Source: an uncultured Gammaproteobacteria bacterium (lineage in GTDB: Bacteria > Patescibacteriota > Microgenomatia > UBA8517). From it: a DNA stretch of 29,580 bases. Positions within the stretch are counted from its first letter, which is position 1; every line of letters starts with the position of its first letter. Shown here in pieces: positions 1-29,580 of the stretch. The stretch is from positions 1-29,580 of the forward strand of contig CAYITS010000001.1 of the NCBI GenBank assembly GCA_964366385.1. Reading direction: 5' to 3'. Under the pieces are notes generated by a model. The model saw only the letters and a program-made list of their open reading frames with translations. It had not been told where the DNA came from and ran no database searches. The translations under genes were made by a program, and so were the position numbers.

Positions 1-212
1 TCTCTGAACTTGACCAAGAAATTAACATTAAAAAACCTTGGGAAAAAGAAGGCGACGAGCTTTACCAAATCTTGAAACCAATCGTCTTGGAAATCCAAAA
101 GATTGCTTTTAACCTTAAACCCTTCCTGCCCGAAACGGCAGAGCAAATCGAAAAGCAATACGCAGAACCAAAGATAAAATCCGGTAAACCGCTTTTCCCC
201 CGATTGAAGTAA
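1..212 (+). CDS. metG: Methionyl-tRNA synthetase, C-terminal fragment (gene starts before window)
   Basis: Frame from nt 3 reads SELDQEINIKKPWEKE...AFNLKPFLPETAEQI...KPLFPRLK* (TAA 210-212). This matches the MetRS anticodon-binding end (IN..KPW, L.PF.PE.A..I, LFPR). Not in the ORF track. Confidence 0.8.
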   Translation, partial: SELDQEINIKKPWEKEGDELYQILKPIVLEIQKIAFNLKPFLPETAEQIEKQYAEPKIKSGKPLFPRLK

Positions 213-221
213 AATATAGTT

Positions 222-743
222 ATGGACGCAAAAGATGCTGTAAGTCCCATATCACCCGAAACGGTTAATTGTAGAGAAATTGGCGTTGTTTCCAATGAGA
301 CAAAAAAGGCTGTGGTTGATGCGGTTACAGAAGTCTTTAAAAAGATGGATTTTGCGGGACAACCGCCAGAGATAATCTCTATTTCTCAAGGAGCAGTAGT
401 CTTACCCGACGGAGAAGAAATAGAGTCATGCTACAATTTTGATCCAGAAAAAAAAGGTAAGCCGGGAAAAATACTTGTGAGTGCTGAAAAATCTAAAGAC
501 GCTTTTAAAGGAAGTGATATTCCCATAGAAGTAGCTACGGCAGCTTTCGCCGCACACGAAGCTGTTGAACATGTCAACCATATGAAGGGAAAAGAACTGT
601 TAATTGGTTCTTCAATAATTCCTAGTCAGATACACGCAAAAAGTCCGACAGAAAATGAAGCCAACTTAATTGCTAGAGAAGTTATAAAAAATCTCTTTGG
701 GTGGACTGTATATTTTGGAGATGAAACACCGCCTGATAATTAG
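222..743 (+). CDS. Hypothetical protein with HExxEH and ENEAN motifs (possible zincin-like metalloprotein)
   Basis: 173-aa ORF filling the space between metG and the GT2 gene. Contains AAHEAVEH and a downstream ENEANLIA. Confidence 0.6.
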   Translation: MDAKDAVSPISPETVNCREIGVVSNETKKAVVDAVTEVFKKMDFAGQPPEIISISQGAVVLPDGEEIESCYNFDPEKKGKPGKILVSAEKSKDAFKGSDIPIEVATAAFAAHEAVEHVNHMKGKELLIGSSIIPSQIHAKSPTENEANLIAREVIKNLFGWTVYFGDETPPDN

Positions 744-761
744 TATCAGTTTTAGATATAT

Positions 762-2252
762 ATGAGAGATTGGATAATCAGACACGACCGGCAGGTTCAA
801 AGACTATTGGAAATTCTGCCCGGATTTACCTCCTGGAATATCATCCTATTTCCCTACTGGGGAATTTTTGTAATGCCAAACGCGGCTGCTTACTTTGTTC
901 TCCTTTTTAATATTTACTGGTTTTATCAATCCATACAAATTGCCGTATCGGCAACTGTCTCACATATAAGAGTCCAGGCTTCTATGCAATATAATTGGCT
1001 CGAGGATATTAAAAGCTTCCCCGACTGGAAAAAGGTCCGCCATATAATAATAATTCCCACCTTCAAAGAACCTCTGCATATTTTAGAAAGAACAATTTCC
1101 TCTCTTACCGCACAAGACCTCCCCAAAAAGCAAATTACGGTAGTTTTGGCCATGGAGGAAAGGGAAGAGCTTCAAGACAGAAATGAAAAATGGAAAATGC
1201 TGAACGTTAAATTTGAAAAGACATTCGGCAAATTCTTTATAACCGTCCACAAACTTGCCTCCGGAGAAGTTGCGGGAAAGGCGTCAAACGAACGCTATGC
1301 CGCACTTGAAGTAAAAGGAAAACTAATCGATAAAGAGAAAATGAACATCAACTACATGACGGTTACGAGTTGCGATGCAGACCATAAATTCCACCCCAAA
1401 CATTTCTCCTGCCTGACCTACAATTTTCTGGACAACCCCCAAAGACACTTAATGTTCTGGCAGCCGGCGGTAATGCCAAACAATAATATCTGGAGGCTTC
1501 CCGCCCTAACCAGGGTTCCCAACACATTTGTATCTATCTTTAACCTCTCCCAGCTTTCAAGACGCGATAGACTAATCAACGCCCAAAATTACTCCTTATC
1601 TTTCAAGCTTTTAGACGATGTCGGATATTGGGACCCGGACAAGATTCCCGAAGATTGGGGAATATTTTTTAAGGCTTTTTATAAAAAGCGGGGTCTTGTC
1701 GAAGTCGAGCCGATTTATCTTCCTTTATATGCCGATGCCGCGGAATCTACAACTTTTTTCAAAACCCTAAAAAGTCAATACGAACAGTTTAAACGCTGGG
1801 CTTGGGGAGTCTCGGACGATCCCTGGATAATAAAGAACTATTTTCTTACGCCCGGGGTTCCTTTTTGGAATAAAACAATGAGGTTGATTTATGTTTTTTG
1901 GTCTCACTTCCTCTGGCCGGTAAACTGGTTTGTCATCACCCTTGGTCTTACCATTCCCACTCTTCTCAATCCCGCCTTCGGCAGAACAACCCTAGGCTAC
2001 ACAGTTCCCAAACTTTCCTCATATGTATTGACAGTCGCACTTTTATTCCTTCTTGTTATGATAATTATCGACAGTTTCTATAAACCAAAAAGGCCAAAAG
2101 GAATCCCTGCCTGGAGATCAATTATTGCTCCCCTTGAATTTATCTTAATGCCTGTCGCCGGGTTTTTCTTCTCGGCTCTTCCGGGAATTGATGCCCATAC
2201 AAGATTGATGTTGGGGAAATATATCCAGTACAAAGTTACGGAGAAAGTCTGA
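762..2252 (+). CDS. Membrane-bound processive-type family 2 glycosyltransferase
   Basis: CDAD (DxD), EDW and QFKRW (QxxRW) motifs, with N- and C-terminal hydrophobic helices. Confidence 0.85.
   Translation: MRDWIIRHDRQVQRLLEILPGFTSWNIILFPYWGIFVMPNAAAYFVLLFNIYWFYQSIQIAVSATVSHIRVQASMQYNWLEDIKSFPDWKKVRHIIIIPTFKEPLHILERTISSLTAQDLPKKQITVVLAMEEREELQDRNEKWKMLNVKFEKTFGKFFITVHKLASGEVAGKASNERYAALEVKGKLIDKEKMNINYMTVTSCDADHKFHPKHFSCLTYNFLDNPQRHLMFWQPAVMPNNNIWRLPALTRVPNTFVSIFNLSQLSRRDRLINAQNYSLSFKLLDDVGYWDPDKIPEDWGIFFKAFYKKRGLVEVEPIYLPLYADAAESTTFFKTLKSQYEQFKRWAWGVSDDPWIIKNYFLTPGVPFWNKTMRLIYVFWSHFLWPVNWFVITLGLTIPTLLNPAFGRTTLGYTVPKLSSYVLTVALLFLLVMIIIDSFYKPKRPKGIPAWRSIIAPLEFILMPVAGFFFSALPGIDAHTRLMLGKYIQYKVTEKV
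1184..1218 (+). repeat. Degenerate heptamer tandem array inside the GT2 ORF
   Basis: tgaaaaa tggaaaa tgctgaa cgttaaa tttgaaa, encoding NEKWKMLNVKFE. Confidence 0.5.
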
Positions 2253-2258
2253 GTCTAA

Positions 2259-2286
2259 TTTTAAATTTGAAATTTCAAATTTTTAA
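2259..2286. repeat. Heptamer array / AT-rich dyad between convergent genes
   Basis: ttttaaa tttgaaa tttcaaa tttttaa. The central tttgaaa-tttcaaa is a perfect palindrome. Confidence 0.6.
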
Positions 2287-3227
2287 TTGTTTTTGTAGTA
2301 TTCAATTGTCTTTTTAAGCCCGTCTTCAATTTTTACTTTAGGTTCCCAACCCAAAACCTCTTTTGCTTTTGATATGTCCGGCTGCCTTTGCATGGGATCA
2401 TCTTGAGGAAGAGGCTCAAAGACAAGTTTCGACTTTGCACCTGTTATTTCCTTAATTTTTTCAGCGAGTTCAAGCACGGTATACTCTTCCGGATTTCCAA
2501 GATTAAAGATTTCTCCTTTTGTTTTTTTACTAAACATTGCTTTATATATCCACTCAACCATGTCGGATACATAACAGAAGGATCTCGTCTGTTTTCCATC
2601 CCCGTAGATTGTTAAATTTTTTCCCCCAATTGCCTGATTAATAAAATTGGAAACCACCCTGCCGTCATCTTTCTGCATCTTGGGGCCGTAGGTATTAAAA
2701 ATTCTGACTACTCTTGCGTCAAGACCGTATTTATGAATAAACACATACGAGGCCGCTTCCGAAAAGCGCTTCGACTCATCGTAGCAAGCGCGCGGTCCAA
2801 ATGAATTCGCATTCCCCCAATATGTTTCTTTTTGAGGATGCTCCAGGGGATCTCCATACACTTCTGACGTAGAAGCAATTAAAACTTTTGCATTTGTATC
2901 TTTTGCAAGATTTAAAATATTCAAAGTCCCTATCGAGTTAACCAACAAAATTTCCTCAGGTATCCCCTGAAAATCAGCCGGTGAAGCGGGTGAAGCAAGA
3001 TGAAAAATATGGCTAATGACTAATGGATAATGGATAATGGAATTGGTTACATCGGCTTCTATAAATTCAAAATTAAGGTTACCAAGAAATTCTTGAATAT
3101 TCTTTTTGCTTCCGGTGATCAAATTGTCGACGCAAATCACCAAGTATCCGGCACCCAGGAGCTTCTTGCAAAGGTGTGAACCAATGAACCCCGCCCCGCC
3201 GGTCACCAAAACTTTTTGCACATTCAT
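2283..3227 (-). CDS. NAD-dependent epimerase/dehydratase, UDP-glucuronate decarboxylase (UDP-xylose synthase)-like
   Basis: VLVTGGAGFIGSHL, HLASPASP, STSEVYGDP, YDESKR (YxxxK), RIFNTYGP, GRVVSNFI, QTRSFCYV, DDPMQRQPDI. Start moved to the ATG at 3227 (MNVQKVLVTGG). Confidence 0.9.
   Translation of the reverse strand: MNVQKVLVTGGAGFIGSHLCKKLLGAGYLVICVDNLITGSKKNIQEFLGNLNFEFIEADVTNSIIHYPLVISHIFHLASPASPADFQGIPEEILLVNSIGTLNILNLAKDTNAKVLIASTSEVYGDPLEHPQKETYWGNANSFGPRACYDESKRFSEAASYVFIHKYGLDARVVRIFNTYGPKMQKDDGRVVSNFINQAIGGKNLTIYGDGKQTRSFCYVSDMVEWIYKAMFSKKTKGEIFNLGNPEEYTVLELAEKIKEITGAKSKLVFEPLPQDDPMQRQPDISKAKEVLGWEPKVKIEDGLKKTIEYYKNN
3010..3044 (+). repeat. Heptamer tandem array inside the epimerase ORF
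   Basis: tggctaa tgactaa tggataa tggataa tggaatt, encoding NSIIHYPLVISH on the minus strand. Confidence 0.7.
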
Positions 3228-3245
3228 ATGATACACTAATTTAGG

Positions 3246-4751
3246 ATGAAAAGATTTCTGAAAAAATGCCATATTCCCAACTGGCTTTTGCTTATTCTTC
3301 TCTTGGTCTTTATTTTAAGAATCCCCTCATTCTTCGAACCTTTTTACTATGGAGATGAGATGATTTACCTAACCTTGGGTGAGGGAATAAAACAGGGAGT
3401 TCCTCTATATTCAGGTTTATACGATAATAAACCCCCGCTTTTATACTTAACTGCTGCCGCTGCCGGAAATGTTTTTTGGTTTAGGGCAATTCTTGCCTTT
3501 TGGTCTTTGGCAACTATTATTCTTTTTTGGCACCTGGCTAAAAAACTCTTTCCCCCGCTAAGCGGGGCTTCGCCCAAAATGAAACTTCAACAGATTGCCA
3601 CCGCCATTTTTGCGCTTCTGACAACCATTCCTCTCTTGGAAGGAAATATGGCTAACGCGGAGAATTTCCTGATAGGTCCGGTTATGGCCGCCTTTTTGAT
3701 TCTATTTAACAAAAAACTTACCTTTAAAAAGATATTTCTGGCCGGGCTTCTCTTTTCCGTCGCCGCTCTTTTTAAAATCCCGGCCGTCTTTGACCTTCCG
3801 GTAATAATCGTCTTCTGGGTGATAACCGGCTTGGTTAAAAAAGAAGATTTCAAAAAAATTGCTAAAAATACAGCTGCCCTCGGACTTGGGTTTATTCTGC
3901 CTATTCTTCTAACTTTTATCTGGTTTAAATTCCAAGGAGCGTTTAAAGAATATCTTATTGCCGCCTTCCTGCAAAACTTGGGTTATCTTTCAAGCTGGAA
4001 GGGCCAGGAAATTAAACAGGGACCTTTCCTGGTAAAAAATGCGGCTTTTTTGATTAGAGCCGGCGTTGTGTTTTTGGGATCGGCAATTGTGTTTCTGCTT
4101 CGAAAAAAACTCTCCCGGCAGTTTATTTTTTTAACAGTTTGGCTGCTCTTCACCCTTTTTGCCGTGACTCTTTCCGAAAGGCCGTACCCCCACTATTTAA
4201 TCCAGTCCCTGGCGCCCGTATCTTTGCTTCTTGCCGTTCTTTTCACCCAAAAGACCTACGAACAGTCTCTGGTCATAATTCCTTTATTAATATTTTTCGT
4301 TGTGCCTATATACTACAAATTCTGGATTTACCCAACGGCTTCCTACTATACCCGCTTTTCTCAATTCGCAACTAAAAAAATAAATAAAGAGGAGTATTTT
4401 GCCAAATTCAGCCCAAGTACAAACAGAAACTATAAAATTGCAGATTTTCTGCAAATATCAAGCAGGCCGGATGATAAGGTGTTTGTATGGAGCCCGGATT
4501 CTCCGGTCATTTATGCCCTTTCGAGAAGGCTCCCCCCCATAAAATACGTTGCGGAATATCACATTAACGATTTTTCAAGCAAAAACGAGACGGCGCTTGC
4601 GCTCTCGCAAAATCCGGCAAAATTTATAATTATTACCCCGGAAGCACCTGCCTTCCCGGAAATTACCCCTCTTTTAAGGCAAAAGTATATCTTAATCAAT
4701 AATATAGAAGGCGCCGACGTTTGGAGCCTGCTTAGAACATATCGGGAATAA
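3246..4751 (+). CDS. GT-C fold membrane glycosyltransferase (ArnT/PMT/GT39-like)
   Basis: Many TM helices, YGDE motif in the first loop, DNKPP motif and a C-terminal soluble domain. Confidence 0.75.
   Translation: MKRFLKKCHIPNWLLLILLLVFILRIPSFFEPFYYGDEMIYLTLGEGIKQGVPLYSGLYDNKPPLLYLTAAAAGNVFWFRAILAFWSLATIILFWHLAKKLFPPLSGASPKMKLQQIATAIFALLTTIPLLEGNMANAENFLIGPVMAAFLILFNKKLTFKKIFLAGLLFSVAALFKIPAVFDLPVIIVFWVITGLVKKEDFKKIAKNTAALGLGFILPILLTFIWFKFQGAFKEYLIAAFLQNLGYLSSWKGQEIKQGPFLVKNAAFLIRAGVVFLGSAIVFLLRKKLSRQFIFLTVWLLFTLFAVTLSERPYPHYLIQSLAPVSLLLAVLFTQKTYEQSLVIIPLLIFFVVPIYYKFWIYPTASYYTRFSQFATKKINKEEYFAKFSPSTNRNYKIADFLQISSRPDDKVFVWSPDSPVIYALSRRLPPIKYVAEYHINDFSSKNETALALSQNPAKFIIITPEAPAFPEITPLLRQKYILINNIEGADVWSLLRTYRE
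3553..3575. repeat. REP-like GC hairpin inside the GT-C ORF
   Basis: CCCCGC-TAA-GCGGGG (6-bp stem, 3-nt loop) overlapping GGGC-TTC-GCCC, encoding PPLSGASP. Confidence 0.55.
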
Positions 4752-4753
4752 CA

Positions 4754-5080
4754 ATGACCACACCCTTAAAAAAGACCTTTATCATTTCTTTTTCGATCGG
4801 CGTTCTTTCAATACTGTTTGCATTTGCTGCTCAATCGTTTCTTCCTCCGCAAATTCCCCTTTACTACGGCCTCCCTGTCGGAGAAGAACAAATATCTTCT
4901 TCCTTGGGTCTGGTTATACCCGGCGCGGTGTCGCTTTTGATTCTCACCGTTAACTTTATCCTGATAAAAATTATCAGAGAGGAATTTTTAAAAAAAGTCC
5001 TGGCAACCGCCGCTTTAATCGCATCTTTCTTTGCAATAGTAACAACATATAAAATTATCTTTCTCGTCGGCAGTTTTTAA
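4754..5080 (+). CDS. Small membrane protein, DUF1648-like
   Basis: 108 aa with three hydrophobic segments and LPPQIPLYYG after the first helix. Confidence 0.6.
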   Translation: MTTPLKKTFIISFSIGVLSILFAFAAQSFLPPQIPLYYGLPVGEEQISSSLGLVIPGAVSLLILTVNFILIKIIREEFLKKVLATAALIASFFAIVTTYKIIFLVGSF

Positions 5081-5086
5081 ACAACG

Positions 5087-6172
5087 ATGCCTCTATTTTT
5101 TAGTTTAGCTCTTTTACCGGGTGCCATAGCGGCCTTAATTGCCTTTTTGGCTACACCTCTGGTAATTAAACTTGCCAAAAAAATAAACATCATCGACGAT
5201 CCTAAAAAACACCGGCACGCTAAAGTAATCCATACCTACCCCGTCCCCCGCGGTGGAGGATTGGCAACTTTCATTGCCATTATCGTTACCTCTTTTATTT
5301 TTCTACCCGCAGACAAACATTTGCTCGGAATTATGTTTGGTGCGGTTTTGCTTACCTTAATCGGAATACTGGACGATAAATACGACTTAAATCCTTATTT
5401 AAGACTCTCTTTTGGTTTTCTGGCGGCGGCGGCGCCAATTGCGGCCGGTATCGGAATTGCTTTTATTTCCCGCCCCGGAGGAGGAATTATTGACCTATCC
5501 CACCCGCAAATTTCCTTTTCTCTTTGGGACAAAGAGCGAAGTATTTGGATTTTGGCTGATATTTTCGCCTTGGGTTGGATCGTTTTTATTATGAACATGC
5601 TTAATATGGGGGCTAAAGGAGTAGACGGACAGCTTCCGGGAGTCGTTGTTGTTTCGGCGACAGCCATTGCCGCTCTGTCCCTAAAATTCTCCGCAGATAT
5701 CACCCAGTGGCCGGTTGTTATTTTGGCATCAATTCTTGCGGGAGCATACCTCGGTTTTTTACCCTGGAATTTTTACCCGCAGAAAATAATGCCGGGATAC
5801 GCCGGGTCAACTTTAGCGGGGTACTTTCTAGCAGTACTGTCAATTCTGTCGACGACAAAAGTCGGAATTTTAATGGTGGTGTTGGGAGTTCCCCTAATTG
5901 ACACCGGATACGTAATTCTGCGGCGTATTCTATCAGGGAAATCTCCGGTTTGGGGTGACAGAGGGCATCTTCACCATCGGCTTTTGGATATTGGTTGGGG
6001 AAAAAGAAAGGTGGCTGTCTTTTACTGGTTAATTACTCTTGTTCTGGGAATTCTTGCTCTTTATTTGAACACCTCCTTTAAGTTGTATACAATGGTCGGA
6101 GCAACCCTGGCAATCGGAGCATTGTTATTATGGATCACTTATCGGCCAAAGACAACAAACCAAAAGAAATAG
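5087..6172 (+). CDS. MraY/WecA/TagO family polyprenyl-phosphate HexNAc-1-phosphate transferase
   Basis: PVPRGGG, IGILDD, NMLNMGAKGVDG, WNFYPQKIMPG, GDRGHLHHRLL and many TM helices. Confidence 0.9.
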   Translation: MPLFFSLALLPGAIAALIAFLATPLVIKLAKKINIIDDPKKHRHAKVIHTYPVPRGGGLATFIAIIVTSFIFLPADKHLLGIMFGAVLLTLIGILDDKYDLNPYLRLSFGFLAAAAPIAAGIGIAFISRPGGGIIDLSHPQISFSLWDKERSIWILADIFALGWIVFIMNMLNMGAKGVDGQLPGVVVVSATAIAALSLKFSADITQWPVVILASILAGAYLGFLPWNFYPQKIMPGYAGSTLAGYFLAVLSILSTTKVGILMVVLGVPLIDTGYVILRRILSGKSPVWGDRGHLHHRLLDIGWGKRKVAVFYWLITLVLGILALYLNTSFKLYTMVGATLAIGALLLWITYRPKTTNQKK

Positions 6173-7113
6173 CCAACTTCTCCTTCTTCATAGCCGCCGT
6201 GCAGGCAGCCAGACCCGTACATTGGATTAAAAACTTTGCTCTCTTTGCGGCTTTGGTATTTACGGGAGACCTTTTTGAGTCACTTTTTTTTATGAAAGTC
6301 CTTCTGGCTTTTATCGCCTTCAATTTTGCAACCTCGGCCACATATATTGTAAACGACGTGTTTGACGCCAAATCCGACCGCCTTCACCCCATCAAAAAAT
6401 TTAGACCCGTCGCCTCGGGAAGACTGCCTGTAACATTTGCCGTTATTGAAGGTTTGGGGCTTGCCGTACTGGCACTGCTGCTGGCCGCAGGTTTAAATCC
6501 GCTTTTTTATTACACTATGCTTGCCTACTTGGGAATCCAGGTTCTTTACAGTATCGGGCTTAAAAATATCCCCATCTTGGACATCTTAATTATCGCGACA
6601 GGTTTTATTATCCGGGTTTATGCCGGAGCTTTCGTCATCAACGCCCATCTCTCCGTCTGGTTTTTGCTTTGTGTCATCTCGGTGGCTCTTTTCTTGGCTT
6701 CGGGTAAAAGGAGAGCAGAGTTTAATATGGTCAGGGACACGGAAGCAGTCACCAGGAAAAGCCTCAAGCGTTATAAAAAAGAACTTCTAAATTCATACGT
6801 GACCATGTTTGGAAATGCTGCCTGGATGAGTTGGGCTCTTTTTACCTTCTTCGAATCCCCCAAAGCTTCTCTTCCCGTATGGCTTTTTTTGGCTGAACTT
6901 TCCCGAACAACCACCATCAACAAGCTTCTGATGGTTACAATCCCGATCGTAATTTTCGGGATCATGCGCTACGAATATCTCATTTTTGAGGGCAGAAGCG
7001 AAGCTCCCGAAAAAGTACTCCTGACCGACAAAGCCTTAATCATCACAATTGTCGTCTGGACAACACTCATCATCTGGATTTTTTACGGCGGCGTCTCGAC
7101 AATTGGAATTTAA
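6130..7113 (+). CDS. UbiA-family prenyltransferase, decaprenyl-phosphate phosphoribosyltransferase (DPPR synthase)-like
   Basis: RPVHWIKN, YIVNDVFDAKSDRLHPIKKFRPVASG, LKNIPILD, LASGKRRAE, PEKVLLTD. An alternative GTG start at 6199 would avoid the overlap with the upstream gene. Confidence 0.85.
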   Translation: MDHLSAKDNKPKEIANFSFFIAAVQAARPVHWIKNFALFAALVFTGDLFESLFFMKVLLAFIAFNFATSATYIVNDVFDAKSDRLHPIKKFRPVASGRLPVTFAVIEGLGLAVLALLLAAGLNPLFYYTMLAYLGIQVLYSIGLKNIPILDILIIATGFIIRVYAGAFVINAHLSVWFLLCVISVALFLASGKRRAEFNMVRDTEAVTRKSLKRYKKELLNSYVTMFGNAAWMSWALFTFFESPKASLPVWLFLAELSRTTTINKLLMVTIPIVIFGIMRYEYLIFEGRSEAPEKVLLTDKALIITIVVWTTLIIWIFYGGVSTIGI

Positions 7114-7130
7114 AATTGAAAAATTAGCGC

Positions 7131-7238
7131 TTACCAAATTGTTTGAACATGAGAGTAGGTTCTGATTTTTTTGTCTGAAGAAAGCTTTTTAGGGTTTGAT
7201 AGCCACCAGACAAGAACATGAGTATCTAAGAGTATCAC
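7131..7238 (-). pseudogene. vapC: VapC/PIN toxin remnant with an in-frame internal deletion
   Basis: GTG start overlaps the antitoxin stop (GTGA). Reads MILLDTHVLVWWLSNPKKLSSDKKIRTYSHVQTIW* (35 aa), i.e. a PIN N-terminus joined directly to a PIN C-terminus. Too short for the ORF track. Confidence 0.8.
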
Positions 7239-7459
7239 TTAAGAGCCTCCCAATCCTCCAACCCGACGGGTTCTGTTGGATCTTCATATTTAATAACACT
7301 TCCCAATAGCGCCTTCAAGGGAAATGTCTTTTCTTTCCTATATGGAGCAATTTTAACAACAGGCTCTCCCAGATGAGTAATAAGTATCGGTTCGTCTTTT
7401 GTTTCGACCAACCTTAAATATTCCAAGGCCTTGGCTTTAAACTCAGATAAGGATTTTTT
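7235..7459 (-). pseudogene. Phd/YefM family antitoxin lacking a canonical start for its N-terminus
   Basis: Open frame KKSLSEFKAKALEYLRLVETKDEPILITHLGEPVVKI...EDPTEPVGLEDWEALK*. An in-frame TAA lies at 7462-7460, and the first possible start is TTG at 7426. Confidence 0.7.
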
Positions 7460-8279
7460 TTACAAACTCCCCCGAAACCCAACCTTCCTTTCCTTCTTCA
7501 TATTCAATCTTAAACCAACCGGTTTTACTGTCTTCTTCGATGTATTTGAATTTTTCTCCCGATTTAACTTTTACAAGCTCGTCCGCTGTTGTGCTCGGCT
7601 CCGACCTTACTCTCAAGAAACCGTTTGGTGTGGCAAGAATTTCAACTTGGTACGTCTTTTCAGGCTCTTTTGGTTGTTCGTCCCGGGTTTCTTCTTTGGG
7701 TAAATCTGAATTCACAGCAAGTTTTACGATCGCAGTTAGTTTGTATCCCGTTATCGTCTTTACGGTAAAAGTTCTTTCTTTAAACCTTTCGGCCGACACC
7801 GCAACTTGATGTTCACCTGCACTTATATCCGTAATCTTGATTGGAGCAAATCCCCTAATTTGACCGTCTATGGAAACTTGCGCGGAATCGGGAACGGAAA
7901 TAACCGCCAAACTCGTTTCCTTTACTCCTACTTTTTCAAAAGATATGACCTCACCTGCCGAAGTTTCATCGCTTTCTCCGAACTCCCTTTTGATTATCGT
8001 TTTTATTCCGGTCCCAAGGTTAACTTTAGTTTCATACGGAACCAGGGGTTTACCCAAAGATTCGGGAATAAGTTTAACCACAACCTCGGAAGGGGTTTTT
8101 GTCATTTCATAAGGAGTACGGCCAACCTGAACCCCGTCGATATAAACCGAAGCCGTAGGGGTTGTTTCTATCAATATTCCCGCTTTTTTAGGTTTGAAAT
8201 ACCCCACCAGAAAAAAAGTCAGCCCAATCACAAACAACACCCCCACAAAAGCAAAGATAACTTTCTCAAGCCTTTTCAT
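7443..8279 (-). CDS. Membrane-anchored PEGA-domain protein with C-terminal SH3b-like domain
   Basis: N-terminal TM helix, two PEGA-like repeats (IETTPTASVYIDG..VGRTP; ISVPDSAQVSIDG..RGFAP), and C-terminal LRVRSEPS...GWFKIEY..GKEGWVSGEFV. Confidence 0.8.
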   Translation of the reverse strand: MKRLEKVIFAFVGVLFVIGLTFFLVGYFKPKKAGILIETTPTASVYIDGVQVGRTPYEMTKTPSEVVVKLIPESLGKPLVPYETKVNLGTGIKTIIKREFGESDETSAGEVISFEKVGVKETSLAVISVPDSAQVSIDGQIRGFAPIKITDISAGEHQVAVSAERFKERTFTVKTITGYKLTAIVKLAVNSDLPKEETRDEQPKEPEKTYQVEILATPNGFLRVRSEPSTTADELVKVKSGEKFKYIEEDSKTGWFKIEYEEGKEGWVSGEFVKKILI

Positions 8280-8343
8280 TGTGTAAGAAGTTTAGCACGA
8301 GATGAAGCTAGAAAACAAGGCGTTGACACAACACCGATAGGGT

Positions 8344-8372
8344 TTGTATTTAAGGATCAAAAAGGTTAAAAT
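8344..8372 (+). promoter_or_regulatory. Putative sigma70 promoter for the tRNA/GIY-YIG locus
   Basis: TTGTAT-N17-TAAAAT ending 8 nt before G8381, the first base of the split tRNA. Confidence 0.5.
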
Positions 8373-8380
8373 TGGCTTAC

Positions 8381-8413
8381 GACCAGGTGCTTGAACGGCC
8401 AAAGATCGGTCTG
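8381..8413 (+). tRNA. 5' half of an interrupted tRNA-Cys(GCA), positions 1-34
   Basis: GACCAGG-TG-CTTG-AACGGCC-AAAG-A-TCGGT-CT-G gives an acceptor strand, D-arm, anticodon stem and G34, with the same geometry as the intact tRNA-Cys. Confidence 0.75.
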
Positions 8414-8450
8414 TCCCGCGGAGCGGGATCCTGCTCTGCAGGACAAAACC
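8401..8450 (+). repeat. 50-bp direct repeat, copy 1 (tRNA positions 22-41 plus 30-nt double hairpin)
   Basis: AAAGATcgGTCTG-TCCCGCGGAGCGGGA-TCCTGCTCTGCAGGA-CAAAACC; 41/50 identical to 8801-8850. Confidence 0.9.
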
Positions 8451-8454
8451 ATTT

Positions 8455-8709
8455 ATGTTCTACGTTTACATTCTCCAAAGCTTAAAAAATTTCGATATTT
8501 ACGTTGGATTTACAAACGATCTGAAAAATCGTCTTAAGAAGCATAACCTGGGAAAAGTTCGTTCGACAGAACCTTATAAACCATGGCGGTTGGCATATTA
8601 CGAAGCCTATCAATCAAAAGCTGACGCTACCAAGAGAGAAAAACAGCTAAAAATGCATGCTGTTAAAAAAGAACTTTTATCACACCTGGAGAAAAGCCTG
8701 ACAAAATGA
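8455..8709 (+). CDS. Small stand-alone GIY-YIG nuclease family protein
   Basis: MFYVYIL...YVGFTNDLKNRLKKHN...PWRLAYYE...ATKREKQLK; the Tyr, Arg, His and Glu typical of the family are present. Confidence 0.9.
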   Translation: MFYVYILQSLKNFDIYVGFTNDLKNRLKKHNLGKVRSTEPYKPWRLAYYEAYQSKADATKREKQLKMHAVKKELLSHLEKSLTK

Positions 8710-8724
8710 TAAAATACAAAAACT

Positions 8725-8798
8725 GACCCGTTAGCAGAGTGGTCATGCAACGGTCTGCAAAACCGTGTACGAGGGTTCGATTCCCTCACGGGTCTCCA
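8725..8798 (+). tRNA. tRNA-Cys(GCA), intact, CCA encoded
   Basis: GACCCGT/ACGGGTC acceptor, GCA/TGC D-stem, ACGGT-CTGCAAA-ACCGT anticodon arm, GAGGG-TTCGATT-CCCTC T-arm, U73, CCA. Confidence 0.97.
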
Positions 8799-8800
8799 AG

Positions 8801-8850
8801 AAAGATATGTCTGTCCTGCAGAGCAGGATCTGGCTCTGCCAGACAAAACC
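8801..8850 (+). repeat. 50-bp direct repeat, copy 2
   Basis: AAAGATatGTCTG-TCCTGCAGAGCAGGA-TCTGGCTCTGCCAGA-CAAAACC. Confidence 0.9.
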
Positions 8851-8884
8851 GCTTAAATGGGTTCGACTCCCATCCTGGTCTCTA
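8844..8884 (+). tRNA. 3' half of the interrupted tRNA-Cys(GCA), positions 35-76
   Basis: CA-AA-ACCGC-TTAA-ATGGG-TTCGACT-CCCAT-CCTGGTC-T-CTA. CCTGGTC is the exact complement of GACCAGG at 8381, and U73 is present. Confidence 0.8.
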
Positions 8885-8982
8885 ACTCCACAAAACTTGA
8901 CCCCAGTAACAATTACGGCTCATGCCAAATTATCACCACGGGGTCGGCGGGACGTAGGTTTTTGCAAAAAACTGTACGTCCC

Positions 8983-9012
8983 TTGACTTTTGAAGACTTC
9001 ATGGTGTAGAAT
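8983..9012 (+). promoter_or_regulatory. Putative sigma70 promoter of the M23 peptidase gene
   Basis: TTGACT-N18-TAGAAT, immediately downstream of a 34-bp imperfect palindrome (8949-8982). Confidence 0.55.
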
Positions 9013-9045
9013 TGCGACTCATCTCGCATTCGTGCGGGATTTTTC

Positions 9046-9708
9046 ATGATACAACTATCATTAAATCTACCCAAATATCGTCTTCATTTACATCTGGTAA
9101 AAAGGCGGGGGGCTGACTTGGATTTGCCGCTTTTTCCAAAGCTTGACGACATTAAAAAAACCCGCAGCGGAAACAAGCTGTCCCGCTTTTTTAGGCACGT
9201 ATTCGAGCACAAAAACATTAAAAGGGTTTTTGGTGCAAATATGGCCTTAGTGATTATGGCGACACAGTTTATACCCAATATTCCGCCAAGCGTTGAGGCC
9301 GAGGAGACAATCATCAGGGAAACCGAAACTCCGATTACAACCATAAGAGATGTTCAATATCCCGTTAAAGAGGTTCGAATAACTCAGGGTTATTCTTTCT
9401 TCCATCCTGGATTGGATCTGGACGGAGTTACGGGAGATGAAATAAAATCCATAAAATCGGGAAAAGTTGAGGCCATATCGTATTCAAAATACGCATACGG
9501 AAATGCTGTTCTGGTAAATCACGGAAACAAGCTCACTTCCCTTTATGCCCACCTCTCTAAAATAGAAGTAAATGAAGGAGAAGAAGTTACCACCCTAACA
9601 AAGTTGGGAGAAATGGGTGCAACCGGACGTTCTTTTGGCGACCATTTGCATTTAGAAATTAGGGAAAACGGAATTCCCATAAATCCATATTCCGTGCTTC
9701 CCAGGTAA
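9046..9708 (+). CDS. M23 family metallopeptidase
   Basis: HPGLDL (HxxxD), YGNAVLVNHG, SLYAHLS, GATGRSFGDHLHLE (HxH). Exact start uncertain. Confidence 0.9.
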   Translation: MIQLSLNLPKYRLHLHLVKRRGADLDLPLFPKLDDIKKTRSGNKLSRFFRHVFEHKNIKRVFGANMALVIMATQFIPNIPPSVEAEETIIRETETPITTIRDVQYPVKEVRITQGYSFFHPGLDLDGVTGDEIKSIKSGKVEAISYSKYAYGNAVLVNHGNKLTSLYAHLSKIEVNEGEEVTTLTKLGEMGATGRSFGDHLHLEIRENGIPINPYSVLPR

Positions 9709-9727
9709 ATTCAAACAATTCTCACCC

Positions 9728-9766
9728 TTGACAAAGAGTCAAATGTATTGTATCATTATGTACAAT
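9728..9766 (+). promoter_or_regulatory. brnTA promoter with overlapping palindromic operator
   Basis: TTGACA-N17-TATCAT. The inverted repeat ATTGTA-N8-TACAAT (9747-9766) covers the -10 box. Confidence 0.7.
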
Positions 9767-9769
9767 GTC

Positions 9770-10057
9770 ATGGATGGGTTTGATTGGGATTGGGCAAACA
9801 TCGAAAAGAATAAGATAAAGCACGGGGTAGAGCCAAACGAATGTGAAGAGATATTTTTCGAAAGACCGTTGGTTACCCTAAAGGACATCAAACATTCCCA
9901 AACAGAAAGAAGGTATAAAGCTCTTGGAATTACAAAAAAAGGAAGAAAATTACACGTCACTTTTATAATCAGAAAGAACAAAATTAGGGTAATTTCGGTA
10001 AGGAACCAAAGCCGAAAAGAAAGGAAATTATATGAAAAAAGCTATCAAAACAGGTAA
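9770..10057 (+). CDS. BrnT family toxin
   Basis: FDWDWANIEKNKIKHGV...ECEEIF...HSQTERRYKALG...[17 protein letters not shown]. Start set at the ATG at 9770 because the track start lies in the -35 box. Confidence 0.88.
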   Translation: MDGFDWDWANIEKNKIKHGVEPNECEEIFFERPLVTLKDIKHSQTERRYKALGITKKGRKLHVTFIIRKNKIRVISVRNQSRKERKLYEKSYQNR

Positions 10058-10331
10058 AAAAAGCTTGCCAACAATTCCAAAGTTCAAAAACGAGGACGAG
10101 GAAAGGGATTTTTGGGCAACGCATGATTTAACTGACTATTTACACATTTTCAAACCTGTTAAATTAGACTTTTCGAAACTAAAACCGTCTACCAAGCCCG
10201 TAACGGTCCGCTTACCCCTGTCTTTGGTTGAAGATCTAAAGATTATGGCCAATAAACGCGATGTCCCCTACCAATCTCTGATGAAAATACTTCTGGCTGA
10301 AAAAATCCGCGAAGAGTTTCCTTCCGTTTAG
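10032..10331 (+). CDS. BrnA/CopG-like antitoxin
   Basis: [22 protein letters not shown]...KPVTVRLP...[16 protein letters not shown]; overlaps the toxin 3' end. Confidence 0.85.
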
Positions 10332-11956
10332 TAATCCATTCCACCCATTCCCGGTGAAGTCTGGGGTTTGTTTTCAGGCTTTTCCAATTCTGTTATTAGT
10401 CCTTCAGTTGTTAAAACCATCATCGCCACCGAGGCCGCGTTTTGCAGCGCCGATCGCGTAACTTTCAAAGGATCCAAAATCCCAAAACTGGTCATTGATC
10501 CAAATTCACCCGTTAAAGCGTTAAAACCATAATCACTGTTTTTCACTTCTTCAATTTTCTTTAAGACGTATCCATCATCTTCTCCTGAGTTTTTAGCTAA
10601 CCATCTGATTGGCTGCTCGAGCGCAGACCAGACTATATCAATTCCTACTTTTTCGTCTCCGCCGGCATCAATCCTTATTGTTTTAAGTGCTTCTCTGGCT
10701 TTAAGAAGGGCGACACCGCCACCGGGTAATGTTCCCTCTTCAATTGCTGCCTTCGTTGCCCCCACCGCGTCATTTACTCTTTCTTTTTTCTCGTTAAGCT
10801 CAATTTCCGTAGCCGCCCCAACATTAATTTGAGCCACACCGCCTGCGAGCTTTGCCAGTCTCTCTTCCAATTTCTCTTTATCAAAATCGGAATCGGTTTC
10901 AGTTATTTGCCTCTTAAGAAGAGTTATTCTGGAATTAATCGCTTTTTTCTCTCCTTTTCCTCCAATTATCCTTGCGTTATCTTTATCCGCCCAAACTTTA
11001 TCGGCCTGACCCAAATCGGTCATTTCGATTGATTCAAAAGTCTTTCCGGTGTCCTCGGAGATTACCGTTCCCCCCGTTAAAACCGCCAGGTCATCGAGCA
11101 TTTCCTTGCGTCTGTCTCCAAATCCCGGAGCCTTAATCGCCAAAATATTAAAAGTTCCGCGGAGCTTATTGACAACCAAGGTTGCCAAAGCCTCGCCTTC
11201 GATCTCATCGGCGACAATGACCAAGTTTTTAGAAACCTTTACAAATTTTTCCAAAAAAGGAAGAAGGTCTTGTATTGCGGTAATTTTTTTGTCCGTTAAA
11301 AGAAGATAGGCATTCTCAATTTCCGCTTCCATTCTTTCCGGGTTCGTAACAAAATAAGGCGAGACATAGCCCCTGTCAAACTCCATTCCTTCCTTGTATT
11401 CAATGTCTATCGTTAGCCCCTTTCCCTCTTCAACTGTCACTACCCCGTCTCTTCCTACCTTATCCAAAGCTTCCGCGATCTTGGCGCCAATTTCTTCGTC
11501 TCCGGCAGAAATTGTGGCCACCTGAGTGATTCCCTCTTTGTTTTTAATAGGTTTCGCGGTTTTTTTAAGTTCATCAATCACTGCCGCAACTGCCTTTTCG
11601 ATACCTTTTTTGACTACCATCGGATTTGCTCCCGCCGTAATATTTTTCATTCCGATTTGAGTCATAACCTGAGCAAGAAGAGTTGCCGTTGTCGTCCCGT
11701 CACCGGCAACATCATTGGTTTTTGAAGCCGCCTCTTTTACAAGCTGGGCTCCCATATTTTCAAAAGGGTCGGGTAAATCAATCTCTTTGGCGACAGAAAC
11801 GCCGTCATGAACGATGCTTGGAGCACCCCACTTTTTGTCTAAGGCAATATTTCTTCCCTTCGGCCCCAGGGTGGTAACAACCGCTTTGGCAACAATATCA
11901 ATCCCTTTTAATAGAGACTGTCTTGCGTCATCTGAAAATCTTAGTTGTTTTGCCAT
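10328..11956 (-). CDS. groEL: Chaperonin GroEL
   Basis: [46 protein letters not shown] and a C-terminal GMGGMDY. Confidence 0.99.
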
Positions 11957-11979
11957 GGTTCGACTTTGCTCACCACAAG

Positions 11980-12276
11980 TTAGTTCGTTTCGACAGCGAG
12001 AATGTCCTCAAACTTGGAAAAAAGATATTCTTTCCCGCCGATTTTAACTTCACTTCCCCCCCACTTTTTGTATATTACAACATCCCCAACTTTAACCGGA
12101 GATTTTTTCTTAGCTCCCGAATCTGTAATCTCATCGGCTCCTATCGCCAATACTTTTCCCTTTTGGGGTTTCTCTCCTGCCGAATCCGGAAGATAAATAC
12201 CCGAAGCCGTTTTTGTTTCAGCCTCCAAGGGTTCAACAAGAAGATATCCGGCAGTCGGTTTAAGATTAATTTTCAT
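11980..12276 (-). CDS. groES: Co-chaperonin GroES
   Basis: [25 protein letters not shown]...VKVGDVV...EDILAV. Confidence 0.98.
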
Positions 12277-12282
12277 ATTATA

Positions 12283-12309
12283 TTAGCAACTACTAACGGC
12301 GAGTGCCAT
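12283..12309 (-). promoter_or_regulatory. CIRCE-like (HrcA) operator
   Basis: TTAGCAACT-N9-GAGTGCCAT versus consensus TTAGCACTC-N9-GAGTGCTAA, lying between the promoter and the groES start. Confidence 0.7.
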
Positions 12310-12337
12310 TCTACACAACGACCCTTAGTTGTGTCAA
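12308..12337 (-). promoter_or_regulatory. groESL promoter
   Basis: Minus strand TTGACA-N18-TAGAAT; the -10 box abuts the CIRCE-like element. Confidence 0.65.
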
Positions 12338-12343
12338 GAGGTA
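12332..12343 (+). repeat. 12-bp direct repeat, left boundary of the pyr operon
   Basis: TGTCAAGAGGTA, identical to 17015-17026 and 5 nt from the pyrD stop. Confidence 0.8.
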
Positions 12344-12348
12344 GTCTT

Positions 12349-13437
12349 TTAGATGGCCGTTCCAACCATCTCGCTAATGTTATCCAAACCCTCTCTTTCT
12401 ATATAGACCACAAGGTCTTTATTAATGGTTTTAATCATCCCCGGACCTTCATAAACCAAACCTGTATAAACCTGAACAAGCGATGCTCCTACTTGCATTT
12501 TTCTAACAACATCTTCAGCGTTAAACACTCCACCCACACCAATGATAGGCAGCGTACCTTTAGAAATTTTATATACAGTCCGAATTGTATCTAAGGACTT
12601 TTGAACCAACGGCCTCCCTGAAAGGCCGCCTCTTTTGTTTTTAAAAGTGCTGGTTAGCCCCTCTCTCAAAACTGTGGTATTCGTGGCAATAATTCCATTT
12701 ACACCAAACTCCATAGCTGTATCGACAATATCACCAATTTCTCGTTCCGAATTCTCAAAATCAGGTGCAATTTTTAGAAGTAGAGGTTTCACTATTTGCC
12801 GTTCATCCATTTCCTTTCTAACCCGACCGATCAACTCTCTTAGGGCTTCTTTGCCTTGGAGCTCACGTAGTCTAGCTGTGTTTGGAGAAGAAACATTAAT
12901 AACCAGATAATCCGCAAAAGCTGCTAAATTTATCAAAACTTCTACATAATCATCAGCTCCCCTGCCTTCATCAACACTTCTCTTATTAGCTCCGGCATTA
13001 ACTCCGAGAACCATTTTTCTTTCTCGAGTATTTGCTAAATTATCAAGGACTTCCTCCATACCCAAACCTGGAAAGCCCATTCGATTAATTAGAGCTTTAT
13101 CTTCACCAAGTCTAAAAATACGGGGTCTTTCACTTCCTCTCTGGAATTTTGGAGTAACAGTTCCTATTTCAACATGACCAAATCCCAAAGCACCTAGTGC
13201 CATCGGCGCCACAGCGTTTTTATCAAATCCTGCCGCAAGACCGAGAGGATTTTCAAAATGTAGTCCCCATGTAGTTACATTCAACCTAGGATCGCGACAA
13301 GAATAAATCCTTTCCAAAAACTCTCTTATAAAACGATATTTTTCTGCTATCTTAAGAAGTTGAATTGTTGTGTCGTGGGTAGATTCGGGGTCAAAATGGG
13401 AAACTACCGGAAAGACGACCTCCTTATATAAAGACAT
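12349..13437 (-). CDS. pyrD: Dihydroorotate dehydrogenase, class 2 (quinone-type)
   Basis: NPLGLAAGFDKN, EIGTVTP, RPRIFRL, INRMGF, INVSSPNT, LLKIAPD, ATNTT, GGLSG, IIGVGG, LVQVYTGLVYEGP. Confidence 0.95.
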   Translation of the reverse strand: MSLYKEVVFPVVSHFDPESTHDTTIQLLKIAEKYRFIREFLERIYSCRDPRLNVTTWGLHFENPLGLAAGFDKNAVAPMALGALGFGHVEIGTVTPKFQRGSERPRIFRLGEDKALINRMGFPGLGMEEVLDNLANTRERKMVLGVNAGANKRSVDEGRGADDYVEVLINLAAFADYLVINVSSPNTARLRELQGKEALRELIGRVRKEMDERQIVKPLLLKIAPDFENSEREIGDIVDTAMEFGVNGIIATNTTVLREGLTSTFKNKRGGLSGRPLVQKSLDTIRTVYKISKGTLPIIGVGGVFNAEDVVRKMQVGASLVQVYTGLVYEGPGMIKTINKDLVVYIEREGLDNISEMVGTAI

Positions 13438-13453
13438 ATATTTTAGACAAAAA

Positions 13454-14521
13454 CTAATCTGGAAATATTACCTTTCCCCTAGGTCCTTTAACTTCTTCTC
13501 CATCAAACACTACTTCTCCCCTAAGAACCACTTTATTTATTCGTCCGGTTACCCTCATTCCCTCAAATGGAGTCCAACCGCATTTTGTTCTTAACTTCAA
13601 TGCATCAATTATGTAACTTTCCTTTATATCAACCTCGGCATAGGTTTCCGGCTGCTTAATAATCCCAAATATTTTTCTTGGATTTGTTGAGGTTAGTTTG
13701 ACAACTTGGTCTAAAGTCAGCTTGTCTTCTGCAACCGCTGTTAAAAGAAGGGGGAGAGCCGTCTCGAGGCCGGGGACACCGAATGGAGGTTTTTCAGATA
13801 ATTTCTCTTCTTTAGTGTGAGGGGCATGATCTGTTGCTATCATGTCAATTACTCCTAATTTCAGATTTTCCCAAAGAGCAAGCCTATCCATTTCAGTTTT
13901 CAAAGAAGGTTTCATTACACCAAAAGGTCCTAAAGCTTGCGCATCCGCTTCTGTAAGAAATAAATGGTGTGGGGTTACTTCACAGGTAACAGGTAAACCT
14001 TCTTCTTTTGCTTCCCTTGCCATTTCTACATCTTCTTTTGTGGCTACATGAGCAATATGGAGCCTTCTATTATTAAGCCTGGCAAGTGTAATCGCTGTTG
14101 CCAAAGTTTCTCCTTCAGCATGAACGATGATGGGTTTTTCTCTTGGCCACCTAGAAAAAACTCGATTTAATTCATTTTTGTCTTCCATCAATAAAGTTCC
14201 TGTTGTATGGTTCATATAAATTTTCAATCCAAATATTTGATCTTTCACCTCCTCAAAATACTCAAATCCTTGGGATGTTGCTCCAAAATGAAAGCCTATA
14301 TCGCAATAAACTCTATTTTCGGCCAGTACAATTTTTCTTTGTAAGGCTCCTGGAGAAATTGTCGGTTCAGGATTATTCGGCATATCCAAAACGGTTGAAA
14401 AACCCCCAGCTATAGCAGCCATTGTTCCTGTTTCAAAATCTTCTTTATGAGTCGCTCCTGGTTCGCGAAGGTGGACATGAGGATCGACTAAACCAGGCAA
14501 CTTTATATATTCTGCACTCAT
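13454..14521 (-). CDS. pyrC: Dihydroorotase (resembles the CAD-type DHO domain)
   Basis: LPGLVDPHVHLREPG, AAIAGG, DMPN, KIYMN, HAE, CEVTPHHL, TDHAPH, PGLETALP, GWTPFEG. Confidence 0.93.
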   Translation of the reverse strand: MSAEYIKLPGLVDPHVHLREPGATHKEDFETGTMAAIAGGFSTVLDMPNNPEPTISPGALQRKIVLAENRVYCDIGFHFGATSQGFEYFEEVKDQIFGLKIYMNHTTGTLLMEDKNELNRVFSRWPREKPIIVHAEGETLATAITLARLNNRRLHIAHVATKEDVEMAREAKEEGLPVTCEVTPHHLFLTEADAQALGPFGVMKPSLKTEMDRLALWENLKLGVIDMIATDHAPHTKEEKLSEKPPFGVPGLETALPLLLTAVAEDKLTLDQVVKLTSTNPRKIFGIIKQPETYAEVDIKESYIIDALKLRTKCGWTPFEGMRVTGRINKVVLRGEVVFDGEEVKGPRGKVIFPD

Positions 14522-15210
14522 TGTTGCTGTTTAAGTAAAGCTAGAAAATTGTTCAAATCCTGCAATCCTTGATCAATCCCAGCTCGATCCTTAATACCAA
14601 TTTGACCCACCCTTATATAAAAATCCAGCATTTTTGTCATAGTCATGGCCGAATGCAGCTTCAATGACTTTTCGGCCAACTCCTCCCTTCCGCCTTGTTC
14701 ACGATCAACTAGCACAACGACATCATTAACGACTAAACCCTTTTGGATAAGAACTTTAGCAGCTTCTAGTTTTGAGTCTGCTCTGGTAACCAAATCATCT
14801 ACCAGTAAGACGACTTTTCCTTTATCTGAATTCAAAAAACCGTCAATCTTTGCCCCGGTGCCATGTGCTTTCGCATCTGTTCTTGGTGTTATCATTCCAA
14901 TTCCCAATCTGTCTGATAAAGAGGCAACTAATGGAGTTGCTGCAGTAGGAATATCAGCCAACAAATCGAATTTTAAAGGACTGACTAACTCTTGGTAAAC
15001 ATTTACAGCCGCTAATTTGGCTTGTGGAAATCTTCGAAGCATTCTTAAATCAATATAAATAGGGGATAATGGTGCTTCGGGATGCAGGTCATGAAGTTTT
15101 AATTTAAAAGCGCCGAACTTTATGGCACCGATATCAAAGAGTTCTTTAGACAAAGTTTCTTGTACTCCGGTTAAACCTTCGAGACGATCATTTGATTTTA
15201 ATCTCTCCAT
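14518..15210 (-). CDS. pyrE: Orotate phosphoribosyltransferase
   Basis: FKLK...SPIYIDLR, KAHGTG, VLLVDDLVTRADS (PRPP loop), VLVDREQGG. Confidence 0.92.
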   Translation of the reverse strand: MERLKSNDRLEGLTGVQETLSKELFDIGAIKFGAFKLKLHDLHPEAPLSPIYIDLRMLRRFPQAKLAAVNVYQELVSPLKFDLLADIPTAATPLVASLSDRLGIGMITPRTDAKAHGTGAKIDGFLNSDKGKVVLLVDDLVTRADSKLEAAKVLIQKGLVVNDVVVLVDREQGGREELAEKSLKLHSAMTMTKMLDFYIRVGQIGIKDRAGIDQGLQDLNNFLALLKQQQ

Positions 15211-15917
15211 ATTTTACTTGTCATTTGCTCCGCCGCCTCGTGTATATCAACCGCTTTGTAGATAGCTCTTCCCACAATTGCATGCCATTTATTTCCTGCC
15301 GCTTTTGCAAAGTCAGAAATCTCTCCTCCCTGGGTTATAAAGCCGGGAGCATAAAGTGTAAAATTATCTTTACCTAAGATATTTTCAAATAATGTTCTGT
15401 AATGATCAACAAATTCAACCTTGTTTCCGGGAACTACAAAATCTGTAACTCCTTCTTGTGCCGCGATAGTAAAAATTCTTTCAGGTGCTTCATCTGCTAG
15501 AGATCCGCCTTCACTCCATAAAAATTTTGGCTGTGTCATATGAGCTCCTACCAGAACTCCTAATTGTTTATCTTGGCAAGCTTTTATCCAGTCTTTCTCT
15601 GTAGCCTCACCGGCAAAAGGAAAAAGAATAACTGCATCAACTCCTGACTGTTTACACACTTTTGCAAATTCGGCACCCATTGCAGGTATATCGTTTCCGG
15701 CTTTCTGGTGGTCATAAATAACAGGAAGATCAGTGTGGTCTTTTACTGTACTTACAACTCTGGCTAGGCCTTCTTCCAAAGCAAGCGATAAACCAACCTT
15801 GTATCCTCCCACGCCTTCGACTAGACATGTTTCCTCGACCAACTTGGAGAGTTTTGACGTTTCAACATCCGCAGCTACTACCACGCTTCTGTCAAAACCA
15901 ATTATTCTTTCAACCAT
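15198..15917 (-). CDS. pyrF: Orotidine-5'-phosphate decarboxylase with a variant catalytic motif
   Basis: VVVAADV, GYKVG, DHQKAGNDIP, VVPG, PGFITQGG, IVGRAIY, plus operon context. Confidence 0.85.
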   Translation of the reverse strand: MVERIIGFDRSVVVAADVETSKLSKLVEETCLVEGVGGYKVGLSLALEEGLARVVSTVKDHTDLPVIYDHQKAGNDIPAMGAEFAKVCKQSGVDAVILFPFAGEATEKDWIKACQDKQLGVLVGAHMTQPKFLWSEGGSLADEAPERIFTIAAQEGVTDFVVPGNKVEFVDHYRTLFENILGKDNFTLYAPGFITQGGEISDFAKAAGNKWHAIVGRAIYKAVDIHEAAEQMTSKIWRD

Positions 15918-15925
15918 AAATTTTT

Positions 15926-16906
15926 TTAGGCCGGCAATTTCCCCAATACTCCCGCCAATAACGTCATTCTTACATAAAGCCCGTTTTCCATTTGTCGAAA
16001 ATAGGCTGCGTTTTTGGTGTAACTATCAACAGATTTGGAAATTTCTCCAACTCTGGGCAGTGGATGCATTATCGTCAGTGATTCTTTTCCAGCACGTAGA
16101 GTTTCCGGCGTAACAACGTAAAGCCCTTTTACGGATTCATAAACAGCAGTGTCCTCAAACCTTTCCTTCTGGACCCGTGTAACATAAAGCACGTCCGTAT
16201 CGGACAATACTTCGGACAAACTCTCATGTTCCGACTGTTGTACCCCTTTAGCTTCAAGCTCTTGTATAATCGTAGACGGCATTCTTAAAATTTCAGGTGA
16301 AACATAATTTAGCCTAACTTGATAAAGAGAAAGAAGTCTGGCTAACGAATGAACGGTTCTGCCGTGCTTCATATCCCCGAGCATGGTAACCGCGAGTCCA
16401 TCTAGCATTCCCTGTTCTTTTCTGATCGTTACGTAATCAAGAAGCGCCTGGGTTGGATGTTCACCAACACCGTCGCCGGCATTAATTAAAGGTATTGAAA
16501 CGGCTTCGGCGGCAATGGCTGCCGAACCCATTTCCGGATGGCGTAAAACTATAACGTCCGCGTATTGCTCAAGCGTTCGTACGGTATCTTCTAAATCCTC
16601 GCCCTTGGTAACCGATGAGTATTTAACTTCGTTTATAGAGATAACACTTCCGCCCAGTCTTTCCATAGCGGCGGTAAACGAGGATGAGGTTCGCGTTGAG
16701 GGTTCATAAAATAGGTTTGCCAGTATTTTCTGACTGAGAAAATCTGCTTTATAACCCTTCTTTGCTATTTCTGCCATTTCAAGGCTCCAACTAAAAATGT
16801 GGTCGAGAGTTTGCGCATCGAATTGCCAAACAGAGAGAATATCCTTTCCTTTTAAATTTCCATTCAAGTGCTCGGCAGAATGATTAAGAAAATCTGGTCG
16901 TTCCAT
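15926..16906 (-). CDS. pyrB: Aspartate carbamoyltransferase catalytic subunit
   Basis: [72 protein letters not shown]. Confidence 0.97.
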
Positions 16907-16914
16907 TTTATCTC

Positions 16915-16937
16915 AAAAAAAAGAGCCTTACGGCTCT
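16915..16937 (-). terminator. Intrinsic terminator / attenuator upstream of pyrB
   Basis: AGAGCC-GTAA-GGCTCT followed by TTTTTTT, ending 8 nt before the pyrB ATG. Confidence 0.85.
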
Positions 16938-16972
16938 AGTAAAACTTTGGTCCCAAAAAAATCAGGCGGCAT
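16928..16972 (-). CDS. Putative pyr leader peptide, MPPDFFGTKVLLEP (14 aa)
   Basis: AGGAG-N6-ATG; U7 and U4 tracts within the ORF; the TAA stop lies in the terminator loop. Confidence 0.6.
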   Translation of the reverse strand: MPPDFFGTKVLLEP

Positions 16973-16991
16973 GCTTGGCTCCTGAGAAATT

Positions 16992-17020
16992 AGCCTAGTG
17001 AAAAATCTTGGGGTTGTCAA
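16992..17020 (-). promoter_or_regulatory. pyr operon promoter
   Basis: TTGACA-N17-TAGGCT; the -35 box contains the TGA stop of the upstream gene. Confidence 0.65.
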
Positions 17021-17026
17021 GAGGTA
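17015..17026 (+). repeat. 12-bp direct repeat, right boundary of the pyr operon
   Basis: TGTCAAGAGGTA, identical to 12332-12343. Confidence 0.8.
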
Positions 17027-17883
17027 AGTTGTCGAAGCACCACTTCGCCGCAATCGTGTGGATGAAAAATGGCACGGTGATTGCCAACAACTTCACGGGT
17101 AATTTTTTTCTTCATGTACAAATATTGTAATTTGAAAGCTAATTTTTCCAAAAAGAAGAACTTTTTGGGTTCTTTGGTTCTTTGGTTCTTTGGTTCTTTA
17201 GTCCTTTTAACCGCATTTGGCCAAAACTCTCCTATCCACCTATTTTCATAAATAAACTTCTCATACGTTTTGTTTTTACTGATCAGGGTTTTTATCTGAG
17301 CTATTTCGTGCGCAGTATAGGAATTTCTATCTCTTAACGGCCAAGACAAAGCTTTCTCGTCCAGCCATATGTTCATACAAAGCTTGTCCTTCTGGTTTTT
17401 GTCTTTAGGTTTTCTTATTTTTGTTCCGAAAAGCTTCAGAAAGACATAAGCAATAATCCTTGTGGTCCAAAGAGCACCGTTTGTGGTTACGATCAAAAGA
17501 TCTATATCGGAATCGTCTGCAGCGTTTTCCATAGCCAAAGATCCGGTTATTGCAACCATTTTTATGGTTGGAACAATTGAAAGCATGTCCGCCGCTTTCT
17601 TGGCTATCTGAATTTTCCTGGCAGAAACTCTTTTTTTTAGAAGTCTTTTATAAACGACACCCTCTTTTCCTTCCAGAAAACACAATCCGTTTTTCTGCTC
17701 AACTACACACTCATCCTTGATGACAACTTCTACTTTACTGCCTGCCGCCCATTTAACAAGTTCACTTGCCGTGAGCGGGTAATCAAAAACATTGTGATAA
17801 AGCAGAGATTTCAACTCACTGTTGCCTAAAAGAAGTTTCTTTTCTTTATATTCCCCGACATCGATATTGTATAAAAAAGGCAT
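17017..17883 (-). CDS. Hypothetical protein with a Pol-beta-type nucleotidyltransferase domain
   Basis: VAITGSLA...DDSDIDLLIV (GS..DxD) after an N-terminal FDYPLT segment. Start uncertain. Confidence 0.7.
   Translation of the reverse strand: MPFLYNIDVGEYKEKKLLLGNSELKSLLYHNVFDYPLTASELVKWAAGSKVEVVIKDECVVEQKNGLCFLEGKEGVVYKRLLKKRVSARKIQIAKKAADMLSIVPTIKMVAITGSLAMENAADDSDIDLLIVTTNGALWTTRIIAYVFLKLFGTKIRKPKDKNQKDKLCMNIWLDEKALSWPLRDRNSYTAHEIAQIKTLISKNKTYEKFIYENRWIGEFWPNAVKRTKEPKNQRTKEPKKFFFLEKLAFKLQYLYMKKKITREVVGNHRAIFHPHDCGEVVLRQLTS
17162..17201 (+). repeat. 8-nt tandem repeat inside the nucleotidyltransferase ORF
   Basis: tttttggg (ttctttgg)x3 ttctttag, encoding TKEPKNQRTKEPK. Confidence 0.85.
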
Positions 17884-17893
17884 CTCTTAAAAA

Positions 17894-19252
17894 TTATTTT
17901 ACAGTTAGTCCATATTGACCTAAAACCTGAGTTATCCCCTGTTCCACCGGCTCTAAAGCTTTCACTGCGGGGGTTCCTGAGTTTACGGCATTGACGGCAT
18001 CTTCAAAATATTTACTTATAAGGGAGTTAATACCCGTAGGTCCGTCAAAAGTACGAGAAGCAAGATACCAACTCTGAGCATACGGAGCTCTGGTAATAAT
18101 CGAGCTTAAGACCGAATGATCTTTTAACAGATCGGCCATATCAACCCTCGGGTATGGTTCACCGAACATCCTTTGCCGAGACGAGTTGGTGTACATTTTA
18201 GTCAGAGACTCTTTGGTAGAAATAAACTTCAGAAAATCCCAAGCCGCAGACTTATTCTTGCTTCTTGCCCACACTCCCTCTGCCCAATAGGTTGCATAGG
18301 AAATGTCCGAGGTTGTTGCTCCGGCCTTAGGCAGTTGCGGAAGAGGCACGGTTCTAAACTTCAAGGAAGGGTTTTGTTCCATAATATTAAGGGCTCTCCA
18401 AGAGGGGCCAAAATACATCGCCAGCCTTCCTCCGGCAAAAGCCGCTGTTGAGGAGGGCAGGGTGTTATCCCAAACGCCGTCAACAGAAGAAAAAACGGTA
18501 TAAAAAGTCAAAGCATCTTCGGCAAGCTTCCCTGTCGGTTTTGTCATATCCACACCGTTTTGCAGCATCATCAGGCCTAAAATTTCCTGCCAGTGGTCAA
18601 CGTTTTCGGTTCTTCCTAAAGCAACACCCGATTGAATTATCGCCCCCTGTTCGTCCTTCTTGGTCAGTTCAATTGCAAGCCGTCTTAACTCATCCCACGT
18701 CGTTGGAGGATTTTTGGCCGCAAGAGCAAATATGTCTTCATTTATATAGAGGGTCAGGGCATCGTATTCCAAAGGAATCCCCACAAAACCGGTGCCGCTG
18801 GAAAGATCCGAAGACACGACCGGATAATAATCCTTGGCAAAATCGGAGGCATTCATTACCGATACCGGAACATAATCAAGATCACCTTTAAACATGGGGA
18901 CCCAGCTATTATGAAATCTAAAAATGTCGGGCCCTTCCCCTTTTGCCATAGCATTAGTCAATCTCTCCCGGTAATCCTGTTTGGATTGATTAATATATTT
19001 GATTTTTACCTTTGGGTTTTTTTGTTCGTATTCAGATATCAAGGGTGAAATAACGGATTCATCTTCCCAAAGCCCCCACCAAATTATTTCCGCCGAACCC
19101 GCTGTCTTTTTGGATAACGATTTAAACAGTACGACCAAAAAGATGGCCAGCAGAACAACCGCGCCAACGACAAAAATTAATTTTAGCGGTGCTTTTACCG
19201 GCGTGTTTACTTGAACTTGCGGTTGTGTTTGTGGAAAAACCTGTTCTTCCAT
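17894..19252 (-). CDS. Extracellular solute-binding protein (family 1, sugar-type), TM-anchored
   Basis: WWGLWE, GEGPDIF, GIPLEYDALTLYINEDIF, PPTTWDEL, FAGGRLAMYFG, YWAEGVW. Start set at MEEQVF (19252). Confidence 0.85.
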   Translation of the reverse strand: MEEQVFPQTQPQVQVNTPVKAPLKLIFVVGAVVLLAIFLVVLFKSLSKKTAGSAEIIWWGLWEDESVISPLISEYEQKNPKVKIKYINQSKQDYRERLTNAMAKGEGPDIFRFHNSWVPMFKGDLDYVPVSVMNASDFAKDYYPVVSSDLSSGTGFVGIPLEYDALTLYINEDIFALAAKNPPTTWDELRRLAIELTKKDEQGAIIQSGVALGRTENVDHWQEILGLMMLQNGVDMTKPTGKLAEDALTFYTVFSSVDGVWDNTLPSSTAAFAGGRLAMYFGPSWRALNIMEQNPSLKFRTVPLPQLPKAGATTSDISYATYWAEGVWARSKNKSAAWDFLKFISTKESLTKMYTNSSRQRMFGEPYPRVDMADLLKDHSVLSSIITRAPYAQSWYLASRTFDGPTGINSLISKYFEDAVNAVNSGTPAVKALEPVEQGITQVLGQYGLTVK

Positions 19253-19294
19253 AAAATTAAAATCAAAAATATAATATAAACTATACCTATTCAA

Positions 19295-21022
19295 ATGTTA
19301 CCACAAATAAAAAAGATTAAATATCTACTTGTTTTTGTTGAAACACTTGTTTTACTTACGGCAATATTTAATCTTTATTTTATCAACAGGGTCTTTCCCG
19401 GCATATATGTCGCCGGTATAAATATCGGGGGTAAAAAACTTCAAGAAGCAGAAAGCATACTTGGCAAGAGCATCAAATTTCCTGAAAAGATATCCCTTCA
19501 TTCCGGAGGTCAAAGCTTTGACATCCCACTAGGCTCAATTGCCTTCGCCTGGGATCCCGTAAGAACTGTTGCAAACGCTTATTCATACCACAGAACGGGT
19601 AATATATTTTTAAATCTTGCCAGACAACTGCAAACTTTATTTAATAGAGAAAATCTTGGAATCTCGATCTCTTTTGACGAACAAGCTCTTTTCCAAAGTT
19701 TGGATTTGGTTTCGTCTGCTCTGGCTGTAGATCCCGTATATCCAAAACTGGAGGTAATTGGAAAGGACGTCGTCGTTGAAAAAGGAGCGACCGGAAGCAA
19801 AGTCGACCGGAAACTTCTCCGAGTGCAAATCGGTTACAACCTGTCTGTCCTTAATGCCTCCCCGGTAGAAATTCCAATCAAGCCGGTTGATCCCAGACTT
19901 TCCGATAGCGAAGCCGAAAATTTTAAAAATCGAGGGCAAGCTCTTTTTAACAAAAACCTAATTCTAAAATACGATCTCTATTCTCTTTCATTGGGCGGAC
20001 AAACTCTTTTGAAATACTTGGATCCGAAAGGCGATTACAAAAAAGAAGAAGTTGCAAATCTGGTCGAAAAAGTTGCCAAAGACTTAAATAATGATCCTCA
20101 AAATTCGACTTTTGTTTTCAATAATGAAAGGGTCGAAGAATTTACTCCCGCCAAGGACGGAATAAAAGTAAAAGGGGAATCCTTAATGGACATCATTATC
20201 GGAAATTTAAGAACCCTGGAATATTCCGACGAAAATAGTATTGCCATAGAAATCCCGGTTGAACTTACTCCCCCAAAAGTAAAAACAGAAGATGTCAACA
20301 ATCTGGGCATAAATCAGCTTTTGGGAAGAGGGGTCTCATATTTCAAAGGCTCCATCCCCGGTCGCGTTTATAATATTTCTTTAGCATCTTCACGATTTAA
20401 GGGAGTTTTGGTCGCTCCCGGAGAGACCTTTTCTTTTAACAAAGCTTTGGGGGACGTTTCGGCGCTAACCGGATACAAACAGGCGTATATCATCAAAGAC
20501 GGCAGAACGGTGTTGGGAGACGGCGGCGGAGTGTGTCAGGTATCGACAACCCTATTCAGGGCCATACTTGACTCGGGCCTGCCGGTAGTTGAGAGAAAAG
20601 CTCACTCATATAGGGTAAGCTACTACGAACAAGGGTCTCCCGTCGGAATTGATGCAACCGTTTTTGCTCCCACCGTGGATTTAAAATTCATAAACGATAC
20701 GCCTGCACATATTTTAATCCAACCCATATTTGATTCAAAAAAATCGATGTTGGTTTTTGAAATTTACGGAACCTCGGACGGAAGAAAAAGTTATGTTTCA
20801 AAACCGATAGTCTCCGGCATCACCCCTCCACCGGAGGATTTATACACCGACGATCCGACTCTTCCCGCCGGGACTGTAAAACAAATTGATTATAAAGCTT
20901 GGGGGGCAAAAGTAAGCTTCAATTATAAAGTCACCAGAGGAAACGAAACGCTTTTTGAAAAAACATTTTATTCGAATTACCGCCCTTGGCAAGCGGTGTA
21001 TTTGCGCGGCACAGGACAGTGA
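19295..21022 (+). CDS. VanW family protein with peptidoglycan-binding-like N-terminal region
   Basis: RVYNISLA, PGETFSFN, GGGVCQVSTTLF, ERKAHSYRVSYY, GIDATV, DLKFINDT; N-terminal TM helix. Confidence 0.9.
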   Translation: MLPQIKKIKYLLVFVETLVLLTAIFNLYFINRVFPGIYVAGINIGGKKLQEAESILGKSIKFPEKISLHSGGQSFDIPLGSIAFAWDPVRTVANAYSYHRTGNIFLNLARQLQTLFNRENLGISISFDEQALFQSLDLVSSALAVDPVYPKLEVIGKDVVVEKGATGSKVDRKLLRVQIGYNLSVLNASPVEIPIKPVDPRLSDSEAENFKNRGQALFNKNLILKYDLYSLSLGGQTLLKYLDPKGDYKKEEVANLVEKVAKDLNNDPQNSTFVFNNERVEEFTPAKDGIKVKGESLMDIIIGNLRTLEYSDENSIAIEIPVELTPPKVKTEDVNNLGINQLLGRGVSYFKGSIPGRVYNISLASSRFKGVLVAPGETFSFNKALGDVSALTGYKQAYIIKDGRTVLGDGGGVCQVSTTLFRAILDSGLPVVERKAHSYRVSYYEQGSPVGIDATVFAPTVDLKFINDTPAHILIQPIFDSKKSMLVFEIYGTSDGRKSYVSKPIVSGITPPPEDLYTDDPTLPAGTVKQIDYKAWGAKVSFNYKVTRGNETLFEKTFYSNYRPWQAVYLRGTGQ

Positions 21023-21023
21023 T

Positions 21024-21647
21024 ATGGAAATAATAAATTTATTAAATATAACCTCTATTCTTTTTGAACAATGGGGATACCCAATTATTTTTATTAGCTC
21101 ATTAATTGAAATAACTCCCCTTGGTTGGGCATTTCCCGGAGGAATTATTTTAGCAGTTGCGGGATTTCTTTCTAACAATAATCAAAATCTACCCCTCGCC
21201 TCAGTTATTATTGCAGGCACTCTCGGTGCATGGCTGGCCTTTTTACTGGCTTACCTTCTGGGAAGAAAAACCGGGATGTGGTTGGTTGTTAAATTAAAAC
21301 AGGAAAAAAATGCAAGATTTGCAAAATCATTACTGCGAAAAAATGGAGGAGTAATACTCACAACTTCAATGCTGGCTAATTTAACCCGTTTTTGGATTTC
21401 ATATATTGCAGGGGTCGATAAATATAGTTTTTTTAAATTTAACCTATATGCATTTTCAGCATCTTTAAGTTGGGTTTCTTTAATGACAATATTGGGTTTT
21501 TTTGCAGGGTATGAAAAAGAAAACTTAAGAAAAATTACCGGCGGGATGGGGATTTTAGCTTGGGGATTTTTAATTCTGGCTATTTTTGTAATTTACAGAT
21601 CAATCAAACATGAATATAAACACTTTCAAAAAGACAAAACCCCATAA
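21024..21647 (+). CDS. DedA family membrane protein
   Basis: WGYPIIF...FPGGIILAVAGF...AYLLGRKTG...AG...F..FNLY.A..W. Start set at MEII (21024). Confidence 0.85.
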   Translation: MEIINLLNITSILFEQWGYPIIFISSLIEITPLGWAFPGGIILAVAGFLSNNNQNLPLASVIIAGTLGAWLAFLLAYLLGRKTGMWLVVKLKQEKNARFAKSLLRKNGGVILTTSMLANLTRFWISYIAGVDKYSFFKFNLYAFSASLSWVSLMTILGFFAGYEKENLRKITGGMGILAWGFLILAIFVIYRSIKHEYKHFQKDKTP

Positions 21648-22729
21648 TGAAAATAATTAAAGATCCTTTTGATATTAACGAAATCATCAACGTATTGAAG
21701 GCCGATGGCCTGGTAATATTCCCCACCGAAACAGTTTACGGGATCGGCGCCGACGCAACAAACAGCAAAGCCATCAAAAAATTAAATCGCTACAAACAGC
21801 GTCCCCCCGGCAAACCTTACTCTATTGCGGTAAGCAGTCAAAAAATGGCCGAAAAGTTTGCTGAAATTAATTCCACCGCAAAAAACATCTATAAAGAGTT
21901 CCTCCCGGGACCCGTCACCGTAGTTTCAAAAGGAAAAGGCAAACTGGCTCCCGGAGTCGAATCGGAAACAGGAACCTTGGGTATAAGAATCCCCGACCAT
22001 CCTTTGGTTATCAAGATCATAGAAAAATTAGGTGCGCCAATAACGGCAACCTCCGCAAACGCTTCTTATAAAAAACGCCCCTACAAAATCGCAGATATCT
22101 TAAACAACGTCTCAAATAAGCAATGGGGTTTGATAGATCTGATTATTGATGCCGGAGAATTAGCGCATAACGAACCCTCAACGGTTATTGATACCACCCT
22201 TGATGATTTGGTTGTTTTACGTCAGGGTAATATAAAATTCAAAAATAAAAATGAAGTTCTTTCAAGAGGTGAAGAAAATACACAAAATATAGCTAAAGAG
22301 CTTTGGCAAAAGTATGAAGAGTTCGCCGGAAAAAGAGCAATTGTCTATGCGTTGGAGGGACAAATGGGAGCGGGAAAGACCCAGTTTGTAAAAGGCCTCG
22401 CCCGGGCCATGGGAATTAAGGAAGAAATCCTCTCCCCCACTTATGACTTATTACTTAGCCATCAAACCCCTGCCGGCCGGCCGGCAGGATTAACCATTGG
22501 CCATCAATTGGTTCATATCGATACCTGGAGGATGGTTGATCCGACTGAAGAAATAAAGAACTTAAGAACCAAAGAACTTATAGATAACAAATCAGTAATT
22601 GCTATTGAATGGGCTGAAAAAGTGGCCGATGTAATCAGGTCTTACACCGATGACGCAATTATTATTTGGATAAAAATCAGGTATGGCGAAAAAGAAAACG
22701 AACGCCTGATTTCTTGGGACGTTATATGA
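21647..22729 (+). CDS. tsaC-tsaE: TsaC (threonylcarbamoyl-AMP synthase)-TsaE (ATPase) fusion
   Basis: N-terminal FPTETVYGIG, KQRP..KP, PGPVT, GIRIPDHP, TSAN, PSTVID. C-terminal GQMGAGKTQFVKG, SPTY, HIDTWR, IEWAE. One continuous frame. Confidence 0.9.
   Translation: MKIIKDPFDINEIINVLKADGLVIFPTETVYGIGADATNSKAIKKLNRYKQRPPGKPYSIAVSSQKMAEKFAEINSTAKNIYKEFLPGPVTVVSKGKGKLAPGVESETGTLGIRIPDHPLVIKIIEKLGAPITATSANASYKKRPYKIADILNNVSNKQWGLIDLIIDAGELAHNEPSTVIDTTLDDLVVLRQGNIKFKNKNEVLSRGEENTQNIAKELWQKYEEFAGKRAIVYALEGQMGAGKTQFVKGLARAMGIKEEILSPTYDLLLSHQTPAGRPAGLTIGHQLVHIDTWRMVDPTEEIKNLRTKELIDNKSVIAIEWAEKVADVIRSYTDDAIIIWIKIRYGEKENERLISWDVI
22469..22488. repeat. Perfect 20-bp GC palindrome inside the TsaE domain
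   Basis: CCTGCCGGCCGGCCGGCAGG, encoding PAGRPAG and flanked by heptamer-like ttagcca / ttaacca ttggcca. Confidence 0.85.
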
Positions 22730-23748
22730 AAATACTGGCAATAGACACCAGCTGCGATGAGACGGCGTGCGCGGTTACCGCCGGCACAAAAGTGCTGTCA
22801 AACATCGTTTGGAGTCAGGCGTCGCTTCACGCTAAATTTGGCGGAGTTATGCCATCTTTGGCGCAGAGGCAACATCGGGAGCATATAGGCTTTGTCGTAG
22901 ACCAAGCAACTAAAATTTCTAAATTAAAAATTAAAAATTTAGATGCCATCGCGGTCACTATTGGACCCGGTCTATCAATAGCGTTGGGTGTTGGAATTAG
23001 TAAAGCAAAAGAGCTGGCAAAAAAATATAATAAACCATTAATCCCGATCAATCATGTGGAAGCCCACCTGCTCTCTCCGTTCGCAAATTTCAAATTTCAC
23101 CCGTTTCCAGCCCTTGGCTTGGTTCTTTCCGGAGGAACGACACAGCTAATTCTTATTGAGCAAATCGGCAAATACAAAATCCTTGCAGAAACACAGGATG
23201 ATGCACTAGGGGAGGCCTTGGATAAGGCCGCCAGAATGCTTGGATTGGGCTACCCCGGAGGTGCAATCTTGGAAAAATTTGCTAAAAATAGCAACCCAAA
23301 AACTTACCCGCTCCCCGTTCCCCTCATCGACGATAAAGTAAAAAATCGCTTTAGTTACTCGGGATTAAAAACTGCATTTATCAGGCTTGTCGAAAAAGAA
23401 AAACCACTAACGAAACAAAAGATTTATGATCTTGCCGCCTCTTTCCAAAACACAGCTTTCGAACACATTCTTCGCGTTCTGTCGTATCAGGTTAACCATC
23501 AATCATTAACCATTAACCATTTGTTGCTCGGTGGCGGTGTGGCCAATAACATCGAAATTAGAAATAAATTAAGAAAATTGTGTAAAGAAAAAGGGTTAAA
23601 ACTTCATATTCCCTATTCCAAAAAACTATGTTGTGACAATGCGGCCATGATTGGGATCTGCGCTTATTTGAAAACTAAAGACTTAAAACTTAACACTTTT
23701 ACGGATTGTTCTCAAATCGACAGAGAGCCAAGATTAAAATTGGTGTAA
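22726..23748 (+). CDS. tsaD: tRNA N6-threonylcarbamoyltransferase
   Basis: ILAIDTSCDET, HAKFGGVMP, TIGPGL, NHVEAH, LVLSGGTT, DDALGEALDK, GYPGG, FSYSGLKTA, GGGVANN, CDNAAMIG. ATGA overlap with the upstream fusion. Confidence 0.97.
   Translation: MKILAIDTSCDETACAVTAGTKVLSNIVWSQASLHAKFGGVMPSLAQRQHREHIGFVVDQATKISKLKIKNLDAIAVTIGPGLSIALGVGISKAKELAKKYNKPLIPINHVEAHLLSPFANFKFHPFPALGLVLSGGTTQLILIEQIGKYKILAETQDDALGEALDKAARMLGLGYPGGAILEKFAKNSNPKTYPLPVPLIDDKVKNRFSYSGLKTAFIRLVEKEKPLTKQKIYDLAASFQNTAFEHILRVLSYQVNHQSLTINHLLLGGGVANNIEIRNKLRKLCKEKGLKLHIPYSKKLCCDNAAMIGICAYLKTKDLKLNTFTDCSQIDREPRLKLV
22911..22938 (+). repeat. Heptamer array in tsaD (KISKLKIKN)
   Basis: taaaatt tctaaat taaaaat taaaaat. Confidence 0.55.
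23492..23519 (+). repeat. Heptamer array in tsaD (NHQSLTINH)
   Basis: ttaacca tcaatca ttaacca ttaacca. Confidence 0.7.
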
Positions 23749-23758
23749 AATATATTTA

Positions 23759-25828
23759 ATGGACAAAAATTATAATCATAAAACGCATGAGGAAAAGATT
23801 TATAAAATGTGGGAAAAGTCCGGCGCCTTTTCTCCTTCGAAAAAAGGCTCGCCTTTTTCAATAATCATGCCTCCTCCAAACGCAAACAACCCTTTACATA
23901 TAGGCCACGCCAGATTTATTGCCATTGAGGATATTCTGGTCAGGTATCATAGACTGAAAGGAGAGTCCGCTTTGTGGCTTCCCGGAAGCGACCACGCCGG
24001 AATTGAAACTCAGTATGTTTTTGAAAAAAAGCTTGCCAAACAAGGAAAAGACCGCTTCGATTTCGACCGCGACACCTTATATAAAATGATTTGGGATTAT
24101 GTGCAAAAAAATACCGATATTATGAAATCACAGCTGAAAAGATTGGGGGCTTCTTGCGATTGGACGCGCTTTAAATTCACTCTTGACCCTAAAATAATTG
24201 CTGTCGTCTATAAAACTTTCAAAAAACTTTACGACGACGGTTTGGTGTATCGGGGAGAACGGATCGTCAATTACTGTCCACGCTGCGGCACCGCCTACTC
24301 TCAGCTTGAAGTAAATTCCGAAGAGAGAGAAGACCGGCTCTATTTTCTTGATTATGGAACAGTTGCCGTTGCCACGACAAGACCCGAAACCATATTTGCG
24401 GATGTTGCTGTCGCCGTCAGCCCTAGAGACAAAAGATATTCAAAACTAAAAGGTATGACCGCAAAATTACCGCTGATTAACCGCGAACTACCCATAATAA
24501 CCGATAATCTTGTGGAAATGGGCTTCGGCACGGGCGCGTTGAAGATTACCCCAGGTCACGACCCGATCGATTTTGAAATCGGACAAAAACACCATTTAAC
24601 TTCAATTAGCGTTATCGATGACAAAGGAAGAATGATTAATACTCCCAAAAAATATATTGGGATGAAAGCTTTGATTGCCCGTGAAGAGGTTGTCAAGGAT
24701 CTTGAGGAGGCAGGAAAGATTAAAAAAATAGAAACAGTAAAGCACGTTGTTGGGCTTTGTTATAGGGATAAAGGGCTCTTGGAACCCAAAATATCAAAAC
24801 AATGGTTTATTAAAGTAGAACCCTTAGCCAAAAAAGCCTTGCAGGCCGTAAAAAAAGGAGAGGTTCAATTTTCTGCCAAGAAATATGAAAAGATTGCCAT
24901 CCACTGGCTTAAAAACTTAAGAGATTGGAATATATCAAGACAAATCGTCTGGGGAATAAGAATTCCGGCTTTCAGATGCGAAAAATGTATGGAGTGGACC
25001 ATCACCGATGGCACTGAGACTGTCGAATGTGTAAGCTGCAAACATAATGTCCTGACTCAAGACACCGATACTTTTGATACCTGGTTTTCCTCAGGACAGT
25101 GGCCCTTCGCTACGCTCAAGGTAAGCCGTTCCGGTGATTTCAAAAAATATTACCCCACTTCAGTGATGGAAACGGCCTACGATATACTCCCCTTCTGGGT
25201 AATCAGAATGATTATGTTGGGGCTTTATGTAACCGACCGGGTGCCTTTCAAAGAAGTTGTCATTCACGGCCTTGTTCGTGATGAAGAAGGAAATAAAATA
25301 TCCAAATCCAAAGGAAATGTTATCGACCCCATTGAGATGGCGGATAAATACGGAGCCGATGCTTTGCGTATGGCTCTTGTTTGGGGAACATTGGTCGAAA
25401 ACGATATCGCCCTTTCCGAGAACAATGTAAAAGGCCAGAGAAACTTTGCAAACAAGTTGTGGAATGTTGCCCGCTTTGTATTACAAAACGAAGTTAAAAG
25501 GGAAAAGGGAAAAGTTAAAAGTTATCATTCAGATGACAGGTGGATAAAAAGAGAGCTTAAAAACACCATCAAGAAAGTAACCAGAGCTCTAGACAAATAC
25601 CGTTTCAATGAAGCGGCCAAGGAAATTTACGACTTTATTTGGCACAAGTTTGCAGATGAATATATTGAAAAAAGCAAGGACCGGCGCGAAGAGGCGCAGC
25701 CAACCCTGGAACTTGTACTTGCAGGGTCTCTTAAACTTCTCCACCCTTTTATGCCTTTTGTCACCGAAGCAATCTATCAAACAGGATTTGCAAAAGGTAA
25801 AAACGACTTTCTAATTACAATCAATTAA
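23759..25828 (+). CDS. valS: Valyl-tRNA synthetase, short form
   Basis: PPPNANNPLHIGHA (HIGH), DHAGIETQ, ATTRPET, GTGALKITPGHD, DWNISRQIVWG, DTWFSS, KISKSKGN (KMSKS), GADALR, LLHPFMPFVTE. Confidence 0.97.
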   Translation: MDKNYNHKTHEEKIYKMWEKSGAFSPSKKGSPFSIIMPPPNANNPLHIGHARFIAIEDILVRYHRLKGESALWLPGSDHAGIETQYVFEKKLAKQGKDRFDFDRDTLYKMIWDYVQKNTDIMKSQLKRLGASCDWTRFKFTLDPKIIAVVYKTFKKLYDDGLVYRGERIVNYCPRCGTAYSQLEVNSEEREDRLYFLDYGTVAVATTRPETIFADVAVAVSPRDKRYSKLKGMTAKLPLINRELPIITDNLVEMGFGTGALKITPGHDPIDFEIGQKHHLTSISVIDDKGRMINTPKKYIGMKALIAREEVVKDLEEAGKIKKIETVKHVVGLCYRDKGLLEPKISKQWFIKVEPLAKKALQAVKKGEVQFSAKKYEKIAIHWLKNLRDWNISRQIVWGIRIPAFRCEKCMEWTITDGTETVECVSCKHNVLTQDTDTFDTWFSSGQWPFATLKVSRSGDFKKYYPTSVMETAYDILPFWVIRMIMLGLYVTDRVPFKEVVIHGLVRDEEGNKISKSKGNVIDPIEMADKYGADALRMALVWGTLVENDIALSENNVKGQRNFANKLWNVARFVLQNEVKREKGKVKSYHSDDRWIKRELKNTIKKVTRALDKYRFNEAAKEIYDFIWHKFADEYIEKSKDRREEAQPTLELVLAGSLKLLHPFMPFVTEAIYQTGFAKGKNDFLITIN
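25493..25520 (+). repeat. Heptamer array in valS (VKREKGKVKS)
   Basis: gttaaaa gggaaaa gggaaaa gttaaaa. Confidence 0.7.
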
Positions 25829-25831
25829 CCA

Positions 25832-26182
25832 ATGTCTGCTCAAAACAAAAATTCTTTTGTATTTCTTTTGCTATATTCCGCCGTAATCGCTCTTCTTTTG
25901 CTTACCGGCTTGAATATACAAACATTTATCCAAAATCAAAAAGTGCTCGGAATCAAGACAGAGGCTGTCTCCAACGACACGGCTTTACAAATCGAGGAAA
26001 ATTTCTGGAACGATTTCTTAACCCAAAATCCAAACTATTTTGAAGGATGGATAGAACTTGCAAGACTCGAGATTGGTGGCGGAAAAAGAGATTCCGCGAT
26101 TCAAGCTTATACGAAAGCTAAACAACTTAACCCCAATTCCCCAAAAATTAAGGAGTTGGAGGGGCCTCTTCGCCTTCCTTGA
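25832..26182 (+). CDS. Hypothetical membrane-anchored protein with a TPR-like repeat
   Basis: N-terminal TM helix, then NPNYFEGWIELARLE...AIQAYTKAKQLNPN. Confidence 0.65.
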   Translation: MSAQNKNSFVFLLLYSAVIALLLLTGLNIQTFIQNQKVLGIKTEAVSNDTALQIEENFWNDFLTQNPNYFEGWIELARLEIGGGKRDSAIQAYTKAKQLNPNSPKIKELEGPLRLP

Positions 26183-26825
26183 CGGCTGTCTCTTTGCCTT
26201 CTTCGCCCTCTTTGGGTTTTTCTCCATCAACCGCTTCCGCCTCCACGGTTTCCGGAACGGGGGCTTCAACAACTTTTTCTTTTTGCGGCGGCTCAACCTT
26301 CACCAGTATTGTTTCCGCATCCAATTTTATTTCAACTTTCGCTCTGTCTACCTTGAGGTCTTTGACATAAACGGCTTGGTCTACCTCAACCAGCGTACTT
26401 GCGTCGATTTCAAACTTCTCGGGAAGATCTGTAGGAAGAGCTTCAACCGATACTTCATGAACGTACTGAACTACAGTCCCCATTCCTTGTTTCTCTGTCG
26501 AAGACTCCCCAACGACTTCAACCGGGACGTCGGCTTCAACCTTCTCTTTAAGATCTATCTGATGAAAATCAATGTGAATAGGCAAGCCCGAAACAGGATT
26601 TTTTTGAATGTTGGAAATCAGTACGGGTTTTTCGTTTAGATAAACGATACCCGTCTCCCCTGCTTTTTTAAAGACATCCACAAAATCAGCCAGTTTGACC
26701 TGAAGAGCCAGGGATTTAATTTTTTTTCCAAAAACATTAGCCGGAAGTATCCCTTTCTTCCTCAAGATTTTTACCTTACGGCCTGTTATTTTTCTTTTGT
26801 CTGCTTTTAGTGTTAACTTGTCCAT
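26148..26825 (-). CDS. rplY: 50S ribosomal protein L25 (long, CTC/TL5 type)
   Basis: LRKKGILPANVFG, HIDFHQIDL, VPVEVVGES, VEALPTDLPE and an acidic tail. Confidence 0.95.
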   Translation of the reverse strand: MDKLTLKADKRKITGRKVKILRKKGILPANVFGKKIKSLALQVKLADFVDVFKKAGETGIVYLNEKPVLISNIQKNPVSGLPIHIDFHQIDLKEKVEADVPVEVVGESSTEKQGMGTVVQYVHEVSVEALPTDLPEKFEIDASTLVEVDQAVYVKDLKVDRAKVEIKLDAETILVKVEPPQKEKVVEAPVPETVEAEAVDGEKPKEGEEGKETAVKEGEEAPPTP

Positions 26826-26831
26826 GGATCC

Positions 26832-29465
26832 TTACCAGAAAATACGCGAGACCACGTCTCGCGAAAGTAACGCATTATAACCGTCTTGCCCATCAAAGGT
26901 CAAGGATCTATCCGTCTCAATATAATAATCTCCCAGTAAATCAAAATTAAAGTTAACCCGAAGAGGGTCGCCTCCGACACCCGACTGTTTTCTCCACAGT
27001 ATCCTATATTGCCCTTCGCTGTCTTTATTGACACCTGTCTTATTTGTCCAATCCACATACAAAGAACGCTCACTCCCGGGAGGAATTTGCATAAAAAATC
27101 CTATTTCTTTTCTACCATTTATCAGTCCCGTATCGTACCTTAACTCTTCTTTTGACTCTCCGTTTACCAAATAAATACTGTCAATTTCGGCATCGGGAGA
27201 AACCAACAATCTGGTGTACGTTTTATAAATTGCTTTCGGGCCCAATTCGGGGTTGGCGCTATTAACGTATGTGGTCATTAATGACTTTTTTACCACCGTG
27301 TCATTTTGCAGTAGAACATTTAACGAATAGCCCCTTTTGATATAATAGTTCGATTTGTTTACGCCAAGATTTGCTTCGACCAAACCAAACCAATCCGAAT
27401 AACAATTTCCGCTGCAGTTCGGACGGTCTACCGACCCGTCCCATCCCATGTCTGAAATTACGCTTTGTACCCCTTTGTCATGAAAAAATATTTGGATGTG
27501 TTTTTGATTTAAGTTTTTATAAAATATTTCCAAAATGTTTAACGCCCCTTCTTCATTTAAGTCAACGATTTCGTCGGTTAAATTTCTCGCTATTGCCGTC
27601 AGAAAACCGGATTTCCTGTACGATCCGGGGAAAAATTCTTTTTCGGCTTCTACTTGAGTTTTCTCATAAAAATTTTCTTCGTCCAGTGTGACGTTATAGT
27701 CGCTTAACAATAGCGGCCCATAAACCTTAAGAAGATCTTTTACCGGCTCAAGGTCGATAGAAATGACTCCGTCAACCGAAACGTCAATCTCTTTATCCAA
27801 AAACCACTCGGCTCTCTGCGCCGATGTGGGGAAGTCCGGATCCCAGTTTGAATCCCTTAAAAACCAGTTTGCCTCGTTCAAATAGTCTTTAATAGGATCG
27901 GGTGGCTTTATGTATCCCTTTAGTTGTCCGTCGGCAGAATACACATCTTGGATTGTAATATCCGATATCTTCCACCCATCCAGTGTCACCAATGCAAAAG
28001 ATCCTATAAACCCCCCCGTTGGCCTTAACTCCATGTTGTTTTGCAATAGTACCAAATATGTCTTCTTGCCATTTACGCCCAAAATGTCCGGCAAGCCGTC
28101 CAAAATAACTTTACCCGACAAAATTAGATTTTTAATTTCTCCAATATCATTTAAACCATAAGACCTGATTGTCTTTGCCGCAAACTTTTCCCAATAGCCG
28201 CCGGCGGCATCCATTTCTCCTTCCAAAAAAGCTAAACTTTCATAAATTGAGTTTAATCTTAAAACAAGTTTTTTCGAGTAACTATCTGCATCATAATTAT
28301 TCCCGGCGAACACATTGCTTACCAATGCCGAACCTTCATTAAGAAAAGCCGCTCCTTCTATCCCCACCGAAGAGATACTGTTAAACATTCTGGTCACATT
28401 AATCCCCTGTCTATATCCTTTTCCGAAAAGCGGAATTTTGCTGTACAAAATAAATTCCCCCTCAGCAAATCTTGAAGTTATGGCGGACACTTCCAAAAAG
28501 CGTTTGGCTGTACCAATACTCCCTTTTTCAACAAAACGCTTTGCTTGGTATATTGAAAACAGCGAGAAGAGCGACATAAGGACCGGAAACACCAACACCA
28601 TCGTCAGGATAAATAAAACCAATATTCCCCTCCTTACGAAAGGCGGCCGTTTACTCTTTTTAATATTGGTTCTGCCTTGTTTCAAAAACCATTCGACCGT
28701 TGCCTTAATTATATTGTCTAAATCAGATTTTATATTTATTCTTTTAACCCCCTGTGGAATTATGGTATTTATTCCGTCTTCATTCGAAGGTCCCGTATCA
28801 AAGTCGGATAACCGGATATCAACCCCCCTAATATAACGGTTAAAATTGTTTGCGATTTTCAAAACCGAGGTCTCTTCGGACAATATCGCCGTAATTTCTC
28901 CATACGGACCAAATGAGAAGAGCCATTTGGTAATAAGCTTTGAAACATCACCGGCAAACACAGGGTAAAGCGTCTCTTGGCCGCTTAAAGACAATTTTTC
29001 GTTTTCAAATACATGAACAAGAATTTTGGCAATCGGGTTTGGTTCGGACAAACCAATTCTTGGTCCTATTAAATCGCCGACAAACACCAAACCCATCGTA
29101 TCCGGAAGTTTGATTCTCGGATCAAATCCTGAAATATTTCGAAACGAAAGAATTACCAGAGTTTTAACTTGATCTTTACCGGAGCATTCAATTATTTCTC
29201 TTAGATACTCTTTAAAGTTGTCTTTGTCGAGATTAATGAATAGTAAATAGTCGCCATGGCCCGCCTTTTTTGCCGACGCGGTTTTTCCATATGCAATCCA
29301 TTTTTCAAATGCAATAAAATCCTTTGTCTGTATGTGTTCTGTTTTTTTTATCCAAGCTTTAATATCTTCGGCAAAAACCTTTACGCGACAACGATTGGCC
29401 AAAAGATTTTCAACTAAATAAATCGCCAAACAATTCGCTTCCGAAAACAATAAAATCACCGGCAT
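26832..29465 (-). CDS. DUF4012-domain membrane protein with a degenerate epimerase/SDR-like N-terminus
   Basis: LLQNNMELRPTGGFIGS, LRDSNWDPDFPTSA, VDGVISID, ANLGVNKSNYY; TM helix near residues 280-310. Confidence 0.85.
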   Translation of the reverse strand: MPVILLFSEANCLAIYLVENLLANRCRVKVFAEDIKAWIKKTEHIQTKDFIAFEKWIAYGKTASAKKAGHGDYLLFINLDKDNFKEYLREIIECSGKDQVKTLVILSFRNISGFDPRIKLPDTMGLVFVGDLIGPRIGLSEPNPIAKILVHVFENEKLSLSGQETLYPVFAGDVSKLITKWLFSFGPYGEITAILSEETSVLKIANNFNRYIRGVDIRLSDFDTGPSNEDGINTIIPQGVKRINIKSDLDNIIKATVEWFLKQGRTNIKKSKRPPFVRRGILVLFILTMVLVFPVLMSLFSLFSIYQAKRFVEKGSIGTAKRFLEVSAITSRFAEGEFILYSKIPLFGKGYRQGINVTRMFNSISSVGIEGAAFLNEGSALVSNVFAGNNYDADSYSKKLVLRLNSIYESLAFLEGEMDAAGGYWEKFAAKTIRSYGLNDIGEIKNLILSGKVILDGLPDILGVNGKKTYLVLLQNNMELRPTGGFIGSFALVTLDGWKISDITIQDVYSADGQLKGYIKPPDPIKDYLNEANWFLRDSNWDPDFPTSAQRAEWFLDKEIDVSVDGVISIDLEPVKDLLKVYGPLLLSDYNVTLDEENFYEKTQVEAEKEFFPGSYRKSGFLTAIARNLTDEIVDLNEEGALNILEIFYKNLNQKHIQIFFHDKGVQSVISDMGWDGSVDRPNCSGNCYSDWFGLVEANLGVNKSNYYIKRGYSLNVLLQNDTVVKKSLMTTYVNSANPELGPKAIYKTYTRLLVSPDAEIDSIYLVNGESKEELRYDTGLINGRKEIGFFMQIPPGSERSLYVDWTNKTGVNKDSEGQYRILWRKQSGVGGDPLRVNFNFDLLGDYYIETDRSLTFDGQDGYNALLSRDVVSRIFW
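26874..26903 (-). promoter_or_regulatory. Putative rplY promoter embedded in the DUF4012 gene's 3' end
   Basis: TTGACC-N18-TATAAT, followed by an 8-bp hairpin (26845-26863) and AAGGA before the ATG. Confidence 0.55.
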
Positions 29466-29474
29466 GCTATCTTT

Positions 29475-29503
29475 ATGCTAAGGCATTTTCCGTTTGTTAT
29501 CAA
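29475..29503 (-). promoter_or_regulatory. Putative promoter for a near-leaderless DUF4012 transcript
   Basis: TTGATA-N17-TAGCAT, 9 nt before the ATG, with no SD. Confidence 0.55.
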
Positions 29504-29580
29504 TTTTATTTCCAAGTATAAATAATTTTAATACGGGGAATCTTACTCCTTTCTTATAACAAAAAATTTGTTAAATAATT

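Follow-up and report, generated by a model that had tools for sequence, protein, structure and literature searches.

A cassette encoding a GIY-YIG nuclease and a complete tRNA-Cys interrupts the resident tRNA-Cys gene of an uncultured bacterium (GTDB lineage Patescibacteriota; Microgenomatia; UBA8517) precisely between G34 and C35. The 430-nt interruption lies in the stretch of 29,580 nt that we analysed (the window; assembly GCA_964366385.1, contig CAYITS010000001.1) and opens with a double hairpin of 30 nt, followed by the 84-aa GIY-YIG gene and a complete tRNA-Cys of foreign type, and closes with a second double hairpin. We consider it probable that this is a selfish-looking mobile cassette of ~400 bp, equipped with a rescue tRNA, which inserted into the resident gene. 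A sequence-only reading of the locus had proposed such a minimal module, a GIY-YIG gene with a rescue tRNA-Cys interrupting a host tRNA-Cys, and both the empty allele at the syntenic site of a relative and the foreign inner tRNA support it. That reading is supported for the minimal module, the rescue tRNA and the linkage of such nuclease genes to tRNA genes; excision at the RNA level and, apart from CTA for CCA, decay of the split copy are not supported, nor is duplication upon insertion as the origin of the repeat.

A tRNA-Cys gene split at its anticodon

Joining 8381-8413 to 8844-8881 gives a 71-nt tRNA-Cys with a perfect acceptor stem (features of the locus are shown in Table 1). The split at G34|C35, which had been read from the letters, is confirmed by the relative G108, where an uninterrupted tRNA-Cys at the syntenic locus is identical to the joined halves at 68/71 positions across the junction 8413|8844. 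Collinearity between the two genomes extends over one gene upstream, portions of the neighbouring PEGA/SH3 gene and, downstream, the M23 peptidase gene, and the 5' half aligns with the intact tRNA-Cys in a 37-nt blastn block at 92%. In G108 we found neither a hairpin doublet nor a GIY-YIG match. Thus, the predicted empty allele exists, and the locus shows the presence/absence polymorphism of a homing endonuclease gene or mORF-type element, G108 being empty with its target intact. The T27-C43 mismatch, previously taken as decay of the split copy, is also present in the intact tRNA-Cys of G108, as is the weak D stem, and both are therefore features of the lineage. The only unpaired differences of the split copy from G108 are one D-loop base and CTA for CCA, and of the supposed decay only the latter stands.

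Table 1. Features of the interrupted tRNA-Cys locus (window positions 8381-8884 and upstream promoter-like site).
Feature	Position	Strand	Basis or remark
-10-like TAAAAT	8367..8372	+	8 nt 5' of resident tRNA start; by eye; same place in G108
Orphan 5' half, resident tRNA-Cys positions 1-34, CTG end	8381..8413	+	Aligned to G108
Left 30-nt double hairpin	8414..8443	.	Two 15-nt units TCNNGC-NNN-GCNNGA joined at GATC
CAAAACC relic (anticodon loop 3' side) and 4 nt before ATG	8444..8454	+	Junction CAAAACCATTTATG, same in L169
84-aa single-domain GIY-YIG gene, Ssn-like / bacterial Slx1-like minimal type	8455..8709	+	Pfam PF01541
Promoter-like site TGGAGA, 17 nt, TAAAAT, TG-extended -10	8687..8715	+	Within ORF end
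Complete cassette tRNA-Cys(GCA), GACCCGT type	8725..8798	+	ARAGORN; Rfam tRNA 65.2 bits
Relic AAAGATATGTCTG, 5' strand of anticodon arm	8801..8813	+	Cassette-borne; nearly same form in G026
Right 30-nt double hairpin	8814..8843	.	1 base from L169 left hairpin
Orphan 3' half, resident tRNA-Cys positions 35-73 then CTA	8844..8884	+	Contiguous with 5' half in G108

A TAAAAT hexamer upstream of the 5' half is likely the promoter of the resident tRNA; it was not flagged in a consensus promoter scan because its -35 is weak. From there, transcription would now run through the 5' half into the hairpin and on into the nuclease gene. The second promoter-like site, at the end of the ORF, is ~10 nt upstream of the inner tRNA, and its TGATAAAAT motif is also found in G082. 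ARAGORN, run with introns of up to 3 kb, did not call the split gene and reported no additional tRNA.

The direct repeat that encloses the unit (8401-8455 and 8801-8855; 55 nt, 80% identity) noted earlier as a 50-bp repeat, might suggest a duplication made upon insertion. This is not supported by the doublets within it, which differ from each other at 7/30 positions and are each closer to copies in other genomes. Nor is the structure a misassembly of its repeats, as independent contigs cover all of it. A single Logan contig from run X3 spans 8387-8873 with zero differences, contigs of runs X1 and X2 tile the locus, an independent ENA contig (L168) is identical across it, and the same cassette is present on a 142-kb contig of a relative (L169). 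Runs X1-X3 come from Hainich groundwater. Collapse or chimaerism at the 55-nt repeat might be suspected in a fragmented metagenome bin (70 contigs) with repeats close to read length, but against these contigs an artefact has next to no probability.

The inner tRNA-Cys is foreign to the locus

By sequence comparison, the inner tRNA belongs to a foreign type. It agrees with the split halves at 52/69 positions (75%), compared with 86-93% identity to cassette tRNAs of other genera, including 67/72 for that of G048 and 62/72 for that of G087. A comparison with G038, which covered the tRNA-Cys alone, gave 64/71 positions. In G000, G048 and G087 the same inner type is enclosed by resident halves that differ. 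Whether the genome holds another tRNA-Cys was the first check proposed for the rescue model, and the inner copy was the only one found (metagenome bin of 70 contigs). Because of this, the host depends on the cassette tRNA. Several findings count against a mobile cassette. The inner tRNA and the target share almost the same anticodon arm, so the model does not account for the immunity of the rescue copy. The others, described below, are the missing DNA-binding domain, the failure of the doublet to match the published SRM motif, the synonymous saturation between genera, the varying layouts, and metagenome contigs with neither a circle nor an excised allele.

A single-domain nuclease and its hairpin doublets

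The ORF product matches the Pfam GIY-YIG domain over residues 1-67 (E 8.7e-17), and a search of NCBIfam returned nothing above cut-off. The protein is a catalytic domain only, without the separate DNA-binding domain for a long target site present in I-TevI and SegB, and among PDB entries it comes closest to two UPF0213 proteins, 1ZG2 and 1YWL. No other GIY-YIG gene is present in this genome. Several copies of the nuclease gene are retained in 112/139 genomes of the order. The residues Y3/Y5, Y16, R26, H30 and E62 are conserved across all six orthologues, the reading frames are all intact, and dN/dS is 0.10-0.17 wherever dS is computable. Judged from these sequences, the nuclease is probably active. 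Between genera dN/dS was mostly uncomputable owing to saturation at synonymous sites, which implies that most cassettes are old residents and not recent arrivals. At 51% identity (E 2e-23), the protein matches the products of alphaproteobacterial genes that have canonical SRM hairpins around them (identified with the published motif in L119, L120 and L128). Those genes adjoin tRNA-Pro; in L128, the locus that was read from end to end, the 5' part of the tRNA-Pro is present in duplicate as well.

The 15-nt hairpin unit TCNNGCNNNGCNNGA occurs four times in the window against 0.2 expected. The 30-nt doublet pattern was found in 15/139 genomes of the order at 1-4 copies per genome, and a reversed control pattern was never found. 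Copies with exactly the sequence of the right doublet of the window occur in G082 and, on the opposite strand, in G018. The left and right hairpin copies of the window share 85% complementarity across 34 nt. Folding predicts either two 6-bp hairpins or one long helix; we observed covariation under the two-hairpin model and none under a single 30-nt long hairpin, so the former was kept. The doublet is an exact insertion/deletion unit in itself: it also occurs alone elsewhere as exact 30-nt insertions, once in frame in a coding gene, and at 11 loci there is no nuclease gene within 1.5 kb.

The cassette recurs among relatives

The unit of hairpin, nuclease, tRNA-Cys and hairpin recurs in other genera within different resident tRNA-Cys types. 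We found the nuclease gene at a tRNA-Cys in 5/5 of the closest homologues in the order and in 19/19 metagenome loci (at least 59% identity), nearly all with hairpin doublets; in many of the loci L168-L186 there are hairpins on both sides of the gene. Across phyla, 37/80 homologues have a tRNA within 300 nt, on the same strand in every case (37/37). In a tree of 110 homologues the tRNA labels were clustered (27 changes versus 41.4 when shuffled), with the tRNA-Cys-linked genes forming one clade. The homologue survey thus agrees with the expectation of a strong association of such nuclease genes with tRNA genes, whole or in halves, and with hairpins.

Between the window and its syntenic close relative L169, dS was 0.148 for the GIY-YIG gene and 0.561 for the neighbouring PEGA/SH3 gene. 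With this lower cassette dS and the foreign inner tRNA, the histories of element and host are discordant. L169 carries the 5' half of a different tRNA-Cys type and has lost the 3' half. In L171 and L172, both orphan halves are identical to those of the window, the nuclease is 73-74% identical and the inner tRNA is of another type; L173-L175 contain layered debris. Presence varies within genus g19, where G082 has a hairpin and a nuclease gene upstream of its tRNA-Cys and both are missing from G083 and G018. The layout also varies, the cassette of G082 being upstream of the tRNA and not inside it, and the nuclease gene of G073 preceding the 5' fragment. Hairpin-bearing tRNA copies are truncated or degenerate in G026, G034, G048, G073 and G087, and relatives with such copies have an intact tRNA-Cys adjacent wherever the contig extends far enough. 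Metagenome contigs contained no circle and no excised allele bearing this organism's own flanks. A joint of 8413 to 8844 in contigs of four runs was rejected as excision; only the tRNA aligns, so what these contigs carry is the uninterrupted tRNA-Cys gene of some other organism.

Comparison with known systems

From the sequence alone, the architecture had not been recognised as a described system. A similar pairing of nuclease and hairpins is already published: Chenal et al. 2025 reported site-specific single-stranded DNA nucleases (Ssn) with NTS/SRM hairpin repeats (PMC11893778). The tRNA-splitting GIY-YIG cassette, however, was not described in the literature that we searched on GIY-YIG with tRNA genes, CPR/Patescibacteria, UPF0213/YhbQ and anticodon-loop homing. 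Ssn acts on single-stranded DNA, where its cut lies a few bases to the 5' side of the hairpin, and leaves double-stranded DNA and RNA uncut, and the hairpin-gene-hairpin layout was likened by its authors to an insertion sequence (PMC11893778). The nuclease and hairpins of the window resemble this system in sequence. Both have a single-domain GIY-YIG protein (~90-100 aa; 84 aa in the window) with the same catalytic Tyr and Glu positions (Y6, Y17 and E64 in SsnA; PMC11893778), and short GC-rich hairpin repeats on both sides of the gene. The core of the window repeat, TCCCGC-GGA-GCGGGA-TC, resembles the NTS core TCCCGCG-MAV-GCGGGAATC, and a putative place of the window protein in the Ssn clade (CDD family cd10448) has indirect support from its identity to the canonical-SRM-flanked gene of L128. 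Unlike Ssn, the window unit lies within a tRNA gene and has a rescue tRNA and split halves, whereas tRNA has 0 occurrences in PMC11893778. Its repeat joins two 15-nt hairpins into a symmetrical doublet, which is present in 1-4 copies per genome and not in hundreds. The published SRM search motif has no match in the window and 2 matches genome-wide, and it hits neither doublet even at 2 substitutions.

Phage T4 SegB, a free-standing GIY-YIG homing endonuclease in a tRNA gene cluster, likewise places a nuclease gene among tRNA genes, has a site that includes a conserved tRNA stem-loop motif and spreads along with neighbouring tRNA genes (PMC2330249). It differs in that it is a phage enzyme with several domains, has double-stranded DNA as its substrate and is spread through co-infection, with no split tRNA, hairpin repeats or insertion inside a tRNA. 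Fungal mitochondrial mORFs (Allomyces atp6; Glomus atp6, atp9, cox2 and nad3) bring a replacement gene end, so that an endonuclease ORF and a foreign replacement part sit in an essential gene; the displaced native part stays downstream, nearly identical to that of the nearest relative, and the inserted part is divergent (PMC3630166). However, these are mostly LAGLIDADG elements in protein-coding genes of organelles and replace the 3' end only, whereas the window cassette supplies a whole tRNA, orphans both halves and is bounded by hairpin repeats.

The analogy with REP-RAYT drawn from the sequence alone is apt, although Ssn/SRM is the closer published analogue. In REP/REPIN-RAYT, too, one nuclease-type gene is flanked by palindromic doublets that are also dispersed as non-autonomous copies (PMC3116915). 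RAYTs, by contrast, are relatives of HUH Y1 transposases and the sole domain in the window is GIY-YIG; REPINs are extragenic, number hundreds and have no tRNA link, unlike the sparse doublets of the window type. Cyanobacterial SDRs and Rickettsia palindromic elements (RPEs) are tiny palindromic sequences inserted exactly, including in frame in coding genes and in RNA genes, and the doublet behaves likewise. SDRs are reportedly very small mobile repeats, in the account of Elhai et al. from 2008, and no nuclease gene is known to be associated with them. The doublet differs from both in sequence and host range, and RPEs are 100-150 bp.

Alternative explanations

The same locus could be a passive scar, if palindromic hairpins stall replication and lead to local duplications, deletions and exchanges among tRNA-Cys copies while the GIY-YIG gene just rides the tRNA promoter and plays no part. 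The doublets without a nearby nuclease gene and the varying layouts would suit this, as would the compensatory palindrome changes, since quasipalindrome correction by template switching produces these in DNA without selection. We nevertheless find a scar quite improbable, because the inner tRNA type is foreign to the locus and common to several genera, tRNA identity follows the nuclease phylogeny, the nuclease gene always has the orientation of the tRNA, and homologues of the nuclease are proven hairpin-specific nucleases. A domesticated Ssn/SRM-type system that serves the host, for example by limiting or directing how incoming single-stranded DNA recombines near the tRNA locus, as has been suggested for Neisseria, and leaves tRNA debris as a by-product of hairpin-stimulated recombination, is unlikely. 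Ssn modulates transformation in Neisseria and its authors proposed domestication (PMC11893778), and the age of the nuclease genes, the purifying selection on them and their multiple copies in most genomes of the order point the same way. Domestication, however, leaves the complete foreign tRNA, the exact anticodon position, the lower cassette dS relative to the neighbouring gene and the presence/absence differences among close relatives unaccounted for, and the few hairpin copies per genome compare with hundreds where a host role has been proposed.

Excision of the insert at the RNA level had been offered as an alternative to a mobile module. A functional split or intron-containing tRNA-Cys, with the halves transcribed, paired through the hairpin complementarity and processed into a working tRNA, would be in keeping with the perfect acceptor stem, with halves almost undiverged from the functional tRNA of G108 and with their identity in L171 and L172. 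It is barely plausible given the complete tRNA-Cys within the structure, the truncated or degenerate copies of relatives with an intact tRNA-Cys adjacent, the missing 3' half in L169 and the 3' end CTA instead of CCA. A group I intron was rejected: no intron or other ribozyme family was detected in 8250-9050 by an Rfam search at E up to 10, and the ORF, tRNA and hairpins occupy about 340 of the 430 nt of the insert. So was an archaeal-type split tRNA or bulge-helix-bulge intron, as the folds show two hairpins and no 3-nt bulges, and an intact tRNA-Cys is present. An integrase-borne island in a tRNA gene was also discarded, the only ORF with a domain match being the GIY-YIG gene, with no tyrosine or serine recombinase gene; unlike such islands, in which att restores the tRNA 3' end, the insert at position 34/35 does not restore its target.

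Proposed mechanism and implications

By analogy with the published Ssn enzymes, insertion of the mobile cassette may be driven by the nuclease itself. The nuclease would recognise hairpins in single-stranded DNA, whether those of its own doublets, those formed as stem-loops by tRNA genes or both, and cut a few bases 5' of them, and the breaks would be repaired via copying or pasting of the cassette. The doublets at both junctions would mark the ends of the unit and disrupt the target in the orphan halves. The rescue tRNA would render insertion harmless and afterwards become indispensable, and the nuclease gene would be driven by the resident tRNA promoter. A more specific version, which we hold to be doubtful, is that the unit is an autonomous transposon-like element moving as single-stranded DNA, with the doublet as its non-autonomous derivative. 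An Ssn-type GIY-YIG enzyme would then cut one strand 5' of each doublet and free the exact 400-nt repeat unit, which would be pasted without target duplication into the anticodon loops of tRNA-Cys genes, at TG^CA; the bare 30-nt doublet would land just as precisely elsewhere, even in frame in coding genes. Were this so, it would be a new transposition chemistry built on a GIY-YIG nuclease, with the carried rescue tRNA as an addiction device.

If the cassette is as it appears, it would be the smallest known nuclease-encoding mobile unit (~400 bp), one that persists because it disrupts an essential tRNA gene present in a single copy and itself provides the substitute, and so locks the host in. 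It would give the recently described Ssn-like enzymes a biological context outside Neisseria, and could explain why small GIY-YIG genes lie beside tRNA genes in many phyla and why, in ultra-small bacteria, genomes contain orphan tRNA halves and have tRNAs that seem to be "missing". A doublet that lands in a gene adds ten in-frame codons and may thus give rise to insertions in proteins. A nuclease that cuts at a defined site beside its hairpin may also be useful for single-stranded DNA tools.

Away from the tRNA-Cys locus, a 20-bp palindrome at 22466-22487 of the window was considered as a further repeat copy and set aside, as it does not fit the doublet pattern. Elsewhere in the genome there are two orphan T-arm-like motifs, at C23:9731 and C38:2386.

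Insertion of the cassette into a resident tRNA-Cys gene

The resident tRNA-Cys gene of the window was interrupted precisely between G34 and C35, by a cassette in which two 30-nt double hairpins (doublets) enclose a GIY-YIG gene and a different, intact tRNA-Cys. The sequence-only reading had proposed this structure and a search for empty alleles in relatives, and such an allele was found in G108 (same family, different genus). Collinearity between this genome and the window extends to either side of tRNA-Cys: it takes in one upstream gene, portions of the neighbouring PEGA/SH3 gene and, downstream, the M23 peptidase gene. Window positions 8377-8413 aligned to 1449-1485 of the G108 locus and 8844-8885 to 1486-1527; thus, both tRNA halves are contiguous in G108. 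The joined halves were identical to its tRNA-Cys at 68 of 71 positions, the differences being a compensated pair in the acceptor stem and a single base in the D loop, and searches of G108 returned neither the doublet nor a GIY-YIG match. The T27-C43 mismatch, earlier taken as decay of the split copy, and an odd CTTG/AAAG D stem are common to both; they are traits of the lineage, not decay. The joint 8413 to 8844 was also seen in four metagenome runs, with only the tRNA part aligned, and other organisms from this aquifer also have an intact GACCAGG-type tRNA-Cys.

Features of the split tRNA-Cys locus (window coordinates)
Feature	Position	Strand	Remarks
TAAAAT box, 8 nt before resident 5' half			G108 has it too
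Resident tRNA-Cys 5' half (GACCAGG...GGTCTG, positions 1-34)	8381-8413	+	
Left 30-nt double hairpin	8414-8443	read on +	
CAAAACC plus 4 nt	8444-8454	read on +	
Nuclease ORF, 84 codons	8455-8709	+	GIY-YIG domain, Pfam 8.7e-17
Promoter-like site preceding inner tRNA	8687-8715		
Inner tRNA-Cys(GCA)	8725-8798	+	Called by ARAGORN and Rfam
AAAGATATGTCTG	8801-8813	read on +	
Right double hairpin	8814-8843	read on +	
Resident tRNA-Cys 3' half (CAAAACCGC...CCTGGTC-T-CTA, positions 35-73)	8844-8884	+	

A repeat finder reported a 55-nt direct repeat, 8401-8455 and 8801-8855 (80% identity). The arrangement is no artefact of misassembly, a concern raised before: 8387-8873 is spanned with zero differences by one contig from public run X3, contigs from runs X1 and X2 tile the locus, an ENA assembly made independently from Hainich groundwater (L168) is identical, and the same cassette occupies this locus on a 142-kb contig of a close relative (L169).

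The host appears to depend on the cassette tRNA. The inner tRNA-Cys is the sole tRNA called at the split locus, and a check for another tRNA-Cys in the window's own genome (616 kb, 70 contigs, 88.6% complete) found none with ARAGORN or Rfam. The same genome has one GIY-YIG gene, the window's own. It yielded 21 (ARAGORN) or 20 (Rfam) tRNAs, and several amino acids were without any detected tRNA gene; contig breaks at tRNA loci and incompleteness likely account for this low count. T-loop motifs (GGTTCGACTCC) lie outside called tRNAs at C23:9731-9741 and C38:2386-2396; the C38 motif is followed by TCCGGCC, resembling the 3' end of a GGCCGGA-type tRNA-Cys, and so may be further tRNA debris.

A foreign tRNA-Cys and traces of movement

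Judged by its relationships, the inner tRNA-Cys is evidently foreign to the locus, a rescue tRNA that travels with the nuclease. Its acceptor is of GACCCGT type, and it matched the resident halves at 52 of 69 positions, compared with 67/72, 64/71 and 62/72 for tRNA-Cys of the related genomes G048, G038 and G087. In G048 and G087 a GACCCGT-type inner tRNA adjoins the orthologous nuclease gene, and the orphan pieces around it are of other resident types, GGCCGGA and GGCCACG. On metagenome contigs, tRNA-Cys adjoined the nuclease in 19/19 loci with nuclease identity of at least 59%, and in most of them one doublet preceded the ATG by about 45 nt and a second followed the tRNA at 10-16 nt. The inner tRNA of G078 is the same as that genome's own orphan halves, and in G073 the cassette parts are in a different order.

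Comparison with relatives, which are a sample including many incomplete genomes, indicates that the cassette has recurred and spread horizontally. L169 is syntenic with the window (PEGA/SH3 gene about 83% identical in DNA), and the nuclease gene diverged by dS 0.148 and dN 0.020 v 0.561 and 0.109 for the adjacent host gene. In L169 the orphan 5' half belongs to the GGCCGGA type, the left doublet differs by one change from the right doublet of the window, and the 3' half is missing. A 202-aa methyltransferase-like gene (L169:1568-2173, minus strand) lies where the right hairpin and 3' half would be. L171 and L172 have orphan halves identical to the window's, around another inner tRNA and a nuclease sharing only 73-74% identity. 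Three types meet in L173-L175, where the 5' orphan is GACCAGG, the inner tRNA GGCCACG and the 3' orphan GACCCGT, a mixture that implies serial invasions. Within genus g19, a doublet and the nuclease gene lie upstream of tRNA-Cys in G082, and neither is present there in G083 or G018. G083 (L156, C1), which has no cassette, repeats the final 18 nt of its tRNA-Cys (AATTCCCGCTCCGGCCTC) about 50 nt past that gene, possibly the scar of an earlier cassette.

The nuclease family and its tRNA linkage

Nuclease homologues occurred in 112 of 139 genomes of the order (maximum 17 per genome), and the link to tRNA genes, partial tRNAs and hairpins anticipated by the sequence-only reading was upheld in relatives. 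A same-strand tRNA lay within about 200 nt in 18 of the best 29 loci (L038-L066); across phyla, 37/80 homologues had one within 300 nt, all 37 co-oriented. Partial tRNA copies recurred near homologues: G051 has a tRNA-Trp 5' half, hairpin, nuclease and intact tRNA-Trp, and L128:1080-1850, from an alphaproteobacterial Candidatus Enterousia MAG, has the first 57 nt of tRNA-Pro(GGG), to the T loop, duplicated before the GIY-YIG gene and intact tRNA-Pro. At G050:C9 (L058 reverse strand), three tandem 51-nt copies of the tRNA-Trp 5' part precede an intact tRNA-Trp, followed by a series of other hairpins and a GIY-YIG gene. Neighbour-tRNA identity clustered on a tree of 110 proteins (27 changes v 41.4 shuffled; 0/200 as low), a test that overstates independence because relatives share tRNA labels; tRNA-Cys-linked genes formed one clade. 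Catalytic residues are conserved, and among solved structures the closest are 1ZG2 and 1YWL, both UPF0213 proteins.

Such a nuclease and hairpin pair is of a kind known since 2025. Ssn are 94-aa single-domain GIY-YIG enzymes whose binding to the NTS/SRM hairpin repeat is restricted to single-stranded DNA and whose cut falls a few bases upstream of the repeat; their genes typically have the repeat on both sides, a layout likened to an insertion sequence, and the word tRNA is absent from the paper (Chenal et al. 2025, PMC11893778). There is a likeness to the NTS core in the first unit of the doublet, TG-TCCCGC-GGA-GCGGGA-TCC, yet a search with the published SRM motif gave no match to the window's doublet. 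That motif detects canonical SRMs flanking homologues in L119, L120 and L128, which adjoin tRNA-Pro (L128, with its duplicated 5' part, is the only one of these loci read end to end). The window's protein shares 51% identity with them (E 2e-23) and is therefore probably an Ssn member or close neighbour. In the literature searched, we found no description of such a pair that lives within tRNA genes, supplies a replacement tRNA and leaves split debris.

We consider it probable that this is a mobile cassette carrying a rescue tRNA; that the nuclease itself causes its placement seems less likely than not. The enzyme would act on hairpins in single-stranded DNA, where a cut on one strand at the 5' side of both doublets would release precisely the 400-nt repeat unit. 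Another possibility is that breaks cut beside tRNA stem-loops are repaired from a cassette-bearing copy. The TAAAAT box would transcribe the nuclease gene.

The hairpin doublet as an indel unit

The doublet comprises two TCNNGC-NNN-GCNNGA units with GATC at the join. Pairing held for 98.3% of stem cells across 21 copies (14 genomes), and a single long-hairpin model had no support. Double changes numbered 39, v 12.7 ± 3.0 in shuffles (0/500 as high), which is no proof of an RNA role since covariation in DNA palindromes can come from template switching. The two loops are mostly complementary, so the doublet looks alike on both strands.

The doublet is an independent indel unit. Of the order's 139 genomes, 15 carried it at 1-4 copies each (reversed control in none), and 11 of its loci lacked a nuclease gene within 1.5 kb. 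Sites in tRNA-Cys debris were the anticodon, D and T loops. In g19 it was an exact 30-nt insertion with no target duplication, and one copy splits a TACAAT box. Compared with G082 (L042) and G083 (L156), G018 (L155/L152, C4:46825-46854) has an exact in-frame doublet insertion after ATGAAAAAGACTG, behind codon four of the gene that lies downstream of tRNA-Cys, which lengthens the N-terminus by ten codons. At window 22466-22487, within the TsaC-TsaE coding region, lies a perfect palindrome of 20 bp, CCTGCCGGCCGGCCGGCAGG; it does not fit the hairpin unit, and may thus belong to a different palindromic insert family.

Follow-up and report, generated by a model that had tools for sequence, protein, structure and literature searches.

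Comparison with relatives shows that the pyrB-pyrF-pyrE-pyrC-pyrD operon in our window (the whole 29,580-nucleotide stretch analysed here) is a lineage-specific insertion, which duplicated an overlap between the stop codon of a nucleotidyltransferase (NTase) gene and the -35 box of the groES promoter. We draw this conclusion because relatives have the NTase gene adjacent to groES and the NTase stop codon within the groES -35 box. The operon arrangement is not an assembly artefact, since independent Logan contigs span both junctions. One (X2 record 10) covers 11891-13887 with 0 differences, and another (X1 record 7) bridges 16410-17411 with 1 difference. The same gene order is found in a diverged relative from another study (run X5, records 25 and 28).

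The inserted segment (12344..17014; this and all features below lie on the minus strand unless stated) comprises the pyr promoter spacer, a leader, the five genes and 5 nt past the pyrD stop. All five enzymes of a de novo UMP operon are encoded in uninterrupted open reading frames, with the pyrE and pyrF matches below cut-off. The aspartate carbamoyltransferase gene pyrB (15926..16906, 326 aa; Pfam OTCace_N and OTCace) scores 347.7 bits against TIGR00670, above the cut-off, and is 83-86% identical to its counterparts in G100, G021, G085 and G063. Dihydroorotase, encoded by pyrC (13454..14521, 355 aa; Amidohydro_1), reaches 281.3 against a TIGR00857 cut-off of 279.05 and shares 70% identity with G085. 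The pyrD product (12349..13437, 362 aa; DHO_dh) is a quinone-dependent, class 2 dihydroorotate dehydrogenase that scores 421 bits against NF003652 (cut-off 267), with 64% identity to G085 and 37% to G021. The remaining two genes are of divergent type. OMP decarboxylase, from pyrF (15198..15917, 239 aa), matches Pfam OMPdecase and falls below NCBIfam cut-offs; it has no blastp match at E<=1e-3 to pyrF of G085, G021 or G063, is 74% identical to that of G070, and its named homologues are from Microgenomates-type CPR bacteria. These homologues would place our bacterium, a groundwater organism with a small genome, in that group. Orotate phosphoribosyltransferase, from pyrE (14518..15210, 230 aa), is below cut-off both for Pfam Pribosyltran (19.8 bits) and for the NCBIfam pyrE models, and is 62% identical to the gene beside G070 pyrF and 41% to G021. 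Judged by these identities, the operon is a three-module mosaic whose modules have different nearest relatives. As for a source of carbamoyl phosphate, no CPSase_L_D3, AA_kinase, ADI or second carbamoyltransferase was found in the 88.6%-complete genome.

The promoter spacer and leader (16907..17014) contain a -10-like TAGGCT (16997-16992) and an intrinsic-terminator hairpin (16937-16922) with a T8 run just 5' of the pyrB ATG. The leader is homologous to those of G085, G021 and G063 and matches no Rfam family. Attenuator-controlled pyr operons include the Bacillus PyrR type and the enterobacterial pyrBI type with its UTP-sensitive leader. Like these, the operon described here has U-rich tracts and an intrinsic terminator in the leader directly upstream of pyrB; unlike PyrR-type operons, it has no Rfam PyrR-site match, and its regulation is a prediction.

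As the initial annotation described, the operon is flanked by an exact 12-bp repeat: TGTCAAGAGGTA occurs at 12332-12343 and 17015-17026 of the plus strand, 4683 bp apart. The window holds no third match even with one mismatch, and these two are the only exact copies in the 616,564-bp genome. Read on the minus strand, the copy at 17015..17026 (copy A) is TACCTCTTGACA (17026-17015). Its coordinates agree with the annotated double role: it carries the last NTase codons with their TGA stop (17019-17017) and, overlapping them, the TTGACA (17020-17015) predicted to be the pyr -35 box, with TAGGCT 17 nt downstream. The copy at 12332..12343 (copy B) starts 5 nt past the pyrD stop (12351-12349) and consists of TACCTC plus the groES -35 TTGACA (12337-12332), from which TAGAAT (12313-12308) lies 18 nt downstream. 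This promoter scores 11/12 in a consensus scan and aligns with the groES promoters of relatives. Its -10 box opens a segment (12283..12313) that continues into an inverted repeat, GGCACTC-N9-AGTTGCTAA (~12307-12283), and a TAGCACTC-N9-GAATGCTAA block upstream of groES is kept in relatives. The CIRCE consensus is an inverted repeat, TTAGCACTC-N9-GAGTGCTAA, located between the -10 box and the start codon, and we take the repeat here to be a candidate CIRCE/HrcA site. Beyond it lie groES (11980-12276; Pfam Cpn10) and groEL (10328-11956; Pfam Cpn60_TCP1).

The NTase gene (17017..17883, 288 aa; Pfam Polbeta/NTP_transf_2, no NCBIfam family matched) is the ancestral upstream neighbour of groES. It is present in 24 of 40 relatives, and 22 of those 24, spread across five families, carry it upstream of groES, with both genes on one strand of one contig. 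The intervening gap is at most 260 bp in 17 of the 22 and below 500 bp in 19, and none of the 22 has a pyr operon in it. The initial annotation had predicted such an empty site, and the two contrary findings that it named, missing NTase-groES adjacency and vertical inheritance of the operon at this position, did not appear. The overlap itself is also seen in relatives: in 7 of 29 groES loci, a frame open for 274 codons or more closes at a TGA within the groES TTGACA. The window's 13-mer TTACCTCTTGACA recurs in G003 at the point where the NTase gene of that genome ends in the groES -35 box, and the site there reads GACTTACCTCTTGACAC. In the alignment, copy A matches the NTase end and copy B the promoter-to-groES part, the two overlapping on an invariant CTCTTGACA. 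Copy A is NTase coding sequence, kept as Leu-Thr/Ser-Ser-stop in relatives. The operon is therefore present in one lineage at a site uninterrupted in relatives, and its flanking direct repeats are target-derived, with a single ancestral copy in G003 and others.

We regard it as extremely improbable that the operon is instead ancestral here and was lost repeatedly from relatives. Precise deletion between the 12-bp repeats would, by logic alone, regenerate the observed empty site, but many independent deletions of this kind would be needed over five families (22 empty sites). Moreover, our genome is an ordinary member of its family, f1, with groEL 71-85% identical to that of other members, and a homologous operon occupies the gap between rny and hup in three genera. 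More weakly, no joint skipping the operon was found in the contigs of 4 runs, although contigs can hide rare variants.

An exact 12-bp direct repeat alone is unremarkable, the window having 106 exact 12-mer pairs that form 67 maximal exact direct repeats of at least 12 bp. The extended motif CCTCTTGACA is also somewhat enriched across the genome, with 7 occurrences among 476 TTGACA where our own base-composition estimate gives ~1. All 6 one-mismatch copies of the repeat in the genome have C(C/T/A)nCTTGACA-like cores, and a reversed control gave 0. These counts would suit an explanation without any duplication, in which two promoters share an extended -35 consensus by chance and its flanking position is accidental. 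That explanation is already disfavoured, and we hold it to be very improbable: TACCTC precedes the groES -35 box in only 1 of 26 relatives, native pyr promoters differ from the repeat upstream of TTGACA, copy A is conserved NTase coding sequence, and synteny shows one ancestral copy becoming two. Because 12-mer repeats are common in the window, our argument for insertion with duplication rests on the position of the repeats and on comparative data. What is beyond chance is that they lie flush with both operon ends and agree with the uninterrupted site of relatives. The identity between the copies partly reflects constraint rather than history, since CCTC upstream of the groES -35 box is kept in 12 of 26 relatives (including 6 without the NTase overlap) and CCTCTTGACA is enriched.

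The earlier proposal of a -35 hexamer borrowed from the host is not supported by the homologous operons. In G085, G021 and G063, which represent three genera, the operon sits at a different site, in the order recA-recX-rny-[pyr]-hup-ABC, and its promoters have their own TTGACA in the same register. In each, the next base is A, the -10 box ATACTn comes after a spacer of 18 nt, and the leader has the same hairpins. The base after the hexamer is A at copy A, as in these native pyr promoters, whereas C follows copy B and the G003 hexamer. By this comparison, the left junction is within or just after the hexamer, a microhomology common to insert and target. Since the insert has a native TTGACA, the sole unambiguous target duplication by the same comparison is the 6-bp TACCTC. 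The original proposal of insertion with a target duplication hence stands for the insertion and for TACCTC, and gives way for the hexamer. Its caveat that 6 of the 12 bases are constrained by the -35 consensus becomes sharper still, as TACCTC is itself ancestral NTase coding sequence (Leu-Thr-Ser-stop) and so not free sequence.

We think it probable that a pyr unit with its own -35 box was inserted, independently of a recombinase, into the NTase-stop/groES -35 overlap, duplicating that overlap. In the ancestor, the NTase gene would have ended ...CTT ACC TCT TGA, with its TGA inside the groES -35 TTGACA. The 4.67-kb insert would have been a complete pyr transcription unit, made up of its own promoter (-35, spacer and -10), a leader with a terminator, and pyrB-F-E-C-D. 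The left junction would lie inside the -35 hexamer, in a microhomology of insert and target, and the right junction 12 nt further upstream in the target, leaving TACCTCTTGACA on both sides and duplicating at least TACCTC. Copy A would thereby preserve the NTase frame and stop while acting as the pyr -35 box, and copy B would preserve the groES promoter and the CCTC that is conserved upstream of it. The copies may still be identical because selection held both, one by coding and the other by promoter function. The process we think likeliest is one that acts at microhomologies without a recombinase, by illegitimate recombination or template switching.

The scanned open reading frames of the window, in and beside the operon, contain no recombinase, integrase or transposase Pfam domain, in keeping with the earlier description of an integrase-less island. 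The only Phage_integrase-family match in the genome is on contig C18, and the simplest reading of it is a housekeeping enzyme of Xer type. Of 172 inverted pairs, the 25 longest were inspected and include no terminal inverted repeats at 12344/17014, and nothing suggests integration at a tRNA or tmRNA gene, the window's only tRNA (8725-8795) being ~3.5 kb off, beyond groEL. Compositional deviation of the insert is weak: GC3 of pyrD, pyrC, pyrE and pyrF is 0.28-0.31 (-1.7 to -2.2 SD), pyrB is typical (-0.3 SD), and in tetranucleotide distance the insert ranks at the 89.6th percentile among 144 genome windows. One alternative is a classical target-site duplication, in which an enzyme (transposase or integrase) that is encoded elsewhere or has been lost cut the site with a 12-bp stagger, the insert starts just after its own -35 box and pyr uses the host hexamer. 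In its favour, the direct repeats are exact and lie flush with the insert, the C18 protein is a candidate enzyme, and the NTase-groES gap has received other insertions (8.3 kb in G014, 1.2 kb in G023, 0.8 kb in G026 and a 115-aa open reading frame in G004). We nevertheless consider it unlikely, given the missing inverted repeats and mobility genes, the probable housekeeping role of the lone integrase, and the in-register TTGACA of homologous operons, which would make an insert end one base past the hexamer a coincidence.

As the source of the microhomology-mediated insertion, we infer that an rny-[pyr]-hup locus is probable, either in the same lineage or in a very close relative. In our genome, rny and hup are 64 bp apart; 28 of 30 loci have rny upstream of hup, and G084, which belongs to the same genus as G085, has an empty site there. 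Immediately after the rny stop on contig C6 comes the 8-mer AAAAGACT, and a copy of it also spans the stop of pyrD together with the next 5 nt (12350-12343). AAAGAC follows rny at no other of the 30 rny-hup loci, and counting both strands gives 62 occurrences of the 8-mer in 1.23 Mb. This match, spotted after the fact, is a hint that may trace relocation from the rny-hup site. The pyr proteins are 64-85% identical to those of G085, a range similar to that of flanking housekeeping genes (56-86%), so that horizontal import and internal relocation look the same by this measure. The G085 insertion between rny and hup shows no comparable duplication, and the duplication pattern is therefore not general.

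Import might alternatively have been facilitated by homology from a donor that already had pyr next to groES, with the right crossover in groES/groEL, the left at the -35 microhomology, and copy B as the donor's groES promoter. With groESL 71-85% identical across the family, a recombination anchor would be available, and (A)CCTCTTGACA is conserved at groES promoters even where no NTase gene precedes them, so a donor copy would look alike. This course of events seems distinctly improbable to us: apart from the close relative in run X5, pyr was seen beside groES in none of the 125 family genomes; pyrB lies elsewhere in all the other carriers with a context that was read (G021, G085, G063 and G100) and in G014 (by contig); the AAAAGACT trace suggests an rny-hup-type source; and the original insertion would only be shifted to another lineage.

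Genomic islands and islets with flanking direct repeats are integrase-mediated, often at tRNA genes. The pyr insert resembles them as a cargo block confined to one lineage, with an empty site in relatives, an exact target-derived direct repeat, patchy distribution and mosaic content. It differs in its lack of an integrase, a tRNA target or an extended attachment-site-like repeat and perhaps in its weak compositional deviation, and its repeat is a stop-codon/-35 overlap, half of which is common to the insert's own promoter. Exact short direct repeats immediately flanking the insert also recall transposon or IS target-site duplications, for which 12 bp is at the upper end of usual lengths; unlike these, the insert has neither transposase nor terminal inverted repeats (among the pairs inspected), and its repeat includes its own -35 box. 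Illegitimate microhomology-mediated integration is known from homology-facilitated illegitimate recombination in natural transformation and from replicative template switching, for example. The pyr junctions likewise fall in microhomologies of 1-7 nt, TTGACA(A) on the left and ~1-4 nt on the right, with a short target duplication and no enzyme-specific ends. They differ in that we identified no anchoring homologous arm, the process is inferred from sequence, and the microhomology is a promoter element that preserves promoter spacing for the incoming operon. The locus records one event only, whose mechanism left no mark of an enzyme; had a trans-acting enzyme cut the two strands 12 bp apart, the result would look alike.

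Nucleotides usually have to come from other organisms when a bacterial genome is so small. In this case, a small genome has gained or relocated a complete orotate-to-UMP route that has its own promoter and predicted regulation, and the window scan reveals no visible mobile-element machinery. The junctions offer an unusually clean view of an operon wedged between a stop codon and a -35 box with neither damaged. Among 125 family genomes, 5 have this type of pyrB, which occurs in three genomic contexts, and such patchiness, together with the mosaic structure, suggests that biosynthetic capacity is traded within the gene pool of the group. We tentatively raise a broader idea, which we rate as rather doubtful: no dedicated recombinase may be needed for whole transcription units to change their intergenic site in these reduced genomes, where the nearly identical -35 regions of strong promoters would serve as microhomology, so that cassettes running from promoter to 3' end land in register before the promoter of another housekeeping gene (hup or groES). 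It is suggested by the presence of the pyr unit in three contexts across five genera, by its three modules, and by the independent insertions that the NTase-groES and rny-hup gaps have each received in several lineages. If true, such promoter-guided shuffling would be a route by which host-dependent CPR bacteria regain biosynthetic capacity.

The repeat TGTCAAGAGGTA occurs at 12332-12343 and 17015-17026, with no third site in the window even at one mismatch and no further exact copy in the source genome (616,564 bp, 70 contigs), confirming the exact repeat reported in the initial annotation. The genes at issue all lie on the minus strand, in the order solute-binding protein (17894-19294), a 288-aa nucleotidyltransferase (NTase; 17017-17883, Polbeta/NTP_transf_2), pyrB (15926-16906), pyrF (15198-15917), pyrE (14518-15210), pyrC (13454-14521), pyrD (12349-13437), groES (11980-12276) and groEL (10328-11956). 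A BrnT-toxin/CopG-antitoxin pair (9728-10331, plus strand) is convergent with groEL, and an 8-nt unit, GGTTCTTT, stands in three tandem copies inside the NTase gene (17168-17191). On the minus strand, the repeat at 17015-17026 (copy A) reads ...CTT ACC TCT TGA CA, its TGA being the NTase stop codon, and its TTGACA is followed 17 nt on by TAGGCT. The repeat at 12332-12343 (copy B) is separated from the pyrD stop by 5 nt. Its TTGACA is followed 18 nt on by TAGAAT, and beyond that lie an inverted repeat resembling CIRCE and the start of groES. A consensus scan scored the groES promoter 11/12 and left the pyr promoter uncalled, the -10 of the latter having only 3/6 matches.

As a bare repeat, the 12-bp match does not exceed chance: 67 maximal exact direct repeats of at least 12 bp are present in the window. 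Six genomic copies with one mismatch retain a ...C.CTTGACA core (none for the reversed control), and CCTCTTGACA occurs 7 times among 476 TTGACA, making the motif part of a mildly enriched family. The significance of the repeat comes from its placement and from comparison with relatives.

We searched 40 relatives spanning five families of one class for groES, which was present in all of them; 24 also carried the NTase. In 22 of these 24, the NTase gene precedes groES on one contig and in the same orientation, and the two genes are on separate contigs in the remainder (G034, G008). Gaps between tblastn match ends are at most 260 bp in 17 relatives and below 500 bp in 19, with larger gaps in G026 (779 bp), G023 (1,211 bp) and G014 (8,281 bp). 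In seven relatives (G007, G003, G020, G015, G024, G006 and G022), the TGA within the groES -35 closes a reading frame that is open for at least 274 codons. At this overlap G003 reads GACTTACCTCTTGACAC, which shares TTACCTCTTGACA with copy A and TACCTCTTGACAC with copy B. When aligned with MAFFT, the site at copy A falls on the relatives' NTase 3' ends and the site at copy B on the stretch from their promoter and -10 through the CIRCE-like element to the groES start; the overlap of the two sites is an invariant CTCTTGACA. Given the stop/-35 overlap and this alignment, deleting one repeat plus the operon recreates the relatives' layout, which is the empty site that had been predicted.

Other lineages carry independent insertions between NTase and groES. 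The 8.3-kb gap of G014 (L162) holds about ten ORFs without Pfam matches and a TrmB-like regulator; G023 (L163) has two AAA_14 fragments, G026 (L164) a 188-aa ORF and G004 (L165) a 115-aa ORF. In G026, the groES promoter retains TTACCTCTTGACA and TAC-TTGACT at the NTase end may be a second copy that has decayed.

Homologous pyr operons reside at a different locus. Across 125 genomes including the source genome, pyrB 83-86% identical to that of the window is found in four other members of the family (G100, G021, G085 and G063), and four further family genomes carry a distant pyrB (41-46%). G085, G021 and G063 have the operon in the rny|hup interval (recA-recX-rny-[pyr]-hup-ABC), and in G100 a solitary pyrB sits beside a dus gene. 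The rny|hup gap is ancestrally uninterrupted: hup follows rny in 28 of 30 loci (gap below 200 bp in 22), the two are 64 bp apart on contig C6 of the source genome, and the site is empty in G084, a congener of G085. This pyrB type varies within genera, being present in G085 and absent from G084 in genus g64, and found only in G100 among the eight genomes of genus g75 (G099-G106). The rny|hup gap is 0.6-1.2 kb larger in six relatives (G003, L136; G006, L141; G014, L144; G007, L145; G010, L149; G004, L150), and in G085 a 23S_rRNA_IVP-family gene (L130 2800-3204) occupies it next to the pyr operon. The gap may be a second recurrent insertion site.

Upstream of pyr, G085, G021 and G063 share the architecture of the source genome: TTGACA followed by A, a 17-18-nt spacer, a -10, a leader hairpin (CAGGA...TCCTG with a U-run) and a terminator, AGAGCC-GYAA-GGCTCT-T8, just before the start codon. 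The relatives have a second leader hairpin that the source genome lacks. The base after TTGACA is the pyr-type A at copy A, and C at both copy B and G003. From this register, the TTGACA of copy A occupies the exact position of the operon's native -35, placing the left junction, on the NTase side, within or directly after that hexamer. The initial annotation had the operon borrowing a host -35; since homologous operons at rny|hup carry their own TTGACA at the same position, no host hexamer is needed, and this part of the proposal is not supported.

What was duplicated can be judged from the bases preceding the hexamer. Native pyr promoters differ upstream of TTGACA, so the TACCTC before the hexamer at copy B cannot derive from the incoming promoter. 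TACCTC corresponds to ancestral NTase codons, the relatives' proteins ending Arg-Leu-Thr/Ser/Gly/Ala-Ser-stop. Among 26 relatives with full 10-nt context upstream of the groES -35, 25 have C at -1, 12 have CCTC, 6 have ACCTC and one has TACCTC. Because CCTC is conserved even where no NTase overlaps (six of the 12), the conserved bases across families (L010-L038) suggest an extended -35 or upstream promoter element. The target duplication is thus at least 6 bp, formally 12 bp. The earlier caveat that only six of the 12 bases are independent evidence becomes sharper: duplication is unambiguous only for TACCTC, the hexamer standing where the operon has its native -35, and TACCTC is itself NTase coding sequence that overlaps a conserved promoter context. 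Judged by eye, an ancestor with the GACTTACC of G003 may have undergone a 16-bp duplication, with small indels later in each copy. An insertion at any point of the overlap would cost the NTase its stop codon or groES its promoter, and selection would pass duplicating events only; the same constraints explain why the copies are still identical.

The description of the island as integrase-less holds: a Pfam scan of 27 window ORFs found no integrase or transposase domain, and the single Phage_integrase match in the genome is on another contig. None of the 25 longest of 172 inverted-repeat pairs has its arms at the insert ends. Microhomology amounts to 6-7 nt at the left junction and a few nt at most at the right, on the pyrD/groES side. 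We favour illegitimate microhomology-mediated recombination or template switching as the process that would have inserted the operon. The 8-mer AAAAGACT, which covers the pyrD stop together with the 5 nt that precede copy B, also stands directly after the rny stop on C6; AAAGAC occupies that post-rny position at no other of 30 rny-hup loci, and with both strands counted there are 62 occurrences of the 8-mer in 1.23 Mb. Its presence at both places suggests a moved segment that would run from the pyr -35 through a few bases of intergenic sequence of the rny|hup type in this lineage, by internal relocation or by transfer from a very close relative. We noticed the match post hoc and treat it as a lead. 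Comparison of G085 with the empty site of G084 revealed no similar duplication at the rny|hup junctions; the duplication in the source genome therefore reflects the target overlap and not a property of the operon.

Independently assembled contigs from public runs span both junctions with zero or nearly zero differences. A relative from another study (run X5) has groEL-groES-pyrD on one contig and pyrB-leader-NTase on another, with 48 differences over 1,347 nt in pyrD and a replaced leader segment. Its shared gene order implies that the insertion is older than that split. Right after its pyrD stop and before the repeat stand 30 extra letters (record 25), bounded by a 5-nt overlap (window 12349-12353), reflecting either a ~35-bp deletion in the source genome or an insertion in the X5 relative. 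Logan contigs of four runs, which drop rare variants, contained no joint from ~12332 to ~17026 skipping the operon.

By identity comparisons, the operon is a mosaic. The leader-pyrB module is 79-86% identical among five genomes; pyrC and pyrD are 70% and 64% identical to those of G085, pyrD only 37% to that of G021; and pyrF and pyrE are 74% and 62% identical to two neighbouring genes of G070, a genome without this pyrB type. By blastp (E<=1e-3), pyrF has no match in G085, G021 or G063, and pyrE matches G021 at 41% and has no match in G085. Metagenomic pyrF homologues reach 88-92%, and named ones come from Candidatus Woesebacteria (74%), Blackburnbacteria (70%) and Shapirobacteria (64%). The closest pyrD homologue (P0001, 96%) lies on a 5,131-bp ENA contig; named homologues at 45-51% include Herpetosiphonaceae, a Parcubacteria bacterium and Brevibacillus, and no pyrD relatives were found among genome contigs. 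We set aside 80 metagenome loci from the pyrD-homologue alignment (38-46% identity) as too generic in pattern. A blastn search of plasmids with the operon gave just two matches, both to Proteus records and at 4% coverage. Identities of pyrB, pyrC and pyrD to G085 (64-85%) fall inside the range of flanking housekeeping genes (56-86%), groEL identity across the family is 71-85%, and the proposed compositional comparison gave a deviation that is present but weak. On identities and composition, ancient presence with relocation would look the same as within-family transfer.

PyrD is a membrane/quinone-dependent class 2 enzyme (NF003652 above cut-off, 421 bits) in a 0.6-Mb genome. In this genome, which is 88.6% complete, no carbamoyl phosphate source for ATCase was found, nor any CPSase_L_D3, AA_kinase, ADI or second carbamoyltransferase; the lack of AA_kinase implies neither a carbamate kinase nor a PyrH-type UMP kinase. 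CTP synthase is encoded on contig C57. Among five relatives (G085, G021, G063, G100 and G084), none has CPSase_L_D3, and AA_kinase occurs in G085 and G063 only.

Four genera share a conserved pyr leader (window 16907-16997, minus strand; L130 3294-3440; L039 5362-5506; L131 2283-2424) with one or two hairpins followed by U-runs, the invariant terminator ending 8-14 nt before the pyrB ATG. RNAalifold on the four leaders recovered two conserved hairpins, with no compensatory changes; folding energy in the source genome is ordinary (z = -1.0), and Rfam gave nothing at gathering thresholds, only sub-threshold matches at E up to 10. We regard the leader as a candidate pyrimidine-responsive attenuator.

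Together, the empty site in relatives and the duplicated TACCTC support the proposed insertion with duplication, a clean, well-documented case of an operon inserted without a recombinase in a reduced genome. The case does not demonstrate a new principle; what it offers is a functional twist, at the overlap of a stop codon with a -35 box.
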